In this document: one piece after another, positions 1 to 64,000 of the stretch | Layout of the letters: every line of letters starts with the position of its first letter | How positions within the stretch are numbered: the first letter of the stretch is position 1 | Assembly (NCBI GenBank): GCA_020060565.1 | Contig: JAGVAE010000002.1 | Span: forward strand, 179,255-243,254 | Source: Candidatus Woesebacteria bacterium | Lineage (GTDB): Bacteria; Patescibacteriota; Microgenomatia; UBA8517 | Length of the DNA: 64,000 bases | Reading direction: 5' to 3' | Position numbers and translations under genes: made by a program | Notes under the pieces: generated by a model | What the model was told of the DNA's origin: nothing | What the model saw: the letters and a program-made list of their open reading frames with translations, nothing else | Databases searched by the model: none

Positions 1-1
1 A

Positions 2-1009
2 CTTGAAAAAGAACAGATTTTTTTTGAAGGACGTGGGGGGGATGTTCCTTTTATTTCAGTTTCTGCTAGGAATAATACGGGACTAACCGAACTCATTGAA
101 ATGTTAATTCTCATGGCTGAGGTTATAGACCTTAAAGGAGATCCAGAGGCTAACTTAGAGGCAGTTGTTATTGAATCAAATAAAGAAAAGATGGGAACTG
201 TGGCTACTATAGTTGTAAGAAATGGAAGTATAAAAGTTGGAGAGACTATTTTTGCAGAAGAGGTTGAATGTAAAGTGCGTGGAATTTTCAATGATAAAGG
301 TGTTGGGGTAAAAGAAGTTTTGCCGGGTTTCCCTGCCCGCATTATTGGTTTTAGTGAGACTCCTCCAGTTGGAGCTTTAGTTCTAAAGGAGCCCCATAAA
401 GCTGAGGTGGAAGTTGTTAAGCCTAAAAACATTTTTGATTTAAGAAGACTTTCCGACGATGAGATTCCAGTAATTATTAAAGCCAGTAATGCGGGAGCAC
501 TTGAGGCTATTATTGCCGCTCTTCCAGCAAAAGTAGTTGTAGTTGATAGCGGAGTTGGGGAAATTACAAGTAGTGACATCATAAGTGCCAAAACAGGTAA
601 CGCCTACATTTTTGCATTTGGAACAAAAATCCCAAATGATATAGCCCACCTTGCAGAAGCAGAAAAAATTAAAATTGCTAGGTTCGACATTATATATGAA
701 CTTCTGCAACATGTTGAAGAAATAATCAAAAAAGGAAAAGTGGAAGAATTGGGACGAGCGGAAGTAATAGCGATTTTCCCCTTTAATGACAAAAAAGTTG
801 CAGGGAGCAAAGTTGTAAGTGGAAAAATTTCAAAAGGAGATCGTTTAGTACTTATGCGAGGAGAAAAAGAAGTAGGGAAAGCTAAAGCAATTTCCATCAG
901 AAAAGTAAAAGCTGAAGTTACCTCAGTTGGTCAATCTGAGGAGTTTGGAGTGATCGTTGAACCCCAGCTTGATTTTGCAGTCGGAGACGTGATAGTATCC
1001 ACTCGCTAG
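2..1009 (+). CDS. infB: Translation initiation factor IF-2, C-terminal part (5' end lies outside the window)
   Basis: The reading frame is open from base 2. The translation (…FISVSARNNTGLTELIEMLILMAEVIDLKGDPEANLEAVVIESNKEKMGTVATIVVRNGSIKVGE…) matches the IF-2 G-domain end and the domain II/C-terminal beta-barrels. Confidence 0.85.
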   Translation, partial: LEKEQIFFEGRGGDVPFISVSARNNTGLTELIEMLILMAEVIDLKGDPEANLEAVVIESNKEKMGTVATIVVRNGSIKVGETIFAEEVECKVRGIFNDKGVGVKEVLPGFPARIIGFSETPPVGALVLKEPHKAEVEVVKPKNIFDLRRLSDDEIPVIIKASNAGALEAIIAALPAKVVVVDSGVGEITSSDIISAKTGNAYIFAFGTKIPNDIAHLAEAEKIKIARFDIIYELLQHVEEIIKKGKVEELGRAEVIAIFPFNDKKVAGSKVVSGKISKGDRLVLMRGEKEVGKAKAISIRKVKAEVTSVGQSEEFGVIVEPQLDFAVGDVIVSTR

Positions 1010-1014
1010 TAAAA

Positions 1015-1959
1015 ATGGATAACAGTTTTGCTTCACTTATTAACTCTGCCACCTCTATTCTTGTCTTGCTGCCGACAAAACCAACTTTTGATGCTGTTGC
1101 AGCAGGGCTTTCACTTTATTTTTCTATTAAAGACAAGAAGGAAGCAAATATAAGTTGTCCCACCCCAATGATGGTTGGTTTTAATAGAATTATTGGAGTA
1201 GATAAAATTAGTTCCGAACTGGGGAATAAAAACTTAACAATAAAATTTAAAGGCTATGATGCTGCAAACATTGAAAAAGTTAGTTACGACATTATAAATG
1301 GTGAATTTAATTTAACAGTGGTTCCTAAAGCAGGGTTTACTTCTCCCCAGAAAGAACAAATGGATATAAGTTTTAGTGGTGTTTCCTCTGATCTTGTGAT
1401 TTTGATTGGAGGAGCAAATGACTCAGATTTCCCAATTCTTATGTCCAGTGAGCTTACGTCTGCCAAAGTGATACATATTGGAAACCGTGTACTTTCTTCA
1501 GACAGAGAGATAATGTCATTGGCTACCTCAGGGGCCACAACCAGTGAAATAATTGCAGGACTTATTAAGGTAAATGAAATGAGCATGGATCCTGATATTG
1601 CCACAAACTTAATAATGGGAATTGAGGAAGGAAGTAGTAACTTTACAAGTAGTGATGTTACTCCCGACACCTTTGAAACTTTTGCATACTTATTAAGAAG
1701 CGGAGGAAGAAGACAACCCAAAGTGAAATTGAGTCCCATGGGTTTTCCTCCAGGAGCTATTCCAACACAACCATTTAATAGACCAGTTCAGAAACAACAG
1801 GTTCAGCAAGTTGAACAAGTATTGGAAAAATTGGAACAAATTGAAAACAAAGAAGAAGTGGTTGAAAACCCTCCAGAAGATTGGCTTCAACCCAAGGTTT
1901 ACAAAGGGTCTAATCCTCCATCTGGGCAATCTGATACATTTAGTGAAAACAAAGGTTGA
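1015..1959 (+). CDS. Hypothetical protein; weak DHH/DHHA1 phosphoesterase (NrnA-like) resemblance with degenerate motifs and a Q/E-rich C-terminal tail
   Basis: 314-aa ORF immediately after infB. The pattern LLPTKPTFDAVAAGLSLY…VILIGGANDSD…LLRSGGRR sits where the DHH and GGGH motifs normally occur, but the catalytic residues are not conserved. The C-terminus is low-complexity (QKQQVQQVEQVLEKLEQIENKEE). Confidence 0.35.
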   Translation: MDNSFASLINSATSILVLLPTKPTFDAVAAGLSLYFSIKDKKEANISCPTPMMVGFNRIIGVDKISSELGNKNLTIKFKGYDAANIEKVSYDIINGEFNLTVVPKAGFTSPQKEQMDISFSGVSSDLVILIGGANDSDFPILMSSELTSAKVIHIGNRVLSSDREIMSLATSGATTSEIIAGLIKVNEMSMDPDIATNLIMGIEEGSSNFTSSDVTPDTFETFAYLLRSGGRRQPKVKLSPMGFPPGAIPTQPFNRPVQKQQVQQVEQVLEKLEQIENKEEVVENPPEDWLQPKVYKGSNPPSGQSDTFSENKG

Positions 1960-2034
1960 TACTGGAAAAAGGAGCTATTGTTTTTTTGAGAGAGAAGTAT
2001 AAAATCTGTCCATTCGAAAGCGAGGTGATTAGAA

Positions 2035-2319
2035 ATGACTGAAAAATACAGAATATATAAAACAGAGCCACAAGAAGTGTTAAACAGCCAGGAAAAGGTT
2101 GAAACGGCTATTTCTCAGGGAATAGATTGGGAAGCCTTCACGAGGCTAGATATGATTGAAGAGAATAAAATAACAGAATTTTGTCAGGGCTGTGACCATT
2201 TTGATGGTCAAGAAGTTCCTTGTAAAGTTGTCGGTTCTAATGACCAAGCGAGATATGCTAATAGAAAGTGGTGTGGCTACTCTCGTGTAAATGGAGTAAG
2301 GGTTGACAAGCAAGCTTGA
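2035..2319 (+). CDS. Small hypothetical protein with a CxxC…C…C cysteine cluster
   Basis: 94-aa ORF containing CQGCDH…C…C. No recognisable family. Confidence 0.45.
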   Translation: MTEKYRIYKTEPQEVLNSQEKVETAISQGIDWEAFTRLDMIEENKITEFCQGCDHFDGQEVPCKVVGSNDQARYANRKWCGYSRVNGVRVDKQA

Positions 2320-2328
2320 GTTTACTCT

Positions 2329-2357
2329 TTGAACTTATCCACAAAGTGTGGTATTAT
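2329..2357 (+). promoter_or_regulatory. Sigma70-like promoter upstream of rpsO (TTGAAC - 17 nt - TGgTATTAT, extended -10)
   Basis: TTGAAC at 2329-2334, a 17-nt spacer, then TG at 2349-2350 followed by TATTAT at 2352-2357. Confidence 0.45.
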
Positions 2358-2416
2358 ATTCAAGATGTTAACAAGGTTTGCTCTGAAATGAGCCTACTTT
2401 GTTCCACATGACTAAT

Positions 2417-2686
2417 ATGGCATTAGCCAAAGATTTAAAAGAAGACATAATAAAGAAGTTTGCAAGAGAAAAAGGCGACACAGGTTCTCCTGAGGTTCAG
2501 ATTGCTCTCCTTTCAAACAAAATTGAAAAGTTGGTTGGACACCTTAAGGAACATAAAAAAGATGTTCACAGTCGTCGCGGACTTCTTTCGATGGTAGCCA
2601 AAAGAAGAAGACTTCTTTCCTACCTTCATAGACGTGATGAAGAGCGCTACAAAAAGCTCCTCACTGAGCTAAAATTAGACAAATAA
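2417..2686 (+). CDS. rpsO: 30S ribosomal protein S15
   Basis: [32 protein letters not shown]…[25 protein letters not shown] is the canonical S15 sequence (89 aa from this ATG). The ORF track starts earlier, at a TTG at 2399. Confidence 0.9.
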
Positions 2687-2699
2687 CAAAAAGAAATAA

Positions 2700-5024
2700 A
2701 TGAAAAAGATTGAAAAGTCCATCGATTTAGGTGGACGAACATTGACCTTAACCACTGGGGAACTCGCAGAACAAGCAGCAGGATCTGTTATGGTGCGACA
2801 TGGAGATACTGTAGTTTTAGCCACTGTCACATCCGCCCCTCTTAAAATGGAGATGGATTATTTTCCATTAACCGTTGAGTATCAAGAAAAACTTTATGCA
2901 GGGGGTCGTATTAAAGGTAGCCGCTGGGTTAAACGTGAAGGTAGGCCAACCGATGAGGAAATTCTTTCGGCCCGTCTTATTGACCGTTCAATCCGCCCAC
3001 TTTTTCCTAAAACTTACAAAATGGAAGTTCAGGTTGTTGTCACAGTTCTTTCGGTGGATCTTGTAAATGACCCCTCAATTTTAGGTGCAATTGCAGCTTC
3101 TGCTGCAATCCATGTAAGTTCTCTTCCTTGGAAAGGTCCAGTTGCTCCCCTTACAGTAGGTTTGGTTGATGGCAAATACATGGTTAACCCTGTTTCAAAA
3201 GACCTTGAGGCCAGTCAAATGGATTTAACAGTATCTGCAACCAAAGAAGCGGTTTTAATGGTTGAGGCGGGAGCGAAGGAAGTCACAGAAGAACAGATAA
3301 TTGAAGGAATTGAGCTTGCCCAAAAAGAATCAAAAGCAGTTCTTAAGTTGATTGAGGATATGGCTACTGAAGTTGGAGTTAAAAGAGAAGTATACAAAGA
3401 AGAAAAACCTTCAGCTGAACTTGAAAGCCAAGTTAGGAAATTGGTTGGAGATAAGATAGCAGGGGTTGTTGAAAGCTTGGTTCATGTTGAAAATGGAAGA
3501 TCAACCCAACTACAAGATTTAGTAGACGCAGTTACAGATCAAGTTATGGAAGCTGATGCAAAGTGGGTTTTTGAAATTATTGATCACCTTAAGAAAGATT
3601 TTATTCGTGAACAGATTCTTAAAAAAGGAATAAGACTCGATGGCAGAAAATTAACTGAAATTCGTGATCTTTCTGCAGTTGTTGGCTACTTACCCAGAGT
3701 TCACGGATCAGTATTTTTTAAACGCGGTCAAACACATGTTCTTTCTGTTGCTACATTGGGAGCAGGAAAGATGGGGCAACTTTTGGAGTCTGCAGAAGGA
3801 GAAGTTGAAAAGCACTACATGCACCAATACAACATGCCTCCTTATGCTAGTGGAGAAACAGGTAGATTTGGTAATCCTGGAAGACGTGAGATAGGTCACG
3901 GCGCACTAGCAGAACGTTCCTTAATTCCAGTTATCCCTTCTCAGGAAGATTTTCCATATGCAATCCGAGTTGTTTCAGAAGTTATGAGCTCTAACGGTTC
4001 AACCTCAATGGCTTCCGTCTGTGGATCAACACTTTCCCTGATGGATGCGGGAGTTCCCATAAAAGCTCCTGTTGCTGGAATTGCAATGGGACTAATTATT
4101 GAAGACGAAAAGAATTTTGCGGTCTTAAGTGACATTATGGGTATTGAAGACTTCAATGGAGATATGGATTTTAAAGTTGCAGGCACCGATCGCGGAATAA
4201 CTGCACTTCAACTTGATGTTAAAACCCTTAACTTAACAAGTGAAATATTGAAAAAAGCTCTTGAACAATCAAAGGAAGCACGTGCCACTGTTATGAAGGT
4301 AATTACAGATACTCTTAAAAAACCAAGAGAGGTTGTTTCACAATTTGCGCCAAAGATAAAGCTTGTAAAAATTCCAGTCGACAAAATTGGTGAGTTTATT
4401 GGTCCAGGGGGAAAGAATGTCAAAAAACTCTCAGCTGACACTGGTTGTGAATTTGACACTGCCGATGACGGATCAGTTGCAATCAGTGGAATTGATCCAG
4501 AACAAATGGCAAAAGCAGTAAGTTACGTTGAAGGATTTGCAAAAGAAGTAGTAGCGGGTGAAATCTATGATGGAGAAGTAGTACGCATTATGCCTTTTGG
4601 AGCCTTTGTAAATATTTTGCCTGGTAAAGATGGAATGGTACATGTTAGTGATATGGGTAAAGAAGAGTTTGTTGCCGACGCTAATGACGTTGTTAAAATC
4701 GGAGACAAAATAAAAGTCAGAGTAGTAAGAATTGATGACATGGGTAGAATCAATCTTTCCATGAATATGGATCCTTCAAAAGATAAACCAAAAGAAGACA
4801 GACCACCAAGAAGTGGTGGTGGGTATAGAGGTGGAGACCGTGGAGGATTTTCGTCCCAAGGACGATCGTCTTTTGGTAGGAGTGGAGGAAGAAGTTTTGA
4901 TCGGGGAAGATCTTCATTTGGGGGTGGAAGAAGTAATTTTAACAGAGATGACAGGGGAGGAAGTGGTGGCCCACACTTCCCAACTTCAAGATTGGTTAGT
5001 GAAAAGAAAGACTTTGGAAGGTAA
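2700..5024 (+). CDS. pnp: Polynucleotide phosphorylase (PNPase) with an RGG/RS-rich C-terminal tail
   Basis: 774 aa. Two RNase PH domains are present (…FFKRGQTHVLSVATLG…, …GSTSMASVCGSTLSLMDAGVPI…), then KH and S1 domains, then about 80 aa of RGG-rich low complexity. Confidence 0.95.
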   Translation: MKKIEKSIDLGGRTLTLTTGELAEQAAGSVMVRHGDTVVLATVTSAPLKMEMDYFPLTVEYQEKLYAGGRIKGSRWVKREGRPTDEEILSARLIDRSIRPLFPKTYKMEVQVVVTVLSVDLVNDPSILGAIAASAAIHVSSLPWKGPVAPLTVGLVDGKYMVNPVSKDLEASQMDLTVSATKEAVLMVEAGAKEVTEEQIIEGIELAQKESKAVLKLIEDMATEVGVKREVYKEEKPSAELESQVRKLVGDKIAGVVESLVHVENGRSTQLQDLVDAVTDQVMEADAKWVFEIIDHLKKDFIREQILKKGIRLDGRKLTEIRDLSAVVGYLPRVHGSVFFKRGQTHVLSVATLGAGKMGQLLESAEGEVEKHYMHQYNMPPYASGETGRFGNPGRREIGHGALAERSLIPVIPSQEDFPYAIRVVSEVMSSNGSTSMASVCGSTLSLMDAGVPIKAPVAGIAMGLIIEDEKNFAVLSDIMGIEDFNGDMDFKVAGTDRGITALQLDVKTLNLTSEILKKALEQSKEARATVMKVITDTLKKPREVVSQFAPKIKLVKIPVDKIGEFIGPGGKNVKKLSADTGCEFDTADDGSVAISGIDPEQMAKAVSYVEGFAKEVVAGEIYDGEVVRIMPFGAFVNILPGKDGMVHVSDMGKEEFVADANDVVKIGDKIKVRVVRIDDMGRINLSMNMDPSKDKPKEDRPPRSGGGYRGGDRGGFSSQGRSSFGRSGGRSFDRGRSSFGGGRSNFNRDDRGGSGGPHFPTSRLVSEKKDFGR

Positions 5025-5064
5025 TCTCTTCATAAGAAACTCAAGTTCGTGGTAATATTAAGTT

Positions 5065-6111
5065 ATGGAATCTGCTGCCCAAGAAATTAAAACACTGATT
5101 GAAAGAATTACCAAGGCTGATCTTCCTGATAGACTTCGAGAGTTGGTTTTGATTCGTCTTAATCAGTTAACAAAATTAACCAACTCCCCATCTTTCTTAC
5201 CTGAATTTGACAGTATTGTTCGCTATATCGATTGGATAACAATACTCCCGTGGAGTAAAAGAACCCAGGATCAGCTCGATTTGGAGAATGCAAAGAAAAT
5301 TTTGGAACAACACCACTACGGACTTGAAGATATTAAGACCCGTGTCTTGGAGTATATGAGTGTGATGAAACTTAAATTGGAAAAAGGTGAGAGTAAAGAT
5401 ATATATCGTGCTCCCATTCTTTGTTTTGTTGGTTTAGTGGGAACTGGTAAAACCACAATTGCCTATTCAATTGCAGAAGCTTTGGGGCGTCCCATTGCAC
5501 GTATTCCATTTGGGGGTATGGGAGATCCATTGGATCTTAGGGGTCAGAGTAGAATGCACCCTGAGGCAGAACCTGGAAAAGTTATTAAAGCCTTAAGAGA
5601 TACCCAAAGCAAAAATCCTGTAATACTTCTTGATGAAATTGATAGGGTAACCGAGCAAGGAAGAAGTTCCATTATGGGAGTTTTGGTTGAACTACTTGAT
5701 CCTAAACAGAACTATGCCTATGTTGATCATTACATAGATTTTCCATTTGATTTATCAGAAACTCTTTTTATAGCAACCGCGAATAATACAACTAGCATTG
5801 CAACGGCAGTTATGGACAGATTGGAACCAATTTCCATGCCCAGCTACACCGATCAGGAAAAAATTGTAATAGGTCAGAAGTACATCTTACCAGCAACTAT
5901 GAAAGCTTCGGGATTACCCGAAGGGGCACTTAAGATTAGTGATGATGTTTGGGCAAATATAGTCAGACCCTTAGGGTATGATGGAGGTATTCGTACACTT
6001 GAGCGCAATATTGATGGAGTTGTTAGAAAAGTTGCAAGAATGTTGGTTGAAGGTAAAGCTAAGGAAGTCAGTGTAACCCCCGAAAACGTCAAAACATTCT
6101 TGCCACAGTAA
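5065..6111 (+). CDS. Lon-derived AAA+ ATPase core (no LON N-domain, no S16 protease domain)
   Basis: 348 aa. It aligns colinearly with the E. coli Lon linker and AAA+ module: IVRYIDWITILPWSKRT…HHYGLEDIKTRVLEYMSVMKL; a Walker A-like GLVGTGKTT; a Walker B ILLDEID; LVELLDPKQNYAYVDHYIDFPFDLSETLFIATAN; and GGIRTLERNI (sensor-2). It ends exactly where the Lon protease domain would begin. Confidence 0.8.
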   Translation: MESAAQEIKTLIERITKADLPDRLRELVLIRLNQLTKLTNSPSFLPEFDSIVRYIDWITILPWSKRTQDQLDLENAKKILEQHHYGLEDIKTRVLEYMSVMKLKLEKGESKDIYRAPILCFVGLVGTGKTTIAYSIAEALGRPIARIPFGGMGDPLDLRGQSRMHPEAEPGKVIKALRDTQSKNPVILLDEIDRVTEQGRSSIMGVLVELLDPKQNYAYVDHYIDFPFDLSETLFIATANNTTSIATAVMDRLEPISMPSYTDQEKIVIGQKYILPATMKASGLPEGALKISDDVWANIVRPLGYDGGIRTLERNIDGVVRKVARMLVEGKAKEVSVTPENVKTFLPQ

Positions 6112-6140
6112 AAATTAGACTTATTTGGTAAAATCATGGT

Positions 6141-6674
6141 ATGAAATGGGTAGGAATAAGTGGTGGATGGAGAAAAATTAATACAGAAATTGAGAATGCT
6201 GTACGATCTGCAGTTTCTTCAATAATGATGCGAGGAGATGGGATAGTTTCGGGTGGTGCTCTTAATGTTGATTATATTTCGTTAGATGAGGCTTTAAAAT
6301 TTGATTCTAAAGCAAAAAGAATAAAAATTTTTCTTCCAACCACACTTGAAAAATATGTAAAACATTTTCGAAAACATGCAAGACTGGGGGATATTTCTCT
6401 AAAACAAGCAGAGGATTTAATTGAACAACTTACCGATTTGAAAGCAACCAACCCGGAAGCCTTAATAGAAAACCAGGACACAGACTTCACTGAGGAAAAC
6501 AAAAAAGAAAAATATTATGAACGAAATTCAAAAGTGGTAGGTGTATCTGATGAGCTTGTTTCATTTCGTATTCATACAAATGTAAGCGAGGGTTTGGGAA
6601 CCGCGGATACAGTAGAAAAAGCAAAGAAAAAGGGAATTCCAGTATATGAAAACGATTATATTTTGAAAGATTGA
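6141..6674 (+). CDS. Minimal DprA/Smf-like SLOG-superfamily Rossmann protein
   Basis: 177 aa. GISGGWR…DGIVSGGALNVDYISLDEAL resembles the DprA GSR…VSGLARGID…AL motif. RIKIFLPT and YYERNSKVVGVSDELVSFRIHTNVSEGLGTADTVEKAKKKGIPVY resemble the DprA C-terminal half of the Rossmann fold. The SAM and DML1 domains are absent. Confidence 0.5.
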   Translation: MKWVGISGGWRKINTEIENAVRSAVSSIMMRGDGIVSGGALNVDYISLDEALKFDSKAKRIKIFLPTTLEKYVKHFRKHARLGDISLKQAEDLIEQLTDLKATNPEALIENQDTDFTEENKKEKYYERNSKVVGVSDELVSFRIHTNVSEGLGTADTVEKAKKKGIPVYENDYILKD

Positions 6675-6688
6675 TTTATCCTTAAAAA

Positions 6689-7156
6689 GTGAAAATATTA
6701 ATAATTTCAGATTCCCACGGACATATAGCCAATCTCAAGCAGGTCTTGGAGATTGGAAAAAAAGCCGGAGTCAAAGCCATTATTCACTGTGGAGATTGGG
6801 ATAATCTTGAATCATTCCGTGCTGCACAAACTTTTGAACTTCCTATTTATTCTGTTTTGGGAAATGCGGACATAGACTCCAATTTGGAAGAAGCCTTACG
6901 GTTTGAGTGCAAAAAATACGATTCATATTTACTTGAACTTGAATTTGAAGGCAAAAAAATAGCGGTAGTTCATCGTGCAGATTTGAAAAATGAAAAACTG
7001 TACGGCTATAAAATCGTTTTTAGTGGGCACTATCATCCTAAAGAAGAAAAAATTGTTAACTGGACTAAATTTGTCCGCCCTGGGGCTCTAATTAATGGGA
7101 TTAACTTTGCAGTATATGAAACCGTGTCTGGTACAATTGAGTTTGTAAACGAATGA
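6689..7156 (+). CDS. YfcE/MJ0936-type metallophosphoesterase
   Basis: MKILIISDSHGH…HCGDWDN…GNADID…GHYH are the calcineurin-like phosphoesterase motifs in a 155-aa protein. Confidence 0.8.
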   Translation: MKILIISDSHGHIANLKQVLEIGKKAGVKAIIHCGDWDNLESFRAAQTFELPIYSVLGNADIDSNLEEALRFECKKYDSYLLELEFEGKKIAVVHRADLKNEKLYGYKIVFSGHYHPKEEKIVNWTKFVRPGALINGINFAVYETVSGTIEFVNE

Positions 7157-7770
7157 GTAAATACGAGGAGCTTCACAAGTTAAAAGAAGAGATGGAAAAA
7201 GACGAGAGCCTTCCTCTTAAAAAAGGTGCTACAAAATTAGTTTTTGGGGTGGGCAATACCGAAGCTAAAATTGTTTGTGTGGGAGAGGGGCCTGGGAGGA
7301 CGGAAGACCAACGGGGAATACCATTTGTTGGTCAGGCGGGAAAGCTTCTCGATAAATTATTTCCTCTGGCAGGTTTAGAACGGAAAGAAGTATTCATAAC
7401 CAATATTGTTCACCACAGACCTCCGGAAAACAGGGACCCTCTTCCTGAAGAAATCTTAGCTTATGGAAAATATCTCGACAAAATTATAGAAATAATAAAA
7501 CCCAAAGTGATTTTAACTTTAGGTAGGTTTTCCATGGCAAAGTTTTTACCAAATGTTTTTATCTCGTCCGTTCACGGCAAGAGATACGAAGTATTAGTGG
7601 GAGGTCGCAGTACTACAATTATTCCCATGTATCACCCTGCAGCTTCACTTAGAAACGGAAATGTTTTAGCTCAGGAAAAATTGGATTTTAAAAACCTAAA
7701 AAATATATTGGCCGAGCTTTCAAAACCAAAAGAGAATATAATTGAGGCAGAACAAACAAGTTTAATTTAA
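7153..7770 (+). CDS. Uracil-DNA glycosylase, family 4-like
   Basis: Motif A is GEGPGRTEDQRGIPFVGQAGKLL and motif B is HPAASLRN. The genes overlap by 4 nt (ATGA). Confidence 0.8.
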   Translation: MSKYEELHKLKEEMEKDESLPLKKGATKLVFGVGNTEAKIVCVGEGPGRTEDQRGIPFVGQAGKLLDKLFPLAGLERKEVFITNIVHHRPPENRDPLPEEILAYGKYLDKIIEIIKPKVILTLGRFSMAKFLPNVFISSVHGKRYEVLVGGRSTTIIPMYHPAASLRNGNVLAQEKLDFKNLKNILAELSKPKENIIEAEQTSLI

Positions 7771-9431
7771 TGAAAAATTCAAATGGTTTAAAGTTTATAG
7801 CACTTTCAGGAACGATTGATGTTACTGAAAATCTTTATGTCTACGAATATGGAAATGACATGATGATTGTTGATTGTGGTGTTGGGTTTCCCGATCTAGA
7901 AATGCCAGGAGTTGAATTGGTTCTACCGGACTTTTCCTACATTGTAAAAAATAAAAATAAATTAAGGGGAATTGTAGTTTCTCAGGGACACGATGATCAT
8001 GTTGGAGCCCTCCCTTTTCTTTTAAAAGAACTAAATGCTCCTATTTGGTGTACTCCTCTTGTTACAGAGTTTTTAAAAGTTAAATTTAAAGATTATAAAG
8101 TCACAAACTATAAACTAAACACATTTAATCCAGACCGTGATGTTTTTAGTGTTGGACCCTTTAATATTATTTCATTCCGTGTGACCCATTCAGTTCCTGA
8201 TACTGTGGGTTTTGCTATTGATACTCCTGAGGGAAGAGTTTTCCATGTAGCAGAACACAAGATGGACCAGACATCCGCTGATAATATGAATTTTGACATT
8301 GTCAAAGCCAAGAAATTAGCCGATGAAAAACCAGTTTTATGTCTAATGTCCGACTGCTTAGGATCAAACTCTCCAGGATTTACTCCAAGTGGACAATCAA
8401 TCGAAAACAATCTTTTTAATATTGCCAAAGATGCCTCTCAGGCAATTTATATGACTGCAATCTCCTCAAGTATCGGCAGATTTCAGCAAATGATTCGTGT
8501 AGCACAAAAGATAAATAGGAAAGTTGTACTTGTGGGGCGTTCTGTTCAAAGTAAAATTGAAATTGCCCATGACTTGGGTTATTTAAACTATCCCAATGAT
8601 CTAATAATAGATCTAAAAGAGTCACTTAATTATAATCCCAGAAAACTTGTTTATATTATTGCTGGTTGTTATGGCCAGATCGGAAGCTCTGTTTATAGAC
8701 TCGCTCTTGAGGAGCACGAGAGAGTTAAAATAAACAAAGGTGATACTTTCATATTCTCTGCAGATCCCGGCCCCGCCTACTCAAAAGAGAGTGAAGATTT
8801 TATAGTTGATAAACTGGTCGATCTTGGTGTGGATGTTCACTATTACGATTTAGGGGAAGGACTTCATGTTTCAGGACATGGTGGTCAGGAAGATATTAAG
8901 GAACTGTTTAAGATTGTAAAACCAAAATATTACATTCCTACAGGGGGAACTATTAGATATATGAAGTCGTATGAGAAATTAGCAGTTTCGGTTGGAGCAA
9001 AAGAGGAAGATGTATTTAGACTTAAACCTGGGGAAAGTGTGATTTTTGAGGATGGACAAGCAAGGCGTGGAGAAACTATTAAGACAAAAGAGGTATTGGT
9101 TCATGGATTGGGAATTGGTGATATTGGTAAGGTTGTTCTAACGGATAGAACTGCATTGGGCAAGGAAGGAGTTGTTGTTGCTGTAGTTAAAACAAACAAA
9201 CAGGGAAAAATTGTGGCAAGGCCAGAATTAACTAGTCGTGGATTTGTTTTTGAACCAGGGTATGGTGGAGTGCTTGATGAAGCCGCAATTGGTTTAGATA
9301 AAACTCTCCAAAGTAAAAAATTACAAAATAATTCTTCTATAAAAAATCTTACAAATCAATTTTTGGAAAAGTATTTCTATGACAAAACTCGCCGCCACCC
9401 CATGATTCTCCCAGTGGTTGTTGAGGTTTAA
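7770..9431 (+). CDS. rnj: Ribonuclease J (metallo-beta-lactamase/beta-CASP)
   Basis: The N-terminus is LKFIALSGTIDVTENLYVYEYGNDMMIVDCGVGFPD, followed by GHDDHVGALP (a variant HxHxDH), a beta-CASP region and a C-terminal domain; 553 aa in total. Confidence 0.85.
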   Translation: MKNSNGLKFIALSGTIDVTENLYVYEYGNDMMIVDCGVGFPDLEMPGVELVLPDFSYIVKNKNKLRGIVVSQGHDDHVGALPFLLKELNAPIWCTPLVTEFLKVKFKDYKVTNYKLNTFNPDRDVFSVGPFNIISFRVTHSVPDTVGFAIDTPEGRVFHVAEHKMDQTSADNMNFDIVKAKKLADEKPVLCLMSDCLGSNSPGFTPSGQSIENNLFNIAKDASQAIYMTAISSSIGRFQQMIRVAQKINRKVVLVGRSVQSKIEIAHDLGYLNYPNDLIIDLKESLNYNPRKLVYIIAGCYGQIGSSVYRLALEEHERVKINKGDTFIFSADPGPAYSKESEDFIVDKLVDLGVDVHYYDLGEGLHVSGHGGQEDIKELFKIVKPKYYIPTGGTIRYMKSYEKLAVSVGAKEEDVFRLKPGESVIFEDGQARRGETIKTKEVLVHGLGIGDIGKVVLTDRTALGKEGVVVAVVKTNKQGKIVARPELTSRGFVFEPGYGGVLDEAAIGLDKTLQSKKLQNNSSIKNLTNQFLEKYFYDKTRRHPMILPVVVEV

Positions 9432-9946
9432 CCTCTATTTACTGTTCTTCCTGGATAATCTATTAGAGATTTGTAAACAATTAGTGCTGTTTTTCCAACC
9501 TTATTAGCTTCTTCTAGACTAACAGATTCCCTCATTCTCGCTGTCACATATGTTGCCAATTCGGGATGTTTGTCCATATCACTTTGTATTTCTTGATATA
9601 TTTTGTTTGGGTCCTTTTGGCTAGAATGGTATTCATCTTCTGTTATATCGATCCAGGTTGATAAATTTACATCTTCATCGAATTCCTCAGTACTATCATT
9701 ATCAACGGGAAGAGAACTTACTATTTTGTAGACCACTAAAGAAGTCTCTCCAATTAGTGCCCTTTCTGAAGTGGTAAGGGCGGAATTCATTTTATCTGTG
9801 ACGTATAGTCCTAATTCAGGATGATCACACATACCATCTATCACTATTTGATTAATGTTGTTGGCAAAACCCGATTCTATGTTTTTAATCAAACCACTGA
9901 ATTGAAAGACCTCCCCCTTTTCTTGAGTGTCCATATTTATAAACAA
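9428..9946 (-). CDS. Hypothetical acidic protein with an internal two-fold repeat
   Basis: 172 aa. The two halves share DHPELGLYVTDKMNSALTTSERALIGETSLVVYKIV and KHPELATYVTARMRESVSLEEANKVGKTALIVYKSL. It is convergent with rnj. Confidence 0.55.
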   Translation of the reverse strand: MFINMDTQEKGEVFQFSGLIKNIESGFANNINQIVIDGMCDHPELGLYVTDKMNSALTTSERALIGETSLVVYKIVSSLPVDNDSTEEFDEDVNLSTWIDITEDEYHSSQKDPNKIYQEIQSDMDKHPELATYVTARMRESVSLEEANKVGKTALIVYKSLIDYPGRTVNRG

Positions 9947-10016
9947 TTATACTCCAAAGTTATTCTTAAGAAAAAGGCTGTTCACTATTAACTAAGTTCT
10001 ATATAATGTATTTGTC

Positions 10017-12131
10017 ATGGGGAAAATAAAGAAACGTCAAAGATTTACCAAGCGTGGGTTTAGGCTCAAACTCAAAAAAGAGACAACTTTTTCAATCGCG
10101 CAAGTTTTATTCTTTGCTGTTGCTGGACTTATTTTAATATCATTCTCCCGTCAGGGAGCAATCCTTCTTAAGTTTAATGATCTTTTAGTTACTTATTTTT
10201 CTTGGTCTTCCATCTTTTTACCATTCATCTTTTTATCTTTTGCATTTTTAATGACTAAAGTTAAGTTTCCCTTGGGACAGCCCAATGTAATTGTTGGAGG
10301 ACTTCTTTTCTTTGTTTCTATAATGACTTTAGGGAAGGCTGGAGTGATAGGAATTAGCGCTTGGGAAGGAATGGCGGCACTTGTAACTAAAGTCGGGGCA
10401 GCAATAATTTTAGTTGGAACAAGTTTTGTGGGGCTTATAGTCCTATTTAATACCTCAATCGACGCAGTTATTAAGATTGCTAAAAACTGGTGGGGAATAA
10501 TCAGTGGCTATATTTTCGGAACAGGAACTCCTTCCAAAGGACAGTTTAAACTTTCTGGACAAAGTACTATAAAAACCGCATTGAATGTTAATGCTCCAAG
10601 ACCCATTGGTTCTACTACTCAACCTGTTGCAAAAGAGCCACTTGAACAAAAACTAGTGAGCAATATCCCAGGTCAGGATTTGATTTGGAAATATCCAAGT
10701 CTTGATCTTTTAGGGGAGGCTGAAATGGGCAAGGCTGAGCGGGGAGATATTAGAGGTAATGCTGCAACTATTGAAAAAACTCTTGAATCTTTTGGAATTG
10801 ATGCCAAGGTGGTTGAGGTTAATTTGGGCCCTGCCGTTACCCAATATGCACTGGAAGTTGCATTGGGAACAAAACTAAGTAAAATCACAAGTTTGGAACG
10901 GGACTTAGCACTAGCTCTTGCTGCCCCCAATGGAACCATTAGAATTGAGGCCCCAATCCCTGGTAGAAGTTTAGTTGGAATAGAGCTTCCCAATCGTGCT
11001 GCTGAATTTGTTTCTCTTAGGAAAATGCTTGAGTCTGATGAAATGGCTTCACATAAATCAAAACTAGCGGTTTCTTTGGGACTTGATGTTTCAGGTAAGC
11101 CCATTATTGCTGATATTGCCAGAATGCCCCACGTACTTATTGCAGGACAAACTGGAAGTGGAAAATCAGTTTGTATAAATGCATTCTTAGCATCACTTCT
11201 TTTTAGAGCTGCACCTACCGAAGTTAAACTCATTTTAGTCGATCCCAAGAGGGTTGAGCTAACTGGATATAATGGAATTCCACATTTACTTTCCCCTGTT
11301 ATAGTTGAACCAGATAAAGTTATTTCCGCTTTAAGATGGATTATGGCTGAGATGGATAGACGCTATAAATTGTTTGCAGAAGCTGGGGCAAGAAACATTG
11401 ATGGATATAACGAAATGAGTGGATTTCAAGCCCTTCCTTATATAGTTCTTTTCATTGATGAACTTGCAGATATTATGCTTTTCTCTCCTGTTGAAGTTGA
11501 AGATGCAATCACTCGTATTGCACAAATGAGTAGAGCCACTGGAATTCATATGGTTCTTGCCACTCAGCGTCCTTCAGTTGATGTTATCACAGGGTTAATC
11601 AAGGCCAACGTTCCATCACGTATTGCTTTTGCTGTTGCCTCTCAAGTTGATTCCCGTGTTATTCTCGATACCCAAGGGGCAGAAAAATTATTAGGTAAAG
11701 GAGACATGTTATATCTTCCCCCAGAACAGGCTAAACCTATGAGAATTCAGGGAGCTTTTGTAAACGATAAAGAAATAAACACTTTAGTTTCATTTATCAA
11801 AAATCAGGGCATTCCAACACAATATACAGACGAAGTTACAACCATGTCCAAAGCTGGGACAGTAACAATTGCTGGAGTAAGTGGAGAAATTGACGATTTA
11901 TTTAAAGAAGCTATAAAGGTTGTTTGCCAATATGACAAAGCATCTTCATCTCTTCTTCAAAGGAGGCTTTCAATAGGTTATGCCAGAGCGGCTAGAATTA
12001 TGGATCAACTAGAAGCTTCAGGAGTAGTTTCTCCAAGTGAAGGTGGAAGTAAAGCTCGTGAGGTCTTGGTACAAAATGCAGAAGAGTTTTTAGCTTCTTT
12101 CGGAAATGAAAACAATAGGCCAAATTCTTAA
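10017..12131 (+). CDS. ftsK: DNA translocase FtsK/SpoIIIE
   Basis: The N-terminus is polytopic. The motor domain has Walker A GQTGSGKS; LILVDPKRVEL is also present. The C-terminal gamma/wHTH is LLQRRLSIGYARAARIMDQLEASGVV. Confidence 0.9.
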   Translation: MGKIKKRQRFTKRGFRLKLKKETTFSIAQVLFFAVAGLILISFSRQGAILLKFNDLLVTYFSWSSIFLPFIFLSFAFLMTKVKFPLGQPNVIVGGLLFFVSIMTLGKAGVIGISAWEGMAALVTKVGAAIILVGTSFVGLIVLFNTSIDAVIKIAKNWWGIISGYIFGTGTPSKGQFKLSGQSTIKTALNVNAPRPIGSTTQPVAKEPLEQKLVSNIPGQDLIWKYPSLDLLGEAEMGKAERGDIRGNAATIEKTLESFGIDAKVVEVNLGPAVTQYALEVALGTKLSKITSLERDLALALAAPNGTIRIEAPIPGRSLVGIELPNRAAEFVSLRKMLESDEMASHKSKLAVSLGLDVSGKPIIADIARMPHVLIAGQTGSGKSVCINAFLASLLFRAAPTEVKLILVDPKRVELTGYNGIPHLLSPVIVEPDKVISALRWIMAEMDRRYKLFAEAGARNIDGYNEMSGFQALPYIVLFIDELADIMLFSPVEVEDAITRIAQMSRATGIHMVLATQRPSVDVITGLIKANVPSRIAFAVASQVDSRVILDTQGAEKLLGKGDMLYLPPEQAKPMRIQGAFVNDKEINTLVSFIKNQGIPTQYTDEVTTMSKAGTVTIAGVSGEIDDLFKEAIKVVCQYDKASSSLLQRRLSIGYARAARIMDQLEASGVVSPSEGGSKAREVLVQNAEEFLASFGNENNRPNS

Positions 12132-12729
12132 AGACTCCCGCATTGCAAAAAGTTATTCCTTAAAACACCTAGAAGGAGTGACAAAAATAAAATCCGGGTT
12201 TATTGATGCTATTGAAAAAGAAAATTGGGAAGATCTTCCTCCATTTCCCACAGTTTTGGGGTTTGTAAAAAGTTTGGCGGGTTCAATGGGTGTTGACACA
12301 AAAATGGCTGTGGCAGTTCTTAAACGTGATTATCCACCCCAAAAACTTAGAATTATTCCCAAACCAGATGTAATTAAAAAAATTGTTTGGAGCCCTAAAC
12401 TTACTTTTACTTTAGGAGTTTCTGCAATTTTGATTATTCTTTTTGGCTATCTAATCACCCAATATGTTCATTTTATTTCTCCGCCAGTCCTTAATGTTGC
12501 TAGTCCCAAGGAAAACCAAATTGTAAAAGGTAATAGTGTTGTTGTTTTTGGTTCAACTGAAACCGATGCTAAACTTACTGTTAATAATCAACCTGTTATG
12601 GTTGCACCTGATGGAAAATTCTCAATAAGTTTAGATATTGCAAAAGATACTAAAGAAATAATAATTGCATCATCATCACGCTCTGGTAAAACTACCACTG
12701 TATCGCGTAGAATACAATTGGAACAATAA
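12106..12729 (+). CDS. RodZ-like HTH membrane protein
   Basis: An N-terminal XRE-type HTH (IGQILKDSRIAKSYSLKHLEGVTKIKSGFIDAIEKENWEDLP…VLGFVKSLAGSMGVD), one TM segment and an extracytoplasmic beta-rich C-terminus. It overlaps the ftsK 3' end by 26 nt. Confidence 0.6.
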   Translation: MKTIGQILKDSRIAKSYSLKHLEGVTKIKSGFIDAIEKENWEDLPPFPTVLGFVKSLAGSMGVDTKMAVAVLKRDYPPQKLRIIPKPDVIKKIVWSPKLTFTLGVSAILIILFGYLITQYVHFISPPVLNVASPKENQIVKGNSVVVFGSTETDAKLTVNNQPVMVAPDGKFSISLDIAKDTKEIIIASSSRSGKTTTVSRRIQLEQ

Positions 12730-12962
12730 TGGACAACATACAAACACTTTTGGTGATAGTTGTAATAAGTTTAACAATTCTTCTTGTAATTGTTGGCTTT
12801 CAGGTAATGCTAATTATTATTGATTTGAGGCGTGCAATAAAAAGATTAAATTCGATACTGGAAGATTCAATATTGGGTGGAGGATTAATTCGTCCAGAGA
12901 AATTAACTTCAGTTATGGAAATTTTGGGAAAGAATAAAAAACTAGAAACCCACGGTGGCTAG
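12729..12962 (+). CDS. Small membrane protein (hypothetical)
   Basis: 77 aa with one hydrophobic helix (LLVIVVISLTILLVIVGFQVMLIIIDL); start/stop overlap ATGA with the upstream gene. Confidence 0.4.
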   Translation: MDNIQTLLVIVVISLTILLVIVGFQVMLIIIDLRRAIKRLNSILEDSILGGGLIRPEKLTSVMEILGKNKKLETHGG

Positions 12963-12980
12963 ACATGCTATACTTTAGCC

Positions 12981-14783
12981 ATGACTACAAAGGAGATTAG
13001 GGAAAAATATATTGAATTCTTCGTTAGTAGAGGACACAAGGAAATAACACCTTCCCCTTTGGTTTTGGAAAATGATCCTACAACACTTTTTACCTCTTCT
13101 GGAATGCAACAAATGGTCCCTTATTTTAAAGGTGAAAAACACCCAATGGGAGAAAAACTTGTTGACTCTCAACTTTCAGTAAGAATGCAAGATCTTGATG
13201 AAGTTGCTGATAATAGACATTTAAGTTCTTTTGAGATGCTTGGTAATTGGGGTTTGGGAAGTTATTTTAAAAAAGATCAACTAAACTGGATTTGGGAATT
13301 TTTTATTGAAGAAATTGGTTTTGATTCAGAGAGACTGCATGTATCACTTTTTGAAGGTAACAAAGATGTTCCCAAGGATACTGAATCTTATAAAATTTGG
13401 AGAAAAATAGGTCTTCCTGAAAATCATATACATTTTTATGATGTTAACAAAAATTGGTGGGCAAGAAACGGTGCAGTTCCATCTAATATGCCGACTGGGG
13501 AAATTGGTGGACCAGATAGCGAAATTTTTTATGAATTTGATTTTATCGAACATCGCCCCGAATTTGGTTCTTTTTGCCACCCAAACTGCGATTGCGGCAA
13601 ATTTTTGGAAATTGGAAACAGTGTTTTTATGGAATATGTAAAAAACGAAGACGGATCTTTAAGTGAATTGCCACAAAAGAACGTAGATTTTGGGGGAGGT
13701 CTAGAGAGAATTGCTGCTGCTAAAAATGACAACCCTGATGTTTTTAAAATTGATATGTTTTCTGGGATTATTAAAAGAATTGAAGAGGAAATTGGTATTA
13801 ATTACAATTCAGATCCCAAAAAAGATAGAGATTTTCGAATTATTACTGACCATCTTAGAACGTCATGTAACCTTCTTGCGGAAGGGGTAATCCCAGGAAA
13901 TAAACTTCACGGATATGCATTAAGGCGTTTAATAAGACGTGCAATGTTTCACTGTCATCTGTTGGGTTCTGGTATATCTGGTTCAGGGATATCTCACATA
14001 GCCGAAGATTTGCGTAATCACTATCCCAATGTTGATAAAAACTGGGATTTTGTTGAAGAAAATTTAAATACAGAAGCCGTAAGATTCGAATCCGCTCTAA
14101 AACGCGGTTTGGCTAATTTGACGAAAGCTGTTTCGGATGGAGTAGAAATTGACGGAAAGTTTGCGTTTGATCTTTATCAAAATGACGGATTTCCACTTGA
14201 GTTAACTCTTGAAATTCTATCCCAAAACGGTATGAATTTTACGCAAGACGAAAAGAATGCTTTTGAAGCGGAGTTTGAAAAACATAGAGAAAATTCCAGA
14301 GTTACATCAGCTGGAATTTTTAAAGGAGGTTTGGAGAATAAATCAGATGAAACTATTACAAAACTTCATACGACTACCCACCTACTTCACGCTGCACTTC
14401 GTCAGATTTTGGGAGAACATATTTCTCAAAAGGGAAGCCATATTACAGCAGAAAGACTAAGATTTGATTTTGGACATCCAGGAAAACTAACAGATGAAGA
14501 AATCAAAAATGTTGAGGATCTGATGAACTTACAAATAGAAAAGAAACTGCCTGTCACTTTCAAAACCGAAAGTTTAGACGCAGCCATTGCCAAAGGGGCC
14601 CTCCACTTCTTCGCAGACAAATATGGAAACGAAGTAAAAGTGTACAGTATTGGCAATTTTTCAAAAGAAGTTTGTGGAGGACCACACGTTGAAAACACTA
14701 AGGAGATTGAGCATGTTAGAATAATTAAGCAGGAAAAAATTGGATCCGGAGTTATCCGAATCTATGCTGGTATTGAAAAATGA
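12981..14783 (+). CDS. alaS: Alanine--tRNA ligase, short form (catalytic, tRNA-recognition and editing domains; no C-Ala domain)
   Basis: IREKYIEFFVSRGHKEITPSPLVLENDPTTLFTSSGMQQMVPYF; GGPDSEIFYEF…CHPNCDCGKFLEIGNSVFMEY; and the editing-domain HTTTHLLHAALRQILGEHISQKGSHITAERLRFDF. Only 600 aa. Confidence 0.9.
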   Translation: MTTKEIREKYIEFFVSRGHKEITPSPLVLENDPTTLFTSSGMQQMVPYFKGEKHPMGEKLVDSQLSVRMQDLDEVADNRHLSSFEMLGNWGLGSYFKKDQLNWIWEFFIEEIGFDSERLHVSLFEGNKDVPKDTESYKIWRKIGLPENHIHFYDVNKNWWARNGAVPSNMPTGEIGGPDSEIFYEFDFIEHRPEFGSFCHPNCDCGKFLEIGNSVFMEYVKNEDGSLSELPQKNVDFGGGLERIAAAKNDNPDVFKIDMFSGIIKRIEEEIGINYNSDPKKDRDFRIITDHLRTSCNLLAEGVIPGNKLHGYALRRLIRRAMFHCHLLGSGISGSGISHIAEDLRNHYPNVDKNWDFVEENLNTEAVRFESALKRGLANLTKAVSDGVEIDGKFAFDLYQNDGFPLELTLEILSQNGMNFTQDEKNAFEAEFEKHRENSRVTSAGIFKGGLENKSDETITKLHTTTHLLHAALRQILGEHISQKGSHITAERLRFDFGHPGKLTDEEIKNVEDLMNLQIEKKLPVTFKTESLDAAIAKGALHFFADKYGNEVKVYSIGNFSKEVCGGPHVENTKEIEHVRIIKQEKIGSGVIRIYAGIEK

Positions 14784-16984
14784 ACCTCAAAGATTTTTTG
14801 ACAAGTCGCGAGTCGCCACCAGAACTTTACTGGTCACTTGTTGTTGAAAAAGGTTGGGTACAGGCGGGTATTTGGTATATAAATGAGTCTTCTGCGGAAG
14901 TAATTAACATTAGCCCCAGCGCTGCTTGGGAAGTTGAGGGAGAGTTAATTGGAGCCTGTGATGCGGTACTTTCTTCTTGTGTAAGTAAACTTCCAGAAAA
15001 CTATACTGAGCCAAGTAAAACTGTTTTTGGAGTTAGTTCTTCTTGGGTGAAAGAAGGAGAAATAACCGATGAATATTTGGCAATGATTAAGACGGTCTGT
15101 ACTGATTTATCTCTAACTCCTGTAGGTTTTGTAGTTTTACCAGAGGCAATTGCTCATTTATATAAGTCGGAAGAAGGGTCTCCCTTGAGTGCGGTTGTTA
15201 TTGGATTGAGTCCTGAAGAACTGGAAATATCGGTTTTTAATTTGGGTAATCTTATTGGTACCACATCTGTTGCCAGAAGTGTTTCGATTATTGAAGATGT
15301 TACAGAAGGGTTATCTCGTTTTGAAGGAGCCTCTCCGCTTCCCTCTCGAATGATTGTTTTTGATGGTAAGGAAGGAGAGTTGGAGGAAGCGAAAGAAGAA
15401 TTAATGAAAGCCACGTGGGAAGGAAATGAAAAAATGAAATTTTTACATACCCCTAAAGCCGAGACACTTGAAAGCAGTAAAAAAGTTTTGGCTACTTGTT
15501 TAGCTGGGGCAGCTGAGATTGGAAATGTAACAGAGGTCTTTTCTAAAGAAGAACCAATAGGGGAAGAAACATATCCACCTGAGGCTGAAATTAAAAACGT
15601 GGTAGAACCCGATGAAGAAACAAGTGCAGAGAAGCTTGGATTTTCAATTAATGAAGATGTCACAAGTAATCAAAGTCCAGTTTCTGGGCATATATCATTA
15701 AACTCACCCATCACACCACCAGTTTTACCGATAGCCCAACCCCAGCAAAAAGTAAACCCCCAACATCAAAAATTTGGTGTGGGGGTAAAAAATTTATTCC
15801 ATACTTTTTCGTCGAAGTTCAAAATTGGCGGTCCAAAAATTTCTTCGCAGGGAAATAAAAAATCTTTGAAGTTAATTTTAATAATTGCAGTTGTTTTAAT
15901 TGTTGGGATTGGAGCTTATTCGTGGTTTGTTCCTAAAGCAACAATAACAATCTTTGTTGCACCGAAGCCATTTCAACAGCAGGTTAGTATTTCCTTTAAT
16001 ACGCAAGGCGTGTTTGATGAATCAAAAGCCATTCTCCCCGCACAAATTATTACTTCACAAGCATCGGGGGACAAGACAAAATCCACGACTGGTGCTAAGT
16101 TAGTTGGAGATAAAGCCACAGGAAGTGTTCAAATTGCCAATGGAAATACAAGCTCAATAAAATTAGCAACAGGAACAGTTTTAACATCAACTTCAGGACT
16201 TAAATTTATAACAAATTCTGAAGCTTCCATTTCTGGACAGTTATTACCTGGTTCCCCGGGAACTGCAACATTAGAAGTAACTGCAGGGGATATTGGTGCC
16301 CAGTACAATTTAGCAAAAGGAGAAGTGTTTAAAGTTGGAGTATTTGAAAAATCATTGGTTGCAGCAACTTCACAAACAGATTTTTCAGGAGGAAGTAGTC
16401 AACAAATTGCAGCCGTTTCTGAAGAAGATCAGGAAAATTTAGAGACTGATCTAAAATCTGAACTTTCCAGCAAGGTTATAAATGATTTGGAAAGTAAGGC
16501 AAGTGAAGATCAACTTTTTGTCGATGATTTAGCTGAATTTGAAACTACGTCGAAGAATTTTGACCACAAGGTCGGTGAAGTAGCCGAAACCCTAAAACTT
16601 ACATCGGAGATTAATGCTACTACAGTATTGGTTGATAGGGAAAAACTTCAAAACTATGTTGCAAACATTCTTAAAGATAAAATTCCACAAGGTCACGCAT
16701 TGCGCAATAACCAAATTAAATTCAAATTTACATTTATTAGTAAAGAAGGAGAAAATTATATTTACACAATCAATATAAGTGCTAATTTTTTACCCATGAC
16801 AAATTCTGAAGAGATTATTAGTAAAATATCGGGTAAAAGTGTTTCATCTGCTACTGAATTTTTATCTTCCGTACCTGGATATACTCGTGCTGAAATAGCA
16901 CTAAAGAATAAACTTCTTGGTCCATTCAAGACTCTGCCACACGTAAAAGATAATATTACAATAGAAATTGCGGCAGATCAGTGA
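14780..16984 (+). CDS. Membrane protein: a degenerate actin-like (FtsA/PilM-like) cytoplasmic domain, an acidic linker, one TM segment and a large beta-rich extracytoplasmic domain
   Basis: 734 aa. The N-terminal ~210 aa follow an ASKHA-fold pattern (…FGVSSSWV…LSLTPVGFVVLPEAIAHLY…AVVIGLSPEELEISVFNLGNLIGTTSV…). The TM segment is LKLILIIAVVLIVGIGAYSWFV. The ~350-aa ectodomain is rich in T/S/G beta-strand repeats. Confidence 0.55.
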   Translation: MNLKDFLTSRESPPELYWSLVVEKGWVQAGIWYINESSAEVINISPSAAWEVEGELIGACDAVLSSCVSKLPENYTEPSKTVFGVSSSWVKEGEITDEYLAMIKTVCTDLSLTPVGFVVLPEAIAHLYKSEEGSPLSAVVIGLSPEELEISVFNLGNLIGTTSVARSVSIIEDVTEGLSRFEGASPLPSRMIVFDGKEGELEEAKEELMKATWEGNEKMKFLHTPKAETLESSKKVLATCLAGAAEIGNVTEVFSKEEPIGEETYPPEAEIKNVVEPDEETSAEKLGFSINEDVTSNQSPVSGHISLNSPITPPVLPIAQPQQKVNPQHQKFGVGVKNLFHTFSSKFKIGGPKISSQGNKKSLKLILIIAVVLIVGIGAYSWFVPKATITIFVAPKPFQQQVSISFNTQGVFDESKAILPAQIITSQASGDKTKSTTGAKLVGDKATGSVQIANGNTSSIKLATGTVLTSTSGLKFITNSEASISGQLLPGSPGTATLEVTAGDIGAQYNLAKGEVFKVGVFEKSLVAATSQTDFSGGSSQQIAAVSEEDQENLETDLKSELSSKVINDLESKASEDQLFVDDLAEFETTSKNFDHKVGEVAETLKLTSEINATTVLVDREKLQNYVANILKDKIPQGHALRNNQIKFKFTFISKEGENYIYTINISANFLPMTNSEEIISKISGKSVSSATEFLSSVPGYTRAEIALKNKLLGPFKTLPHVKDNITIEIAADQ

Positions 16985-17655
16985 ATTTCACAATGAATCA
17001 AAAAAATATTTTACGTGTAGCAGCTTTAATTTCGGCAATTTCGGGAATTGTAATTTTGATCGGAGTAATCTATCCAATTGTTTCATACGATGAGACTTAT
17101 GGGAAAAATTTTTCAGAACTTGTTTCCCCCCTAAGTGAAAATCCAATAAATCAATCCGAAAATGACTTTACTAGAGCTAGTAATTGGTTTGTAGGCGGAG
17201 CAAAGTCGTCTGATTTTAATGCTGCAAAAGTTGAGCACTTTACAATCAGTATTCCTGCTTTAAAAATAGATCATGCAACAGTAACAATAGGAGGAGAAGA
17301 CTTAAATGAAAGCATTATTCAATATCCAGGAACAGCTCTTCCTGGTAGGCCAGGTAATACGGCAATTTTTGGACATTCAATTTTACCAATCTTCTATAAT
17401 CCCAAAAACTATATTTCCATTTTTTCACTTTTACCTACTCTTAAAAAAGATGATGAGGTTTTTATAGATTACGATGGTGTATCGTATAAATATAAAGTCG
17501 AAACCATGTTTGAAGTAATGCCAACAGATATACAAGTACTTGATCAGGATTATTCTGATTCTTTTGTGACTCTTGTAACTTGCGTACCACCAGGCCATCC
17601 CAACGATCCTAAACGTCTAATAGTTCGTGCTAGGATTGTTCCACCTACAAACTAA
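16981..17655 (+). CDS. Sortase family transpeptidase
   Basis: An N-terminal TM anchor; IFGHS (the catalytic His region); TLVTCVPPG (the TLxTC catalytic Cys motif); a conserved Arg in LIVRARI. Confidence 0.75.
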   Translation: MNFTMNQKNILRVAALISAISGIVILIGVIYPIVSYDETYGKNFSELVSPLSENPINQSENDFTRASNWFVGGAKSSDFNAAKVEHFTISIPALKIDHATVTIGGEDLNESIIQYPGTALPGRPGNTAIFGHSILPIFYNPKNYISIFSLLPTLKKDDEVFIDYDGVSYKYKVETMFEVMPTDIQVLDQDYSDSFVTLVTCVPPGHPNDPKRLIVRARIVPPTN

Positions 17656-18027
17656 ATGAAAATTTTAGGCATTGATTATGGAAGAAGCAAAATTGGATTA
17701 GCTATTGGAATTGGTTTATTTGCAGAGCCTTTTAAAGTAATCCGCGTGGATGGTTTTGAGGATGCAATTAAAAAAGTATTACAGGTATTACAAGTAGAAC
17801 AAGTAGATAAAGTGATTGTTGGAGTTTCTGAGGGCGAGATGGGGGCGGAATCAAAAAAGTTTGCGAAAGAAATTGGGGCAATAACTTTTGATGAAACCTT
17901 GACTTCCAAAGATGCTCAAAAGCTAAGTATTGAAGCTGGTATTTCGAGAAAGAAGCGTCACCAAATGGAGGATGCCTTTGCAGCCTCAATAACACTTCAG
18001 AATTATTTGGATTCTTTAGAGCCTTGA
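17656..18027 (+). CDS. ruvX: Putative pre-16S rRNA nuclease / Holliday-junction resolvase-like YqgF (RuvX)
   Basis: MKILGIDYGRSKIGLAIG … VIVGVSEGEMG … a C-terminal acidic motif; 123 aa. Confidence 0.85.
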   Translation: MKILGIDYGRSKIGLAIGIGLFAEPFKVIRVDGFEDAIKKVLQVLQVEQVDKVIVGVSEGEMGAESKKFAKEIGAITFDETLTSKDAQKLSIEAGISRKKRHQMEDAFAASITLQNYLDSLEP

Positions 18028-18058
18028 CGTGGGTTATTCTATGCTATACTTTAAATAG

Positions 18059-18259
18059 ATGTTTAAGAATGTAATTTCACCAATTCAGGCATGGCTACTT
18101 TCACAGGGACGATGTGTTGGTTGTGGAAAAGATTTGTCTATCGGTAAGAGTTCTAATCATAAATTTGGTAGCAAAAAAGTTGTTTGTCAATGTGGTCGTA
18201 TTTTCATTTATGACCCTAAGACAAAAAAGTATAGACGCGCGCTTCTTGAAGAAGTGTAA
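18059..18259 (+). CDS. Small zinc-ribbon protein (hypothetical)
   Basis: 66 aa with CVGCGK…CQCGR (C4). Confidence 0.45.
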   Translation: MFKNVISPIQAWLLSQGRCVGCGKDLSIGKSSNHKFGSKKVVCQCGRIFIYDPKTKKYRRALLEEV

Positions 18260-18267
18260 AAACCTCA

Positions 18268-19125
18268 ATGAAAAAGCTAGTATTACTACCCTTTTTATTT
18301 ATTATTGTTGGAGTCATTGTGTTTATTTGGTTTCTGAAAAACGTCGAACCAGTTTCTACTCAAATAAACTATGTTAATTTCAGAGTTATTTCTGGATCAA
18401 GTGCTACACAGATAGGTTCAAATTTATATAAAGAGGGCTTAATCAGAAATCCACTTGCTTTTAAAATCTATGTACAGTTTTCTGGAATTTCTGATAATAT
18501 ACAGGCTGGGGACTATAGACTCTCTTCAAGCTTTAATCTTTTTCAAATAGTTTCTCAATTATCCAAAAACCCTCTAGAAGTAAAAGTTACAATTCCAGAA
18601 GGTTTTAATAGAATAGAGATTGCAACCAAATTTGCAAAAAGTCTAGATCAGGGCCAATCGTTTATTGATATATTTTTAAACGAATCGGTGGGGGACGAAG
18701 GATATCTTTTTCCTGATACTTATCTTGTGTCCAATAATGCAACCCCAGGAGCTATTATTGCCAAGATGAAATCCAATTTTGACACTCGAACAGTGGGTAT
18801 GGAATTAACTCGTGATCAGGTTATATTAGCCTCAATTATTGAAAAAGAAACAAAAAGTGTAGAAGAAAGACCTATTGTTGCAGGCATACTCACCAATAGA
18901 TTAAAAGTGGGAATGGCCCTTCAGGTCGATGTTGCGCCAATTACATACAAAGAGAGGGGGTATCCGAAAGATCCTATTGCAAATCCAGGGTTGGTTTCAC
19001 TTAAAGCTGCAATAAGTCCTACCAAGACTGATTATTGGTATTATCTTCATGATCCATCTGGATTGATTCACTATGCTAAAACATTAGATGAGCAAAACAT
19101 AAACATTCAAAAATATTTACGATAA
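18268..19125 (+). CDS. mltG: Endolytic murein transglycosylase MltG (YceG family)
   Basis: An N-terminal TM segment, then VTIPEGFNRIEIA, LASIIEKETK and a YceG-like C-terminus. Confidence 0.85.
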   Translation: MKKLVLLPFLFIIVGVIVFIWFLKNVEPVSTQINYVNFRVISGSSATQIGSNLYKEGLIRNPLAFKIYVQFSGISDNIQAGDYRLSSSFNLFQIVSQLSKNPLEVKVTIPEGFNRIEIATKFAKSLDQGQSFIDIFLNESVGDEGYLFPDTYLVSNNATPGAIIAKMKSNFDTRTVGMELTRDQVILASIIEKETKSVEERPIVAGILTNRLKVGMALQVDVAPITYKERGYPKDPIANPGLVSLKAAISPTKTDYWYYLHDPSGLIHYAKTLDEQNINIQKYLR

Positions 19126-19132
19126 GTGATGC

Positions 19133-19160
19133 TTGACTTCCTGTCATTAAAATATATAAT
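19133..19160 (+). promoter_or_regulatory. Sigma70-like promoter for rpoBC (TTGACT - 16 nt - TATAAT)
   Basis: TTGACT at 19133-19138 and TATAAT at 19155-19160. Confidence 0.45.
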
Positions 19161-19170
19161 TCCCAGTTAG

Positions 19171-19221
19171 GCGTACAGATATAGGTACGCTCGTCCCGCT
19201 TCTATCTATGCGGGTTTTATT
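19171..19221 (+). terminator. rpoB leader hairpins; the second is a Rho-independent terminator-like attenuator
   Basis: First hairpin: GCGTAC(19171-19176)…GTACGC(19185-19190). Second hairpin: CCCGC(19195-19199)…GCGGG(19210-19214), followed by TTTTATT. They lie between the promoter and the rpoB ATG at 19238. Confidence 0.5.
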
Positions 19222-19237
19222 AGTGTTTTAAGCAAAA

Positions 19238-22200
19238 ATGACGCCAAAAACTAATCGTAAAAATTTTGGAAAGGATGAAAAAAATCTTCCTAAGATTGAT
19301 TTATCTGAAGTTCAAAGAGAAAGTTGGCAATGGTTTTTGAATCAAGGGATAGCGGAGGAATTAGTAGCAATTTCTCCTATCGACGATTTTACGGGTAAGA
19401 ATTGGCAACTTTGTCTTGGTGAACATTCTTTAGGACTTCCAACAATTACCCCCAGACAAGCTCAAATTAAAGGAATTACATACTCCCAACCGGTAAAAAT
19501 AAGAGCAACTCTTATAAACAAAAGAACAGGAAAAGAAGTGACACAAGACGTCTTTTTAGGAGATATTCCACAGATGACTTTTCGAGGTACCTTCATAGTT
19601 AATGGTATAGAACGGGCAGTCATTAATCAGATAGTACGCTCTCCTGGTGCTTATTTTTCAGGAGAACTTGATGCAGCTAGCGGCCGCGTCCTTTATGCAG
19701 CAGAAATCAGACCTCTTCATGGGAGCTGGTTGGAATTTGAAGTAACTAGAGGGGATCTTATTTATGCCAGAATTGACAGGAGAAGAAAAGTTTTAGCGAC
19801 GACTCTACTACGTGCACTAGGAGTTGAAACAGATCAAGATATTCAAAATGCTTTTGCGGAATTTGACAAAAATCCAGATCATAAATACATTGCAACCACT
19901 TTATCCAAAGATACAACTAAAAACAGAGAAGAAGCTGTAATTGAAATTTACAAAAAGATGAGACCAGGAGAACCTGCGGTTCTTGATAATGCAGAAACTC
20001 TGTTTGCAAGCCTGTTTACTGATGGGAGACGATATGATTTAGGTAAGGTTGGGAGGTTTAAAATAAACAAGAGACTTGGTCTTACTCTTGCTAATGAAAA
20101 AAGTAATTGGGTTTTAACCAAACAGGACGTTGTTGCTACTTTAGTTTATCTTATTGGTTTACAAAACGGTGTGGGTAAACTTGACGACATTGACCATTTA
20201 GCAAATAGGCGTTTGAGAAGAGTGGGGGAATTGGTTGCCGTAAATGCATTTAGGGTTGGACTTCTTAGGCTTGAGAGAAGTGTTAAAGAAAAAATGAGTC
20301 TAATATCACCTGACGACAAACCTCTTCCAGCTAATTTAATTAATGCGAGACCTTTAATAGCTTCTTTGAATGAATTTTTCCGTTCCAATCAACTTTCAAC
20401 AATTCTTGATGATACAAATCCTCTTTCTGAAGTTGACAATTTAAGACGTGTTTCTGTCCTTGGAACAGGTGGTATCAATAGAGAAAGAGCTTCATTCTCT
20501 ATTCGTGATGTTAATGCTTCTCAGTATTCCAGACTTGATCCAGTTAGAAGTCCTGAAGGACCAAATATTGGACTTGTCACCTATCTTGCTTTGTATGCAA
20601 AAGTAGACGAGTTTGGTTTTATACAAGCTCCTTACAGAAAAGTAGAAAAAGTTGGGAAGAAAGTCCGCATTACTGATGAGATTGTTTATTTAACAGCTGA
20701 CGACGAAGAAGATAGATATATTACTCATTCTGGAGTAAATATAGATAAAGATGGATATATAACTGATAAGCGTGTTCCTCTCAGACATATGGGTAAGTTT
20801 ATTGAAGGTTCAGCTAATTTAGTTGAATATATTGACGTTACTCCTCGCCAAGTGATAGGAGCTTCTGCCTCTCTAATTCCTTTCTTGGGAAATGATGAAG
20901 GAAATAGAGCCCTAATGGGAAGCAACATGCAATGTCAAGCTGTGCCTTTAGTTAATCCAGAATCTCCAGTTGTTGGAACAGGAATGGAAAGTATTATTTC
21001 TGAAGGAATGAAGCGTGTAATAAGAGCACGCAATGCGGGAGTAGTGGAGTTTGTTGATAGTAATATGATTATAGTTAAATTAGACAAAAGAACTGAAATA
21101 GACTCTGAAATAATAGAAGACGTTGAAATTATTGATGGTGGTAAGAAAGAGGTATATCTCTTAAGTAAATTTAAAAGAACGGCCCATTCAACCTGTTACA
21201 ATCAAATAGCTAGGGTGGTTCCTGGACAAAGAGTTGATGTTGGAGACCTTTTAATTGACGGTCCTGCTAGTCAAGGTGGAGAACTTGGTTTAGGACGTAA
21301 TATGGTTGTTGCCTATGCAAACTATGGAGGCTATGGTTTTGAAGATGCAATCTTAATATCTGATAAACTTGTAAGAGAAGATCTTTTGACCTCAATTCAT
21401 ATAGAAGAATATGACGCTGAGGTGGTAGATACCAAGCTTGGACCGGAAGAAATTACAAATGACATACCAAATGTTTCTGAAACAGAGCTCGCAAATTTAG
21501 ACAGTGATGGAATAGTCATGATTGGAGCTGAAGTTGGACCAAATGATATTTTGGTTGGTAAAATTGCTCCAAAAGGTGAAACTGAACTTACTTCAGAAGA
21601 AAGGTTACTACGTGCCATTTTTGGGGAAAAAGCCAGGGAAGTACGCGATACTTCCCTCCGTGTTCCACATGGAGAGCGCGGAATAGTAGTTGATGTTCAG
21701 ATTCTTGATCGTGACCGTGGAGATGAGCTTGGACCAGGAGTGATAAAGAAAGTTATAGTTCGTGTTGCTCAAATTAGAAAAATTACGGTTGGGGATAAAA
21801 TTGCAGGACGCCATGGAAACAAAGGAGTCGTTGCAAAAATTATGTCAGCATCCGACTTACCCTTTATGAGTGACGGAACTCCTGTTGATGTTGTTATTTC
21901 TCCACTTTCAGTTATCTCTCGTATGAATCTGGGCCAACTTATGGAAACCCACTTAGGTTGGGCACTAAGCACTAAAGGTGAAAAGGGAACACTTCCAGTA
22001 TTTGATCGAATCGATGCTGATGTTATTGCCGATGAACTTAAAAGTGCGAACTTGCCAGTAAATGGAAAAACAAGACTATATGATGGTAAGACTGGAGAAG
22101 CTTTTAAGGAGGATACTGTTGTTGGAGTTAGCTATATCTTGAAGCTAACCCACATGGTTGAGGATAAAACCCATGCTCGTTCAACGGGACCATATTCACT

Positions 22201-22603
22201 TGTTACACAGCAACCTTTAGGAGGAAAAGCCCAAATGGGAGGCCAAAGATTAGGAGAGATGGAGGTTTGGGCACTTGAGGCACATAGAGCATCCCATACC
22301 TTGCAAGAAATGCTTACAATCAAATCCGATGATGTTTTGGGACGCGCTAAAGCATTTGAAGCTATTGTTAAAGGTGTTGAGATTCCGGAATCTACAATTC
22401 CAGAATCATTCAAGGTATTAGTTCGTGAACTTAATTCGTTAGGACTATCAATAGAACCCAGAGGTGTAAGATTAGTTAAAGCAGATGAAACCGTTGAGGA
22501 TGGAGGATTAGAACTTGCAACAGCAATGGGAGCTGAAGTTGTTGCAACAAAAGAATTAATCGAAGATGAAAGCCCAATGGAAATTGAGGAGGTTGTAGCT
22601 TAG
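19238..22603 (+). CDS. rpoB: DNA-directed RNA polymerase subunit beta
   Basis: 1121 aa with canonical beta-subunit motifs (…GNRALMGSNMQRQAVPL…, …NLGQLMETHLGWA…). Confidence 0.97.
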   Translation: MTPKTNRKNFGKDEKNLPKIDLSEVQRESWQWFLNQGIAEELVAISPIDDFTGKNWQLCLGEHSLGLPTITPRQAQIKGITYSQPVKIRATLINKRTGKEVTQDVFLGDIPQMTFRGTFIVNGIERAVINQIVRSPGAYFSGELDAASGRVLYAAEIRPLHGSWLEFEVTRGDLIYARIDRRRKVLATTLLRALGVETDQDIQNAFAEFDKNPDHKYIATTLSKDTTKNREEAVIEIYKKMRPGEPAVLDNAETLFASLFTDGRRYDLGKVGRFKINKRLGLTLANEKSNWVLTKQDVVATLVYLIGLQNGVGKLDDIDHLANRRLRRVGELVAVNAFRVGLLRLERSVKEKMSLISPDDKPLPANLINARPLIASLNEFFRSNQLSTILDDTNPLSEVDNLRRVSVLGTGGINRERASFSIRDVNASQYSRLDPVRSPEGPNIGLVTYLALYAKVDEFGFIQAPYRKVEKVGKKVRITDEIVYLTADDEEDRYITHSGVNIDKDGYITDKRVPLRHMGKFIEGSANLVEYIDVTPRQVIGASASLIPFLGNDEGNRALMGSNMQCQAVPLVNPESPVVGTGMESIISEGMKRVIRARNAGVVEFVDSNMIIVKLDKRTEIDSEIIEDVEIIDGGKKEVYLLSKFKRTAHSTCYNQIARVVPGQRVDVGDLLIDGPASQGGELGLGRNMVVAYANYGGYGFEDAILISDKLVREDLLTSIHIEEYDAEVVDTKLGPEEITNDIPNVSETELANLDSDGIVMIGAEVGPNDILVGKIAPKGETELTSEERLLRAIFGEKAREVRDTSLRVPHGERGIVVDVQILDRDRGDELGPGVIKKVIVRVAQIRKITVGDKIAGRHGNKGVVAKIMSASDLPFMSDGTPVDVVISPLSVISRMNLGQLMETHLGWALSTKGEKGTLPVFDRIDADVIADELKSANLPVNGKTRLYDGKTGEAFKEDTVVGVSYILKLTHMVEDKTHARSTGPYSLVTQQPLGGKAQMGGQRLGEMEVWALEAHRASHTLQEMLTIKSDDVLGRAKAFEAIVKGVEIPESTIPESFKVLVRELNSLGLSIEPRGVRLVKADETVEDGGLELATAMGAEVVATKELIEDESPMEIEEVVA

Positions 22604-22614
22604 AATTCAATCCA

Positions 22615-25600
22615 ATGGATACACTTATATCAAACGATCTTAAAAACTTAGTTGATTTTACATCATTACTGGTCAAATTAGCTTCACCTGACGAAATCAG
22701 ATCTTGGAGTCGGGGTGAAGTAATTAAACCTGAAACTATAAATTATAGAACCCTTAAGCCCGAAAAAGACGGGCTTTTTGATGAAAGAATTTTTGGGCCC
22801 ACTAAAGACTGGGAATGTTACTGTGGAAAATATAAGAGAATTAGATATAAAGGAGTTGTTTGTGATAAATGCGGAGTTGAGGTTTGTCAATCAAGAGTTA
22901 GAAGAGAAAGAATGGGACATATTACACTTGCTTCTCCAACTGCACATGTTTGGTTTTTCAAAGGAGCTCCAAGTAGAATCTCACTTCTTTTGGGGGTTGC
23001 TCCTAGGGGGATTGAGCAGGTGGTTTATTTTGCCAGATACTTAGTGACAGATGTTGACGAAAATAAGAGAAAAGATTCAGTGGTGAATATTGAAAAAGCT
23101 AAAAATACTAGAATCGCAGAGATCACAGAAGATTTTAAATCACGCCGCGATGCACTCAAGATTGAAGAAAAAGAAGCTAAAGGAAAAATAGCCAACAAAA
23201 TTAAAGACAAAGAACAAGCCTCATTGGCCATATCTGAAATTGAATTGAATTTAAGGAAGAAAGAAGCTGCTATTAATGAAGAGGAAAAAGAAACAAATCT
23301 TAAAACAGAACAACTGTTTGAAAATCTAAAATCAGTGGTCAAAAGTCTTAAACCATTTAGCATTTTAAGTGAGGAAGAATTTGATGAGATCAACGAACAT
23401 GAGGCTACAGAATTTTTTACAGCTAAGATGGGAGCAGACGCAATCTTAACAGCAATTGAAAAGATAAATCTAGACGAGTTATCAAGGTCGGTTCGTGAAG
23501 AAATAGTTGGAATTAAAGGGGGAAGTTCAAAATATGTCAAACTGGTTAAAAGGTTGAAATTTATTGATGGATTAAAACGTGCCAAAATTAATCCTTCATG
23601 GATGGTTCTTAAGGTATTGCCAGTTCTTCCTCCAGATCTTCGTCCTATGGTACAACTTTCTGGTGGACGTTTTGCAACTAGCGATTTGAACGATTTATAT
23701 AGACGTGTAATAAATAGGAATAATCGTCTAAAACATTTAATTGGACTTGGGGCACCAGAAATAATTTTACGTAATGAAAAGAGAATGCTTCAAGAAGCGG
23801 TGGATTCATTAATCGATGCATCTCAACGTAAGGCAACAAGAAAAAGTAGGGGTAGACAACCTCTAAGATCTTTAAGTGATATGCTTCGTGGAAAACAAGG
23901 AAGATTTAGACAAAATCTTTTAGGTAAACGTGTTGATTATTCGGGGCGCTCTGTTATTATTGTCGGTCCTGAGCTAAAACTCTCTCAGTGTGGACTTCCA
24001 AAAGACATGGCTCTTGAAATGTTTAAACCGTTTGTTCTTCGTGAGATGATTACTCGTGGAATTGCTCCTAATGTCAAAAGTGCTAAAAATATGCTAGACA
24101 GAAGACCTCCTGAAGTTTTTGATATTTTGGAAGAAATTACAAAAGATCACCCGGTTCTACTTAATCGTGCTCCAACTTTGCATAAACTCTCAATTCAAGC
24201 ATTTTATCCAATTTTAATTGAAGGAAGCGCTATAAGGATTCATCCAGCAGTCTGCTCTGGATTCAATGCTGATTTTGATGGGGATCAAATGGCAGTACAT
24301 GTTCCACTTTCAGCCAAAGCTATCGAGGAGGCAAAGACTTTGATGCTTCCAGAAAATAATTTACTAAAACCAGCAGATGGTTCTCCTGTTGCAACTCCAT
24401 CAAGTAAAGAAATTGCACTTGGAGTCTACTATTTAACTAGTGAAGACATGAGACTTTCTATTTACGATACAATTTTTGCAGATAAAGAAGAAGCTATTTT
24501 TGCTAACCAGGCAGGAAAAATTGAGATTAGACAAAAAATTAAAGTAAGGATTAGTGGAGAAATCATTGATACTACAGTAGGGCGAATACTTTTGAATGAA
24601 GTTCTTCCTGAGAATTTTGACTTTGTAAATGAAGCGTTTACATCATCTGTTATAAAAAACCTTTTTGTTAAAGCATATTCGACAGTTTCCAAAGAGAGAG
24701 TTGTTCAGATGGTTGATGATATTAAAGACTTAGGATTTTATGGAGGCTCGATTTCTGGGATCTCCTTTGGAATATTTGATGCTAAAGTTTATCCGGGAAA
24801 AGCAAAAGTTTTAGCAGATGCGGATACAAAAGTTGCAGAAATTGAAGATAATTTTAATCAAGGGCTTATAACAGTTGAAGAGAAGAGACGTCTTACACAA
24901 GAGGTTTGGATTGAAGTCTCAGAAGATTTAGCTGATAAAACCTGGGATCTTCTTGAACCAACCAATCCTATTCGTGTGGTTATTGATGCCAAAGTTGGTA
25001 GAGCCTCTCGCGATCAAGTTAAACAACTTGCTGCTATCCGTGGACTAGTCGTTGACCCGCTTGGTAAGATTGTTGACCTTCCAATCAAAAGTAACTTTAG
25101 AGAAGGACTTTCAGTTTTTGAATATGTTACATCATCTCGTGGATCCAGAAAGGGCCTAACTGATACTGCTATTAAAACAGCTGATGCGGGTTACTTAACC
25201 CGTCGCTTGGTAGATGTTGCCCACGATGTTTTGATTCGTGAGGAAGATTGTGGAGCAAAAGAAGGCTATACTGTAAAGAAAGAAGTTCGGCCAAATACTT
25301 TTGCTGCAAGAATTTTTGGTAGATTTGCAGCTAAGGATATTGTCAGCAAAGATGGTAAAACCACGTATGTTCCCGCAGGAGAAATAATTGATGAGGTCAC
25401 CGCAAAGAAAATAGATGAAGCAGGGATAGTAGAAGTGGTAATAAGATCTCCTCTTACTTGTGAAGCTAGATATGGAATGTGTATGAAGTGTTATGGTTGG
25501 GATTTGGGAACCAAGAAAATGGTTGAAATTGGAATGCCTGTTGGAGTTGTTGCGGCCCAGTCAGTTGGAGAGCCGGGAACCCAGCTTACCTTAAAAACCA

Positions 25601-26343
25601 AACACGCGGCGGGAGCAGTTGGGGTGGTCGATGTCACCCAAGGATTACCTCGTGTTGAAGAATTAGTTGAGGCCAGAATTCCCAAAGTTGTTTCTGCATT
25701 AAGTGAGATTGCAGGAAAGGTTAAAGTGGTTGAAAGTGAACAGGGTTGGGTGGTCACAGTCACAACTAAAGGAACTCCTAAAGAAGAAAAAGAATATATT
25801 TTACCCAAAACTCTTGAGCTTTCAGTAGAGAATGGTCAACTTATTGATGCAGGAACTCCTCTCGCTAAAGGCCCATTAGACATAAAGGATATACTTTCTA
25901 TTAAAGGTCTTCGCGCAGCTCAGGAATATCTTGTTCACGAAATCCAAAAGGTTTATGAATCTCAGGGAATTCCAATAAATGATAAACACTTTGAGGTTAT
26001 AGTTAGAAAGATGAGTGATGAGGTCAGAATTGTTACCACTGGAGATACACCATTTCTCCCAGGAGAGTTAACCAGTAAAGCTATTTTTGAAGAAGAAAAT
26101 GAGAAAGTAATGGCAGCTGGGGGAGAACCTGCAAGTGCTCAACAGGTACTATTGGGTATTACAAGACGCGCCCTTTACACCGACAGTTGGTTATCAGCAG
26201 CCTCATTTGAACAGACTACCGACGTCTTAACGGAAGCATCTCTTTTGGGACGTGAGGATAAATTGGTAGGACTTAAAGAAAATGTTATTATTGGTCGTCT
26301 TATTCCGGTTTCGCCTGAGCGTGCAATGCTCCCCAATAATTAA
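22615..26343 (+). CDS. rpoC: DNA-directed RNA polymerase subunit beta'
   Basis: 1242 aa: a zinc-binding [37 protein letters not shown] and a trigger loop. Confidence 0.97.
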
Positions 26344-26344
26344 T

Positions 26345-26773
26345 ATGCCAACAATTAATCAATTAGTAAGAATTGGTAGAAAAAAAGTAGTTAAGAAAGA
26401 AAAGACAACTTCTCTTAAAAAGTGGTTTAACGCAATGGATCGTAAATTTAAAGTAACACCATCTTCTTTTAAGCGTGGGGTGGTATTGGCGGTTAAAACA
26501 ATGACTCCAAGAAAACCAAATTCAGCTCTTCGCAAGGTTGCTAGAGTACGCCTTTCAAATAAACAAGAGGTTACGGCTTACATTCCAGGAGAAGGGCATG
26601 AATTAGCAGAACATTCAATTGTTTTAGTAAGAGGGGGACGTGTCAAGGATTTGGGAGGAGTAAAATATCATATAGTTAGAGGTAAATTTGATACAACTGG
26701 GGTTTCAGGGCGCCAAAACAGTAGAAGTAAATATGGAGCAAAGAAACAGGCAATGACTAAAAAATCAACCTAA
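26345..26773 (+). CDS. rpsL: 30S ribosomal protein S12 (with a ~20-aa N-terminal insertion)
   Basis: [15 protein letters not shown]…[56 protein letters not shown]. The start ATG is at 26345; the ORF track's upstream extension overlaps rpoC. Confidence 0.9.
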
Positions 26774-26805
26774 TCGCTAATATCTAATTATTAATTACTA
26801 AATTT

Positions 26806-27285
26806 ATGGCAAGAAGAGGACAAGTTAAACCAAGAAAAATAGAAATAGATCCGATTTACAAAAGTGCACTCCTTACGAAGTTAATCAATAGGAGTATGAA
26901 GGATGGCAAAAAATCAGTAATTAGAAAAGAAATATATAGGGCACTTGAGATTATTAAAGAAAAAACCAATGAAGACCCAATTGCTGTTTTTGATAGGGCA
27001 ATGGAGAATATCAAACCCAACATGGAAGTTCGCCCCAGAAGAGTAGGGGGAGCAGCCTATCAAGTTCCTCAACAGGTAAGAGGAGAAAGGCGTGAATCAT
27101 TAGGAATTAGATGGTTGGTTGCTGCAGCTAACTCCAAATCAAATACAGAATTTCACACTTTTGCAGAGAAAATGGCAGCTGAAATTATGGATGCAGCCAA
27201 AGGTGAGGGAGTGTCAGTAAAGAAACGACAGGAAGTAGAAAAAATCGCAGAATCAAATAAAGCTTTTTCTCATTTTCGCTGGTAA
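26806..27285 (+). CDS. rpsG: 30S ribosomal protein S7
   Basis: MARRGQVKPRKIEIDPIYKS…GGAAYQVPQQV…. Confidence 0.95.
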   Translation: MARRGQVKPRKIEIDPIYKSALLTKLINRSMKDGKKSVIRKEIYRALEIIKEKTNEDPIAVFDRAMENIKPNMEVRPRRVGGAAYQVPQQVRGERRESLGIRWLVAAANSKSNTEFHTFAEKMAAEIMDAAKGEGVSVKKRQEVEKIAESNKAFSHFRW

Positions 27286-27325
27286 TTTCGGCATTTTTCA
27301 ACAGTCCATTTTTTAATTTTTCTCC

Positions 27326-27574
27326 ATGAATAAAGAAATTACTCCAGATATGAAATGGGCAACTCGTAAGTTGATAAAGAATGATTACCCTGAAAGATAT
27401 TGGGACTATTATTTAAAAGTAGCAGCGAAAGATTTATCTGGTATGCATGAGCAGATTGCGCTAGTGCTGATAGCTAAAGGTATATATCCCAGGCCAGTAG
27501 GTAAAGTTATTAAAAAACTTCAAAAAGAGGGTTTGGCTGACGGAGCAGGTATTGACTCGGCTAGGAACAGATAG
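27326..27574 (+). CDS. Hypothetical small protein inserted between rpsG and fusA
   Basis: 82-aa ORF with no recognisable family. It sits inside the otherwise universal str operon. Confidence 0.45.
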   Translation: MNKEITPDMKWATRKLIKNDYPERYWDYYLKVAAKDLSGMHEQIALVLIAKGIYPRPVGKVIKKLQKEGLADGAGIDSARNR

Positions 27575-27648
27575 AATTGTCCAATTGAATAACAGTCTCT
27601 ATCCTGTTAAAATCACTCTTGCTTCCTGAAAAAGGGAGTTTTTCTTGT

Positions 27649-27682
27649 CCTTTAGGATTTAGGAATTAGGGTTTAGAATTTA
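27649..27682 (+). repeat. Degenerate heptamer (TTTAGGR, telomere-like) tandem repeats
   Basis: CCTTTAGGATTTAGGAATTAGGGTTTAGAATTT lies just upstream of the fusA ATG. It is related to the repeat inside miaA at 60654-60716. Confidence 0.6.
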
Positions 27683-27689
27683 TTTATAT

Positions 27690-29858
<2,169 letters not shown>

Positions 29859-29875
29859 TAATTGACTATTAACTC

Positions 29876-29905
29876 TTGACAGGCTTATTTAGGCTCGAAT
29901 ATAAT
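29876..29905 (+). promoter_or_regulatory. Sigma70 consensus promoter upstream of tuf (TTGACA - 18 nt - TATAAT)
   Basis: TTGACA at 29876-29881 and TATAAT at 29900-29905. A second, extended -10 (TGgTATAAT) lies at 29954-29962. Confidence 0.45.
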
Positions 29906-29914
29906 ACACCTATT

Positions 29915-29941
29915 GAGGCAGAATTAAGCCTCTTGTTTTTT
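29915..29941 (+). terminator. Leader hairpin with U-tract (attenuator-like) between the tuf promoters
   Basis: GAGGC(29915-29919), loop AGAATTAA, GCCTC(29928-29932), then TTGTTTTTT. Confidence 0.4.
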
Positions 29942-29982
29942 GAAGGGCATATTTGGTATAATTACCTTTCAGGCAAAATAAA

Positions 29983-31173
29983 ATGGCAGACGCAAAACAA
30001 CATTTTGATAGAAGTAAGCCCCATGTAAATATTGGTACTGTTGGTCACGTTGACCACGGTAAAACCACTTTAACCTCAGCTATCACTATGGTTTTAGCTA
30101 AACAGGGACTTGCAACAGCTAAAAATTATGCAGATATTGATAGTGCTCCCGAGGAAAAAGAGCGTGGAGTTACAATCAATCTTTCTCATCAAGAATACGA
30201 AACAGCCAAACGTCATTATGCTCACATTGATGCTCCAGGTCATGCTGATTACATTAAAAACATGATTACTGGTGCAGCTCAAATGGATGGAGCAATTTTG
30301 GTTGTTTCTGCCGCAGACGGTCCCATGCCTCAAACTAGAGAGCACGTAATTCTCGCCCGTCAAGTTAATGTTCCCGCAATTGTAGTTTTCCTTAACAAAT
30401 GTGACATGGTTGATGATCCCGAACTTATTGATTTAGTTGAAGCAGACGTTCGTGAGCTTCTTAAGAAATATAAATATCCTGGAGATGAAGTCCCTGTAAT
30501 TAGGGGTTCAGCTCTTAAAGCAACTGAGGGTGATGCAGAAGCTGAAAAACAGATTCAGGCTTTAATGGATGCGGTGGATAGTTACATTCCTGATCCAGTT
30601 CGCGAGACCGACAAGCCATTCTTTATGGCAGTTGAAGATGTATTTACAATTCAAGGAAGAGGAACAGTTGTTACGGGAAGAGTCGATCGTGGAGTTATCA
30701 AAGTTAACGAAGAAATTGAGATAGTAGGAATTAAAGACACTCAAAAAACAGTTGTAACAGGACTTGAGATGTTCAGAAAGACTCTTGATGAAGCTCAAGC
30801 AGGAGACAATGTTGGAGTACTATTGCGCGGAATTGAAAAAGACCAGGTTGAACGTGGACAAGTTCTTGCTAAGTCAGGCTCAATTACTCCCCATACAGAG
30901 TTTGAAGCGGAAGTATATATTCTTTCAAAAGAAGAGGGTGGAAGACATACACCATTTTTTACAGGTTACAAGCCTCAGTTTTATATAAAAACAGCGGATA
31001 TTACGGGGGAGGCAACCCTTCCAGAGGGGATTGAAATGGTCATGCCTGGAGATAATGCAAAAATGAAAGTTAAGCTAATTCAACCCGTAGCACTTGAAGA
31101 TGGTATGAGATTTGCAGTCAGAGAAGGTGGCCACACAGTTGGAGCTGGAGTTGTCACCAAAGTAATAGCTTAA
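29983..31173 (+). CDS. tuf: Elongation factor Tu
   Basis: [23 protein letters not shown]; 396 aa. Confidence 0.97.
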
Positions 31174-31196
31174 ATTATTATAGATAGCACATTCAT

Positions 31197-31505
31197 ATGG
31201 CAACTGGACGACTTAGAGTAAAACTCAAGAGTTATGACCATAGAGTCCTCGATGAAGCATCAGCTAAAATCATCGACACGGCTCTTGCTACAGGTGCCAA
31301 AATCATAGGTCCCATTCCTCTCCCCACATCCCGTTCCATGATGGCAGTTAAAGAATCTCCTTTTACGGACAAAGATGCCCAAGAACATTATGAAGTTTTA
31401 GTTCACAAGAGATTAATTGATATTCTAGATCCATCCCCACGTACAGTTGATTCCCTTGGGAACCTTGATCTTCCAGCTGGGGTAAGTATTGAGATCAAGA
31501 TGTAA
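31197..31505 (+). CDS. rpsJ: 30S ribosomal protein S10
   Basis: RLRVKLKSYDHRVLDEASAKII…GPIPLPT…HYEVLVHKRLIDI. Confidence 0.95.
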   Translation: MATGRLRVKLKSYDHRVLDEASAKIIDTALATGAKIIGPIPLPTSRSMMAVKESPFTDKDAQEHYEVLVHKRLIDILDPSPRTVDSLGNLDLPAGVSIEIKM

Positions 31506-31528
31506 GTTTCTCCTGCCCTTCTTAAGAC

Positions 31529-32359
31529 ATGTCATTAGAAAACGATCAAGAACGGGTACAAAAAGCAATGGAAAAATACTCCAATTGGGAGGAACGACGA
31601 ACTGAAGTTCTTGAAGAATTAAAAGAATTTCGAAATATTAGAAGATTTTATCATTCGCAAAATAACCCAGGTGCTTATGTGACATTAAACATTTTTTTGA
31701 AAGATTCAGAAGTGCTTAAAACAGTTAGAGCTGCAGAATTGTTTCCTGATGAACCCAATCCAAGGTTTTTTGTGGCTTGGAGTGTGAGTGATGATCATAC
31801 GGATGTAAGAAAACTTGAGACAACCATTGACCCCAGTTTGGATAGGAAGGTGAGAATCTCTGGAGAAGTTATAGTTTTGAAAGATGAAACCAAATTTTTT
31901 CTCTGCGATCCGATTCAACTAAAAACTGGTGCTACGGAACTATCTACAGGGAAAAATTATCTAGAAGTATCTAATATTTTATTAGATAGGGGTTATATTC
32001 CCGTAGATGCTGAGTTTAGAATTCTTCCAATTGATAATACAAAAGATGACTTAGTAAGCCTTGGTGGGCTTGAAAAGGAATTTATTGATTTATATGGCAA
32101 TTTGAGTCTAACTGAAAGTATTATTATGTCCAAGGTAAATAGGACAAAGCTTGAAAATATAGTCCATTCACTTGTTAGAATTATTCAAAATAGTAAGAAT
32201 AGTGACGAAGTTGAGAGGGGAATTATATTTTTGGGTGACGTTTTGGCAGTTTTTCCAGGATTAAGGAAGTATTTTACGGGTCAAGAGAAAGAAAAAATGG
32301 TTCAAATAGTTAGCTCAAAAGATTTGATGGACGAGTCGGGATTGGGTGAGATAAACTAA
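31529..32359 (+). CDS. Hypothetical protein inserted after rpsJ
   Basis: 276 aa, no recognisable motifs. It is the first gene of an insertion that breaks the S10 operon. Confidence 0.5.
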   Translation: MSLENDQERVQKAMEKYSNWEERRTEVLEELKEFRNIRRFYHSQNNPGAYVTLNIFLKDSEVLKTVRAAELFPDEPNPRFFVAWSVSDDHTDVRKLETTIDPSLDRKVRISGEVIVLKDETKFFLCDPIQLKTGATELSTGKNYLEVSNILLDRGYIPVDAEFRILPIDNTKDDLVSLGGLEKEFIDLYGNLSLTESIIMSKVNRTKLENIVHSLVRIIQNSKNSDEVERGIIFLGDVLAVFPGLRKYFTGQEKEKMVQIVSSKDLMDESGLGEIN

Positions 32360-32363
32360 AGTT

Positions 32364-32909
32364 ATGTCTGTTGAAATTACATATTTCGTTCATGGAACCA
32401 CATTTGATAATGAGCAGGAAATTTCTTCTGGTTGGAAAGATGTAGACATTTCTCCAAAAGGAATAGAACAATCAATCGCCCTTAAGGATCAAGTTAAGGA
32501 TAAGAAATTTGATGTTGTATTCTGCTCTGACCTAAAACGTGCCGTACATTCGGCAAAATTGTCCTTTGAGGGAACTTATACAATTGTTCCCGATGCAAGA
32601 CTTAGGGAATGTAGTTATGGTGATTTTAATGGAAAGCCGTCAGAAGTTGTTGAATCTATGCAGGAGAGTCACGTAACTGAAAAATTTCCTAATGGCGAAA
32701 GTTATGAAGTTGTAAAGAGTAGGATAGCGGATTTTCTGGAAGATTTGAAGAAAAATTATGACGGTAAACATGTTGCAATAGTTGCCCACAAAGCTCCTCA
32801 ACTTTCGCTAGATGTGTTATTAAGAGGTAAAACATGGGAACAAGCCTTTGCAGAAGATTGGCGCAAAACCCATTCTTGGCAACCAGGATGGGAATATATT
32901 TTAAATTGA
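32364..32909 (+). CDS. Histidine phosphatase superfamily protein (phosphoglycerate-mutase-like); the first RHG motif is degenerate (VHG)
   Basis: FVHGTTFDNE where the RHGxxxxN motif is expected; SDLKRAVHSA; VAHKAPQ (the catalytic His region); 181 aa. Confidence 0.6.
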   Translation: MSVEITYFVHGTTFDNEQEISSGWKDVDISPKGIEQSIALKDQVKDKKFDVVFCSDLKRAVHSAKLSFEGTYTIVPDARLRECSYGDFNGKPSEVVESMQESHVTEKFPNGESYEVVKSRIADFLEDLKKNYDGKHVAIVAHKAPQLSLDVLLRGKTWEQAFAEDWRKTHSWQPGWEYILN

Positions 32910-33785
32910 ACTGAATTTTCTTCCTTTGACGTTTACTTTGCACCAGAGGGGGCTACTAACCACAATTGAGGCTCGCCAGAAATAGTTATAAATTGAAGCT
33001 GGTAAAATTGATTCAAAATACTTCAGGTAAGGACTTAAGGATATAGCTATGTTCCAAATAAAACTGGGAACCTTTATTTGTTTATATTTTTTTCCTTGAG
33101 CTTCAGTAAGGATCTTAAAAATCTCAGCTAAAGTCAGATTTTGGACTGCTAATGGGATAATCTGGTAAGTTTTGGGTGGTTTTTGAGAAACATTAACCAG
33201 ATATTTGGAGATATCATCGACATTGATAAGCCCTGTCTTTCCAGTCCAATTTAACCTCGAAAAGATAGAATTTGTTTTGACTAAACCTTTTAGAAAATTT
33301 AAAAAACTGTTTTTTCTGGGATTATCTCCCCAAACTGTGGGAAGCCTTAAAATTGTTAACTTAAATTTTCTATCTTTTGCAGCCTTAATTAGTATTTTTT
33401 CTGCTATTAATTTTGTATATCCATAGCCGTTATTTGGTGAGGGTTTGGTCTTTCCGTCAATAGCTTTTTTGCAGTTTTTCCTCCCCGCGTAAATTGCCAG
33501 GGAGCTGGTAAAAACAAAATGACTATTTTTATCTAATTTAAGATGTTCCAGTAGATTCTTTGTTCCAATATCATTACATCTTTGGTCAGCTTTTGAAGTA
33601 TCAGTTGCGGCTGCCAAGTGGATTACTAACCTTGGGTTTTTGGGGACTTTGGAAAGACCCTTTTTCGTAACTAAATTGTGTTTCCCCTCATTTAAAAGAA
33701 AAACTTTCTCTTTTTTATATTTATTTTTGATTAAGGGTGTAAGCTGACTTCCTATAAAACCCGTACCTCCCGTTATTAAAATCAT
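32901..33785 (-). CDS. NAD-dependent epimerase/dehydratase (extended SDR)
   Basis: MILITGGTGFIGS (a Rossmann GxxGxxG) and YGYTK (the catalytic YxxxK). It is antisense to the surrounding r-protein genes and convergent with the upstream gene, overlapping it by 9 nt. Confidence 0.8.
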   Translation of the reverse strand: MILITGGTGFIGSQLTPLIKNKYKKEKVFLLNEGKHNLVTKKGLSKVPKNPRLVIHLAAATDTSKADQRCNDIGTKNLLEHLKLDKNSHFVFTSSLAIYAGRKNCKKAIDGKTKPSPNNGYGYTKLIAEKILIKAAKDRKFKLTILRLPTVWGDNPRKNSFLNFLKGLVKTNSIFSRLNWTGKTGLINVDDISKYLVNVSQKPPKTYQIIPLAVQNLTLAEIFKILTEAQGKKYKQIKVPSFIWNIAISLSPYLKYFESILPASIYNYFWRASIVVSSPLWCKVNVKGRKFSSI

Positions 33786-33805
33786 AAGGGTATAATAGCG
33801 CTTGT

Positions 33806-34789
33806 ATGTGGAAACATAAATGGTTAATTATATCTCTAGTTTTGGCCGTATTTTTGATCATTTTTAGGTTTAATCACGGAGTTATCCAACAGGATAATTA
33901 TGTGGGATATGCCAGAACTTTTCCCTTTTCTGTAGGTAGTATAGATTTTTTTGAATCCCGACTTCTTCCAGGGCTTCCTATTTTAATTTATTTATTTAGC
34001 TGGTTGACCCAAAATCTTTATGTCTCAGGGTATTTAATTACTCTTCTTTCTTTTGTTGGTTCCTATTTCTTACTTTATAAAATCACTGGCTCACGTTTTA
34101 GTGTTTTGCCTTTGGTTTTTCCTCCAATTCTTCTTTCCCTATCAACTCTAATTGATACCGAATTTCCCTTCATTTTTTTGGCTCTTCTTGGCTACTACCT
34201 GATAAGGAAGGAGAAAATGGCTTTGGCATTTCTTGTAATAGGGCTATCTGTTTGGTTTAGGTTGGCAGGCTTAGCTTTGATTTTTGCTGTTTTTATATAC
34301 TTTTTGGTTCAAAAGAAGTTTACCAAGTTTTTTATTTACCTGCCTTATTTTACCCTTCCGATGGTTTTCCTTATGGCTTATAACGCCTACTTTTTTGGGT
34401 CTAGCGATCTTTTTTATCAGCTTACTACTTATGAGGCACTTCACCCTGGAAGGATTAATATTGGAGTAGTCCAATTGGGGTTGGATTTAGTTAGGGCAAT
34501 AAGGTGGCATTGGTACAGGATCTTTGTGTCAGGTCTTTTCTATGTGATCTTTTTTGTGGTTCTTTGGGTAAAATCCATTAAGCCCAAGGCTCTTGAGTTT
34601 TGGCTGATAACAGGCATTTATCTTTTTACACTAACAGTTAATTTAGTGCCATTTTTGGAGAATTTGGGCAGGTACTTGGCTCCAACTATTCCATTTTTCT
34701 GGATAATGTACTACGGTAAGTTTAAAAAGAGGGGGTTAGTATTTTTGCCTTTTACCCTTCTTGTATCATCCTTGGTAGTTCTAATTTGA
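33806..34789 (+). CDS. Polytopic membrane protein; candidate GT-C-type glycosyltransferase or polymerase
   Basis: 327 aa with about 9-10 hydrophobic helices and aromatic/Pro-rich loops. No soluble domain is present. Confidence 0.5.
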   Translation: MWKHKWLIISLVLAVFLIIFRFNHGVIQQDNYVGYARTFPFSVGSIDFFESRLLPGLPILIYLFSWLTQNLYVSGYLITLLSFVGSYFLLYKITGSRFSVLPLVFPPILLSLSTLIDTEFPFIFLALLGYYLIRKEKMALAFLVIGLSVWFRLAGLALIFAVFIYFLVQKKFTKFFIYLPYFTLPMVFLMAYNAYFFGSSDLFYQLTTYEALHPGRINIGVVQLGLDLVRAIRWHWYRIFVSGLFYVIFFVVLWVKSIKPKALEFWLITGIYLFTLTVNLVPFLENLGRYLAPTIPFFWIMYYGKFKKRGLVFLPFTLLVSSLVVLI

Positions 34790-34973
34790 GCAGGCTTGCC
34801 AAGAGATTAGCCTTCTGGTATAATGTCCCCATTACAATATGGTGGTCATGAATAACATCAGCCACGGTAAGTTAGCTTCTTAAGGGGCTCCAAAAGCGCC
34901 TTTTAGGGGGCGCTTAAGTTGTTTAATGGCGGGTGAAGAACAGGTGGTTCTATCACTTCGCTCCAAAACAAAA

Positions 34974-35738
34974 ATGATAAATACAATTTTAGGTTCAAAA
35001 GGAAGTGTTTCCCAGACCTTCGTGCAAGGCTTTAAAGTGCCTGTCACTAAGGTTACCGCTGGGCCCTGTGTCGTGACTGCCATTAAGAATGAAACCCGTG
35101 ATGGTTATTGGGCAATTCAAATTGGTTATTCAGTTAAAAAACTCAAAAATACCTCAAAACCTCTTCAAGGACACCTCAAAGCTACTATAAAAGAAGACAA
35201 AGCCCCAAGATTTTTAAGAGAGATTAAAGTTAAAAAAGAGCCAGAAGTTAAAGTCGGAGACACAATATCAACCTCCGACATTTTTCATGCTGGAGATATA
35301 GTTTCAGTAACTGGAGTTTCAAAGGGTAAAGGTTTTGCTGGAGGAGTTAAAAGATGGGGATTTCATGGAGGACCTCGTACTCATGGTCAGAGTGATCGTG
35401 AGCGTGCTCCAGGATCAATTGGACAAACAACAACTCCAGGTAGAGTCTATAAAGGCAAAAAGATGGCGGGAAGAATGGGAGGGGAACAAGTTACTATTAA
35501 GAATCTTCACGTAATTTCAATCAACCCTGAGACAAATGAAATGGAAATATCAGGACAGATTCCAGGAACCCCAGGGGGTCTTATCACAATCAAGAAAATT
35601 AAATCAGGCAGTTTGAAAGAATTGGAACATGAAGTGGTAGCTCAAGTTGTTGAGGGAGAAGCTCCAACTGGGGAAGCAGAAGGAGAAAAGAAGGAAGAGA
35701 CAGCTCAAGTACCAGAAGGAGGAACACCAAATGCTTAA
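34974..35738 (+). CDS. rplC: 50S ribosomal protein L3 with an acidic C-terminal tail
   Basis: GSKGSVSQTF…GVSKGKGFAGGVKRWGFHGGPRTHGQSDRERAPGSIGQ…. The start ATG at 34974 is more likely than the track start at 34926. The C-terminus is EAEGEKKEETAQVPEGG. Confidence 0.9.
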   Translation: MINTILGSKGSVSQTFVQGFKVPVTKVTAGPCVVTAIKNETRDGYWAIQIGYSVKKLKNTSKPLQGHLKATIKEDKAPRFLREIKVKKEPEVKVGDTISTSDIFHAGDIVSVTGVSKGKGFAGGVKRWGFHGGPRTHGQSDRERAPGSIGQTTTPGRVYKGKKMAGRMGGEQVTIKNLHVISINPETNEMEISGQIPGTPGGLITIKKIKSGSLKELEHEVVAQVVEGEAPTGEAEGEKKEETAQVPEGGTPNA

Positions 35739-36363
35739 AGTACAAGTTTATACAATTAAAGGATCAAAAGTTGGGGAGATGGTTCTTCCAAAGGATACAT
35801 TTGAAGCTAAGATTAGTATGGATTTACTATCTCAGGCCAATCATGTGTATGAAGAAAGAAGTCATATTGGTTTAAGAAATACTAAAACAAGATCTGAAGT
35901 AAATAGAACAACCAAGAAGATTTACAAACAAAAAGGAACGGGAGGAGCAAGACATGGTTCAAGACGTGCCAATTTGTATGTAGGTGGAGGAATCGTTTTT
36001 GGACCACGTCCTTTAAGAAGAGAACTTTCCTTACCCCTTTCTCAAAAGAAAGCTGCAGTTATTTCTGCCTATTCGGCCAAAGCCAAGGCTCATGAAATAA
36101 TTGCCATTCGTGGTATTTCGGGACTGACCAAAACCAACGAGGCTGCCAGTTTTCTTAAGAAAATTGCTGAGGATGTTAAATCGAAGAGTTTTACATTTAT
36201 TCTTTCTGAAAAATCTCTACCTATTTTTAGATTTTTGAGGAACTTGGGTAATGTAAAGTCAGTTTTATATAAAAATGCCAATGCATTTGACATCATCGGG
36301 GCTGGGCAGATTGTATTAGACGAGGATATTTTTGAGAAAAAAGTAGTTAAAAAAGCTAAATAA
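35731..36363 (+). CDS. rplD: 50S ribosomal protein L4
   Basis: MLKVQVYTIKGSKVGEMVLPKDTF…KGTGGARHGSRRANLYVGGG; an AGGAGG Shine-Dalgarno sits at 35717-35722. The start overlaps the rplC 3' end. Confidence 0.9.
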   Translation: MLKVQVYTIKGSKVGEMVLPKDTFEAKISMDLLSQANHVYEERSHIGLRNTKTRSEVNRTTKKIYKQKGTGGARHGSRRANLYVGGGIVFGPRPLRRELSLPLSQKKAAVISAYSAKAKAHEIIAIRGISGLTKTNEAASFLKKIAEDVKSKSFTFILSEKSLPIFRFLRNLGNVKSVLYKNANAFDIIGAGQIVLDEDIFEKKVVKKAK

Positions 36364-36364
36364 T

Positions 36365-36643
36365 ATGTTAAAACCAATTTTTACAGAAAAAAGTACAAAG
36401 ATGGCCAAAATGGGTAAATACTCATTTTGGGTAGAACCAGGGTCTACAAAAACAGGACTTAAATCCCTTATTGGAAAGATTTTTGGTGTTCATGTCACAA
36501 GCATCAAAACAATAAAAAAGGGTGGGGAAAAGGGAAGAAACGCTCGTGGTAAGAGATTTAATAGGCTAGCAAGTAAAAAAGCTGTTGTTACTATCAAAGC
36601 TGGAGAAAAAATCAGTGTTTTTGAAGAAACAAAGAAAAAATAA
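36365..36643 (+). CDS. rplW: 50S ribosomal protein L23
   Basis: MLKPIFTEKSTKMAK…YSFWVEPGSTKTGLKSLIGKIFGVHVTSIKTI. Confidence 0.9.
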   Translation: MLKPIFTEKSTKMAKMGKYSFWVEPGSTKTGLKSLIGKIFGVHVTSIKTIKKGGEKGRNARGKRFNRLASKKAVVTIKAGEKISVFEETKKK

Positions 36644-36645
36644 TC

Positions 36646-37398
36646 ATGATTAAACTTAAATCAACATTACGAAGAAAATCGGGTAGAGCTCATGGATCAG
36701 TTGTGGTCAGGCACCAGGGTGGAGGAGAAAAGAGATTTCTTAGGGAAGTCGACTTTAAGCGCGGCAAGATTGATGTTTGGGGAAAAGTTCTTGCAATTGA
36801 ATATGATCCCAATAGAAAAGCTAGGTTGGCATTAGTACTTTATGAAGATGGAGAAAGACGATATATTCTCTCCCCAGACAAACTTGAAGTTGGGATGCGA
36901 GTAATTGCATCAGAAGCTGCACCTATTGAGGTGGGAAATTCACTTCCCTTAAAAGCTATTCCAGTTGGAGTACAAGTTCATAATATTGAGATAACCAAAG
37001 GTAAAGGTGGACAGGTTGTTAAAAGTGCAGGAAGTGCAGCAGTTATTTTTGGCAGGGAAGAGAATTGGATTTTGGTAAAATTACCATCGGGGGAGATTAG
37101 AAGATTCTATCCCGATGCTTGGGCAACAGTTGGACAGGTTGGGAATGTTGATGCTAAGAACGAAAAAATTGGAAAAGCAGGAAGAAAACGTCATATGGGT
37201 ATTAGACCGTCAGTACGCGGAGTTGCTATGAACCCACATTCCCATCCACATGGAGGAGGAGAAGGAAGAAGTGGTATTGGTATGAAACACCCAAAGACTG
37301 TTTATGGTAGAAGTGCGGTAGGTAAAACTAGGAATAAAACCAAATATTCAAACTATTTGATAGTTCAAAGAAGAGGAGGAAAAGCCATACTTGGCTAG
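36646..37398 (+). CDS. rplB: 50S ribosomal protein L2
   Basis: …HQGGGEKRFLREVDF…GMKHPKTVYGRSAVGKTRNKTKYSNYLIV. Confidence 0.95.
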   Translation: MIKLKSTLRRKSGRAHGSVVVRHQGGGEKRFLREVDFKRGKIDVWGKVLAIEYDPNRKARLALVLYEDGERRYILSPDKLEVGMRVIASEAAPIEVGNSLPLKAIPVGVQVHNIEITKGKGGQVVKSAGSAAVIFGREENWILVKLPSGEIRRFYPDAWATVGQVGNVDAKNEKIGKAGRKRHMGIRPSVRGVAMNPHSHPHGGGEGRSGIGMKHPKTVYGRSAVGKTRNKTKYSNYLIVQRRGGKAILG

Positions 37399-37407
37399 AA
37401 TAAAATT

Positions 37408-37689
37408 ATGAGCAGAAGTAATAAAAAAGGACCGTTTGTAGATCCTAACTTAATTAAAAAAATTGAAAATGGATTAGGCTTGAAAGAAAGCCCAATCAAG
37501 ACGTGGTCAAGAGCTTGTCAAATTGCCCCTACTTTTGTGGGTAAGTATTTCCAAGTACATAATGGGCATGTTTTTATCAATATTTTTGTAACTGAAGACA
37601 TGGTGGGACATCGCTTGGGTGAGTTTTCACCAACCAGAACATTTAGAGGACATGGTGAGGTTGTTAAAAGAACGATGGATAAGACCTAG
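37408..37689 (+). CDS. rpsS: 30S ribosomal protein S19
   Basis: [18 protein letters not shown]…[34 protein letters not shown]. Confidence 0.95.
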
Positions 37690-37699
37690 TGTAATCAAT

Positions 37700-38146
37700 A
37701 TGGAAAAAACATTTAAATCAACACAAAAATATTTAATAGAAAGCCCAAGAAAGTTAAGACTTGTTGTCGGTTTGATTAAAAAGATGAGCCCACTTGAGGC
37801 AATTGAGAAGTTGCCATTTGCTAGTCGTCGTGCAGCTCATGATTTAATCAAGGTAATCAAATCAGCCATGGCCAATGCCAAAAACCAGGGAGTAAGTGAC
37901 ACAGATTTAATATTTAAAGAGATTCAGATTGGTGAAGGCCCACGCTTAAAAAGAGGAAGAGCCGCAAGTCGTGGCCGTTGGCATCCGTTCAAGAAAAGAA
38001 TGAGTCATATTAGGGTTGTACTAACAACTAAACCCGTTAAGTCCGTTAAGAAAGAAGAAGTTAATGAAGTAGTTGAGCAAGAAAAGAAAACAAAAGAAGT
38101 TAAAGTCAAAGAAGTGAAAAAAGTTAAGAAAGGAACTGATAAATAA
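37700..38146 (+). CDS. rplV: 50S ribosomal protein L22 with a Lys-rich C-terminal extension
   Basis: MEKTFKSTQKYLIESPRKLRLVVGLIKKMSPLEAIEKL…; the tail is KKEEVNEVVEQEKKTKEVKVKEVKKVKK. The track start at 37619 overlaps rpsS. Confidence 0.9.
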   Translation: MEKTFKSTQKYLIESPRKLRLVVGLIKKMSPLEAIEKLPFASRRAAHDLIKVIKSAMANAKNQGVSDTDLIFKEIQIGEGPRLKRGRAASRGRWHPFKKRMSHIRVVLTTKPVKSVKKEEVNEVVEQEKKTKEVKVKEVKKVKKGTDK

Positions 38147-38147
38147 C

Positions 38148-38801
38148 ATGGGACAAAAAGTTAATCCAATCGGCATAAGAACTGGTTTTTATCTCCCCTG
38201 GAAATCCAGGTGGTTTGGAGATAGCAGGTCGTTCAAGGAATTCTTAGTGGAGGATATTAAGATAAGAACTGGCTTAATGGATAAGCTTAAACTTGCAGGA
38301 ATTACTACTGTTGAGATTGAGCGAATGGCCAAAAGTATGGTTGTAATTATCACAGTAAGTAGGCCAGGAGTAGTAATAGGTCGTGGGGGAACAGGGATCG
38401 AAGATGTCAAAAAATTTATTTTATCTGTAATGAGAGAGACCAGGGGAAAGGTGGTAAAAGATGTTAAAATAGATATTCGAATTAACGAAGTAAAAAATCC
38501 CGAATTATCCGCACATTTGGTTGCAGGAAGAATTGCACAAGAGTTGGAACGTAGAATTCCCCACAGGCGTGCAGTTCAGAAAGCAATAGAGCGCGTCATG
38601 GCCTCAGGAGCCTTGGGAGTAAAAGTAGTTCTTGGGGGACGTATAAATGGAGCAGAAATAAGTCGTGTTGAGAAATTCCATCAGGGTTCGGTTCCATCAC
38701 AAACTTTAAGGGAAAACATTGATTATTCTCAGGTTCCCGCACTTTTGAAACGTGGTTATGTGGGAGTAAAAGTCTGGATACATAGAAAAATAGAAGATTA
38801 A
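38148..38801 (+). CDS. rpsC: 30S ribosomal protein S3
   Basis: MGQKVNPIGIRTG… with a KH domain; 217 aa. Confidence 0.95.
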   Translation: MGQKVNPIGIRTGFYLPWKSRWFGDSRSFKEFLVEDIKIRTGLMDKLKLAGITTVEIERMAKSMVVIITVSRPGVVIGRGGTGIEDVKKFILSVMRETRGKVVKDVKIDIRINEVKNPELSAHLVAGRIAQELERRIPHRRAVQKAIERVMASGALGVKVVLGGRINGAEISRVEKFHQGSVPSQTLRENIDYSQVPALLKRGYVGVKVWIHRKIED

Positions 38802-38806
38802 ATAAT

Positions 38807-39217
38807 ATGTTACAACCAAAAAGAAGAAAATTTATTAAAGAGTTTAGGGGTAGAAGACGTGGTAATGCAACCCGTGGAGCTGATATTTCATTTGGAGATT
38901 TTGCCATGAAGGCACAAGAAGTTGCTTGGATAACATCAGCCCAAATTGAATCAGCAAGGCGTACAATTACTCATTCCCTTAAAAAGGGGGGTAGGGTTTG
39001 GATCAGGATTTTCCCAGACAAACCAATAACTGGTCGACCCGCTGGAAAGCGTATGGGTGGTGGAAAAGGAGATATTTCAACTTACGTTGCAGTGGTTAAA
39101 CCTGGAATGATACTTTTTGAGGTTGCAGGAGCAGCTGAAGAGATTGTTCGTGAGGCATTTAGAAAAGCTGCTTGTAAATTACCAATTGATATCAAAATGG
39201 TATCTCGTGAGAATTAA
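38807..39217 (+). CDS. rplP: 50S ribosomal protein L16
   Basis: MLQPKRRKFIKEFRGRRRGNATRG…RMGGGKGDISTYVAVVKPGMILFEV. Confidence 0.95.
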   Translation: MLQPKRRKFIKEFRGRRRGNATRGADISFGDFAMKAQEVAWITSAQIESARRTITHSLKKGGRVWIRIFPDKPITGRPAGKRMGGGKGDISTYVAVVKPGMILFEVAGAAEEIVREAFRKAACKLPIDIKMVSREN

Positions 39218-39223
39218 TGAAAT

Positions 39224-39246
39224 AAGCGAAAGCTTGTTAGAATATC
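39224..39246 (+). repeat. Recurrent intergenic hairpin motif, copy 1 (AAGCGAAAGCTTGTTAGAATATC)
   Basis: An AAGC-GAAA-GCTT stem-loop plus TTAGAATATC, ending immediately before the rpmC ATG. Near-identical copies occur at 40072-40093 and 41172-41193. Confidence 0.6.
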
Positions 39247-39462
39247 ATGAAAAAGAAAGACTTTATCGATTTAAGAGCAAAAGACCTTAAGGCTTTAAAA
39301 TCAATGGCTATGGCTAAAAAACTTGAAGCTGATAAGATGCGAATGGAGATAGTTGGTGGAAAAGAAAAGAATCTTAAAGCAACCAACAATCTAAGGCACG
39401 ATATTGCTCAGATTTTAACATTAGTTAGGGAGAAAGAAATTTTAGAAAAATTAAATAAATGA
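39247..39462 (+). CDS. rpmC: 50S ribosomal protein L29
   Basis: 71 aa; LRAKDLKALKSMAMAKKLE…. Confidence 0.85.
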   Translation: MKKKDFIDLRAKDLKALKSMAMAKKLEADKMRMEIVGGKEKNLKATNNLRHDIAQILTLVREKEILEKLNK

Positions 39463-39707
39463 AAATATTTGTTGGACATGTAACTGGCACAAAAATGGCA
39501 AAAACAGCAGAGGTTACCGTGGAAAGAGTTGTCATCCATCCTCTATACAAAAAGAGATTTAAAAGAGACAAAAAATATCAAGTTCATGATGAAATTGGTA
39601 CTAAAATTAACGATGTGGTTAAATTTGCAGCCAGCAAACCATATTCGAAAACCAAAAAATGGAAAATATTAGAGGTTGTCACAGCAAAGAAAGGAAAAGC
39701 AAAATAA
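39459..39707 (+). CDS. rpsQ: 30S ribosomal protein S17
   Basis: GHVTGTKMAKTAEVTVERVVIHPLYKKRFKRDKKYQVHDE. Confidence 0.9.
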   Translation: MKIFVGHVTGTKMAKTAEVTVERVVIHPLYKKRFKRDKKYQVHDEIGTKINDVVKFAASKPYSKTKKWKILEVVTAKKGKAK

Positions 39708-40073
39708 ATGGTACAACTTAGAAGTATACTAGTACCTGCCGATAACAGTGGGGCAAAACGCCTAATGATTATTGGAGTTCCTGGGCGTGTCGGAAAAGTT
39801 GCAACTCTTGGAGATGTTGTTCTCTGTGTAGTACAGGGGGCTAATGTGGCAGGAGCAGTAGTTGATCATGAGAAAGTAAAAGTTTTAATTGTCAGGACTC
39901 GAAAAGAAGTGGGAAGAAGTGATGGAAGTTATATAAGATTTGACGACAATGCGGGAGTGGTAATTGATAAACAGGGGCTGCCTCGCGGGACTAGAATTTT
40001 GGGTCCCATAGCCCGTGAGGTTAAAGAAGTTGGATATCATAAAATAGCATCACTAGCTAGGGAGGTTATATAA
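39708..40073 (+). CDS. rplN: 50S ribosomal protein L14
   Basis: MVQLRSILVPADNSGAKRLMIIGV…. Confidence 0.95.
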   Translation: MVQLRSILVPADNSGAKRLMIIGVPGRVGKVATLGDVVLCVVQGANVAGAVVDHEKVKVLIVRTRKEVGRSDGSYIRFDDNAGVVIDKQGLPRGTRILGPIAREVKEVGYHKIASLAREVI

Positions 40074-40093
40074 GCAAAGCTTGTTAGAATATC
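40072..40093 (+). repeat. Recurrent intergenic hairpin motif, copy 2 (AAGCAAAGCTTGTTAGAATATC)
   Basis: Overlaps the rplN stop codon; it differs from copy 1 by a single-base deletion. Confidence 0.6.
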
Positions 40094-40101
40094 TTAAAAA
40101 A

Positions 40102-40416
40102 ATGATGAAACTAAAGATAAACGATACAGTCAAAATAACAATAGGTAAGGACAAAGGTAGAGAGGGTAAAATTGAAAAAATTATGCCCAAAGAAGCCAAA
40201 ATCATTGTACCTGGGGTAAATATGTATAAAAAACATGTTAAAGGAATAGGAGAAACAAAGGCTGGTATATATGATATACCTCGTCCACTTTCTCTGGGAA
40301 AAGTTGCATTGATTTGTCCTAAATGTAAAAAAATAACTAGGGTTGGGTTTAAATTTGCAGGAAGCCAAAAAGTTAGAGTTTGCAAGAAATGTGGAAAAGA
40401 GATAGACACTAAATGA
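40102..40416 (+). CDS. rplX: 50S ribosomal protein L24 with a C-terminal C4 zinc-ribbon extension
   Basis: A KOW motif (KINDTVKITIGKDKGREGKI) and the C-terminal CPKCKK…CKKCGKEID. The ATG at 40102 is preferred over the track's TTG at 40081. Confidence 0.85.
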   Translation: MMKLKINDTVKITIGKDKGREGKIEKIMPKEAKIIVPGVNMYKKHVKGIGETKAGIYDIPRPLSLGKVALICPKCKKITRVGFKFAGSQKVRVCKKCGKEIDTK

Positions 40417-40417
40417 T

Positions 40418-40975
40418 ATGAATAGACTTAAAGAAAAATACAACAAAGAAATTAAGGAAGTTTTGATTAAAGAATTGGGAGTAAAAAATACAATGTCACT
40501 TCCAAAACTAGTAAAGGTTGTTGTTAATATGGGAATTGGAGAGGCTGCCAAGAGTAAACAAGCAATGGAAGCTTTGCAAAAAGACATGGCGGCGGTTACT
40601 GGACAGTTCCCATCAACAAGAAACGCTAAAGTTTCAATTGCAAGTTTCTCTCTTAGGGCTGGAATGCCAGTTGGCCTTTCCGTTACTTTGAGAGGGGAAA
40701 AGATGTATTCATTCTTGGATAGACTATTCTCAATAGTTTTGCCTCGTTTGAGAGATTTTAGGGGAGTGTCTGATAAATCTTTTGACAAACAAGGAAACTA
40801 TACACTTGGACTAGTGGAGCATACAGTTTTTCCCGAGATTGATTCAACTAAATCAGCTGCCCCTCATGGAATGGAAATTACGATCGTAACAACGGGGGGG
40901 ACCATGTTAAAATCCAAAAAGCTTTTGGAACTACTTGGAATGCCATTCACTAAAGAATTAAAAATTGAAAATTAA
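40418..40975 (+). CDS. rplE: 50S ribosomal protein L5
   Basis: MNRLKEKYNKEIKEVLIKELG…; 185 aa. Confidence 0.95.
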   Translation: MNRLKEKYNKEIKEVLIKELGVKNTMSLPKLVKVVVNMGIGEAAKSKQAMEALQKDMAAVTGQFPSTRNAKVSIASFSLRAGMPVGLSVTLRGEKMYSFLDRLFSIVLPRLRDFRGVSDKSFDKQGNYTLGLVEHTVFPEIDSTKSAAPHGMEITIVTTGGTMLKSKKLLELLGMPFTKELKIEN

Positions 40976-40987
40976 AAATTAAAAATT

Positions 40988-41173
40988 ATGTCAACAACAG
41001 CAAAAGAAGTTAGAGAAACAAAAAAGTTAAAGTACAAAGTTAGATATCATAACCGCTGCAAGATCTGTGGAAGGTCCAGGGGCTATATGAGAAAATTTGG
41101 CCTTTGTAGACTCTGTTTTAGAGAACATGCCCTTAGGGGCGAGATTCCTGGAGTTAGAAAGGCTAGTTGGTAA
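40988..41173 (+). CDS. rpsZ: 30S ribosomal protein S14, zinc-binding type Z
   Basis: 61 aa; [23 protein letters not shown]. Confidence 0.9.
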
Positions 41174-41193
41174 GCGAAAGCTTGTCTTAGATA
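41172..41193 (+). repeat. Recurrent intergenic hairpin motif, copy 3 (AAGCGAAAGCTTGTCTTAGATA)
   Basis: Overlaps the rpsZ stop codon and precedes the rpsH ATG (41204). Confidence 0.55.
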
Positions 41194-41203
41194 AATAATA
41201 AAT

Positions 41204-41605
41204 ATGTCAAAAACAAGAAAACAATCAGTTAGCAATTATCCAGTGGGAGATTTCTTGATTCAACTTAAGAATGCTTCTAGGGCTGGAAATAAAGTGGTAA
41301 AAGTAATGACAAGTAATAAAATCTTGGCAATTGCCGAGACTCTTAAAAAGCTTGGATTTTTGGATAGTGTTAAAAAAGAAAAAGAAGAAATTGTTGTAGG
41401 ACTTACTTTTAAAAATAAAAAACCGCTATTAATGGATGTTAAGCTGGTAAGTAAGCCTGGTCTTAGGATTTATATGGGAGCTGACGAAATTGCAAAGAAA
41501 AAAGGACCATCAATTTTCTTAGTTACAACTACAAAGGGAGTAATCTCTTCTGTACAAGCAGTAAAAGATAGACAAGGTGGAGAAGTGATAGCCGAAATAT
41601 TGTAA
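41204..41605 (+). CDS. rpsH: 30S ribosomal protein S8
   Basis: 133 aa; …GGEVIAEIL at the C-terminus. Confidence 0.95.
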   Translation: MSKTRKQSVSNYPVGDFLIQLKNASRAGNKVVKVMTSNKILAIAETLKKLGFLDSVKKEKEEIVVGLTFKNKKPLLMDVKLVSKPGLRIYMGADEIAKKKGPSIFLVTTTKGVISSVQAVKDRQGGEVIAEIL

Positions 41606-41606
41606 T

Positions 41607-42158
41607 ATGTCAAAAATTGGAAAATTACCAATATCAATTCCTGCAGGAGCAACAGTGAATGTTGAGGGGCGTCACGTGACCGCGGTCGGACCTAAAGGAA
41701 CTTTGACCCAGAAATTACCCAGAGGTATTGAGGTTGAGGTTAAAGATGGAATAGTTAATGTTACGACCAAAGGAAAAAATAAGACCAATATGAGTAATCA
41801 TGGGACAATTAGGGCTCTTATCAACAACAACATAATTGGAGTTACGACTGGCTGGAGTAAACAATTGGAGTTGGTTGGAACTGGATTTAGAGCAGAGGTT
41901 GTGGGAAGTACGCTAACTTTAACAGTTGGATTTTCCCATACTGTTAAGATTGAAGCACCCGAAGGAATTAGCTTTAAAGTTGAAAAAACATTTGTTACAG
42001 TCGAAGGTGCTAGTCGTGAGGTGGTGGGGCAAATAGCATCTGAAATTCGTGCAGTTAGACCTCCCGAGCCATATAAAGGTAAAGGAATTAAGTATGTTGA
42101 CGAAGTAATTAGAAGGAAAGCTGGTAAAGCAGCTGCAAAAACAACGGGAGCGGCCTAA
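41607..42158 (+). CDS. rplF: 50S ribosomal protein L6
   Basis: [33 protein letters not shown]. Confidence 0.95.
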
Positions 42159-42162
42159 TCAT

Positions 42163-42504
42163 ATGGAAATTAAAGCAAAAAGATACAAACAAAGAAAAGC
42201 TAGGGTAAGATCCCGTGTCGAAGGAACGATGGAACGACCTAGATTTACAGTCTATAAATCGAAAATTTATATTTATGGACAGCTTATAGATGACACAAAA
42301 GGCAAAACCCTGGCCTCAGCCAGTGACCTTAAAGTCAAAACTGGAAAAAAGGTTGAAAGAGCAGGGGTAGTGGGGGAAGAGTTGGCTAAAAAAGCTCTAG
42401 CTAAAAAGATTAAAAAAGTAATATTTGACAGAAATGGATACAAATATCATGGAAGAGTTAAGGCTTTGGCCGAAGGAGCAAGAAAAGGGGGATTAGAATT
42501 TTAA
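42163..42504 (+). CDS. rplR: 50S ribosomal protein L18
   Basis: …[20 protein letters not shown]…[26 protein letters not shown]. Confidence 0.9.
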
Positions 42505-42505
42505 A

Positions 42506-43015
42506 ATGGCAGGTTTTAATAGAAATCAACAAAGCTACGGTGGAGTTCCAAAAGAGTTTGAGGAAACTGTGGTTCAAATAAATAGAATCAGCAAGAAAAC
42601 CAAAGGTGGAAACACCATCAGGTTTTCTGCATTGGTAGTTGTGGGAGACAAAAAGGGAAAAGTGGGAGTTGGAATTGCTAAAGCTCATGACGTTAGAAAT
42701 GCAATCAGAAAATCTATAGAGGCTGCAAAAAGGAAGATGGTTTTGGTTCCCTTAGTAGGTACCACAATCCCCTACTCTGTTAATGAAAAATTCTCAGCAG
42801 CTAAAATACTTCTAAAGCCGGCCCCTCCTGGGTCAGGTATTATTGCAGGGGGACCAATGAGGGTGGTTTTGGAAGCTGCAGGAATACGCGATGCAGTTGG
42901 TAAAATCTTGGGAACAAAGAATAAAATTAGTAATGTTTATGCCACACTTAAAGCATTGGATACAATATCAAACTTGGTATATATGAAGAAGAAAGGAGAT
43001 AGTAAGGGATTATAA
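42506..43015 (+). CDS. rpsE: 30S ribosomal protein S5
   Basis: …VVQINRISKKTKGGNTIRFSALVVVGDKKGKVGVGIAKA…. Confidence 0.95.
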   Translation: MAGFNRNQQSYGGVPKEFEETVVQINRISKKTKGGNTIRFSALVVVGDKKGKVGVGIAKAHDVRNAIRKSIEAAKRKMVLVPLVGTTIPYSVNEKFSAAKILLKPAPPGSGIIAGGPMRVVLEAAGIRDAVGKILGTKNKISNVYATLKALDTISNLVYMKKKGDSKGL

Positions 43016-43034
43016 TCCTGAGCAAAGTCGAAGG

Positions 43035-43448
43035 ATGATCAAATTAAACAAAGTTGTTACTAAGTCAAAGAAAAGAGTAGGACGAGGAATGGGAAGTGGA
43101 AAAGGATCCCATACGGTAGGACGTGGCCAAAAAGGACAAAAATCAAATACTGACATCCACATTCTTTTTGAAGGACTTAAGATGAAGAAATCTTTCCTCA
43201 AAAGGCTTCCCTTAATGAGGGGGAAAGGAAAGTTTCATGGTAAGGGTAAACCAGTAACACTTAATTTGAGTGATTTGGAAAGCTTACCAACAGGATCAGT
43301 TATTACAGTAGAATTATTAGTTAAATCAAAGTTGGTTGATGCCAAGGAGGCAAAAACATTTGGAGTTAAGATTTTGAGTAATGGCAAAACTACTAAAAAA
43401 TTCACCTTCGAAGTCCCTACCTCAAAATCTGTTCAATCTTCAAAATAA
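43035..43448 (+). CDS. rplO: 50S ribosomal protein L15 (no L30 gene precedes it)
   Basis: MIKLNKVVTKSKKRVGRGMGSGKGSHTVGRGQKGQKS. Confidence 0.9.
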   Translation: MIKLNKVVTKSKKRVGRGMGSGKGSHTVGRGQKGQKSNTDIHILFEGLKMKKSFLKRLPLMRGKGKFHGKGKPVTLNLSDLESLPTGSVITVELLVKSKLVDAKEAKTFGVKILSNGKTTKKFTFEVPTSKSVQSSK

Positions 43449-43503
43449 AAACTTGCATCCTACAGTTTAATATTTTTATATTGGTGGTATATTTTCTTAG
43501 TTT

Positions 43504-44169
43504 TTGGATTGTGATACAGTAAAGTATATGGCTTCTTATGAGGGAGTTATTAAGGCTAGGATTGTTGAGGTTAGATTTGCTACAGCAGGAAAGATTGTGA
43601 CAGTTAAAAAAGGGGTTGGAGACAAAGTTGCCAAATGGGAATTAATTGCCTCACTTGATCGAAAAATGCTTCAGACAGAACTTGATAGTCAACTTGCAGA
43701 TTTTGAAAAAGTCAGGGCTGAGTTTGAAATTTTTAATCAAAAAAATCCTGATCCCCAAAGTGCAATTGATAAATATTTAATAACTGAAAAACAAGCGGCT
43801 TTGAATATTTCTGTTAAGGATGTGGAAATTGCAAAAGCCAGACTTGATCAGTGTGATTTATTTTCCCCAGTTACAGGCCTCATTCTTGATGACAGTGGAA
43901 TTGTGGTGGGAATAAATGTGACTCCAGCTGGGTCTGCAATTAAAATAGTGGATACCTCTTCATATTACTTTGAGTTTGAGATTGAACAAAAAGATATTCC
44001 ATTTTTTAGTGAAGTTAAAGAAGGAAAAGTAGAGTTTCCTGGAATTGGGATGGAGACGGTGGGAAAGTCTAGCGGGATTATTGCGAATGGCAAGAACTTT
44101 TATGTCAGGGTTTGTATTCCTGATAATCGTGGGATTCTTCTTGGCTTAAATGGCAAAGCAAACTTCTAA
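43504..44169 (+). CDS. HlyD/membrane-fusion-protein-like fragment (biotin-lipoyl plus beta-barrel; no TM or coiled coil)
   Basis: GVIKARIVEVRFATAGKIVTVKKGVGDKVAKWELIASLD…VKDVEIAKARLDQCDLFSPVTGLI follows the periplasmic-adaptor hairpin-closing motif. An alternative start is the ATG at 43528. Confidence 0.5.
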   Translation: MDCDTVKYMASYEGVIKARIVEVRFATAGKIVTVKKGVGDKVAKWELIASLDRKMLQTELDSQLADFEKVRAEFEIFNQKNPDPQSAIDKYLITEKQAALNISVKDVEIAKARLDQCDLFSPVTGLILDDSGIVVGINVTPAGSAIKIVDTSSYYFEFEIEQKDIPFFSEVKEGKVEFPGIGMETVGKSSGIIANGKNFYVRVCIPDNRGILLGLNGKANF

Positions 44170-44827
44170 AAAATTTAGTTGGAAAAAAGCTGCACTTTCC
44201 CTGGCAGCTGTAGGAATAGTTGCTGGAAGTGCTACCGTTATCAAACGTGAGGTAGATCCTGAAGAGAAAGTTATTGAGGTTATTGATGGGGATACTTTCA
44301 GGATTTCAAATAGACAGACTATTAGGTTCTATTCTGTGGATGCTCCTGAACTAGGGAATTGTTATGGGCAGGAAGCAAAGGAAGCATTAACTAAAAAAAT
44401 TCTAGGGAAAAAGGTAACAATAAAAAGTCCAAGAACGGATTATTACAAAAGGGTGCAAGCTTATGTATATTTGGATGGAGAATTTATATATGAGTATATG
44501 GTTAAAAATGGATTTGCGTCTGAACACGGTGAAGGAACTCCTGAAACAGATATTGTTAGAGTCGCGAATATTTTTGCTAAAGAAAACAAACTTGGTATAT
44601 ATTCTGAAGAATGCTCTCCATCTATTCCTAAAAATAAAGTCTGCAATATTAAGGGAAACGTTACCTATGATGATGGTAAAAAGGAATATACGATTCCTGG
44701 TTGCCGTAATTATCCTCAAACTATCGTTGAGAGATTTAGGGGAGAAGATTGGTTTTGTAGTGAAAGTGAAGCCAAAGCGGCAGGTTTTGTCAAATCCTCA
44801 AACTGCCCAGGGGTTTCTTCTTTCTAA
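44150..44827 (+). CDS. Membrane-anchored thermonuclease (SNase/micrococcal-nuclease homolog) with a Cys-containing C-terminal module
   Basis: An N-terminal signal anchor (AALSLAAVGIVAGSA); VIDGDTFRI…IRFYSVDAPE (the SNase Ca-site/active-site motifs); and a C-terminal CNIKGN…YTIPGCRNY…FCSESEAKAAGF. Confidence 0.75.
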   Translation: MAKQTSKKFSWKKAALSLAAVGIVAGSATVIKREVDPEEKVIEVIDGDTFRISNRQTIRFYSVDAPELGNCYGQEAKEALTKKILGKKVTIKSPRTDYYKRVQAYVYLDGEFIYEYMVKNGFASEHGEGTPETDIVRVANIFAKENKLGIYSEECSPSIPKNKVCNIKGNVTYDDGKKEYTIPGCRNYPQTIVERFRGEDWFCSESEAKAAGFVKSSNCPGVSSF

Positions 44828-45214
44828 ACGTTTTCTTTCTATCACACTTTCAATTACCCCAAGAGCATGGAGGTATGACTTGTCTTCTAATTTTTTTAAT
44901 TCATCTCTAGTACTATTGATTTCACCTGCTTCAATATTTGGTGCCATATCACATAGCCTACAAACCATGGCATCAAAATTATCTTTGATTGCAGCTTGAA
45001 CAATATTTACCCTATCTCGAAGAGGCACTAATTGAAAAGCATGTGTGAGTAGTTTTTCTCTTTTCCCGTCGCCATAAATGACAGAAGTCATGTAATTATT
45101 TATAAACTTCAATGGATTCTCCGTTTCGATCTGTGCTATTTTGACCATAATTGTCTCAAGAATTGGATGATCGGCAAAGTCCTTTTGTGTCAGTTGTCTA
45201 TCTTTCATATTCAA
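44798..45214 (-). CDS. Hypothetical protein (antisense to its neighbours; convergent overlap with the nuclease gene)
   Basis: 138-aa ORF with no recognisable motifs. Confidence 0.4.
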   Translation of the reverse strand: MNMKDRQLTQKDFADHPILETIMVKIAQIETENPLKFINNYMTSVIYGDGKREKLLTHAFQLVPLRDRVNIVQAAIKDNFDAMVCRLCDMAPNIEAGEINSTRDELKKLEDKSYLHALGVIESVIERKRLERRNPWAV

Positions 45215-45262
45215 TTTTGCTGGATTATATCACATAGACCCTCTAATTTTTCTGAATTTTGT

Positions 45263-45727
45263 ATGGTTTTTGATATACTTCTTTTGATGTCAGATGAAAA
45301 ATTTACACTAAGAGCTGCTGTTTATTTAATTTTAATCAAAGATGGTAAAACACTTTTTTCAAGAAGATTTAATACTGGTTGGATGGATGGAAAATACAGT
45401 CTTATAGCTGGACACTTAGATGGAAACGAAAAAGTTTCTGATGCAATGATCCGAGAAGCGATGGAGGAAGCGGGAATTAAAGTTGAAAAAGAAGATTTGA
45501 AACCCGTAAAAGTACTTCACAGGAATTCTAAAGAACGGGAATATATAGATTTCTTTTTTACTACAGAAAAATGGGAAGGGGAACCATTCATTAGAGAGCC
45601 AAATAAATGTGATGACATGAGATGGTTTCCTCTTACCTCTCTCCCTGAAAATACTTTACCGCATGTTAAAAATGTTATTGAGAATTATGATGATGGCGTT
45701 CCATTTATTGAGTCTGGTTGGGAATAG
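45263..45727 (+). CDS. NUDIX hydrolase
   Basis: The Nudix box is GHLDGNEKVSDAMIREAMEEAGI. An alternative start is the ATG at 45287; the track start at 45167 is probably too far upstream. Confidence 0.75.
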   Translation: MVFDILLLMSDEKFTLRAAVYLILIKDGKTLFSRRFNTGWMDGKYSLIAGHLDGNEKVSDAMIREAMEEAGIKVEKEDLKPVKVLHRNSKEREYIDFFFTTEKWEGEPFIREPNKCDDMRWFPLTSLPENTLPHVKNVIENYDDGVPFIESGWE

Positions 45728-45794
45728 TCGAAAGCTGAACTTCATTAACCAACTCTGTCTTTAGGATCAGAATTGGGATATAATTCAAACTTGA

Positions 45795-47078
45795 ATGCTT
45801 AGTAAAATATGGCAGTTTTTAGTTAAATCAGTTAAGACTCCTTCTATCAGGAAGAAGCTTATTATTACTGGGATTATCCTTATTGTTTTTAGACTTGCTG
45901 CTCACATTCCTGCAGCTGGTATTGATAGAACCACTCTAGCTGCTCTTTTTGCAGGAAGTCCACTTCTGTCACTACTTGATGTATTTTCTGGTGGAACTCT
46001 GGCCAACTTTTCCATTCTTGCTTTGGGACTTAACCCTTATATTAATGCCTCTATTGCCTTTCAGCTTTTGGGACATGTAGTGCCAAGTTTGGAAGCTTTG
46101 CAAAAAGAAGGAGAATATGGGCAAGAAAAAATTAACCAATATACACGCCTTTTGACAGTCCCTCTGGCTGCAATGCAGGCTTTTGGTATGTATGCTCTTT
46201 TAAAGGGTCAAAATATTATTTCCAATTTAGGACCAATTGAGCTTCTTTCTCTTGTTATTACCATGACTGCAGGAACTGTATTTGCTGTTTGGTTGGGGGA
46301 ACTAATTAGTGAATACGGATTCAAAAATGGAGTTTCACTACTTATTTTTACTGGAATTGTTGCACGTCTTCCTATTGTTTTTGGACAGTCAGCGACAACA
46401 TTGGGTTCCCAAGATGTTTTGAAAGTGGTAATTTTCCTTGGGGTCGCAATTTTAATTGTAGGAGCAGTTATCTTCATTAGTGAAGCTGCGAGACATATTC
46501 CTATTCATTATGCAAAAAGAAGAACTGAAAGTGGATTGGGGGCAACTTCATATCTTCCCTTGCGCTTAAATCAGGCGGGAGTTATTCCTATTATTTTTGC
46601 AGTTTCCTTGGTTCTTATGCCTTCTCTTTTGGGGCAGTTTTTGGCAAATGTTCCCAATGCTCAAATTGCTGGTTTTGCCAGAGGAATAAGTACTGCGTTT
46701 GATCCTCAGGGCTTGGTATATAACATAGTTTATTTCTTCTTGGTATTTGGTTTTACCTATTTTTATACAGCTGTGGTATTTAATCCCGAAAAAATTGCAG
46801 AGAACCTGCAAAAAGGTGGAGGGTTTGTGCCAGGAATAAGACCTGGAAAAGAAACCGAAAAACACCTTTCCCATGTTCTTTCGCGCTTAACAATGGTTGG
46901 TGGAGTTTTCTTGGGACTCGTTGCTGTTCTTCCCTCGTTTTTTAGTAGTGCTATTGGAGCATCCAACTTAGCAATTGGAGGAACTAGTATTTTGATTGTT
47001 GTTTCAGTTGCTCTTGAGATGATTAGGGAGATGGAGGGGGAACTGGTAATGGGAAGATATGACAGGTTGATTAGATAA
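45795..47078 (+). CDS. secY: Preprotein translocase subunit SecY
   Basis: 427 aa with 10 TM segments; …KKLIITGIILIVFRLAAHIPAAGID…. Confidence 0.95.
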   Translation: MLSKIWQFLVKSVKTPSIRKKLIITGIILIVFRLAAHIPAAGIDRTTLAALFAGSPLLSLLDVFSGGTLANFSILALGLNPYINASIAFQLLGHVVPSLEALQKEGEYGQEKINQYTRLLTVPLAAMQAFGMYALLKGQNIISNLGPIELLSLVITMTAGTVFAVWLGELISEYGFKNGVSLLIFTGIVARLPIVFGQSATTLGSQDVLKVVIFLGVAILIVGAVIFISEAARHIPIHYAKRRTESGLGATSYLPLRLNQAGVIPIIFAVSLVLMPSLLGQFLANVPNAQIAGFARGISTAFDPQGLVYNIVYFFLVFGFTYFYTAVVFNPEKIAENLQKGGGFVPGIRPGKETEKHLSHVLSRLTMVGGVFLGLVAVLPSFFSSAIGASNLAIGGTSILIVVSVALEMIREMEGELVMGRYDRLIR

Positions 47079-47126
47079 CTTCGTAGGGTCGATACTTATT
47101 GACTTTTATTTTCACTACATATAAAG

Positions 47127-47672
47127 TTGGCGCAAATGTCAAAAGATCGGCCACAACCACTTTCAACAGAACAAAGAATTGAGAATGCCAGGTTAGAAGC
47201 ACTTAATTTAACTCTATGTCTTTCCCATATGGTTGGTCAGTATTGTGAAAGATCAAAGGAAAATGGTTGGATACCTCCTAGATCAATTAAGTGGGACGGA
47301 AATTCGAGCTATGGAAAGAAAATGGTTTTTCTTGTAGATGGACAAGAAATACACGGTCATTTTGAGTCCGAGGAGGAATTCGGAAAGATAGTTAAAAATC
47401 ATAAAGAGACCGTTTATAGGCCATATAACCCAAAAGCCGACGCTGATTGGTTTGATTTAATTCCAACAGATTATTCAAGTGTTTGGGTATCAAAGCAATG
47501 TCAACAAATGGATAATGGACGTTTTGCTTTGGCGGGAAGGACTGAAGGGGAAGAATTTGTAGTAGATATATTTCCAGATAAGAAAATGCAAATATCGATT
47601 ATATTACTTGGCTTAAATGAAATACAATCGGATATTGTGGCCTCTATAAAGGCTTCTAATATGATAAGTTGA
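47127..47672 (+). CDS. Hypothetical protein inserted between secY and adk
   Basis: 181 aa with no recognisable family. TTGACT…TATAAA promoter-like elements lie at 47098-47124. Confidence 0.45.
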   Translation: MAQMSKDRPQPLSTEQRIENARLEALNLTLCLSHMVGQYCERSKENGWIPPRSIKWDGNSSYGKKMVFLVDGQEIHGHFESEEEFGKIVKNHKETVYRPYNPKADADWFDLIPTDYSSVWVSKQCQQMDNGRFALAGRTEGEEFVVDIFPDKKMQISIILLGLNEIQSDIVASIKASNMIS

Positions 47673-47787
47673 CTGAAAAATTAAATGAACAAAACAGAAT
47701 TAGTTATGCATTGGTAGGGATAAAATTGCCCGACACCAAATAACACTCTCTATTTTTTAGCTTCGATTTGGAGTAAAATACTCATAC

Positions 47788-48420
47788 ATGAATATATTAT
47801 TATTAGGTCCTCAGGGATCAGGAAAAGGAACACAAGCAAGACTTTTAATTGAAGAGTTTGGTTTTTTTTACTTTGAGTCGGGAGCTTACTTAAGAAAAAT
47901 AGCATCAGAATATCCCGAGATTAAAAAAACGATGGATGAGGGAAAGTTGGTTCCTGATGAGGAATTTACATCTTATCTAACCGCCTTTTTGGATTCAAAA
48001 CACATGTATGATGATGTAATTTTTGACGGATTTCCAAGAACGGTCAATCAATACCGTTTCTTAAAAAACTGGCTTATTCAAAAAAAGGTAAATCTTGATT
48101 TAGCCTTTGTTTTAAATATAAGCGAGGAAGAAACCGTCAGGCGTTTAAGCGCTAGAAGATTGGATCCCAAGTCGGGTAAAATCTATAATTTGGTAACTGA
48201 GGAGATTCCAGATGGAGTTGACAAAACTAAACTTATTCAAAGAGATGACGATAAGCCCGAAGCTATTAAAAAGCGATTAGATATCTATAGAACCCAAACT
48301 ACAGCCTTGATAGATGAACTAAAAAAGGATTCTGAGGTAATAGAAGTTGACGGAAAGCGTCCAGTTAAAGATATCTTCACAGATATAGCTAGAATAATAA
48401 GATCAAAAAATGGGAATTAA
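47788..48420 (+). CDS. adk: Adenylate kinase (short LID, no zinc knuckle)
   Basis: MNILLLGPQGSGKGTQA…. Confidence 0.9.
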   Translation: MNILLLGPQGSGKGTQARLLIEEFGFFYFESGAYLRKIASEYPEIKKTMDEGKLVPDEEFTSYLTAFLDSKHMYDDVIFDGFPRTVNQYRFLKNWLIQKKVNLDLAFVLNISEEETVRRLSARRLDPKSGKIYNLVTEEIPDGVDKTKLIQRDDDKPEAIKKRLDIYRTQTTALIDELKKDSEVIEVDGKRPVKDIFTDIARIIRSKNGN

Positions 48421-49183
48421 GATTAAAACTCCAGAGGAGATTCAAATCATGGTTGAGGGGGGTAAAAAACTTGCTCGAGTAAAAAAAGCCCTCGCTGAAG
48501 CTGTTAGTGTGGGAGTTAGCTCCTTGGACATTGAGAACCTGGCAGTCAAGCTTATTAAAGAAGAAGGAGCCGAAGGCTCTTTTAACAAGGTTCCTGGATA
48601 CTCCTGGGTAACCTGCATTAGTGTTAATGAGGGTTTGGTTCATGGAATTCCTTCCAAAGATGTAGTTTTTAAGGATGGGGACATTGTTAGTATTGACGTT
48701 GGACTTTATTTTGGCGGCTTTCATACAGACACCTCAATTACTGTGGGAATTAACCCCAGTTCTGAGAACAAGAAGTTTTTGAATGTGGGGATAATGGCCC
48801 TTCAGAAGGCTATTTCAAAGGCTATGGTGGGTAATTACGTTTTCGACATCTCTGAGGCCATAGAATCGACTGTAGAGGCTCACGGCTACGCCACAATAAA
48901 AGCCTTAGTAGGGCATGGGGTAGGAAAGGACCTTCATGAAGATCCTCAAATTCCCTGTTTTGTCCCCGCCTTGGCGCGAGGTAGGACAGGCAGGATTACA
49001 GACAGTCCCAAGATTGCAGAAGGTATGGTTCTGGCAATTGAGGTAATGTATGCAGCGGGAAGTGATAAGGTACAGGTTTTGGAAGACGGGTGGACAATAG
49101 CCATGCGAGATGGTAAAATGTCAGGACTTTTTGAAGAGAGTGTTGCGGTTACTAAAGATGGCCCAATAGTCTTGACGCGCTAA
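48410..49183 (+). CDS. map: Methionine aminopeptidase type I
   Basis: The pita-bread fold with metal ligands (D…D…H…E…E) in the expected context; 257 aa. Confidence 0.9.
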   Translation: MGIKIKTPEEIQIMVEGGKKLARVKKALAEAVSVGVSSLDIENLAVKLIKEEGAEGSFNKVPGYSWVTCISVNEGLVHGIPSKDVVFKDGDIVSIDVGLYFGGFHTDTSITVGINPSSENKKFLNVGIMALQKAISKAMVGNYVFDISEAIESTVEAHGYATIKALVGHGVGKDLHEDPQIPCFVPALARGRTGRITDSPKIAEGMVLAIEVMYAAGSDKVQVLEDGWTIAMRDGKMSGLFEESVAVTKDGPIVLTR

Positions 49184-49192
49184 CGCGTCAAT

Positions 49193-49426
49193 TTGTTTCC
49201 AAAAGGATTAATGAAAACAACAGGAACAATCGAGGTTGAAGGGAAAGTATTACAGGCTTTGCCCAATACAATGTTTAGGGTGGAACTAACAGATGGTAGG
49301 CTTATTTTGGCCACACTTAAGGGAAAAATGAGAAGAGCGTATGTTAGAATTTTTCCTGGGGATAGAATAAAAATAGAGATGACACCATATGATGAGAATA
49401 GAGGTAGGATAGTTTTTAAATTCTAA
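49193..49426 (+). CDS. infA: Translation initiation factor IF-1
   Basis: GTIEVEGKVLQALPNTMFRVELTDGRLILATLKGKMRRAYVRIFPGDRIKIEMTPYD. Confidence 0.9.
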   Translation: MFPKGLMKTTGTIEVEGKVLQALPNTMFRVELTDGRLILATLKGKMRRAYVRIFPGDRIKIEMTPYDENRGRIVFKF

Positions 49427-49459
49427 GTACTGTGTACTAAGTACTTAGTACTAAATATC

Positions 49460-49573
49460 ATGAAAGTAATTAGTTCAATTAAACCAAGATGTAAAGATTG
49501 CAAATATGTTAAGCGCCGAGGCGTTTTATATATTATTTGTAAAAATCCCAGGCACAAACAGAGACAGGGGTAA
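49460..49573 (+). CDS. rpmJ: 50S ribosomal protein L36 (not in the ORF track)
   Basis: ATG at 49460. It translates to [37 protein letters not shown] (37 aa, a C-C-C-H zinc ribbon), with a TAA stop at 49571-49573. Confidence 0.85.
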
Positions 49574-49579
49574 CTAAAT

Positions 49580-49999
49580 ATGGCCAGAATTGCAGGAATA
49601 GACTTACAAGACAACTGGAAAGTAAATTATGCCTTAACCAATATTAAAGGTTTAGGTTGGACGTTGTCTGGAAAAATAATGGAGGCAGCTAAGATTGATA
49701 TTGCCAAAAGAGTATCTGATCTAACTGCTGATGAGGTGGCTAAAATTGGAGTTGAGCTTGAAAAATATTCAATTGAAGGTGATTTAGTTAGAGATGTAAG
49801 AGGGAATGTACAACGTTTACAAGTAATAGGTTCATATCGTGGAATGAGACATTCCAAGAATCTTCCTTCCCGTGGACAACGAACAAGAACAAATGGTCGT
49901 ACAAAACGTGGTAAAAGAAAGACCGTAGGAGCGTTTAAGAAAGAAATGTTATCAAAGATGACACAAGCTAAAACAGAAGATGCAAGGAAACAAAAGTAA
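49580..49999 (+). CDS. rpsM: 30S ribosomal protein S13
   Basis: MARIAGIDLQDNWKVNYALTNIKGLG. Confidence 0.95.
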   Translation: MARIAGIDLQDNWKVNYALTNIKGLGWTLSGKIMEAAKIDIAKRVSDLTADEVAKIGVELEKYSIEGDLVRDVRGNVQRLQVIGSYRGMRHSKNLPSRGQRTRTNGRTKRGKRKTVGAFKKEMLSKMTQAKTEDARKQK

Positions 50000-50001
50000 A
50001 T

Positions 50002-50397
50002 ATGGCTAAGATTAAGACAAAACAAAAAAGAAAGAATACAAGAAAAGAGGCAAAGCTTGGCAAGGTGTTTGTTTCTGCTTCTTTTAATAACACTTTGATT
50101 ACAGTTACTAATGCAGAGGGTGAAACAATAGCTTGGGGATCCTCGGGTGCCTCGGGTTTTAAAGGAACAAGAAGAGCTACACCGTATGCAGCTACCAGTG
50201 CGACTGAAAAAGTACTAGCAAAAGCTAAAAGTGATTTTGGATTAGAGGAAGTTGAGGTGTATGTAAAAGGGCCTGGAGCGGGACGAGACGCAGCTTTAAG
50301 AGCGATTAGGGCTACGGGAATTAAAATTGGTTTAATTGCAGATGTCACACCTGTGCCCCATAATGGGCCCAGGCCTAAGAAAAAGAGGAGAGTTTAA
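50002..50397 (+). CDS. rpsK: 30S ribosomal protein S11
   Basis: …GKVFVSASFNNTLITVTNAEGETIAWGSSGASGFKGTRRATPYAA…. Confidence 0.95.
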   Translation: MAKIKTKQKRKNTRKEAKLGKVFVSASFNNTLITVTNAEGETIAWGSSGASGFKGTRRATPYAATSATEKVLAKAKSDFGLEEVEVYVKGPGAGRDAALRAIRATGIKIGLIADVTPVPHNGPRPKKKRRV

Positions 50398-50401
50398 TCA
50401 T

Positions 50402-50998
50402 ATGAGATATACAGGACCAAAAGACAAATTATCTAGACGCGAAAATTTCGACCTTTTTGGTGCAGGGGTAAAATTAACAAGACTTCAGGTTCCACCTGGG
50501 GTACATGGACCAAAGGGGGCACGTGGATCTTCCCAGTTTGGTAAACAATTAAGGGAAAAACAAAAAGTCAAACGTATGTATGGAGTTATGGAAAAAACAT
50601 TTGAAACGTACATGAATGAAGCTTTTAAATCCAAAGGAAACACAGGTGAAGCTCTTTTGGTTAGACTTGAAAGAAGATTAGATAATATCGTTTATAGGTT
50701 AGGCTTTGCTCCTAGTAGGCCTGCAGCTCGTCAACTTGTTTCTCATAGACATGTTTTAATAAATGCCAAGAAAGTTAATATTCCTTCTCTTCAGGTTTCA
50801 GTTGGAGACACAATCAGTTTGGATGGCAAGGCACTCAATATCCCTGAAGTTAAAAAAACACTAGATCTTAAAGATTTTACAGTAGTATCTTGGTTAATCA
50901 GAAAGGCTGCAGTGGGTAAAGTTGAAAGACTACCAAAAAGAGAAGATATTCCAGAAGCAATTAGTGAGCAGGATATTGTAGAATTTTATAGCCGCTAA
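50402..50998 (+). CDS. rpsD: 30S ribosomal protein S4
   Basis: MRYTGPKDKLSRRENFDLFG…; the start ATG is at 50402. Confidence 0.95.
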   Translation: MRYTGPKDKLSRRENFDLFGAGVKLTRLQVPPGVHGPKGARGSSQFGKQLREKQKVKRMYGVMEKTFETYMNEAFKSKGNTGEALLVRLERRLDNIVYRLGFAPSRPAARQLVSHRHVLINAKKVNIPSLQVSVGDTISLDGKALNIPEVKKTLDLKDFTVVSWLIRKAAVGKVERLPKREDIPEAISEQDIVEFYSR

Positions 50999-51094
50999 GC
51001 GGCTGATAGCACAGCCGTTAGAGGGATGCTTTTTCTCTATTGAAAAAGAGCCTTACTTACGGTAAAATACCAAAGTCGCAAACCAAAATTTTAT

Positions 51095-52012
51095 ATGAAT
51101 GAACCAATGTTTGAGATCAAAGAAGAAAGTAAAGGAGCCGATTATGGCAAGTTTATAATCACCCCACTTGAACAGGGGTATGGACTTACCATAGGCAACT
51201 CCTTAAGGCGTGTTCTTTTGACCTCCCTTACAGGTAGTGCTGTTACTTCAGTTAAGATTGAAGGTGTAAAACATCAATTTTCATCCCTTACAGGCATGAA
51301 AGAAGATATTGTTGAGTTTATATTAAATCTCAAGAAAGTTAGATTTTCAGGAACTGTTGAAAAAGCCACAAAAGCTACACTGGAAGTAGGTAAAACTGGA
51401 GAATTTGCTGCAGCCGAAATTAAGGTTGCAGGAGGGCTTAAAGTTGCTAACCCTGAGCTTGTATTAGGAACCCTTAATAAAGGATCAAAGCTTTCAGCAG
51501 AAATTACGGTTGAAAGTGGAGTTGGTTATTCCCCAGCAGAAGAGCATGAAAGTGGATCAATTGGACTTATTCCGGTGGATGCATCATTCTCTCCCGTTAA
51601 GCGCGTAAGTTACAAAGTTGAGGAAACTCGTGTAGGAAGATTGACAAATTATGACAAACTTACCCTAGAAGTTTGGACAGATGGAACTCTCACCCCTAAA
51701 GATGCAGTTGCCGAATCTGGAAAAATTCTTCTTGCCTACTTTGGACAGGTAGTTAATCCAAAAAAAGTTGAGAAAAAAGAAGAAGTAATAGTTGATGACT
51801 TAGGAATTACAGGTAAGCTTTCAGTTGAAGAAATCGGTCTTCCAACAAGAGTAGCAAACGCTCTTCAAAAGGCTGGCTTTGAAACAGTTGAACAGTTGGC
51901 ATATGCCAAGAAAGAAGATTTGGTTAAAGTCAGGAACTTGGGTGAGAAATCCCTCAAAATAATTGCCGCCGCACTCGGAACAAAAGGTGTTGAGTTCCTC
52001 GCTATTAAATAA
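51095..52012 (+). CDS. rpoA: DNA-directed RNA polymerase subunit alpha
   Basis: …PLEQGYGLTIGNSLRRVLL… and an alpha-CTD. Confidence 0.95.
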   Translation: MNEPMFEIKEESKGADYGKFIITPLEQGYGLTIGNSLRRVLLTSLTGSAVTSVKIEGVKHQFSSLTGMKEDIVEFILNLKKVRFSGTVEKATKATLEVGKTGEFAAAEIKVAGGLKVANPELVLGTLNKGSKLSAEITVESGVGYSPAEEHESGSIGLIPVDASFSPVKRVSYKVEETRVGRLTNYDKLTLEVWTDGTLTPKDAVAESGKILLAYFGQVVNPKKVEKKEEVIVDDLGITGKLSVEEIGLPTRVANALQKAGFETVEQLAYAKKEDLVKVRNLGEKSLKIIAAALGTKGVEFLAIK

Positions 52013-52019
52013 TTAAGAC

Positions 52020-52466
52020 ATGAATAAGAAAGTTTTTGGGAGAAAACTAAGTAGATCCCGTCCAGCTAGAGAAGCTTTATTTGCAACGCTTATAAGAAGC
52101 ATGATTCTTAATGGAAAAATTAAGACCACGATGGCAAAAGCAAAGGCAATTCAGGGCGATCTTGAACACATGATTACACTAGCTAAAAAGGCTGATTTAT
52201 CTTCAAGACGTAAAGCCCTTGCATATTTGGACAATCAAAGAAAAATTTCTGACCTTCTATTTCAGCAGGTTGGAGAGTTTTTCAAAGCACGTACATCAGG
52301 TTTTACAAGAATTACATCTCTTCCTGCAAGACGTGGAGATATGGCTCGCATGGCCAGTATTGAATGGACAGAGAAGGTAGCACTTAAGGCAAAAGAGCCA
52401 AAAGTTAAAGTTAAGAAAGAACAAAAAGTAAAAAAAGATGTTAAAAACATATCAACCAAAAGCTAA
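52020..52466 (+). CDS. rplQ: 50S ribosomal protein L17
   Basis: …FGRKLSRSRPAREALFATLIRSMILNGKIKTT…. Confidence 0.9.
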   Translation: MNKKVFGRKLSRSRPAREALFATLIRSMILNGKIKTTMAKAKAIQGDLEHMITLAKKADLSSRRKALAYLDNQRKISDLLFQQVGEFFKARTSGFTRITSLPARRGDMARMASIEWTEKVALKAKEPKVKVKKEQKVKKDVKNISTKS

Positions 52467-52857
52467 AGAAGTAGAAAGAAAATGGCACCTGTTGGATGCT
52501 AAGGGTGAGGTTTTGGGTAGACTTGCTACTAAAATTGCAATTTACTTAACAGGGAAGGACAAAACCACTTATTCAACTCACATGGATATGGGAGACTTTG
52601 TAGTTGTAATTAACGCCGAAAAAGTTGAAGTAACAGGTAAAAAAGATCAGCAAAAAGTCTATAGGACACATTCTGGTTATCCAGGTGGACTTAAAGAAAG
52701 AAGCTATAGGCAAGTAATGGAAGCTCATCCTGAGCGTATCATTGAACACGCAGTTTTGGGAATGCTTCCAAACAACAGGCTAAGGGATCCTAGAATGTTA
52801 AGATTAAAGGTGGTAGTTGGGGACAAAAACCCATATGAGAAACAACTAGCAAACTAA
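52438..52857 (+). CDS. rplM: 50S ribosomal protein L13
   Basis: MLKTYQPKAKEVERKWHLLDAKGEVLGRLATKIAIYLTGK. Confidence 0.9.
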   Translation: MLKTYQPKAKEVERKWHLLDAKGEVLGRLATKIAIYLTGKDKTTYSTHMDMGDFVVVINAEKVEVTGKKDQQKVYRTHSGYPGGLKERSYRQVMEAHPERIIEHAVLGMLPNNRLRDPRMLRLKVVVGDKNPYEKQLAN

Positions 52858-52858
52858 T

Positions 52859-53269
52859 ATGACAAAAGTAAAGAAAATTGATTATATGTATGGAGTAGGT
52901 AGACGCAAAACATCCTCATGCAGGGTTCGTTTGTACCGTGGCAAAGGGGAAAATACAGTTAATGGAATGGCTGCAACTAAATACTTTGAAGGAGAACTTG
53001 CAAAGCGTGCAATGGAAAAACCTTTTGGTGCAACAGAAACTTCAGATAAATATTATTTTTCAGCGAAAGTAGTAGGTGGAGGAAAGGGAGCACAACTTAC
53101 TTCCTTGGTTCTTGCTATCTCTCGCGCATTGGTTAAAGCTTCAGTTGAAAAGAATAGAGTTCCACTTAAAAAACTAGGACTTTTGACAAGAGATTCAAGA
53201 CAAAGACAGAGAAGAATGGTTGGGATGGGTGGAAAAGCCCGCCGCAAGAAACAGTCTCCAAAACGTTAA
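52859..53269 (+). CDS. rpsI: 30S ribosomal protein S9
   Basis: …GRRKTSSCRVRLYRGKGENTVNG…SRQRQRRMVGMGGKARRKKQSPKR. Confidence 0.9.
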   Translation: MTKVKKIDYMYGVGRRKTSSCRVRLYRGKGENTVNGMAATKYFEGELAKRAMEKPFGATETSDKYYFSAKVVGGGKGAQLTSLVLAISRALVKASVEKNRVPLKKLGLLTRDSRQRQRRMVGMGGKARRKKQSPKR

Positions 53270-53419
53270 ACCTCAATGTATTTCTGGTTTTTATCCTTTA
53301 TTCTAGGTGAAAACTTTCCTATCGTGATTGGTCCAACAAAGAAATTATTTACAACATTGTGTGAATTGTTATGACTTTTACCACTAAACTGGATTTTGAG
53401 ATTTTTCAACCCTAGAGTA

Positions 53420-53842
53420 TCAAGAAATTTTTTCATTTTTGGATAATTCAACGATAAACACATCTCCCACTCCTGGAATATTCTCTTTTGTCCATTCATA
53501 TCTCCCAGATATCTTGTCAAGATCTAAATTGTTTGCTTTGAAAAACGATTTACTTGAAAGAGCTGCGGCCTCTCCATCTGTAGTAACGGTAACTATACCA
53601 TCCTCTTTTTTATTTGTGAATTTTAAAGCAAGTGCGTTATTAATTTTGTCAAAATATTGAAGACAATAAGTATATTTTTTAACCCCAGTTTTTTTACAGA
53701 ACATAACTCCCAATCTTATCAATCCAGATCTGTTGATACCTATTTTTGTATCTCCCCGTGGAATTCTGCCACTAAACTTTTCAAAAGACCATTGTTTCAT
53801 TCTATTAACAACAAGTCTAAACCTTTCTACAAACCGTGTCAA
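53420..53842 (-). CDS. Hypothetical protein (may be frameshifted relative to the ORF at 53266-53520)
   Basis: 140-aa ORF. An 84-aa ORF on the same strand overlaps its 3' 100 nt in another frame. Confidence 0.4.
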   Translation of the reverse strand: MTRFVERFRLVVNRMKQWSFEKFSGRIPRGDTKIGINRSGLIRLGVMFCKKTGVKKYTYCLQYFDKINNALALKFTNKKEDGIVTVTTDGEAAALSSKSFFKANNLDLDKISGRYEWTKENIPGVGDVFIVELSKNEKIS

Positions 53843-53962
53843 GAATCATTATATAATTCTGGCAGTACAAAGTTAATATATCTGCTGGATCAAGCTAGTC
53901 AATGAAATGTATTTAGAGTATTTGCCAACAGTTGAATGAGTGTTAAAATACGCTCAGACAAC

Positions 53963-54031
53963 GGGGCATAGTATAACGGCAGTATGCGTGCATGGGGTGT
54001 ACGTGATCTCAGTCCAATTCTGAGTGCCCCG
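53963..54031 (+). tRNA. tRNA-like element; possible tRNA-Pro(GGG) with non-canonical dimensions
   Basis: GGGGCAU…GUGCCCC forms an acceptor helix of 6-7 bp with a G discriminator. A D-arm contains GG. The anticodon stem is CGUGC/GUACG with loop AUGGGGU (U33, anticodon GGG, G37). The T-arm is CUCAG-UCCAAUU-CUGAG. It is 69 nt, 2 nt shorter than the canonical minimum, has A8 instead of U8, and competes with an alternative GCAUA/UAUGC hairpin. Confidence 0.3.
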
Positions 54032-54078
54032 AAAGAGATTCTTCTTGACTTCGGGTTTTATTTGCGTAAGAATGGGGT

Positions 54079-54459
54079 ATGACGGAAATTAAAAAAGTTT
54101 TTTACAACAAACTTGTTAGAGACAATATTCCTGATGTTATTGAGGCTGCAGGAGGGGAAGCAGAGATTAGAGTATTATCTTCTGATGAATTTGAAACTGA
54201 ACTTCTTAAAAAAGTTGGTGAAGAAGCAAGCGGTTTAACTTCTACTGAAAACAGAGAAGATCTTATCAAAGAATTGGCTGATCTGGAGGCTGTTATTGAT
54301 GAAATAAGGGAATTAAAAGGAATTACAGATGGAGAAATTGAGGCCGCCAAAAAATCAAATTTTGAGAAAAAGGGTGGATTTAAAAAGAAATTGTTTTTGG
54401 TTTGGTCTGAAGATACAGGATATAGAACGAATGAGAAAAGATATTCTAAAAAGAAATAA
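54079..54459 (+). CDS. MazG-like all-alpha NTP pyrophosphohydrolase
   Basis: The N-terminus is YNKLVRDNIPDVIEAAGGEAEIRVLSSDEF…LLKKVGEEASGL…LADLEAVIDEI, the PRA-PH/MazG-like pattern. It ends with a Lys-rich tail. Confidence 0.55.
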   Translation: MTEIKKVFYNKLVRDNIPDVIEAAGGEAEIRVLSSDEFETELLKKVGEEASGLTSTENREDLIKELADLEAVIDEIRELKGITDGEIEAAKKSNFEKKGGFKKKLFLVWSEDTGYRTNEKRYSKKK

Positions 54460-54504
54460 TTATCCCATTGATATTTATTTTGGGGCAGTGTAAATATAGA
54501 CAAC

Positions 54505-55593
54505 ATGGCAAAGACTAAAAAACCAGAAACAGAAGCTCCAGTAAAGCAAGAAGGTGGTGCACAAAAACTTGCAGCAATTAGGCTTGCAATGGATCAGATT
54601 GAAAAACAATATGGCAAGGGGTCTATTATGAGACTTGGAGGAGACAGTGGAGAAAAATACAAAATTGATGTTATTCCAACTGGTTCTATTGCGGTGGATC
54701 TGGCTCTTGGAGTCGGGGGTTTTCCCAGGGGACGTATTATTGAGATTTATGGTCCTGAAGCTTCAGGAAAGACTTCCTTAGCACTTACCGTTATAGCAGA
54801 AGCACAAAAACTTGGTGGACAGTGTGCATTTGTTGATGCTGAACATGCACTCGACCCTGTTCGCGCTGAAATACTTGGGGTGGACCTTGATAACTTACTT
54901 ATGTCCCAACCTGATACTGGGGAGCAGGCTTTGGAGATTACTGAAACTTTAATTAGATCTGGGGCAATTGATGTGGTTGTTGTTGATTCCGTTGCAGCAC
55001 TTGTGCCGAGAGCTGAACTTGAAGGAGAAATGGGAGATGCTGTTATGGGAATGCAAGCAAGACTTATGAGCCAAGCCTTAAGAAAGCTCACAGGAGCAAT
55101 TAGCAAGAGTAAAACCGTTCTTATTTTCACTAATCAGTTAAGACAAAAAATTGGAGTAATGTTTGGTAATCCCGAGACAACTCCAGGGGGACTTGCACTT
55201 AAGTTTTACTCATCTATAAGAATAGATTTGAGAAGAATTGAAGTCCTTAAAGATGGGGAAAAGGTAATTGGTTCCAGGCATAGAGCAAGAATTGTTAAGA
55301 ATAAAGTTGCTCCCCCATTAAGAGTTGCTGAGTTTGACATAATGGAGTCTGAGGGAATAAGTAAAAGTGGAGGACTTCTTGATGTAGGAACTGAATTAGG
55401 GATAATTGGTAAAAGTGGATCATTCTTTAACTATGAAGGCAAACCCATAGCTCAAGGGAAAGAAGCCGCAAAGATGTATCTAAATGACAACCCTAAAGTT
55501 GCAGCTGAAATAGATAAAAAAATTCGTGACATGGTTGCCTCAGGCAAAAAACTTCCAAAAGAAATTGGAGAAGAGGAAAAGGAAGAAGAATAA
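54505..55593 (+). CDS. recA: Recombinase RecA
   Basis: [39 protein letters not shown]…; 362 aa, with an acidic C-terminus. Confidence 0.97.
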
Positions 55594-55656
55594 ATGGTTG
55601 GATGGTAAAATGGTCAAATGGTTAGAAACCATATAGCTATGTAACCATATAACCAT
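55594..55656 (+). promoter_or_regulatory. ATGGT(x4)/ACCAT(x3) inverted repeat array between recA and recX; the last ACCAT fuses to the recX ATG
   Basis: AAATGGTTGGATGGTAAAATGGTCAAATGGTTAGAAACCATATAGCTATGTAACCATATAACCATG. ATGGTT-AGA-AACCAT forms a 6-bp hairpin, and the other copies allow alternative pairings. Confidence 0.55.
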
Positions 55657-56293
55657 GCCGCGAATCACTTCAATCAAACAGCAAAAGAATAAAAATAGAG
55701 TTAATGTCTATCTGGATGATGAATTTTCATCCAAAGGACGACCAGCCTCTGGCTGGGGTTTTGGGATAGATCTTGATAATTTTGTTTTACTTAATCTGAA
55801 AGTGGATATGGAGCTGACAGAGAAAGAAATAGAAGATATTGTCAAAAAAGCGGAGTATCAAAAAACTCTGGATAAACTTCTGAAGTTTGCCATGGTTCGA
55901 CCCCGATCTGAAAAAGAGATAAGAGACTACTTTAGACGGAAAAAAGTACACGAAAGCATGCACTCAGAATTAACTAAAAAACTCAAGCACTTAGAACTTA
56001 TCAACGATGAAAAGTTTGCCAAATGGTGGATTGAGCAACGACAAAATTTTCGACCAAAACCAAAGAGAATATTAAGTATTGAACTACGGATTAAAGGGAT
56101 TAAAAAGGAAGTAATTGATGAGGTGTTGGGGGAGGAAATAGTTGATGAAGAAAAAATGGCAAGGGAGTTACTAGAAAAAAAGGTCTATAGATGGAAAAAC
56201 TTAGGACCTAAACTCGCCAAGCAAAAAATGTCACAGTATTTGGCGGGAAAAGGCTTCTCCTGGGATGTCATTGAAAAAGTGACCCAAAAATAG
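55655..56293 (+). CDS. recX: Regulatory protein RecX
   Basis: Tandem three-helix repeats: …AMVRPRSEKEIRDYFRRKKV…DEKFAKWWIEQRQNFRPKPKRILSIELRIKGIKKEVIDEVL…. Confidence 0.8.
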   Translation: MPRITSIKQQKNKNRVNVYLDDEFSSKGRPASGWGFGIDLDNFVLLNLKVDMELTEKEIEDIVKKAEYQKTLDKLLKFAMVRPRSEKEIRDYFRRKKVHESMHSELTKKLKHLELINDEKFAKWWIEQRQNFRPKPKRILSIELRIKGIKKEVIDEVLGEEIVDEEKMARELLEKKVYRWKNLGPKLAKQKMSQYLAGKGFSWDVIEKVTQK

Positions 56294-56401
56294 TACAATT
56301 TACTCTAGAGTCAAAGAAAAATGGTTAAAAGAGCCTTAAAATTAGCTTCTTCTGCCATCGGGATTAATTAGTCCCCTTTCTTCTTTGGCAAAAACAAAAT
56401 T

Positions 56402-57559
56402 ATGACAAACGACGATATTAAAAAGTTGGAGAAGATATCCAATATGACAAAAGATGAGGCTAAACGTGTACTTCTTGATGAAGTTCAAAAAGAGCTAACA
56501 GGTGAGATTGCTAAAAAAATTAGACAAGCTGAGGAAAAGGTTAAAGAGGAGGCTGGTCAGCGTGCCCAGGAAATTCTTCTTGATGCCATGAAACACGGTG
56601 CAACTGGTTATGTTGCAGAATACACAGTTTCTTCGGTTACAGTTCCCAATGAGGACGCCAAAGGAAGAATTATTGGGGCTGGAGGCAGGAATATCCGTAC
56701 TTTTGAAAAAGAAGCTGGTGTTGAGATTGAGATTGATGAAACAAACGAAATTCGTCTTTCTTCTTTTGATGCAGTTAGACGTGAGATTGCAAAACGTGCT
56801 CTTGAGATTCTTATTAAAGATGCAAGAATTCAGCCATCTAGGATTGAGGAAGTAATTAGACAAGTTAAAGCTAATATGGAAGATGTTCTTCTTGAGGAAG
56901 GCAAAAAGATCACCCATGAATGTGGGGTATTTAATTTACCAGTTGAGCTTATGAGGCTTATTGGACGCTTCAGATTTAGAACTTCTTACGGACAAAATCT
57001 TGGAATTCATACAATTGAAGAAACAAAGATGGGAGTAGCCATTGCCCAAGAAATCGGAGCAAATGCTGACATAGTCAGACTTGGTTGTTTACTTCATGAT
57101 GTGGGTAAGATTGTGACGGATGAGGAAGGAAACCATGTTGAGCTTGGAGTTAATCTTCTTAAGAAATATGGGCTTCCGAAAGAAGTTATTGCTTGTGTTG
57201 CAGAACACCATGAGGACAAGCCCTTTTCTTCAAATGAAAGCGTAATAGTTTGGATGGGGGACGCAATAAGTGGAAGTAGACCAGGAGCTAGGTATGAACC
57301 ACACGAGGATTATGTTAAAAGAATGGGGAACATTGAGGAAATTGCAAAAGGATTTACGGGAGTTGATGCTGTTTATGCATTTCAGGCTGGGAGAGATGTT
57401 CGTGTAATAGTTAATCCTGATGAAGTTGATGATGACAAGTTAACAGTAATAGCACATGATATAGCAAGAAAACTTGAAAATGAAGCTTCATATGCAGGAC
57501 AAATCAAAGTCAGTGTTATCAGGGAAGTCAGAGCAACCGAAACCACCTCAGCCAAATAA
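56402..57559 (+). CDS. rny: Ribonuclease Y (KH plus HD domains; no N-terminal membrane anchor)
   Basis: The KH domain is GRIIGAGGRNIRTFEKEAGVEIEID. The HD domain is …LGCLLHDVGKIV…AEHHED…. Confidence 0.85.
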   Translation: MTNDDIKKLEKISNMTKDEAKRVLLDEVQKELTGEIAKKIRQAEEKVKEEAGQRAQEILLDAMKHGATGYVAEYTVSSVTVPNEDAKGRIIGAGGRNIRTFEKEAGVEIEIDETNEIRLSSFDAVRREIAKRALEILIKDARIQPSRIEEVIRQVKANMEDVLLEEGKKITHECGVFNLPVELMRLIGRFRFRTSYGQNLGIHTIEETKMGVAIAQEIGANADIVRLGCLLHDVGKIVTDEEGNHVELGVNLLKKYGLPKEVIACVAEHHEDKPFSSNESVIVWMGDAISGSRPGARYEPHEDYVKRMGNIEEIAKGFTGVDAVYAFQAGRDVRVIVNPDEVDDDKLTVIAHDIARKLENEASYAGQIKVSVIREVRATETTSAK

Positions 57560-57567
57560 TTTTTTTC

Positions 57568-57596
57568 TTGACATTTAACAAGTATTGCCGTATTCT
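57568..57596 (+). promoter_or_regulatory. Promoter for hup (TTGACA - 17 nt - TATTCT)
   Basis: A perfect -35 TTGACA at 57568-57573, with the -10 TATTCT at 57591-57596. The hup ATG is at 57607. Confidence 0.4.
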
Positions 57597-57606
57597 TGTG
57601 ACGAAT

Positions 57607-57882
57607 ATGACAAAACCAGAATTAGTTGATCAAGTCGCAAGAAAGGCGCATCTTACAAAAAAAGCTGCAGAAGAAGCAATTGAAGTATTTTTAGATGAAG
57701 TTGGAAGAGTGTTATCAAAAGGAGAGAAAGTTGTTCTTTCAGGATTTGGAACGTTTAGAGTAATATCAATGAAAGGTAAAACAGTAAAAATTCCAAAGAC
57801 AGATAAAATGGTTACAATTAAAAATCACAGAGCCCCCAAATTTACTCCAGGAAAGAAACTCAAAAGACAAGTCGCCAGGTAA
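57607..57882 (+). CDS. hup: DNA-binding protein HU
   Basis: MTKPELVDQVARKAHLTKKAAEEAIEVFLDEV…VLSGFGTFRV…. Confidence 0.9.
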   Translation: MTKPELVDQVARKAHLTKKAAEEAIEVFLDEVGRVLSKGEKVVLSGFGTFRVISMKGKTVKIPKTDKMVTIKNHRAPKFTPGKKLKRQVAR

Positions 57883-57884
57883 GT

Positions 57885-58889
57885 TTGTTGTATACTTACA
57901 GTGTGGACAAGGCTATTATCGTTGACCGTTTAGTTAAAAATTTTGAAGTAGTTGAAAAAGAACCTGGGCTTTCTGGTGCCATAAAATCTCTTATTTCTCC
58001 AAAGAAAAAAACTGTACGTGCATTGAAAAGTATTTCTTTTACAATTCAGCCTGGCGAACTTGTTGGCTTTATTGGACCAAATGGAGCAGGAAAAACCACG
58101 ACCTTAAAAACTCTTTCGGGCTTGCTTTATCCAACTAGTGGTTTTGTTGAGGTATTGGAATATGATCCATGGAGTCGTAATCCTTCTTATCTTAAACAAA
58201 TTGCTCTTGTAATGGGGCAGAAGAATCAGCTTTGGTGGGATTTGCCTGCTATTGAGACATTTGAACTTAACAGAGCTATTTATGAGATTCCTACAAGAAC
58301 ATATCAGGACAACCTTAAGGAGCTTACTGATTTGCTTGAGATTAACAAGTTTATTAATACTCCTGTTAGGAAACTTTCATTGGGGCAGAGAATGAGAATG
58401 GAATTAACTGCTGCCCTACTACACAAACCCAAAGTTCTATTTCTTGATGAGCCAACTATTGGACTCGACCTTGTTGCACAACAGAAAATGCGGGACTTTA
58501 TCTATGAATACAACAATAAATATAACGCCACAATAATTTTAACTTCTCATAACATGGATGATCTAACTGATTTGGCAAGACGTGTGATAGTTATTGATGA
58601 AGGACAATTGCTTTTTGATGGAGCCTTTGAAGAACTGGTTAGTAAGTTTGCCAAGGAAAAAATAATTAGAGCAACTTTGGGGAGTGATGACAATATTAAA
58701 AATCTTGAGAAAATTGGTAGAGTTAAAAAACTCGATTTTCCAGAGGTTGTTATTGCGGTTCCAAGGGAGGCAACTGCTGTTGCCGCGGCGGAACTTCTAC
58801 AAAACTTTCCAGTTGAGGATTTAACAATAGATGAAATCCCAATTGAAGATGTTATACGCAAAGTTTTTAAGGGAGAGTATAAGAAATGA
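57885..58889 (+). CDS. ABC transporter ATP-binding protein
   Basis: Walker A is GPNGAGKTT, the signature motif is LSLGQRMR and Walker B is LFLDEPTIGLD; a C-terminal extension follows. Confidence 0.9.
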   Translation: MLYTYSVDKAIIVDRLVKNFEVVEKEPGLSGAIKSLISPKKKTVRALKSISFTIQPGELVGFIGPNGAGKTTTLKTLSGLLYPTSGFVEVLEYDPWSRNPSYLKQIALVMGQKNQLWWDLPAIETFELNRAIYEIPTRTYQDNLKELTDLLEINKFINTPVRKLSLGQRMRMELTAALLHKPKVLFLDEPTIGLDLVAQQKMRDFIYEYNNKYNATIILTSHNMDDLTDLARRVIVIDEGQLLFDGAFEELVSKFAKEKIIRATLGSDDNIKNLEKIGRVKKLDFPEVVIAVPREATAVAAAELLQNFPVEDLTIDEIPIEDVIRKVFKGEYKK

Positions 58890-59689
58890 ATAAGTACCTA
58901 TCCATTTTCAAAATTTCTTTTCAAGAAGAGTTTGTATATAAATTAAACTTTGTAATGTGGAGAGTACGCAATATCTTCCAGATACTTTTGATTTTTTTTC
59001 TTTGGAGCGCGGTTTTTACAGATTCTCAAACTGTTATTTTTGGTTATGATAAAGCTAAAATACTGACATATGTTTTTGGAATAATGATAGTTAGGGCGTT
59101 GGTTATGTCTGCAAGAACATCTGATATGGCAAGCGATATTGCCCGTGGGAATCTCTCAAATTATCTTGTTAAGCCCTTTAGTTATTTTAAATTCTGGTTT
59201 AGTAGGGATATTTCAAGTAAAGCTCTGAATTTAATTTTTGCAGCGGGGGAGTTTGCTATCCTTTATTTAATCCTTGTTCCTCCTTTTTATTTTCAAACAA
59301 ACCCATTAACTCTTTTATGGTTTTTAGTTGGAATAGTCTTAGCAATTTTTATTTATTTTTTTATTCTAATTCTTGTTAGTTCCATTACCTTTTGGTTACC
59401 AGAACTTTCTTGGGGTGGACATTTTTTAATAACAATGGTCATTGTTGAGGCTCTTTCAGGGGCACTTTTTCCTATTAATATTTTGCCTTTAACTCTTCAG
59501 TCTATTGTTATGGCAACACCTTTTCCTTATTTGATTTATTTCCCTGTCCAAATTTATTTAGGAAACATATCAGGACAAGCACTTTTGGGAGGAATGATTA
59601 TGGCTTTTGCTTGGGCTGGAATTCTTTGGTTAATTGCAAACATAGTTTGGCAGAAGGGGCTTAGATCGTACGAATCAATAGGAAGATGA
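58886..59689 (+). CDS. ABC-2 family transporter permease
   Basis: 267 aa with 6 hydrophobic helices; the start ATGA overlaps the ATPase gene. Confidence 0.7.
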   Translation: MNKYLSIFKISFQEEFVYKLNFVMWRVRNIFQILLIFFLWSAVFTDSQTVIFGYDKAKILTYVFGIMIVRALVMSARTSDMASDIARGNLSNYLVKPFSYFKFWFSRDISSKALNLIFAAGEFAILYLILVPPFYFQTNPLTLLWFLVGIVLAIFIYFFILILVSSITFWLPELSWGGHFLITMVIVEALSGALFPINILPLTLQSIVMATPFPYLIYFPVQIYLGNISGQALLGGMIMAFAWAGILWLIANIVWQKGLRSYESIGR

Positions 59690-60471
59690 TGTTTAAAAAA
59701 TATTTAAAAATTTGGTGGATAATGAGCAGGAATTCTTTTGTGATGGTCATGACACAAAGAGTTTCCTTTTTTACCTTTTTACTTGGGAAAATTATTAGAT
59801 TTTCGTTTTTCTTTATTTTCCTTTTCTTTATTCTTCAGGGAGCCAAGACTTTGGCTGGGTATGGAGCCAATGAAATAATATTTTTCTTTTTAACATTTAA
59901 TTTCATTGATATAGTTTCGCAGTTTTTATTTAGGGAAGTTTATCGTTTTCAGCCAATGGTAGTTTCGGGAGACTTTGATTTTGTAATGGCTAAGCCAATC
60001 AGTCCACTCTTTAGAGTTCTTATGGGAGGGGCTGATGTTGTTGATTTGATTACTATTCCACCACTATTGGTTGCATTGGTTTATTTTGGAAGTTTACTAC
60101 ATCCAAGTGTAATAGAAAGCGTACTGTATGTTGCACTTGTTCTCAATGGTTTATTAATAGCAACAGCGTTTCATATCATTATTTTGTCTCTTGCAATAAT
60201 CTCTACAGAGATTGATCACATGGTTATTATTTATAGAGATATAACAAGTTTGGGTAGATTTCCAGTTGATATTTACAAACAACCCCTTCAGGCATTTCTG
60301 ACATATATTATTCCAATTGGTGTAATGGTGACGGTTCCCGCAAAAATCATGATGGGGGTAGTTGGTTTGTGGGGAGTGGTTAGTGCGTTTATAGTAGGAA
60401 TTGTGTCAATTTTTGTAGCCTTAAAATTTTGGAATTTTGCATTAACGAAGTACACCAGTGCATCTAGTTAA
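59686..60471 (+). CDS. ABC-2 family transporter permease (second subunit)
   Basis: 261 aa, polytopic; ATGA overlap with the preceding permease. Confidence 0.7.
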   Translation: MMFKKYLKIWWIMSRNSFVMVMTQRVSFFTFLLGKIIRFSFFFIFLFFILQGAKTLAGYGANEIIFFFLTFNFIDIVSQFLFREVYRFQPMVVSGDFDFVMAKPISPLFRVLMGGADVVDLITIPPLLVALVYFGSLLHPSVIESVLYVALVLNGLLIATAFHIIILSLAIISTEIDHMVIIYRDITSLGRFPVDIYKQPLQAFLTYIIPIGVMVTVPAKIMMGVVGLWGVVSAFIVGIVSIFVALKFWNFALTKYTSASS

Positions 60472-60497
60472 CTATCTAACTATCTAATTATTTAACA

Positions 60498-61493
60498 ATG
60501 AACAAATTATTAATAATTTGTGGTCCAACCGCAACAGGTAAAACTAGACTTGGAATCTCCTTGGCCAAAAAATTTAATGGGGAAATTGTTTCAGCTGATT
60601 CTCGTCAAGTTTTTGTTGGTATGGATATAGGAACGGGCAAGGATCTGCCCGCAAACTCTAAACTCCAAACCCTAAACTCTAAATTAGGATTTAGAAATTC
60701 GGATTTAGGATTTTACCTGATTCAAGGAATCAGGTTGTGGGGTTATGATTTAGTTTCCCCTAAAGATGAATTCAGTGTTTCCAAATATTTAAGGTGTGTT
60801 CAGAAAGTAATTGGGGATATTGAAAAGAGGGGCAAGCTTCCTATCTTGGTTGGCGGAACGGGATTATATATAAAAGGTGTGGTTGATGGAATACCAACGG
60901 TGGATATTCCACGTAATAAAAAATTAAGGGAAAACCTGGAAAAACTAACGGCTGATGAAATGTATGAACACCTTTCCCAAATTGACTCTTTTCGTGCCGG
61001 AGCAATGAATTCATCTGACAAGAAAAATCCCAGGCGTCTTATACGTGCAATTGAGGTGGCTATGTGGATGATTGATAACTCACAAAGGAACTTTCCACAA
61101 AATAAGAAAGCATTTAATACTTTGTTTATAGGGCTTTCTGCTCCGAGTGGATATTTGGAGAAAAAAATAAACAAAAGAGTAGAGGCGAGAATTGATATGG
61201 GGTTTGAGAAAGAAGTTGAAAACCTAATTAAATTTGGGGTTGATTGGAATGACCAATCTATGATGTCACTTGGATATAGGCAGTGGAGGGACTTTGCTGA
61301 AGGGGCTGTGGAGAAGGAGCGTGCGGTGTCTGAATGGAAAAAGGAGGAGAGAAAATATGCCAAACGCCAGATTACCTGGTGGAAACGTGATGGGAGGATA
61401 AACTGGTTTGACATTAGAGAGGCCGATTATCCAAAAAAGGTGGAAAATCTGGTCAAAAAGTGGTATAAAGTAAATAATGTTGCGAAAGATTGA
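60498..61493 (+). CDS. miaA: tRNA dimethylallyltransferase with an in-frame low-complexity insertion
   Basis: The P-loop is LIICGPTATGKT; SADSRQVFVGMDIGTGK follows. A ~25-aa insertion (LPANSKLQTLNSKLGFRNSDLGF) is encoded by heptamer repeats. Confidence 0.9.
   Translation: MNKLLIICGPTATGKTRLGISLAKKFNGEIVSADSRQVFVGMDIGTGKDLPANSKLQTLNSKLGFRNSDLGFYLIQGIRLWGYDLVSPKDEFSVSKYLRCVQKVIGDIEKRGKLPILVGGTGLYIKGVVDGIPTVDIPRNKKLRENLEKLTADEMYEHLSQIDSFRAGAMNSSDKKNPRRLIRAIEVAMWMIDNSQRNFPQNKKAFNTLFIGLSAPSGYLEKKINKRVEARIDMGFEKEVENLIKFGVDWNDQSMMSLGYRQWRDFAEGAVEKERAVSEWKKEERKYAKRQITWWKRDGRINWFDIREADYPKKVENLVKKWYKVNNVAKD
60654..60716 (+). repeat. Heptamer tandem repeats in inverted arrangement (AAACYCY x4, then ATTTAGR x4) inside miaA
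   Basis: AAACTCTAAACTCCAAACCCTAAACTCTAAATTAGGATTTAGAAATTCGGATTTAGGATTTTA. The second half is related to the intergenic repeat at 27649-27682. Confidence 0.6.
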
Positions 61494-62451
61494 GATTTCT
61501 CACAAAACCATTATTTTTGCCGTTCTTTTCCTAATTTCTTTAGGATTTCTTTACTTTATTAGAGATATCATCCTTGAGCTTTTTGTGGCGCTTCTATTAA
61601 TGACAATTTTGGAGCCTTTGGTTGGTAAGCTAACTAAAATTAAGGTTCCCAGAGCAATTTCCGTGCTTTTATCATACCTTGTGTTTTTTGGAATTTTTGG
61701 GGGAGTAATTGCTCTTATCGCTCCCCCTTTGATTGAACAGACAACCAGTTTTGCTAATTATATACCTACTTACATCTCTAATATGGGAATAGATCCCGCA
61801 ATTGGGGATCAGGTAATGAAAGAGGCAATAGCTGCGATTGGAAATATTCCATCTCAACTTATTAAGTTTAGTGTTTCACTTTTTTCAAATGTTTTGGCCG
61901 TTCTTACTGTTTTGGCTTTCACTTTTTATTTACTAATGTCCAGAGGAAAACTTAATGAACAACTGAGTTCTTTTTTCGGTACAGCCCAAAAAGAAAAGCT
62001 AATAAATGTTATATATGCTCTTGAGAAAAAACTTGGTGGTTGGGCACGGGGACAGTTAATTCTTATGGTTTTGGTGGGAGTTCTCAATTTCATAGCACTT
62101 ACAATTTTAGGGGTTCCTTTTGCTCTACCTTTGGCTGTTCTATCAGGACTACTTGAAATAATTCCTTATTTAGGACCAATTCTGGGAGCAATTCCTGGAG
62201 TTTTGATTGGTTTTGGCATCTCTCCTCTTACGGGTTTTGGAGTAGCTATTGCAGCCTTTCTTATTCAACAACTTGAGAACTATGTTTTTGTCCCAAAGGT
62301 GATGGAGAAATCAGTAGGTGTGTCTCCAATTATTACAATTTTAGCTTTGGCAATTGGAGGAAGGATTGCTGGTATTGTGGGAATAATCATCTCAGTTCCT
62401 GTGGTTATTACTCTTAACGTTATACTTAAAGAATACTTTGCCAAGGATTAA
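61477..62451 (+). CDS. AI-2E family transporter (PerM/YdiK-like)
   Basis: 324 aa with about 8 TM segments; …LFVALLLMTILEPLVGKLTKIKVPRAISVLLSYLVFFG… is the typical AI-2E architecture. Confidence 0.7.
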   Translation: MLRKIEISHKTIIFAVLFLISLGFLYFIRDIILELFVALLLMTILEPLVGKLTKIKVPRAISVLLSYLVFFGIFGGVIALIAPPLIEQTTSFANYIPTYISNMGIDPAIGDQVMKEAIAAIGNIPSQLIKFSVSLFSNVLAVLTVLAFTFYLLMSRGKLNEQLSSFFGTAQKEKLINVIYALEKKLGGWARGQLILMVLVGVLNFIALTILGVPFALPLAVLSGLLEIIPYLGPILGAIPGVLIGFGISPLTGFGVAIAAFLIQQLENYVFVPKVMEKSVGVSPIITILALAIGGRIAGIVGIIISVPVVITLNVILKEYFAKD

Positions 62452-62460
62452 TTACTCCAC

Positions 62461-62485
62461 AAAAAATCCCGCATGAAAGCGGGAT
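62461..62485. terminator. Bidirectional Rho-independent terminator hairpin
   Basis: AAAAAA-ATCCCGC-ATGAAA-GCGGGAT-CCTTTGT. This gives a U-run on the minus strand (ending the rnpB-side transcript) and a T-rich tail on the plus strand (after the AI-2E gene). Confidence 0.55.
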
Positions 62486-62533
62486 CCTTTGTACTTTAGA
62501 GGTTAGTAAGCAAAGCTTGCTAACTGTTATTTC

Positions 62534-62560
62534 CAAAAAAATACCCACTTGCGTGAGTAT
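62534..62560 (-). terminator. Rho-independent terminator immediately 3' of rnpB
   Basis: Minus strand: AAAUACUCAC-GCAA-GUGGGUAU followed by UUUUUUU. Confidence 0.55.
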
Positions 62561-62564
62561 TTCT

Positions 62565-62912
62565 TTACTTTAGAGGTTAGTAAGCCAGGTTCTGTTTCTC
62601 GATGATCATCCATCTAACGCCCTCGAACTTCGTCCCGCCTCTTGGTTTTACCCAAGATTTTTTAAAAACATTTTTCGCCCGGTAAGGGGCGGGACTTTCG
62701 GAGGTTGCACCGGCGAGGATTGCCTCTTTTCACTCGTTTTCTCCTACCTTTAGGGTAGAAGGCACGACATAGTTTCTGTGGCTCTAGCTGGCGCTTATGC
62801 GCTCAGGCTTACGCCTGACAGCCTGTTTTCTGGTGCCTGGACTTTCCTCCCCGTTAGATAGCGAGCTCTTGCGAGCTCTATCTCACAGGGCGATCATCCT
62901 TCCTCTAAAGTA
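62565..62912 (-). ncRNA. rnpB: RNase P RNA (bacterial type, compact)
   Basis: Minus-strand read: P1 is ACUUUAGAGG…CCUCUAAAGU. P2 is GAUGAUC/GAUCAUC. P3 is a GCAA-tetraloop hairpin. The universal P4 5' strand is GGGGAGGAAAGUCCAGGC, and the 3' strand is GAAACAGAACCUGGCUUAC (consensus ACAGAAcCCGGCUUA). The region is GC-enriched and has several internal helices (GUCCCGCC/GGCGGGAC, CUUGG-GUAAAA-CCAAG). Confidence 0.8.
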
Positions 62913-62917
62913 GAAGC

Positions 62918-62926
62918 ATTATACCA
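62918..62926 (-). promoter_or_regulatory. Extended -10 promoter for rnpB (TGgTATAAT on the minus strand)
   Basis: Minus strand: …AAAAGTGGTATAATGCTTCT|ACUUUAGAGG. The TATAAT ends 6 nt before the P1 5' nucleotide. Confidence 0.45.
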
Positions 62927-62949
62927 CTTTTGGAGTAAAATCTCAGGTT

Positions 62950-63714
62950 TTATGAGACCAAGGTTCCAATTTTTTCACCTCTTAATATTTTTTCCAATTC
63001 TCGAAGTTTTTTAATATTGAAAACAATAATTGGCATTTTGTGTTTTTGACAAAGGGCAAAGGCGGTTGCATCCATTACTTCAAGATGTTTTTCTAATGCT
63101 TCTTGGTAACAGACGTTTTCATACAATTTAGCTTTATTATTCTTTGTTGGATTTTCTGAATAAATTCCATCTACTGAAGAGGCTTTTAAGATAACGTCGC
63201 AATGAAGCTCAATTGCCCTCAGAGCCGCTCCCGAATCGGTTGTAAAAAATGGATGCCCTGTTCCTGCAGTGAGGATTACAATTCTACCCTTTTCCAGATG
63301 TCTTATTGCCCGTCTTCTAATGTAGGGTTCTGCCACCGATTTAATATCAAAAGCTGTCATCATGCGGGTGGGGGCACCAAGACGTTCAAAAGCTTCTTGA
63401 AGAGCCATACCATTCATCACTGTTGCCAACATTCCCATGTAATCAGCCGTTGCCTGATCAACCTTTATGGCCTTTTCTCTTCCTCTAAAGATATTTCCTC
63501 CCCCTATAACAATTGATAGATCGATTTTTGTTTTCTTCCAGATCTTTATAATTTGAGCGGCAATATTCTCGTATGCAGCAAAATTGATACCTTTATCGTC
63601 TTTTTCTGAAAACAATTCCCCCGTAAGTTTTAGAAGTACTTGTTTGTATTTGAGCTTATCGGTTTGCACTGGAGGTATTATACCACCCGATTGGGTATTT
63701 TTCTTATTATTCAT
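62950..63714 (-). CDS. pyrH: UMP kinase
   Basis: …YKQVLLKLTGELF…IVIGGGNIFRG…; 254 aa. Confidence 0.95.
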   Translation of the reverse strand: MNNKKNTQSGGIIPPVQTDKLKYKQVLLKLTGELFSEKDDKGINFAAYENIAAQIIKIWKKTKIDLSIVIGGGNIFRGREKAIKVDQATADYMGMLATVMNGMALQEAFERLGAPTRMMTAFDIKSVAEPYIRRRAIRHLEKGRIVILTAGTGHPFFTTDSGAALRAIELHCDVILKASSVDGIYSENPTKNNKAKLYENVCYQEALEKHLEVMDATAFALCQKHKMPIIVFNIKKLRELEKILRGEKIGTLVS

Positions 63715-63724
63715 GGGTTAGAAT

Positions 63725-64000
63725 ATGACTATGAGAGTTGTTGTTCAAAGAGTGAATAAGGCAAAAGTTACCCTTCGACAAGCTCAGGGCAAGCCAGAGA
63801 AAGTTGTGGGGGAGATTAAAAAGGGGTTTTTAGTTTTGGTGGGATTTAGGAGAGGAGACACTGAAGAACAGGTAAATATCCTAGCAGACAAACTCACAAA
63901 ATTAAGAGTAATGGCTGATTCAGAGGACAAAATGAATTTATCACTAAATGAGGCTGGAGGAAGTGTTTTGGTAGTTTCCCAATTTACCCTTTATGCAGAT
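63725..64000 (+). CDS. dtd: D-aminoacyl-tRNA deacylase (5' part; runs off the window end)
   Basis: MTMRVVVQRVNKAKVTLRQAQ…GFLVLVGFRRGDTEEQVNILADKLTKLRVMADSEDKMNLSLNEAGGSVLVVSQFTLYAD is the DTD signature (SQFTL). The frame is open through position 64000. Confidence 0.8.
   Translation, partial: MTMRVVVQRVNKAKVTLRQAQGKPEKVVGEIKKGFLVLVGFRRGDTEEQVNILADKLTKLRVMADSEDKMNLSLNEAGGSVLVVSQFTLYAD

Follow-up and report, generated by a model that had tools for sequence, protein, structure and literature searches.

A membrane-fusion-protein paralogue without an anchor and a predicted surface nuclease in the rplO–secY gap of a Woesebacteria bacterium

The junction between rplO and secY is normally invariant. 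In the window analysed here, a 64,000-nucleotide stretch of a Candidatus Woesebacteria genome (assembly GCA_020060565.1, contig JAGVAE010000002.1), the two genes are separated by four ORFs, which raises the question of what these ORFs encode and whether any of them are functionally connected. The insertion and its ORFs were described earlier from the letters alone (hereafter the sequence-only reading), and both its existence and the positions of the ORFs were borne out.

Gene content and turnover at the rplO–secY junction

The features of the locus are listed below in coordinates of the whole window.

43035–43448, plus strand: rplO (ribosomal protein L15), left flank; ORF 90% identical to the L15 gene of locus L006 (Pfam Ribosomal_L27A)
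43504–44169, plus strand: HlyD-like ORF as mechanically called, starting at TTG 43504
43528–44169, plus strand: HlyDs, an anchor-less membrane-fusion-protein paralogue of 213 aa, with ATG start at 43528
43663–43848, plus strand: alpha-helical hairpin of HlyDs, aa 46–107 (DSSP helices 46–72 and 79–107)
44150–44169, plus strand: 20-nt overlap of the HlyDs stop region with the SNase start, read from the sequence
44150–44827, plus strand: SNase-fold enzyme with C-terminal sunset domain, 225 aa, predicted to be membrane-anchored
44189–44242, plus strand: N-terminal hydrophobic segment of the SNase, aa 14–31 (Kyte-Doolittle)
44261–44614, plus strand: catalytic domain of the SNase, aa 38–155 (residue conservation)
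44627–44809, plus strand: sunset domain, aa 160–220 (NF051437 profile), with four cysteines (C165, C185, C203, C219)
44798–45214, minus strand: antisense orphan, ORF of 138 aa (annotated as 136 aa), supported by the ORF and a skew inversion
45167–45727, plus strand: NUDIX ORF as mechanically called
45290–45727, plus strand: NUDIX hydrolase with corrected start at ATG 45290, 145 aa; the L031 and L061 orthologues start likewise
45795–47078, plus strand: secY, right flank; ORF 92% identical to the secY gene of L006

The true start of HlyDs is almost certainly ATG 43528, because about 120 homologues of 210–218 aa align from that methionine; its length is annotated as 213 aa by JGI and 221 aa by NCBI. 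The interval between the rplO stop and the HlyDs start codon is just 79 nt. The GC content of the insertion (0.33–0.38) matches that of the flanks, with no compositional anomaly. No meaningful direct or inverted repeats were found flanking the insertion, and neither an integrase nor a tRNA is present at the gap. A scan for promoters and terminators gave no enrichment over shuffled sequences (7 promoter-like sites versus 14.8 expected).

In relatives with at least 75% identity, HlyDs is always present in the gap and the rest of the content differs each time, the variable cargo comprising NUDIX, deoxyribosyltransferase, GNAT, Fic, DUF3800 and MFS genes. We read the rplO–secY junction as a pocket in which genes have long been turning over in this Woesebacteria-like (Microgenomates/CPR) lineage, and not as the site of a one-off insertion.

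Of the two distal ORFs, the antisense one is an orphan gene. It retrieved only itself in a word-index search of 5.8 billion sequences, gave no match to Pfam, PADLOC or PHROG and only sub-threshold matches to NCBIfam (E of at least 0.03), and its position is occupied by other genes in relatives. The purine skew inverts over 44750–45250, which fits a genuine minus-strand gene at 44798–45214. The NUDIX ORF scored 60.9 bits against the Pfam NUDIX profile (cutoff 21.1) and carries the NUDIX box GHLDGNEKVSDAMIREAMEEAG, with the pattern GX5EX7REX2EEXG. Its scores against MutT equivalogs lie below the cutoffs (53 against 148 for NF008044, 37 against 97.9 for another), and the gene is predicted to encode a generic MutT-like hydrolase. 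Orthologues were found at L031 (81%) and L065, and at L061 by a matching NUDIX box.

Nucleotide-handling genes (NUDIX, nucleoside deoxyribosyltransferase) do recur around the HlyDs–nuclease pair, in keeping with the nucleotide theme proposed earlier. NUDIX genes recur near the pair or near the nuclease, and their association with HlyDs is weak (7/55 loci). Among the further nucleotide genes that had been named for the window, UDG was located at 7153–7770, and a scan of 20 ORFs turned up no MazG-like gene. The ORF at 6141–6674 has a weak, sub-threshold match to DNA_processg_A (DprA family).

An adaptor-like family without anchor or transporter

HlyDs matched TIGR01730 with E=7e-13 (48.1 bits, below the cutoff of 94.9) and MacA (PDB 4dk1) with E=1e-9, the profile alignment spanning MacA residues 32–196; it scored 20.3 against HlyD_3 (cutoff 22.2) and 16.8 against HlyD_D23 (cutoff 30). 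AF2 gave a compact model of high confidence (pLDDT 87). When used as a Foldseek query, this model retrieved MexA (1t5e, TMq 0.86; 1vf7, TMq 0.87) as well as AcrA, MacA and Spr0693, with TM-scores to adaptor structures of 0.8–0.87 that fall to ~0.5 when normalised to the full-length targets. The resemblance to membrane-fusion proteins seen in the sequence-only reading is thus significant in both profile and fold. PADLOC and PHROGs searches gave nothing useful for HlyDs.

With MacA, AcrA, MexA and EmrA (TIGR01730; PDB 4dk1, 1t5e, 2f1m, 4tko), HlyDs shares the barrel and the lipoyl/barrel-sandwich core that is split by the hairpin. The lipoyl (barrel-sandwich hybrid) domain is indicated by the MacA alignment, by precomputed BSH assignments of homologues (PF25973/PF25917) and by Foldseek, and the six-stranded beta-barrel by AF2 strands at residues 3–9 and 137–212 together with the matches to the MexA chains. 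The hairpin helices (pLDDT ~90) align with those of MexA and AcrA and form the most conserved part of the protein, with invariant Q49, L52, L56, L92, V96, V99, E100 and K103. The protein had been described as lacking both a transmembrane segment and a coiled-coil hairpin. The second point does not hold; the first does, and it extends to a signal peptide, since none of the 121 family members has a hydrophobic 19-residue window above 1.3 within the first 45 aa.

Other parts of a canonical adaptor are absent as well. Every described adaptor carries an N-terminal transmembrane helix or a lipobox (PMC4446572), whereas HlyDs has neither. A membrane-proximal domain is absent from HlyDs, in which the barrel is the last element (up to aa 213), and is likewise lacking in EmrA (PMC4446572). 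Canonical adaptors are 340–400 aa long, and HlyDs is ~130–190 aa shorter. In contrast to canonical adaptors, it has no adjacent RND, ABC or MFS gene, its recurrent neighbour being the nuclease; across 55 loci, no family of transporters was seen repeatedly within 3 kb. The sole MFS gene near HlyDs, at L062, lies on the opposite strand and is unique to that locus. At L033, a canonical transmembrane-anchored MacA-like protein of 343 aa and a MacB ATPase and permease are encoded on the same contig as the HlyDs–SNase pair, and HlyDs is therefore a distinct paralogue.

The reduced length, the scores below the curated TIGR01730 and HlyD_3 cutoffs and the lack of an adjoining transporter would agree with the ORF being a fragment, as it was called earlier, and with a rival account in which an efflux adaptor of the tripartite or ABC kind has decayed to a pseudogene and rearrangement has left the insertion behind as junk. 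This account is effectively refuted by the conservation of the family and keeps only a minimal probability. All 121 homologues are of ~213 aa (210–218) with 50–92% identity and many invariant residues, and they span Woese-, Ames-, Shapiro- and Chisholmbacteria (Microgenomates). The compactness of the model also speaks against decay, and the N-terminal strand belongs to the barrel, so that nothing is missing upstream. The ORF represents a full-length, strongly conserved 213-aa family. Because an export signal is absent from all of its members, HlyDs is unlikely to reside at the surface and is probably cytoplasmic, which leaves the earlier picture of a surface nuclease paired with a surface beta-barrel adaptor unsupported.

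A predicted membrane-anchored nuclease with a sunset domain

The nuclease scored 60.9 bits against Pfam SNase (cutoff 21) and has the OB-fold. Column conservation across 120 homologues is 100% for D46 and D48, 99% for R59, 90% for D64, 88% for E67 and 100% for R101; we take D48, R59, D64, E67 and R101 to be equivalent to D21, R35, D40, E43 and R87 of SNase (motifs VIDGDT, R..VDAPE and R101). C71 and C155 of the catalytic domain are also conserved. At the N-terminus, a Lys-rich tail leads into a hydrophobic helix (aa 14–31), with a Kyte-Doolittle 19-residue maximum of 1.74 at position 13, and a hydrophobic segment of at least 1.6 is found at the same place in 106/120 homologues. The segment is predicted to be a type-II anchor or an uncleaved signal, and the membrane anchorage proposed in the sequence-only reading is thereby upheld at the level of prediction.

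Compared with S. aureus Nuc/NucI and EcnA (PF00565; NF047694, NF047969), the nuclease falls well short of the equivalog cutoffs (36 vs 250, 33 vs 180), carries in addition a C-terminal sunset domain and the conserved cysteine pair of the catalytic domain, and is probably kept on the membrane rather than released. A literature search returned nothing on thermonucleases in Patescibacteria, on Woesebacteria nucleases, or on the localisation, activity or binding of HlyDs or the nuclease.

The extra Cys-containing C-terminal module noted earlier is present and corresponds to a domain that is already catalogued as NCBIfam NF051437, 'sunset' (30.2 bits, cutoff 27; aa 167–216 of 225). It is modelled with a pLDDT of 94–98, and its cysteines are conserved in 117–120 of the 120 homologues. 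A search with the sunset profile matched 4250 cluster representatives, the domain being widespread and C-terminal; all of the best 147 matches also match NF051437, and 100 of these 147 carry an SNase domain. The C-terminal position and the four conserved cysteines are shared with the NCBIfam sunset variants of L4, L17, L20, S2 and ArfC, but in the ribosomal variants the domain sits on ribosomal proteins, whereas here it is fused to a predicted exported nuclease. No further sunset domain was found elsewhere in the window.

By sequence, the sunset domain gave no significant match to solved structures, and the fold search with the nuclease model was dominated by the SNase domain and hence uninformative on the sunset fold. 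No more than a hint of similarity to the Ada Zn-binding domain was seen: PF02805 matched weakly in 3/36 sunset sequences (best E 0.038), one tandem-sunset protein reached E 9e-4, below the cutoff, and hhalign against an approximate sequence of the E. coli Ada N-terminus gave a probability of 20%. A published function of the domain was not found in the literature search. NCBIfam models place the domain on ribosomal proteins L4, L17, L20 and S2, and it has a weak Ada-Zn-like motif; on these grounds it plausibly tethers the nuclease to nucleic acid.

Linkage of HlyDs and the nuclease, and competing explanations

The pairing of the two genes was counted over 50 non-redundant loci with enough flanking sequence, and neighbours were surveyed over 55 loci; gene contexts for the window's nuclease were taken from the loci of its homologues. 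A nuclease gene lies within 4 kb of HlyDs in 27/50 loci (54%) and directly adjacent to it (within 150 nt) in 18/50. The co-occurrence anticipated in the sequence-only reading thus recurs far above chance, and it is facultative, each gene also being found alone in the same gap. At L061 (HlyDs 92% identical) the gap contains HlyDs and no nuclease, at L064 the nuclease and no HlyDs, and at L065 and L066 the nuclease is found elsewhere without HlyDs. These HlyDs-less nuclease genes (L064–L066) also lie beside ribosomal operons. No other HlyDs neighbour recurs across the 55 loci, everything else turning over completely.

The pair is arranged co-directionally with the 20-nt overlap, with the nuclease upstream, or convergently with a 4-nt overlap. 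The 20-nt overlap is also present in L006, L012, L029, L050 and L062, is indicated by tblastn offset in L031 and L060, and is retained exactly at nuclease identities of 48–62%; translational coupling of HlyDs and the SNase is likely. Obligatory co-transcription of the pair is ruled out because convergent arrangements exist. Most convergent loci (L036, L039, L043, L044, L051) group together as a single clade in each of the two trees. Adjacency is kept between the sister loci L025 and L027 even though orientation differs, and it is also kept away from ribosomal operons (L012, L030, L033, L050). The nuclease has diverged further than HlyDs (mean distance 0.54 vs 0.45), the trees of the two agree no more than moderately (r=0.60), and the window's nuclease is a mosaic whose ectodomain was swapped in from a lineage with a ~40% divergent HlyDs. 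An inhibitor–nuclease pair would be expected to co-evolve tightly, and this pair does not.

We regard it as slightly better than an even bet that the gap is a turnover pocket with a two-gene core, in which a cytoplasmic HlyDs is linked to a surface nuclease that forages for nucleic acids; the functional link is drawn from a single kind of evidence, the conserved adjacency. HlyDs would have kept the MacA/AcrA-type core (barrel, lipoyl domain and hairpin) and lost the anchor or signal, the membrane-proximal domain and the transporter partner; having lost its anchor or signal peptide, it would stay in the cytoplasm. The nuclease, usually coupled to it in translation through the overlap, would be a staphylococcal nuclease of the Ca2+ type, kept on the outward side of the membrane by its N-terminal transmembrane helix. 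Its fold, intact catalytic residues and topology make surface scavenging plausible and suggest that it most likely cleaves, at the cell surface, DNA and RNA from the environment or a host into oligo- and mononucleotides for salvage, with the sunset domain as a possible anchor to the nucleic acid. The NUDIX hydrolase here and the nucleoside deoxyribosyltransferase of relatives would be variable cytoplasmic cargo with the same nucleotide theme.

An unlikely explanation, albeit one that deserves serious weight, is that no functional link exists and that the adjacency is synteny inherited in small, slowly rearranging genomes at a permissive, highly expressed ribosomal site. Either gene can occur alone, nuclease genes lacking HlyDs lie beside ribosomal operons, the clade that holds most of the convergent loci fits one inversion in that group, and the gene trees are partly discordant. 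Synteny alone, however, fits poorly with a nuclease that stays within 4 kb in 54% of loci while all other neighbours turn over, with an adjacency that outlasts changes of orientation, even between sisters, and relocation from ribosomal operons, or with an exact overlap retained at such low nuclease identity. A role of the nuclease in natural transformation (with a competence pilus and ComEC, like EndA or B. subtilis NucA), HlyDs then being a Nin-like cytoplasmic inhibitor, appears decidedly improbable. The topology resembles that of membrane-anchored competence nucleases, the adjoining partner lacks a signal peptide as in nucA-nin, and the weak, sub-threshold DprA-family match at 6141–6674 could be counted in its favour; but the proteins are related to EndA, NucA and Nin neither in sequence nor in fold, competence genes are absent from the surroundings of the pair in every locus, and the recurring neighbours are nucleotide-salvage enzymes (NUDIX, deoxyribosyltransferase). 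SNase leaves 3'-phosphate ends and degrades both DNA strands as well as RNA, which likewise argues against transformation. Very improbable, finally, is the reading of the gap as a small island, defensive or mobile, whose nuclease, NUDIX and orphan act as anti-phage effectors. Fic, DUF3800 and GNAT among the variable cargo of relatives, weak PADLOC matches (SNc+LTD candidate, E=1e-7; PDC-S07 NUDIX, E=9e-9) and the mosaic ectodomain would suit it, yet a nuclease predicted to face outward has no access to phage DNA inside the cell, PADLOC gave no match for HlyDs or the orphan, and the gap lacks integrase, tRNA and flanking repeats and matches its flanks in GC content.

Within the foraging reading, what HlyDs does is the most speculative element, our best guess being an escort or inhibitor that acts on the nuclease from the cytoplasmic side before export. 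B. subtilis NucA-Nin, Anabaena NucA-NuiA and barnase-barstar each place an exported non-specific nuclease beside a small signal-less partner, often co-translated, and the HlyDs–SNase pair may follow the same gene logic. HlyDs differs from such partners in having no homology to known inhibitors, in often occurring without the nuclease and in being more conserved than it; the discordant evolution of the two proteins weakly opposes inhibition of the NucA-Nin type. It is quite unlikely, in our estimate, that HlyDs represents the first membrane-fusion-protein core re-used in the cytoplasm, as an oligomeric, hairpin-bearing escort or inhibitor that, in CPR bacteria, restrains a potentially self-toxic nuclease or passes it to SecY, the product of the neighbouring gene.

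Since bridging the layers of the envelope is the defining trait of membrane-fusion proteins, a conserved member without anchor or transporter would imply a non-efflux function. A junction that serves as a gene-turnover hotspot clade-wide matters for synteny-based annotation and binning. CPR/Patescibacteria are generally unable to make nucleotides de novo, and for the opening step in their foraging for nucleic acids the conserved nuclease, with its predicted membrane anchor, provides a concrete candidate. Its gene recombines between lineages and is found time and again within ribosomal-protein operons or next to them, with NUDIX and deoxyribosyltransferase genes nearby. Should HlyDs prove to be its cytoplasmic escort or inhibitor, HlyDs and the SNase-sunset protein would together make up a module for foraging nucleic acids that had not been recognised in Microgenomates before.

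Gene content of the rplO–secY gap

ORF calling on the window returned the four intervening ORFs that the sequence-only reading had placed between rplO and secY. Two start codons were moved on the basis of homologue alignments.

Features of the rplO–secY gap in the window
43035–43448: rplO, left flank
43504–44169: HlyD-like ORF, start moved to the ATG at 43528 (213 aa)
44150–44827 (+): nuclease ORF
44798–45214 (−): antisense ORF
45167–45727: NUDIX ORF, start moved to the ATG at 45290 (145 aa)
45795–47078: secY, right flank

The HlyD-like gene (HlyDs) starts only 79 nt from rplO and overlaps the nuclease gene by 20 nt. The genome is of the low-GC, CPR type, and proteins identical to HlyDs and the nuclease are recorded from a contig of 438 kb. 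The GC content of the gap (0.33–0.38) equals that of its flanks, beside which no repeats, integrase or tRNA were found. The antisense ORF is an orphan, over which the purine skew inverts exactly, as expected of a genuine minus-strand gene. Since this gene breaks read-through from rplO, the secY promoter must be supplied by the 75-nt divergent region (45215–45289) that separates it from NUDIX and secY. An extended −10-like motif (TGaTATACT), seen by eye some 10 nt upstream of the NUDIX start codon, was not flagged by a consensus scan.

The window was compared with homologous loci from other genomes and metagenomes (L001–L066). In relatives with HlyDs of at least 75% identity and sequenced flanks, HlyDs always lies between rplO and secY or, where contigs are short, directly upstream of secY. 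The other cargo is as follows.

Other cargo of the gap in related loci
L006: four unknown genes
L062: the HlyDs-nuclease pair is preceded by six genes, one of them an antisense NUDIX gene, and followed by an MFS gene in antisense orientation (no confirmed secY on this contig)
L063: GNAT, DUF3800 and Fic genes
L031: a cupin-like gene, NUDIX and a deoxyribosyltransferase-like gene
L061: NUDIX and a deoxyribosyltransferase gene

With HlyDs constant and the cargo varying among relatives, the insertion is, as judged from these loci, an old, clade-wide turnover pocket and no recent event. The NUDIX gene encodes a MutT-like hydrolase of generic type, whose orthologues occur in L031, L065 and apparently L061; NUDIX genes recur near the nuclease, and their association with HlyDs is loose (7 of 55 loci).

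The secY–adk interval forms a second small variable pocket. Its 181-aa ORF in the window (47127–47672, +) had no family match, and its exact sequence was absent from a collection of 15 billion proteins. The pocket contains a 223-aa gene and an antisense gene of 94 aa in L006, an antisense gene of 85 aa in L063 and no genes in L061 and L064. At L008 (6546–12567; HlyDs 61% identical), HlyDs lies about 1.1 kb past rplO and the nuclease 3.3 kb further; no secY was found over 8 kb of sequence past HlyDs, residues 1–70 are all that the L15 match spans, and the spc operon seems broken.

Relationship of HlyDs to membrane-fusion proteins

HlyDs matched TIGR01730 (E = 7e-13), and its family profile matched MacA (4dk1; E = 1e-9) as well as EmrA, ZneB and AcrA. 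On superposition, its confident AF2 model (pLDDT 87) reached TM-scores of 0.8–0.87 against MexA, AcrA, MacA and the pneumococcal protein Spr0693. By profile and predicted structure, HlyDs is thus truly related to membrane-fusion proteins. The model has three parts: beta-barrel, lipoyl domain and an alpha-hairpin of 60 residues (helices 46–72 and 79–107), the last being the best-conserved portion of the family. The membrane-proximal domain is absent, the barrel forming the end of the protein. Every adaptor described so far has an anchor, either a TM helix or a lipid (PMC4446572); none of the 121 HlyDs family sequences has a hydrophobic N-terminus that could serve as export or anchor signal, and no recurrent transporter partner was found across 55 loci. 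The sequence-only reading, which had described an adaptor fragment with neither TM segment nor coiled-coil hairpin, therefore held for the membrane-fusion-protein likeness and the missing TM segment, as for the insertion and the pairing described below; the hairpin is present in the model, and 'fragment' does not suit a protein with more than 120 homologues of the same length at 50–92% identity. HlyDs, which falls below curated cutoffs and is without two defining features of periplasmic adaptors, is a derivative of the fold and is not classed as such an adaptor. At L033 (427–3342), a MacA-like gene of canonical type (343 aa, TM-anchored), accompanied by genes for a MacB-type ATPase and permease, lies 3.5 kb upstream of a HlyDs-nuclease pair on the same contig; over the core, its product and HlyDs share 29% identity, and HlyDs is therefore a separate paralogue.

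The nuclease and its sunset domain

The 225-aa nuclease retains the Ca2+-binding and catalytic residues D48, R59, D64, E67 and R101 (88–100% conserved). In 106 of 120 homologues a Lys-rich tail runs into a hydrophobic helix (aa 14–31), an arrangement that, by the positive-inside rule, would place the enzyme on the external side of the membrane. The extra Cys-containing C-terminal module noted earlier proved, on domain search, to be a 'sunset' domain (aa 160–220, pLDDT 94–98; NCBIfam NF051437, above the curated cutoff). The sunset profile matched 4250 cluster representatives; the domain is almost always C-terminal, sometimes in 2–4 tandem copies. All of the best 147 matches fit NF051437, and 100 of these also carry SNase. 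Since NCBIfam also lists sunset forms of ArfC and of the ribosomal proteins L4, L17, L20 and S2, the domain may bind nucleic acid. The Ada Zn-binding domain turned up repeatedly as a sub-threshold match. A literature search on the domain returned no paper. A 59-aa sunset-only ORF, with neither TM nor SNase domain, lies 30 nt past a second HlyDs copy at L013 (8666–8845), with two NUDIX genes just upstream; the same genome carries L008.

When the window nuclease (44150–44827) was compared with L062, L006, L034 and L014, its tail and TM segment (aa 1–35) were 80–83% identical to alleles of the closest HlyDs relatives, and its catalytic domain (aa ~45–165) was 83–96% identical to alleles of a lineage whose HlyDs is only ~60% identical. 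This mosaic suggests recombinational exchange of the exposed domain between alleles.

Linkage of HlyDs and nuclease

Genomes of species representatives, metagenomes and look-ups of exact proteins together gave 55 non-redundant HlyDs loci, of which 50 had at least 800 nt downstream and were used for counting. An SNase-sunset gene lies within 4 kb of HlyDs in 27 of them and within 150 nt in 18, the search span being at most a few percent of a genome of <1 Mb; the co-occurrence raised earlier as a point to check thus extends to other genomes. No other gene family recurred beside HlyDs in the loci compared. The relatives are without exception Woese-, Ames-, Shapiro- and Chisholmbacteria MAGs. The genes are co-directional with a 20-nt overlap as in the window, co-directional but spaced apart or separated by inserted genes (DUF3800 in L063), in the order nuclease-HlyDs (L015), or convergent with a 4-nt overlap; orientation switches even between sister loci (L025 and L027).

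The association is non-obligatory. L061 (HlyDs 92% identical) has HlyDs without the nuclease. The nuclease occurs without HlyDs, inside or just after ribosomal-protein operons, in L064 (4001–4699; between rplO and secY, after three small ORFs) and in L065 (4001–4708) and L066 (4001–4663), where it follows rpoA-rplQ-rplM-rpsI and a NUDIX gene lies ~2.5 kb downstream. We speculate that this proximity may have given rise to the sunset fusions of L17, L4, L20 and S2.

That HlyDs and the nuclease have no functional link is an unlikely reading that still carries some weight: the distance matrices of the two proteins show only a moderate correlation (r = 0.60), HlyDs evolving more slowly, whereas the changes of orientation and the pairs outside ribosomal operons (L012, L030, L033, L050) argue for selection on linkage. 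Service of the nuclease in competence is rather improbable. It is very doubtful that the gap is a defence island, and a pseudogene is barely credible for an ORF of conserved length and confidently modelled fold. HlyDs would remain cytoplasmic and, speculatively and by analogy to NucA-Nin, might escort or inhibit the nuclease ahead of its Sec export; the facultative pairing and discordant evolution count against this idea.

The window also encodes a UDG-superfamily protein (7153–7770), as had been noted, a YceG/MltG protein (18268–19125) and a sortase (16981–17655), the last of which fits a Gram-positive-like envelope. YceG directly adjoins HlyDs in L001 and L010 and is ~3.7 kb distant from it in L009.

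The SNase domain, the sunset domain and the NUDIX gene are of known kinds; in the literature searchable here, there seems to be no description of an anchor-less family with a membrane-fusion-protein core, or of its repeated linkage to a surface nuclease. Outside the membrane, the nuclease would act on nucleic acids from the environment or a host, which its sunset domain would bind, and would thereby feed salvage.

Follow-up and report, generated by a model that had tools for sequence, protein, structure and literature searches.

The miaA gene and its linker

The window, by which we mean the whole 64 kb stretch of DNA analysed here, carries a miaA gene that contains a degenerate array of nine heptanucleotide units, and a second array of the same unit family lies at a separate, intergenic locus (Table 1). 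The product of the gene matches the Pfam IPPT family (PF01715) with E=4e-54 and 184 bits, above the curated cut-off of 23.6, and it has both the P-loop GPTxxGKT (GPTATGKT, residues 9-16) and the DSxQ motif (DSRQV, residues 34-38), as a MiaA protein should. We found 7989 homologues, of which those named by their source are tRNA dimethylallyltransferase/MiaA, and the matching MiaA structures in the PDB were 2qgn, 3d3q, and 2zm5 (E down to 6e-51).

Table 1. Features of the miaA locus and of the related array elsewhere in the window (positions are those of the window).
Feature	Position	Strand	Basis
miaA ORF (tRNA dimethylallyltransferase, 331 aa)	60498..61493	+	ORF list, Pfam, homologues, PDB
Lineage-specific linker/insert, residues 49-80 (DLPANSKLQTLNSKLGFRNSDLGFYLIQGIRL), from GTGK motif to strand WGYDL	60642..60737	+	Orthologue comparison, phmmer, AF2
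Degenerate heptanucleotide array, nine units, single phase	60653..60715	+	TRF, lag-7 scan, sequence
First sub-array, AAACTCT AAACTCC AAACCCT AAACTCT (CTCTAAA-type units)	60653..60680	+	TRF score 48
Second sub-array, AAATTAG GATTTAG AAATTCG GATTTAG GATTTTA (TTAGGAT/TTAGAAA/TTCGGAT units)	60681..60715	+	TRF score 39; period 14 score 49
8-bp hairpin CCTGATTC-AAG-GAATCAGG, directly 3' of the array, coding YLIQGIR (predicted beta-hairpin turn)	60716..60734	+	Orthologue folds, alignment
(TTTAGGA)x4.6, same unit family as the miaA array, intergenic, separate locus	27651..27682	+	TRF, motif scan

The array falls in a linker that is longer than in canonical MiaA proteins. In the phmmer alignment with 2qgn, the match jumps from query 48/chain 49 to query 83/chain 63, and at this site the solved MiaA structures have about 13 residues, whereas the window protein has 34; an earlier reading of this DNA, made from the sequence alone, was correct in calling the segment a low-complexity insertion in that sense. 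The AF2 model has pLDDT <50 at residues 61-68, which correspond to the middle heptad, and is confident for the flanking hairpin (strands 71-75 and 78-81).

The same reading held that MiaA orthologues have no such segment, which proved not to be the case. Linker lengths in the top 120 homologues were 25-26 aa (62 proteins), 29-33 aa (13), and 8 aa (23), so that 75 of the 98 scorable close homologues have a linker of 25-33 aa, with the shared pattern N-S-K-h-x-h-x / N-S-K-L-G-x-Y. In P0002, the 32-aa linker peptide is nearly the same as that of the window. As judged from their sequences, these comparisons show a loop insertion common to most Microgenomates-type CPR MiaA proteins. The placement in CPR/Microgenomates is taken from the names that homologues and loci carry.

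A single-phase heptanucleotide array read in frame

The heptamer repeats that the sequence-only reading reported are real, one base off the start that it gave, and its translation, LPANSKLQTLNSKLGFRNSDLGF, is correct. All nine units share one phase and lie in frame inside miaA. They encode three heptapeptides (NSKLQTL / NSKLGFR / NSDLGFY) because 3 x 7 nt make 7 codons; as 7 is indivisible by three, each unit in a run of three falls in a different frame, and the three jointly specify one heptapeptide. A change by a single unit would thus frameshift miaA, as the earlier reading pointed out. TRF reported period 7 with 4.4 copies for the first sub-array and 4.3 copies for the second, that is, two 4-copy halves with 73-83% matches, so the array of the window is short and degenerate.

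Period 7 is not expected by chance at this site. When the whole window was scanned at lag 7 with 63-nt segments, the miaA array was the sole passing site (0.70 at 60651), and none passed in 20 Markov shuffles. Within the gene, the lag-7 match is 0.66 in the array core, 0.31 on average, and at most 0.46 elsewhere. Period-7 arrays were observed at 4 loci in the window vs 0.04 per shuffled window, and (TTAGGAT)x3 with <=3 mismatches matched the miaA site and the array upstream of fusA only, with 0 expected. The single heptamer TTTAGRR is not enriched in the window (80 found vs 84 expected); the non-random feature is the tandem arrangement, not the frequency of the heptamer. Head-to-tail units in one phase, beyond chance, are what defines a heptanucleotide SSR. 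The nine units fit this definition, and the array also shows the dynamics of one, as copy number varies between relatives and units are homogenised within arrays.

The fusA-upstream array, which had also been noticed before, ends 7 nt before the fusA start codon and is by eye about 82% identical to 60684-60715.

The telomere-like, inverted appearance of the miaA array is another matter. AAACCCT occurs in one unit of nine, the array is direct and of a single phase, and its look is explained by the core TTCGAA found in relatives, which is palindromic; no inversion is needed because the variants TTCTAA and TTAGAA are reverse complements of each other. From the unit sequences, then, the telomere-like and inverted look is best described as a by-product of a unit that is AT-rich and palindromic in its core. 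Of the imperfect palindrome of about 60 nt that had been proposed, arms that are 72% complementary do exist, but the structure is weak (81-nt fold z = -1.56). A telomeric repeat was rejected as a candidate, as the array is ORF-internal and mid-contig with AAACCCT in that single unit and TTTAGRR is not enriched. A MITE was rejected too: the complementarity of the arms comes from the palindromic unit, there are two related arrays in 64 kb, and distant lineages have diverged units at the site.

That the segment is a miniature mobile insertion, as the sequence-only reading suggested, or is derived from telomeric sequence is a reading to which we give almost no credence. The imperfectly inverted arrangement, the second similar array upstream of fusA, and the differing presence or absence of the insert among close relatives would all suit such an origin. 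However, the same site is filled, with diverged units particular to each lineage, in proteins down to about 35-55% identity, no terminal inverted repeats beyond the palindromy of the unit and no target duplication were seen by eye, and only one other related array exists in 64 kb.

Orthologous arrays have their own, homogenised units

Scans of genomes and metagenomes with a MiaA alignment gave, among the matches listed, relatives all of <=58% identity, and closer orthologue DNA was obtained through exact-protein look-ups. This yielded ten DNAs with NSK-type inserts, some of them related to each other (the window and L081), which inflates their apparent independence. The orthologue peptides alone led to the prediction that (AATTxyA)x3 would be read as N-(Txy)-K-(TTx)-(yAA)-I-(xyA), and the orthologue DNA confirmed it. 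Each lineage has its own unit, among them TTCGAAA, TTCAAAA, TTCCAGA, TTAAAAA, and TTGGAAA. P0076 (NSKFEIR) is encoded by TTCGAAA TTTGAAA TTCGAAA TTCGAAA and P0080 (NSKFKIQ) by TTCCAAA followed by three copies of TTCAAAA, and the arrays of P0057 and P0014 consist of TTCCAGA-type and TTAAAAA-type units, respectively. The peptide is shared among orthologues, which the sequence-only reading would have counted against itself had the DNA behind it been non-repetitive; in the nearest group that DNA is again repetitive.

The best lag is 7 in 8/10 of the NSK-type inserts and a multiple of 7 in L081 and L085 (14 and 21), with lag values of 0.54-0.68 vs gene means of 0.25-0.31. An unlikely alternative is that selection acts on the peptide only, a beta-hairpin of N-S-K-L type being needed and its AT-rich codons (AAT TCN AAA TTR) mimicking period 7. 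The motif is indeed conserved in many orthologues, linker length is tightly kept at 25-26 aa, and the peptide itself supplies part of the periodicity, as resampling of synonymous codons alone already gives a mean lag-7 match of 0.40-0.53, well above the gene background. However, the observed lag-7 match exceeds this null in 10/10 of the periodic inserts (p = 0.0002-0.04; p=0.0002 for the window array), and thus the 7-nt periodicity of the orthologue inserts exceeds what the peptide demands. By comparison, 'KIKYPWFSKYGYY'-type inserts have little or no periodicity, with none in L096 (p=0.34) and a weak signal in L001 (lag 7 0.37, p=0.04).

Selection on the peptide also leaves the similarity among units unexplained. 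Units of one genome are on average identical at 5.58/7 positions, vs 4.70/7 for units at the same array position in different genomes (permutation p=1e-4), and the synonymous Ser codons TCG, TCA, TCC, and TCT co-vary with non-synonymous positions of neighbouring units, so that, for example, L168 is all-G and L169 all-A at such third positions. The excess of within-genome over between-genome identity indicates concerted evolution, and the unit comparison shows units that, as far as these ten arrays allow us to judge, are lineage-specific and homogenised within each genome.

The window linker is of 32 aa vs 25/26 aa in most relatives, a difference of one heptad, or about 3 units and 21 nt. Unit-by-unit comparison with L081, L082, and L085 showed that the second sub-array has its homologues in the L085 and L081 arrays. 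The first sub-array probably contains a gain of three units (+7 aa) in the window lineage, and we place it there because L085 and L086, with 25-aa linkers, are without one heptad, because the first four units are near-copies of one another, and because the later units of the window match the L085 array; which exact 21 nt are extra is inferred from the same comparison.

Not every aspect of the distribution follows from such gains. The presence or absence of the insert among close relatives does not track similarity in the rest of the gene, a pattern not accounted for by simple vertical descent plus slippage. Furthermore, linkers of 18-19 aa, the expected intermediates of a loss or gain of three units, were absent among the 120 closest homologues, which leaves unit homogenisation at constant length unaccounted for. 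A protein database search with a synthetic (NSKFKIQ)x6 for host proteins returned only hypothetical ORFs of 38-73 aa.

Pairing in and beside the array

We also considered whether miaA is regulated, for example through pausing, processing, or attenuation, by a functional hairpin that the inverted heptamers would make together with the neighbouring stem in RNA or DNA. When six orthologues were folded, the 60716-60734 hairpin was the dominant stem, and the 8 bp still pair after three double changes: in alignment A2, 95.8% of cells pair and 3/8 pairs change on both sides, a result reached by 4/500 shuffles. The fold z of the insert segment is mostly negative (window -2.5, L082 -3.4, mean about -1.9 over 11 sequences). 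On these grounds a conserved stem at 60716-60734 is suggestive only, resting as it does on six related sequences, and template switching at a quasi-palindrome could yield the same pattern of covariation. The array itself has no conserved pairing. A hairpin formed by its two halves was rejected given the weak 81-nt fold and the lack of a stem conserved across orthologues; L169, L170, and L171 have fold z between 0.0 and -1.0, the arms of the array are far from fully complementary, and the stem, having no T-run after it, does not qualify as an intrinsic terminator. We regard a regulatory hairpin as very unlikely.

Period 7 in CPR miaA neighbourhoods

To the window and its orthologues we can add a survey of 171 CPR miaA loci (475 kb), all of it miaA neighbourhoods. 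Over these loci the commonest TRF period was 7 (53/210 rows). A scan of the 475 kb that is independent of TRF gave 39 matches at k=7 and at most 2 at every other k from 4 to 15, with 0 in shuffles at k>=6 and about 2 at k=4-5. Long ORFs contain 50/57 arrays, and in 45/50 of these the sense strand has A>T. In-frame arrays in intact miaA genes fall into two regions, residues about 50-70 in 19 loci and about 188-206 in 11, and heptamer arrays were also found in the neighbouring MiaB, GatB, and an OB-fold protein. Unrelated heptamer arrays at a second MiaA loop, in MiaB, and in GatB, and 7 as the sole enriched period, are again difficult to reconcile with selection on one peptide. By extrapolation from these miaA neighbourhoods, in-frame heptamer arrays may be general in CPR genes.

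Discussion

Based on these observations, we think it likely that the miaA segment is an in-frame coding heptanucleotide microsatellite in a surface loop, and one that is still evolving. The ancestral unit would have been about TTCGAAA, in an array that follows the GTGK motif, precedes the next core beta-strand, and appears in the protein as N-S-K-h-x-h-x repeats. Comparison between species suggests that replication slippage or unequal exchange between units continually remodels the array, and selection would retain a variant only if its overall length keeps the frame. Remodelling combined with selection for frame would result in units that are lineage-specific and internally homogenised. The recombination hotspot that the sequence-only reading proposed can be retained in part, as repeat slippage and homogenisation. 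The peptide itself, which has many Lys, Asn, Ser, and Gln residues, presumably serves as a loop or beta-hairpin extension that is exposed to solvent and tolerated; that it may aid tRNA binding is speculative.

Microsatellites with non-triplet units are as a rule eliminated from coding sequence, or else accessory genes employ them as on/off switches, and miaA is dispensable in model bacteria. A contingency locus, in which gain or loss of a single unit toggles miaA by phase variation and so modulates translation fidelity, must be considered for a 7-nt unit that is indivisible by 3. Long near-perfect arrays in some relatives, such as (AAATTCC)x8.7 in L091 (score 101), would suit such a switch, and there is a precedent in neuO of the E. 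coli K1 phage CUS-3, a coding poly-heptanucleotide (5'-AAGACTC-3') whose full translation requires a copy number divisible by 3 (PMC13001214). The neuO array lies at the 5' end of an accessory phage gene, has 3-53 perfect copies, and switches ON and OFF, with about 66% of genomes OFF (PMC13001214). In contrast, the reading frame is unbroken from the P-loop to the GGTGLY motif, on either side of the array site, in all 132 assessable miaA loci, a sample whose ascertainment favours intact genes and is therefore not decisive, the ORF is intact in each of the 30 loci where TRF places an array at either MiaA site, and the tract of the window is neither long nor near-perfect. A frameshift to an OFF allele was considered for the truncated homologues P0055 and P0068; these are members of the 'EWG' lineage, which has no insert, and are uninformative on the array. 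We believe phase variation of miaA to be highly improbable.

As a coding microsatellite, the miaA array nevertheless has its closest known counterpart in neuO. In both, a heptanucleotide repeat within a gene is read in three frames and adds a heptad-periodic peptide to an enzyme. Unlike neuO, the miaA array lies well inside the gene of a conserved housekeeping enzyme, has 4-9 degenerate units, is in frame in 132/132 loci, and is common to a wide radiation with lineage-specific units.

More tentatively, and as a possibility that we would not yet favour, a heptamer-specific process in CPR/Patescibacteria may keep seeding and re-homogenising in-frame arrays in permissive loops of conserved enzymes of tRNA and translation (MiaA at two loops, MiaB, and GatB), amounting to ongoing birth of protein segments as envisaged by Ohno; the Lys/Asn/Ser-rich loops may aid RNA binding or be rare frameshift switches. 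Ohno is said to have proposed, for primordial genes, that coding sequences are born from oligomer repeats of non-triplet length. As in that model, the period of the peptide equals the unit length and every frame gives the same peptide; unlike it, the miaA case would be an ongoing addition of loops to existing enzymes. We found no description of such a heptamer process in CPR in the literature searched.

Other repeats bear a partial resemblance. Borg aaTRs are fast-evolving, A-biased tandem repeats in ORFs that give rise to new, probably disordered segments, and virtually all of their in-ORF units are divisible by three (PMC9879509). The CPR arrays likewise are A-biased, lie in ORFs, and create protein segments, but the 7-nt unit of miaA keeps the frame only per three units and each unit is used in three frames. 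Heptameric SSRs are reported to be over-represented in many bacteria, for which polymerase slippage has been proposed, and the cyanobacterial heptanucleotide and Xanthomonas/Nostoc GGGAATC-type repeats are intergenic, G-rich, and G-quadruplex forming (PMC4692102). An excess of period 7 over neighbouring periods and variation of length and sequence between close relatives are shared with heptameric SSRs in general; in contrast to the cyanobacterial and GGGAATC-type repeats, the CPR arrays have an A-rich sense strand and are for the most part in ORFs.

Here, across a large radiation of bacteria, an in-frame 7-nt repeat persists in a conserved enzyme of tRNA modification, with the unit of each lineage re-homogenised, and in the sampled CPR loci 7 is by far the dominant short-repeat period, with most arrays genic. 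If this is true genome-wide, it would offer a natural, datable system for the birth of peptide segments from simple DNA repeats, in which one could ask why slippage favours 7-nt units and how the reduced genomes of uncultured bacteria diversify protein loops. For annotation, such segments resemble low-complexity junk or mobile inserts, yet they are real coding sequence.

The TAACTGA repeats of Beggiatoaceae, cyanobacteria, and Bacteroidetes (MacGregor 2015) are present as 2-6 direct copies, mostly a few nt upstream of start codons, including those of ribosomal protein operons, and have stops in three frames (PMC4679880). A few are read in reverse orientation as the 7-aa repeat LSVISYQ; the single fixed unit, found at many loci, is thought to have spread horizontally, and in-ORF cases are at protein ends or in hypothetical proteins (PMC4679880). 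The miaA array does not belong to this type, having a different unit and an ORF-internal position in a loop of a conserved enzyme, and unlike TAACTGA the CPR units differ by site and lineage. Elsewhere in the window, arrays at 27651, 40951, and 49423 lie within a few nt upstream of the start codons of fusA, an S14-like gene, and an L36-like gene, and in this position they resemble the TAACTGA repeats, although their units are other than TAACTGA.

A coding heptanucleotide SSR in miaA

The heptamers that the sequence-only reading had noticed within miaA are indeed present and in frame, beginning one base further left, at 60653. TRF, the tandem-repeat finder used, recovers period 7 in each half of the array (scores 48 and 39) and an additional period-14 row (score 49), and the whole can be written in a single phase as CTCTAAA CTCCAAA CCCTAAA CTCTAAA TTAGGAT TTAGAAA TTCGGAT TTAGGAT. 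Translated, it reads NSKLQTL / NSKLGFR / NSDLGFY, each heptad occupying 21 nt, that is, three heptamers in three frames. Homologues of the gene number in the thousands, with source-given names of tRNA dimethylallyltransferase/MiaA, and solved MiaA structures match too. The tandem arrangement, rather than the frequency of the single motif, is the non-random feature, since the lone TTTAGRR motif lies at chance level in the window (80 observed, 84 expected) but tandem scans exceed shuffles: the miaA array is the sole site in all 64 kb to pass a 63-nt lag-7 scan (0.70; shuffles 0), four period-7 loci were observed against 0.04 per shuffled window, and (TTAGGAT)x3 with up to three mismatches finds only the miaA array and the related array announced upstream of fusA, with none expected. 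The miaA array is a coding heptanucleotide SSR, of interest because it persists, evolves in concert and belongs to a class of arrays apparently general in CPR genes.

While this observation is confirmed, its interpretation was supported only in part. The telomere likeness depends on a single AAACCCT unit. The 'inverted arrangement' needs no inversion because the core, TTCGAA, is a palindrome from which one substitution gives TTCTAA and another TTAGAA, which are mutual reverse complements. The proposed imperfect palindrome is weak (arms 72% complementary; 81-nt fold z = -1.56), and a mobile element found no support.

Features of the window and of related loci (L, CPR miaA loci fetched as DNA; P, MiaA protein homologues; array halves read from sequence)
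Source	Position	Sequence	Remarks
Window	27326-27574	MNKEITPDMKWATRKLIKNDYPERYWDYYLK...	82-aa ORF between S7-like gene (26806..27285) and fusA
Window	~27620-27645		Terminator-like stem + T-run after the 82-aa ORF
Window	27651-27682	(TTTAGGA)x4.6	Between 82-aa ORF and fusA; ends 7 nt before ATG at 27690
Window	40951-40988	(AAAAATT/TAAAAAT)x5.3	TRF score 60; spans last codons of ORF 40418..40975 (...ELKIEN*); reaches ATG at 40988 of S14-like gene
Window	49423-49454	(CTAAGTA)x4.6	Between infA-like ORF end (49426) and L36-like start (49461)
Window	55594-55654	ATGGTTGG ATGGTAAA ATGGTCAA ATGGTTAG, then AAACCATA TAGCTATG TAACCATA TAACC	Intergenic octamers, inverted order; end at ATG of ORF 55655..56293
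Window	60469-60496	TAACTATC TAACTATC TAATTATT TAACA	Period 8; entire gap from ABC2-membrane ORF stop (60471) to miaA ATG (60498)
Window	60498..61493 (+)		miaA ORF; Pfam IPPT E=4e-54
Window	60653-60680	AAACTCT AAACTCC AAACCCT AAACTCT	First half of array
Window	60681-60715	AAATTAG GATTTAG AAATTCG GATTTAG GATTTTA	Second half of array
Window	60716-60734	CCTGATTC-AAG-GAATCAGG	8-bp hairpin directly after array; codes YLIQGIR
P0005/L087	1627-1683		Short form, compared with window 60624-60752; forms interspersed among relatives (also proteins P0015-P0049)
L084		C-type half, then G-type half	miaA array
L085		TTCGAAA TTAGAAT TTAGAAA TTCGAAA TTAGGAT	miaA array
L086		TTCTAAA TTGAAAA TTGGAAA TTGGAAA	miaA array
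P0014		TTTAAAA TTAAAAA TTAAAAA TTTAAAA	miaA array
P0057		TTCTAGA TTCCAGA TTCCAGA TTCTGAT	miaA array
P0076		TTCGAAA TTTGAAA TTCGAAA TTCGAAA	miaA array
P0080		TTCCAAA TTCAAAA TTCAAAA TTCAAAA	miaA array
L091; L006; L037; L097; L111; others	1171-1224; 2059-2092; 2102-2134; 1100-1131; 1171-1204		Loop-2 arrays
L006; L008; L037; L038	581-613, 942-975; 634-685, 962-995; 430-460; 312-340		Neighbouring-gene arrays
L065; L074; L142	705-773; 3500-3525; 295-321		Neighbouring-gene arrays

The insert across MiaA orthologues

We aligned 50 homologues and tabulated the GTGK-to-WGYDL linker for the top 120, of which 62 have 25-26 aa, another 13 have 29-33 aa and 23 have 8 aa; none of these close homologues shows the intermediate length of 18-19 aa that would be expected. 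Linkers of homologues commonly follow DLPxNSK-h-x-h-x-NSKLG(G)xY. That of the window is 32 aa, P0002 (80% identical) has a nearly identical peptide, and the third heptad recurs in P0035 and P0071. The claim of an inserted segment thus stands against canonical MiaA, as solved proteins have ~13 residues at this point against 34 in the window, and falls for orthologues, many of which have the same segment. Because relatives such as P0002 share it while solved structures have the shorter stretch, the aligned sequences identify the insertion as a lineage feature that is not unique to the window genome; by the names on homologues and loci, this lineage belongs to CPR/Patescibacteria, around Microgenomates/Woesebacteria. 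In the AF2 model (mean pLDDT 84), residues 49-70 are mainly coil, the middle heptad (61-68) falls below pLDDT 50, and a confident hairpin follows (71-75 and 78-81), so that the insert is predicted to extend the core domain by a loop or a beta-hairpin.

Presence of the insert does not track how similar the genes are outside it, which suggests that the segment has been exchanged by recombination or lost repeatedly. The nearest homologue of the window, P0005, is 88% identical with the insert masked, yet has the 8-aa 'EWG' form, and mean identities are 0.779 for short-short, 0.773 for long-long and 0.767 for short-long pairs. Among the closest relatives the insert-less form (GK-EWGxG-hKI-WGYDL) is interspersed with insert-bearing ones, and nearest neighbours are often opposite in state (P0001/P0005, 88%; P0006/P0023, 90.5%).

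Concerted evolution of the units

Orthologue DNA, obtained by exact-protein look-up, carries related units in the phase of the window array. The rule that (AATTxyA)x3 encodes N-(Txy)-K-(TTx)-(yAA)-I-(xyA) allowed units to be predicted from peptides only: (AATTCGA)n from NSKFEIR (P0076), (AATTCAA)n from NSKFKIQ (P0080) and a TTCCAGA-type array from DSRFQIP (P0057). DNA obtained after prediction agreed with these unit types. The best lag is 7 in eight of ten NSK-type inserts and a multiple of 7 in the others (L081, 14; L085, 21), with lag values of 0.54-0.68, where the gene mean is 0.25-0.31. All ten exceeded (p = 0.0002-0.04) the null obtained by encoding the same peptide anew at the codon usage of the gene itself. 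Periodicity is slight or absent in inserts of the KIKYPWFSKYGYY type (L096, p=0.34; L001, lag 7 only 0.37, p=0.04). Units of one genome agree better with each other (5.58/7) than do units at the same position in different genomes (4.70/7; permutation p=1e-4), and synonymous Ser codons shift jointly with replacement sites of neighbouring units; because of this likeness and these joint changes, we read the pattern as the mark of concerted evolution acting on the DNA. The units could have been homogenised by slippage, by unequal exchange, or by contraction and later re-expansion, with selection perhaps keeping only frame-preserving outcomes.

An array of heptamers might also act as an ON/OFF switch of miaA by phase variation, as in neuO, whose coding heptanucleotide repeat is ON only when the copy number is divisible by three (PMC13001214). 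However, ~66% of neuO genomes are OFF, whereas none of 132 assessable miaA loci has a frame break across the site, a count to which ascertainment bias applies. Alternatively, the region might act as structured RNA. Although the array lacks a conserved stem among orthologues, the 8-bp stem directly after it keeps its pairing in six orthologues despite three double changes (CG to UA twice, GC to AU; four of them synonymous), which is suggestive only; such pairing could be explained by selection on structure or by quasi-palindrome template switching.

Period-7 arrays in other CPR loci

Across 171 fetched loci (475 kb, all CPR miaA neighbourhoods), period 7 is the most frequent TRF period (53/210 rows). 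A TRF-independent scan (4 copies, lag match at least 85%, k = 4 to 15) gave 39 matches at k=7 and at most 2 at every other k; shuffled controls gave 0 at k>=6 and ~2 at k=4-5. Long ORFs contain 50 of the 57 period-7 arrays, with A>T on the sense strand in 45 of those 50. Intact miaA genes carry in-frame arrays at loop 1 (query residues ~50-70; 19 loci by TRF), for example (AAATTCC)x8.7 encoding NSKFQIPNSKIKIPNSKFQ in L091, and at loop 2 (~188-206; 11 loci); of the 65 loci whose linker reaches 14 aa or more, 19 have a strongly 7-periodic stretch. Loop 2, the variable loop that follows the helices of the insertion domain, bears arrays in MiaA of other CPR lineages, and the window's own miaA has no periodicity there. 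Neighbouring genes with in-frame arrays encode MiaB (UPF0004 + Radical_SAM + TRAM), GatB and an OB-fold (tRNA_anti-codon) protein, all tRNA-handling enzymes in a sample biased to miaA neighbourhoods. Heptamer arrays are apparently general in CPR genes.

An excess of heptameric SSRs has been reported for many bacteria, for which polymerase slippage was proposed as the cause (PMC4692102), and virtually all in-ORF repeat units of Borgs are divisible by three (PMC9879509). Our literature searches found no paper tying Patescibacteria to such heptamer repeats.

Other repeats in the window

Three heptamer arrays abut starts of translation genes (27651, 40951 and 49423), and are alike in this to TAACTGA repeats, which closely precede start codons and are in occasional cases translated, as LSVISYQ (PMC4679880). 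The array before fusA is ~82% identical, by eye, to the second half of the miaA array; its units each contain TAG, giving stops in all three frames, and no Shine-Dalgarno is obvious at the usual distance. The 82-aa ORF preceding it interrupts an otherwise rpsL-rpsG-fusA order. ORF 40418..40975 is likely rplE, by position. The octamers before miaA likewise place stops in all three frames, and in those at 55594-55654 ATGGT and ACCAT units may form hairpins.

What the first reader, a model, noticed from the sequence alone, without database searches (positions are those of the whole stretch)
62491..62926. RNase P RNA on the minus strand (absent from the ORF track), with a duplicated 3' segment and tandem terminators
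The ~350-nt GC-enriched gap between the AI-2E gene and pyrH folds as RNase P RNA on the minus strand. The P1, P2, P3 (GCAA tetraloop) and P4 elements match the type-A consensus. An extended -10 (TGgTATAAT) sits 6 nt upstream of P1. A terminator directly follows P1. The last ~24 nt of the RNA (ACAG…GCUUACUAACCUCUAAAGUA) are then repeated ~75 nt downstream (plus-strand 62491-62511 versus 62565-62585), followed by a second, bidirectional terminator. A second GAAAGUCC box also occurs in the 3' half (CCUCCGAAAGUCCCGCC). The duplication could be a remnant of local duplication or could offer an alternative 3' pairing partner.
Basis: partly seen in the sequence, partly recalled or inferred. Interest (0 to 1): 0.5.

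Follow-up and report, generated by a model that had tools for sequence, protein, structure and literature searches.

The report
RNase P RNA with duplicated tail
The gap between two genes holds an ordinary, reduced RNase P RNA gene of an uncultured CPR (Woesebacteria-type) bacterium, followed by a spare copy of the gene's last 20 bases folded into a hairpin with its own terminator; this add-on recurs in some relatives, is missing from the closest one, and is most likely a recombination leftover rather than a working part of the enzyme.

Summary
The RNase P RNA call is correct. Rfam RF00010 matches window 62565-62909 (minus strand) at 110.3 bits (gathering score 100), full length. The RNA lacks P13/P14 and P18, as already described for CPR bacteria. 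A conserved extended -10 promoter and a strong terminator flank it.

The exact 20-nt repeat of the RNA's 3' end (X1 62566-62585, X2 62492-62511) is real: two copies, none expected by chance.

It is not private to this genome. Eight relatives carry the same stereotyped layout ("type 1"): terminator 1, spacer, a hairpin made of an inverted partial copy plus X2, then an unrelated second terminator. Other lineages carry a second type or decayed copies. The closest relative (L166) lacks the module.

The hairpin shows two-sided covariation and pairs better on the strand opposite rnpB. No integrase, cargo or viral attP was found.

Best reading: a displaced pseudo-3'-end, left by recombinational turnover of the rnpB 3' end and terminator. 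It is dispensable, and its hairpin is kept intact while the copy is young.

Interest is moderate to low: a known gene with an undescribed but probably non-essential appendage.

The parts
62918..62946 (-). rnpB promoter: weak -35-like CTGAGA (62946-62941), a 17-nt spacer, and the extended -10 TGgTATAAT (62926-62918). The predicted transcription start is at or near the first P1 base.
   Evidence: 10/12 match, TG present. GTGGTATAAT/ACT is conserved at the same distance from P1 in L001-L004, L091, L113, L166 and L200.
62566..62912 (-). RNase P RNA gene (rnpB), bacterial type A, reduced form. P13/P14 and P18 are absent, P3 is extended with a GCAA loop, and there is an insertion in P16/P17.
   Evidence: RF00010, 110.3 bits against GA 100, 62565-62909, full model. 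P1 extends to 62912/62566. Orthologues sit at the same position in relatives.
62566..62585 (-). X1: the last 20 nt of the RNA, GCUUACUAACCUCUAAAGUA (end of the P4 3' strand, a joining region, and the P1 3' strand). This is the functional copy.
   Evidence: It pairs with the 5' strand at 62912-62902.
62535..62560 (-). Terminator 1: AUACUCAC-GCAA-GUGGGUAU plus U7. It is strand-specific, with a G.U pair on the rnpB strand.
   Evidence: -14.9 kcal/mol, z -7.7 on the rnpB strand, against -6.4 on the opposite strand.
62512..62534 (-). Spacer GGAAAUAACA, then the arm GUUAGCAAGC (62524-62515, an inverted partial copy of X with one A-to-G difference), then the loop UUU (62514-62512).
   Evidence: The conserved consensus AAUARCR-arm-(C)AAGC-UYY is present in eight lineages.
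62492..62511 (-). X2: an exact second copy of the 20-nt 3' end. Its first 10-11 nt form the 3' arm of the hairpin at 62501-62525.
   Evidence: exact repeat, 0 expected by chance; hairpin -13.4 kcal/mol, z -3.0 on the plus strand; -7.3, z -0.7 on the rnpB strand.
62461..62487 (.). Terminator 2: GGAUCCCGC-UUUCAU-GCGGGAU plus U6. It is shared back-to-back with the convergent AI-2E transporter gene and is unrelated in sequence to terminator 1.
   Evidence: -19.5 kcal/mol, z -6.6 on the rnpB strand; -14.2 on the plus strand. (plus-strand terminator-like site at 62466-62485).
61477..62451 (+). Convergent downstream gene, an AI-2E family transporter (context only).
   Evidence: PF01594, E 2e-57.
62950..63714 (-). 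Upstream gene pyrH, UMP kinase (context only; its stop lies 37 nt before the RNA start).
   Evidence: PF00696.

Best explanation
The locus encodes a normal, reduced type-A RNase P RNA of a Woesebacteria/Microgenomates (CPR) bacterium. It is transcribed from its own extended -10 promoter and ends at terminator 1.

The roughly 80 nt beyond terminator 1 (spacer, inverted arm, X2, terminator 2) are not part of the ribozyme. They are a displaced pseudo-3'-end: a former or foreign unit of 'last 20 nt of rnpB plus its terminator' that now lies downstream of the working one.

Inferred mechanism. The conserved rnpB body on one side and the 20-nt X sequence (or the flanking gene) on the other act as recombination anchors between related genomes. 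Units of 'X + terminator' are added next to the gene, pushed distally, lost again by recombination between the direct repeats, or left to decay. That produces presence/absence polymorphism and arrays of up to three copies.

The inverted arm pairs with the first half of X2. This pairing is kept intact by compensatory changes while the copy is young. The most economical reason (inferred, not shown) is that it keeps a perfect mimic of the P4/P1 3' strand, and its complement, from interfering with RNase P RNA. A modest hairpin function on the opposite strand is the alternative.

Shown: the gene, the repeat, the recurrence, the polymorphism, the decay and the covariation. Inferred: the recombination route and the reason for hairpin maintenance. 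Unknown: how the inverted arm first arose.
For: The gene: RF00010, 110.3 bits, full length; orthologues in 11 relatives, always ending at the proximal copy X1; the P1 5' and 3' strands co-vary across lineages.

The repeat is real.

Recurrence: the same architecture is found 69-91 nt downstream in L004, L091, L095, L098/L200, L104, L106, L113, L126 and L179. Model R1 finds it only just 3' of rnpB in 505 kb.

Dispensable and polymorphic: L166/L167 are about 97-99% identical to the window through the rnpB body and lack the 80 nt cleanly. L115 against L091 (96.4% identical) lacks a 74-nt unit, and its 3' end plus terminator equals L091's X2 plus terminator 2.

Units move: the same 'X + terminator' family is the only unit in L001, proximal in L091 and distal in L179. 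Another family is the only unit in L116/L096, proximal in L179 and the L180 group, and distal in L168.

Arrays and decay: L113 has three copies, the most distal being the most degraded. The L180-L188 alleles differ at about 7 of 90 remnant positions while rnpB and terminator 1 are identical. Probable decayed copies occur in L085 and L101.

Not a simple duplication: terminators 1 and 2 are unrelated although X1 equals X2.

Hairpin maintained: 90% of cells paired, 6 of 14 pairs changed on both sides, covariation 0.329 against 0.206 in shuffles (0 of 500), slid controls 18-48%. Private compensations occur in L126 and L179.

A recombinationally active locus: the cassette is inverted in L094, L098/L200 and L110, and two genes are inserted in L168.
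Against: The stereotyped junction is not explained by generic recombination. It always falls at G|GCUUAC, with the conserved AAUARCR-arm-(C)AAGC-UYY and an invariant C opposite A in all 8 sequences.

Two-sided covariation plus sequence invariants across clade-level divergence is what a selected, functional element looks like.

X2 and the arm track the lineage-specific sequence of X1, including unpaired joining-region positions. That requires either repeated recent events or homogenisation, and neither was shown directly.

Which unit is the newcomer is ambiguous for the window itself. L166's single terminator resembles the window's terminator 1, whereas in L091/L115 and L179/L001 the distal unit is the native one.

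There are no expression data. The rnpB-body tree is short and noisy.
Confidence: 0.5

Rival explanations
1. The hairpin module is a functional accessory RNA (or single-stranded DNA) element that evolved from a copy of the rnpB 3' end. The selected structure would be on the strand opposite rnpB. It might act as an extra terminator or insulator against transcription running antisense into rnpB, or as a small antisense RNA whose 5' part is complementary to the RNase P RNA 3' end.
For: There is covariation with 6 two-sided pairs, plus conserved loop and flank.

The helix is 90.2% paired on the antisense alignment against 78.6% on the sense alignment. One pair is U.G in 8 of 8 antisense sequences and C.A in 8 of 8 sense sequences.

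In the window the plus-strand hairpin scores -13.4 kcal/mol (z -3.0), against -7.3 (z -0.7) on the rnpB strand. Six of eight modules favour the antisense strand.

The same strand test gives the expected answer for terminator 1, which favours the sense strand.

The plus-strand hairpin is flagged as terminator-like.
Against: The module is absent from the closest relative and from about 70% of lineages, and it decays in several.

Its presence is not associated with a convergent downstream gene. L126, with the best hairpin, and L104 have co-directional neighbours.

The U-tract after the antisense hairpin is weak, and no convincing promoter was found.

The invariant U.G may be inherited from a single origin rather than independently selected.

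There is no Rfam match.
Confidence: 0.27
2. X1 and X2 are attL/attR-type direct repeats left by a site-specific integrative element, or a miniature cassette, that targets the 3' end of rnpB and restores the gene with its own copy. This is what tRNA- and tmRNA-targeting islands do. The palindrome arm-loop-X would be the recombinase core site.
For: There is a direct repeat of the target gene's 3' end, with the gene regenerated.

Presence/absence indels are clean.

Arrays occur with older copies more distal.

The imperfect palindrome is centred next to the repeat boundary.

The known behaviour of integrative elements includes tandem arrays and gene replacement (PMC7192596, PMC4383910).
Against: Only 54 nt lie between the repeats, and they consist of a terminator. 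There is no integrase or cargo in any of 14 or so module-bearing lineages, and no distant copy of X within the kb-scale flanks held for each locus.

No viral contig carries the junction in context or the rnpB 3' end.

The palindrome's dyad lies outside the block shared with the intact target, so a conventional overlap region does not fit.

The arm co-varies with X2 rather than being a conserved protein-binding sequence.

The literature searches found no report of rnpB as an integration target.
Confidence: 0.12
3. One reading: X2 is an alternative 3' partner for the P1 5' strand, giving a second RNase P RNA isoform or a folding switch in transcripts that read through terminator 1.
For: In a modelled read-through RNA the minimum-energy fold pairs the 5' strand with X2: -172.8 kcal/mol, against -168.2 when P1 is forced onto X1. 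The X2 tail stays complementary to the 5' strand in most lineages.
Against: That fold pairs the arm with X1's GCUU and splits the P4 3' strand, which is the catalytic core.

Terminator 1 is strong, and P1 can form with X1 before X2 is transcribed.

Private changes in L126 (an A.A mismatch with the 5' strand) and in L179 are compensated within arm-X2, not with the 5' strand or X1.

X2 also tracks X1 at unpaired joining-region positions, which indicates copying rather than selection for P1 pairing.

The closest relative lacks the module.
Confidence: 0.04
4. The duplication is an assembly artefact, for example two strain alleles of the 3' end and terminator threaded in series.
For: The window's own module is seen in one assembly only. 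X is a short shared repeat between divergent terminators, the kind of place where assembly graphs tangle.
Against: The spacer, arm and loop have no source in any single-unit allele.

The same architecture is found in independent assemblies from different projects and assemblers (JGI, ENA, Logan, NCBI MAGs). The identical type-1 module appears in two JGI samples (L200, L201 = L098). The L004-type module appears in six further assemblies (L205-L210). The decayed L180-type remnant appears in about nine samples.
Confidence: 0.02

Closest known systems
Bacterial RNase P RNA, type A (Rfam RF00010), in the reduced CPR form described by Lui et al. 2021 (PMC8172020)
   Same: The full-length covariance-model match is above the gathering score. 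The CR-I GAGGAAAGUCC and ACAGAACCUGGCUUA P4 strands are present. P1-P12 and P15 align. The low score, missing P13/P14 and P18, and extended helices match what is reported for CPR genomes.
   Different: Nothing essential differs. Local peculiarities are an extended P3, an insertion in P16/P17, and a P18-position helix that is present or absent even between 96%-identical relatives.
Displaced 3' fragments of tRNA/tmRNA genes at the ends of integrative genetic elements (Islander/TIGER; PMC4383910, PMC7192596)
   Same: A regenerated small-RNA gene is followed by a direct repeat of its own 3' end. Indels are clean between relatives. Tandem arrays occur, with older fragments further out. One case, L168, looks like replacement of the gene.
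   Different: No element lies between the repeats, only 54 nt carrying a terminator. There is no integrase, and no attP in viral collections. The displaced copy carries an adjacent inverted arm that forms a co-varying hairpin. The target is rnpB, which my literature searches did not find reported as a target.
Tandem or bidirectional intrinsic terminators between convergent genes
   Same: Two strong hairpin-plus-U-run terminators lie between rnpB and the convergent AI-2E gene. The second also folds on both strands.
   Different: Tandem terminators do not normally come with an exact copy of the upstream gene's last 20 nt, nor with a third hairpin built from that copy.
Leader-proximal growth of repeat arrays (integron cassette arrays, CRISPR arrays) - an analogy of topology only
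   Same: There is a repeat-insert-repeat topology. New units appear next to the functional end and older, degenerate units lie distally. A structure-conserved, sequence-variable hairpin sits beside the repeat, favoured on one strand, as with attC sites.
   Different: No IntI or Cas1 genes, and no core-site or repeat features of those systems, were tested or found. The units are only about 75 nt and carry no cargo. This is a resemblance recalled from general knowledge, not a tested membership.

Membership tests
RNaseP_bact_a (RF00010) | Covariance-model score at or above the curated gathering score, over the full model | tested here: met
   110.3 bits against 100, E 7.5e-33, model 1-367, window 62565-62909 minus strand.
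RNaseP_bact_a (RF00010) | Universally conserved P4-forming strands (GAGGAAAGUCC ... ACAGAAnCnGGCUUA) | tested here: met
   GGAGGAAAGUCCAGG and AACAGAACCUGGCUUAC both align to the model consensus at high posterior probability.
RNaseP_bact_a (RF00010) | Terminal P1 helix closing the molecule, supported by covariation in relatives | tested here: met
   UACUUUAGAGG/CCUCUAAAGUA here. Relatives have UCUGGAGA/UCUCCAGA, UCUAGAGG/CCUCUAGA and UUUGGAGA/UCUCCAAA.
RNaseP_bact_a (RF00010) | Type-A peripheral helices P13/P14 and P18 | tested here: not met
   43 and 24 model positions are replaced by 1 nt each. Their absence is a documented variation in CPR and other bacteria (PMC8172020) and does not define membership.
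RNaseP_bact_a (RF00010) | Expression and pre-tRNA 5' cleavage activity | not testable with these tools
   No transcript or biochemical data are available. The supporting evidence is indirect: a conserved promoter and terminator, and a single copy per locus in all relatives.
Integrative genetic element att-site duplication | Direct repeat of the target gene's 3' end, with the gene restored | tested here: met
   20 of 20 nt identical. Rfam ends the gene at X1.
Integrative genetic element att-site duplication | Integrase and cargo genes between the repeats (elements of 2-200 kb) | tested here: not met
   54 nt between the copies; no distant copies of X in any relative's locus.
Integrative genetic element att-site duplication | A free element (phage, plasmid or ICE) carrying the matching attP | tested here: not met
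   Searches (37 hits, all lacking the module context; 0 hits) in IMG/VR. CPR phages and plasmids may be under-sampled.
Intrinsic (Rho-independent) terminator | G+C-rich hairpin directly followed by a U-run on the transcribed strand | tested here: met
   terminator 1 at -14.9 kcal/mol (z -7.7) plus U7; terminator 2 at -19.5 (z -6.6) plus U6. Actual termination was not tested.
Structured non-coding RNA motif (candidate, undescribed) | Conserved secondary structure with compensatory changes in independent lineages | tested here: inconclusive
   6 of 14 pairs changed on both sides, and 0 of 500 shuffles reach the score. But there are only 8 related sequences. One arm is a copy of a constrained gene segment, and decayed copies exist.

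The most novel reading that the evidence does not exclude
The arm-loop-X2 hairpin is a genuine, undescribed accessory element of Woesebacteria rnpB loci, in one of two forms. It could be a small structured RNA made from the strand opposite rnpB, carrying a perfect 20-nt complement to the RNase P RNA 3' end, that modulates or protects RNase P RNA. Or it could be the recombination site of a miniature cassette system that swaps the 3' end and terminator of rnpB by adding units next to the gene, comparable in topology to integron or CRISPR arrays.
Probability: 0.15. Interest if true: 0.7.

Novelty: new variant of a known kind. Interest (0 to 1): 0.38.

Why it matters
The RNase P RNA itself only fills an annotation gap, because gene callers skip it or lay spurious ORFs over it.

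The appendage is of more interest. It shows that the 3' end of an essential, single-copy ribozyme gene in CPR bacteria is a recurrent site of sequence turnover. Pseudo-3'-ends there are added, shuffled, deleted and left to decay between close relatives.

If that turnover comes from recombination between community members, it is a compact and easily scored marker of gene flow in uncultured Patescibacteria. If the co-varying hairpin proves to be selected, it would be a new small RNA or DNA element born from a fragment of RNase P RNA.

In practice, such fragments can mislead boundary calls for rnpB, and anyone using rnpB as a completeness or phylogenetic marker should know they exist.

Tried and rejected
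(1) Phage or mobile-element attP. Two IMG/VR scans were run. The junction CAAGCTYYGCTTACTA gave 37 hits, all lacking the arm and tail context and about as many as chance predicts (my own estimate). The rnpB 3'-end pattern gave 0 hits.

(2) A large integrated element. No second copy of X lies beyond about 90 nt in any relative's locus.

(3) A known RNA family in the trailer. Only sub-threshold, terminator-like Rfam noise was found.

(4) A general process duplicating RNA-gene 3' ends in this genome. Nothing comparable is seen at tRNA-Pro.

(5) An insulator against a convergent gene. There is no association between the module and the orientation of the downstream gene.

(6) The remnant as a collapsed old rnpB (promoter plus P1 5' strand fused to the 3' end). 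L113 and L126 look suggestive, but L091, L098 and the window do not fit, so I dropped it.

(7) Identifying native against incoming units by terminator similarity. The results are contradictory between the window/L166 pair and the L091/L115 and L179/L001 pairs, and terminator stems may converge, so this is left open.

(8) Look-up of the window's own pyrH protein in the contig index found no record, so the source contig was not retrieved.

(9) Literature searches for rnpB as an integration target found nothing relevant.
Full report
**1. What is at the coordinates**

Reading the minus strand of 62200-63200 and scanning the whole window against Rfam gives a single hit above the gathering score. 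It is RF00010, bacterial RNase P RNA class A, at 62565-62909 on the minus strand: 110.3 bits (gathering score 100), E 7.5e-33, covering model positions 1-367.

Both P4-forming strands (GGAGGAAAGUCCAGG and AACAGAACCUGGCUUAC) align with high posterior probability. P3 is extended and capped by GAGCUC-GCAA-GAGCUC. The stretches of the model for P13/P14 (43 positions) and P18 (24 positions) are each replaced by one base. There is an insertion in P16/P17.

P1 complementarity runs three bases beyond the Rfam ends (UACUUUAGAGG at 62912-62902 with CCUCUAAAGUA at 62576-62566). The RNA is therefore about 347 nt, 62912 to 62566.

The flanking ORFs are pyrH (PF00696) and a convergent AI-2E transporter (PF01594), preceded by miaA.

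An extended -10 (TGgTATAAT, 62926-62918) sits 5 nt before P1. It is conserved at that distance in relatives.

pyrH homologues are named Microgenomates or Woesebacteria by their sources. Reduced, low-scoring RNase P RNAs lacking P13/P14/P16-P18 are already documented for such CPR genomes (Lui et al. 2021, PMC8172020). The gene itself is therefore correct and ordinary.

**2. The repeat and terminators**

The 20-mer GCTTACTAACCTCTAAAGTA occurs exactly twice in 64 kb, at 62566-62585 (X1, the RNA's 3' end) and 62492-62511 (X2). None of 100 shuffles gave a match.

- Terminator 1 (62560-62535): -14.9 kcal/mol, z -7.7, followed by U7.
- Terminator 2 (62487-62461): -19.5 kcal/mol, z -6.6, followed by U6. 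It also folds on the other strand, 10 nt from the AI-2E stop.

The two terminators share no sequence. The first 10-11 nt of X2 pair with an upstream inverted arm (GUUAGCAAGC, loop UUU), forming a hairpin at 62501-62525.

The 'second GAAAGUCC box' is not conserved. Relatives have CCUCCGAAA followed by UAGCC, UGGAC, CAGGU, GGGAC and so on.

**3. Relatives**

- A genome scan with pyrH gave four close Patescibacteria MAGs with rnpB directly after pyrH.
- A metagenome scan with a clade-specific rnpB motif gave 48 loci.
- Exact-protein look-ups of pyrH homologues gave about 45 more.

Extracting every 3' end shows that the window is not unique. The same layout lies 69-91 nt downstream of rnpB in several lineages. 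The layout is: terminator 1, a spacer with consensus AAUARCR, an arm, (C)AAGC, UYY, then GCUUAC... = X2, then an unrelated terminator 2.

- "Type 1" (this layout): L091, L095 (cut by the contig end), L098/L200, L106, L113, L126 and L179.
- "Type 2" (...AAGGUUCUCGA...GAGAGGUU-CUUAC...): L004 (= L205-L210) and L104. It also forms a third, degraded copy behind L113's type-1 module.
- A badly decayed type 2: L180-L188.
- A variant remnant: L168.
- Probable decayed type 1: L085 and L101.

Roughly 14 of 48 distinct tails carry a fresh or decayed copy (my count; it includes the two 'probable' calls L085 and L101). No locus has a distant copy of X. Rfam ends the gene at the proximal copy in every case. 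A covariance model of the hairpin finds it only just 3' of rnpB in 505 kb. The window's tRNA-Pro has no such duplication.

**4. Polymorphism and turnover**

L166/L167 are the closest relatives found (pyrH 86%). Their synteny is identical, X is identical, and the rnpB body is about 97-99% identical apart from the P3 loop. They lack exactly the 80 nt from the spacer to the end of terminator 2.

L091 and L115 are 96.4% identical across the locus. L115 lacks a 74-nt unit (X1, terminator 1, spacer, arm) and a 64-nt helix at the P18 position. Its 3' end plus terminator equals L091's X2 plus terminator 2.

'X + terminator' units fall into families that change position between genomes:

- One family is the only unit in L001, proximal in L091, and distal in L179, where it keeps L001's downstream flank.
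- Another is the only unit in L096/L109/L116, proximal in L179 and the L180 group, and distal in L168.
- The window's terminator 1 family is proximal in the window, L004, L104 and L098, and the only unit in L089.

The two alleles of the L180 group differ at about 7 of 90 remnant positions while rnpB and terminator 1 are identical. That is neutral decay.

On an rnpB-body tree, which is short and noisy, module-bearing lineages are scattered and each has a module-free sister.

The locus is otherwise unstable too. The whole cassette is inverted between pyrH and AI-2E in L094, L098/L200 and L110. Two genes are inserted between pyrH and rnpB in L168.

**5. The hairpin**

On an alignment of the eight type-1 modules the 14-bp helix is 90.2% paired on the strand opposite rnpB. 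Six pairs are changed on both sides. The covariation score is 0.329 against 0.206 in shuffles (0 of 500 reach it), and slid controls are 18-48% paired.

The mirrored helix on the rnpB strand is 78.6% paired. One position is U.G in 8 of 8 sequences on the opposite strand and C.A in 8 of 8 on the rnpB strand.

Six of eight modules fold better on the opposite strand. In the window the figures are -13.4 kcal/mol (z -3.0) against -7.3 (z -0.7). The same test correctly assigns terminator 1 to the rnpB strand.

Private substitutions are compensated within arm-X2:
- L126: arm ..GUGG.. with X2 ..CCAC.., while X1 (CCUC) matches the P1 5' strand.
- L179: arm CAAAC with X2 GUUUAC.

X2 tracks each genome's own X1, including at joining-region positions that are not Watson-Crick paired in P1. 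It is identical in the window, L098 and L113; it matches at 17-18 of 20 positions in L091, L126 and L179; and at 15 of 20 in L104 and L106.

**6. Interpretation**

The duplication is real and is not a simple in-place duplication, for two reasons. The terminators differ although X1 and X2 are identical. And the architecture is stereotyped across lineages that each use their own X.

It resembles the regenerated-gene-plus-displaced-fragment signature of elements that integrate into tRNA and tmRNA genes, including tandem arrays and gene replacement (PMC4383910, PMC7192596). But nothing lies between the repeats except a terminator. No integrase, cargo or viral attP was found. Searches found no report of rnpB as a target.

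I therefore favour the following reading, at 0.5. X2 plus terminator 2 is a pseudo-3'-end produced by recombinational turnover between related genomes. The turnover is anchored on the conserved rnpB body and on X or the flanking gene. It is removable by recombination between X1 and X2, and it decays with time.

The hairpin's compensatory evolution shows that some force keeps arm and X2 paired. I cannot tell whether that force is avoidance of interference with RNase P RNA folding or a small positive function on the opposite strand. The functional-element rival gets 0.27.

That rival is weakened by three things: the module's absence from the closest relative, its decay elsewhere, and the lack of association with convergent transcription (L126 and L104 have co-directional neighbours).

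It would split the P4 3' strand, and the private compensations in L126 and L179 contradict it (0.04). Assembly artefact is unlikely because the same architectures recur in independent assemblies (0.02).

**7. What remains unexplained**

- How the inverted arm arose.
- Why the junction is always at G|GCUUAC.
- Why the arm carries an invariant C opposite A.
- Why type-2 modules contain AGGUUCU, the reverse complement of the AGAACCU just upstream of X in rnpB, twice.

These features hint at a fold-back or template-switch event, or at a site-specific activity at this point. I could not test that.

**8. Verdict**

The RNase P RNA is already known in kind. The appendage is a previously undescribed, recurrent variant of the 'displaced 3' fragment' theme. 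It is probably non-essential. Interest 0.38.

Noticed in passing
L200 3180-3720 (also L094, L098, L110): The whole rnpB cassette, from promoter to terminator 2 and including the module, lies inverted between the same two flanking genes. rnpB is therefore convergent with pyrH and co-directional with the AI-2E gene. Several lineages share this arrangement.
   Followed up: partly
L168/L169 3224-5560: Two genes (NAD_binding_1, 481 aa; Cyt-b5, 131 aa) sit between pyrH and rnpB. Downstream of this rnpB there is a hairpin plus a remnant (CTCTTCTCCAGAGAC plus terminator) that closely matches L116's native 3' end. This looks like replacement of the resident rnpB by an incoming segment.
   Followed up: partly
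L091 versus L115; table: A helix of about 64-70 nt at the P18 position is present or absent between genomes that are 96% identical across the locus. Across the clade this position holds 0, about 30-40, about 50 or about 66-70 nt.
   Followed up: partly
window 62855-62895 versus L166: P3 of the window's RNase P RNA carries an extra GAGCUC-GCAA-GAGCUC extension of about 15-18 nt. The otherwise 97-99% identical L166 RNA lacks it.
   Followed up: no
L104, L004, L113 third copy: Type-2 modules contain AGGTTCT twice. This is the reverse complement of AGAACCT, the P4 3'-strand region immediately upstream of X in rnpB. It suggests small inverted duplications around the CTGG|CTTAC point.
   Followed up: no
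window 62535-62552 versus 62918-62930: The descending half of terminator 1 plus its T-run (AAGTGGGTATTTTTTT) resembles the rnpB promoter (AAGTGGTATAAT). Several terminator families in relatives share the GTGGGTAT motif. The significance is unknown.
   Followed up: no
window 53962-54032: The only tRNA in the 64-kb window, tRNA-Pro(GGG), has no encoded 3' CCA and no repeat of its 3' end nearby.
   Followed up: partly
window 62426-62548 (minus strand); L205 3269-3424: Mechanical or called ORFs (40 aa here, 51 aa in L205-L210) overlie the module or rnpB itself. They are almost certainly spurious calls over non-coding RNA.
   Followed up: no
window 61477-61493: The AI-2E transporter ORF starts 17 nt before the end of the miaA ORF, so the genes overlap. 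The same overlap is seen in relatives' gene calls (L166, L175, L179).
   Followed up: no
L123 tail: The terminator unit of L123 looks like a hybrid of two families: the GAGAC-TAAAA tail and AGTGG end of one, and the ACCACCAGAAATGGTGG stem of another. This is consistent with recombination inside the units.
   Followed up: no
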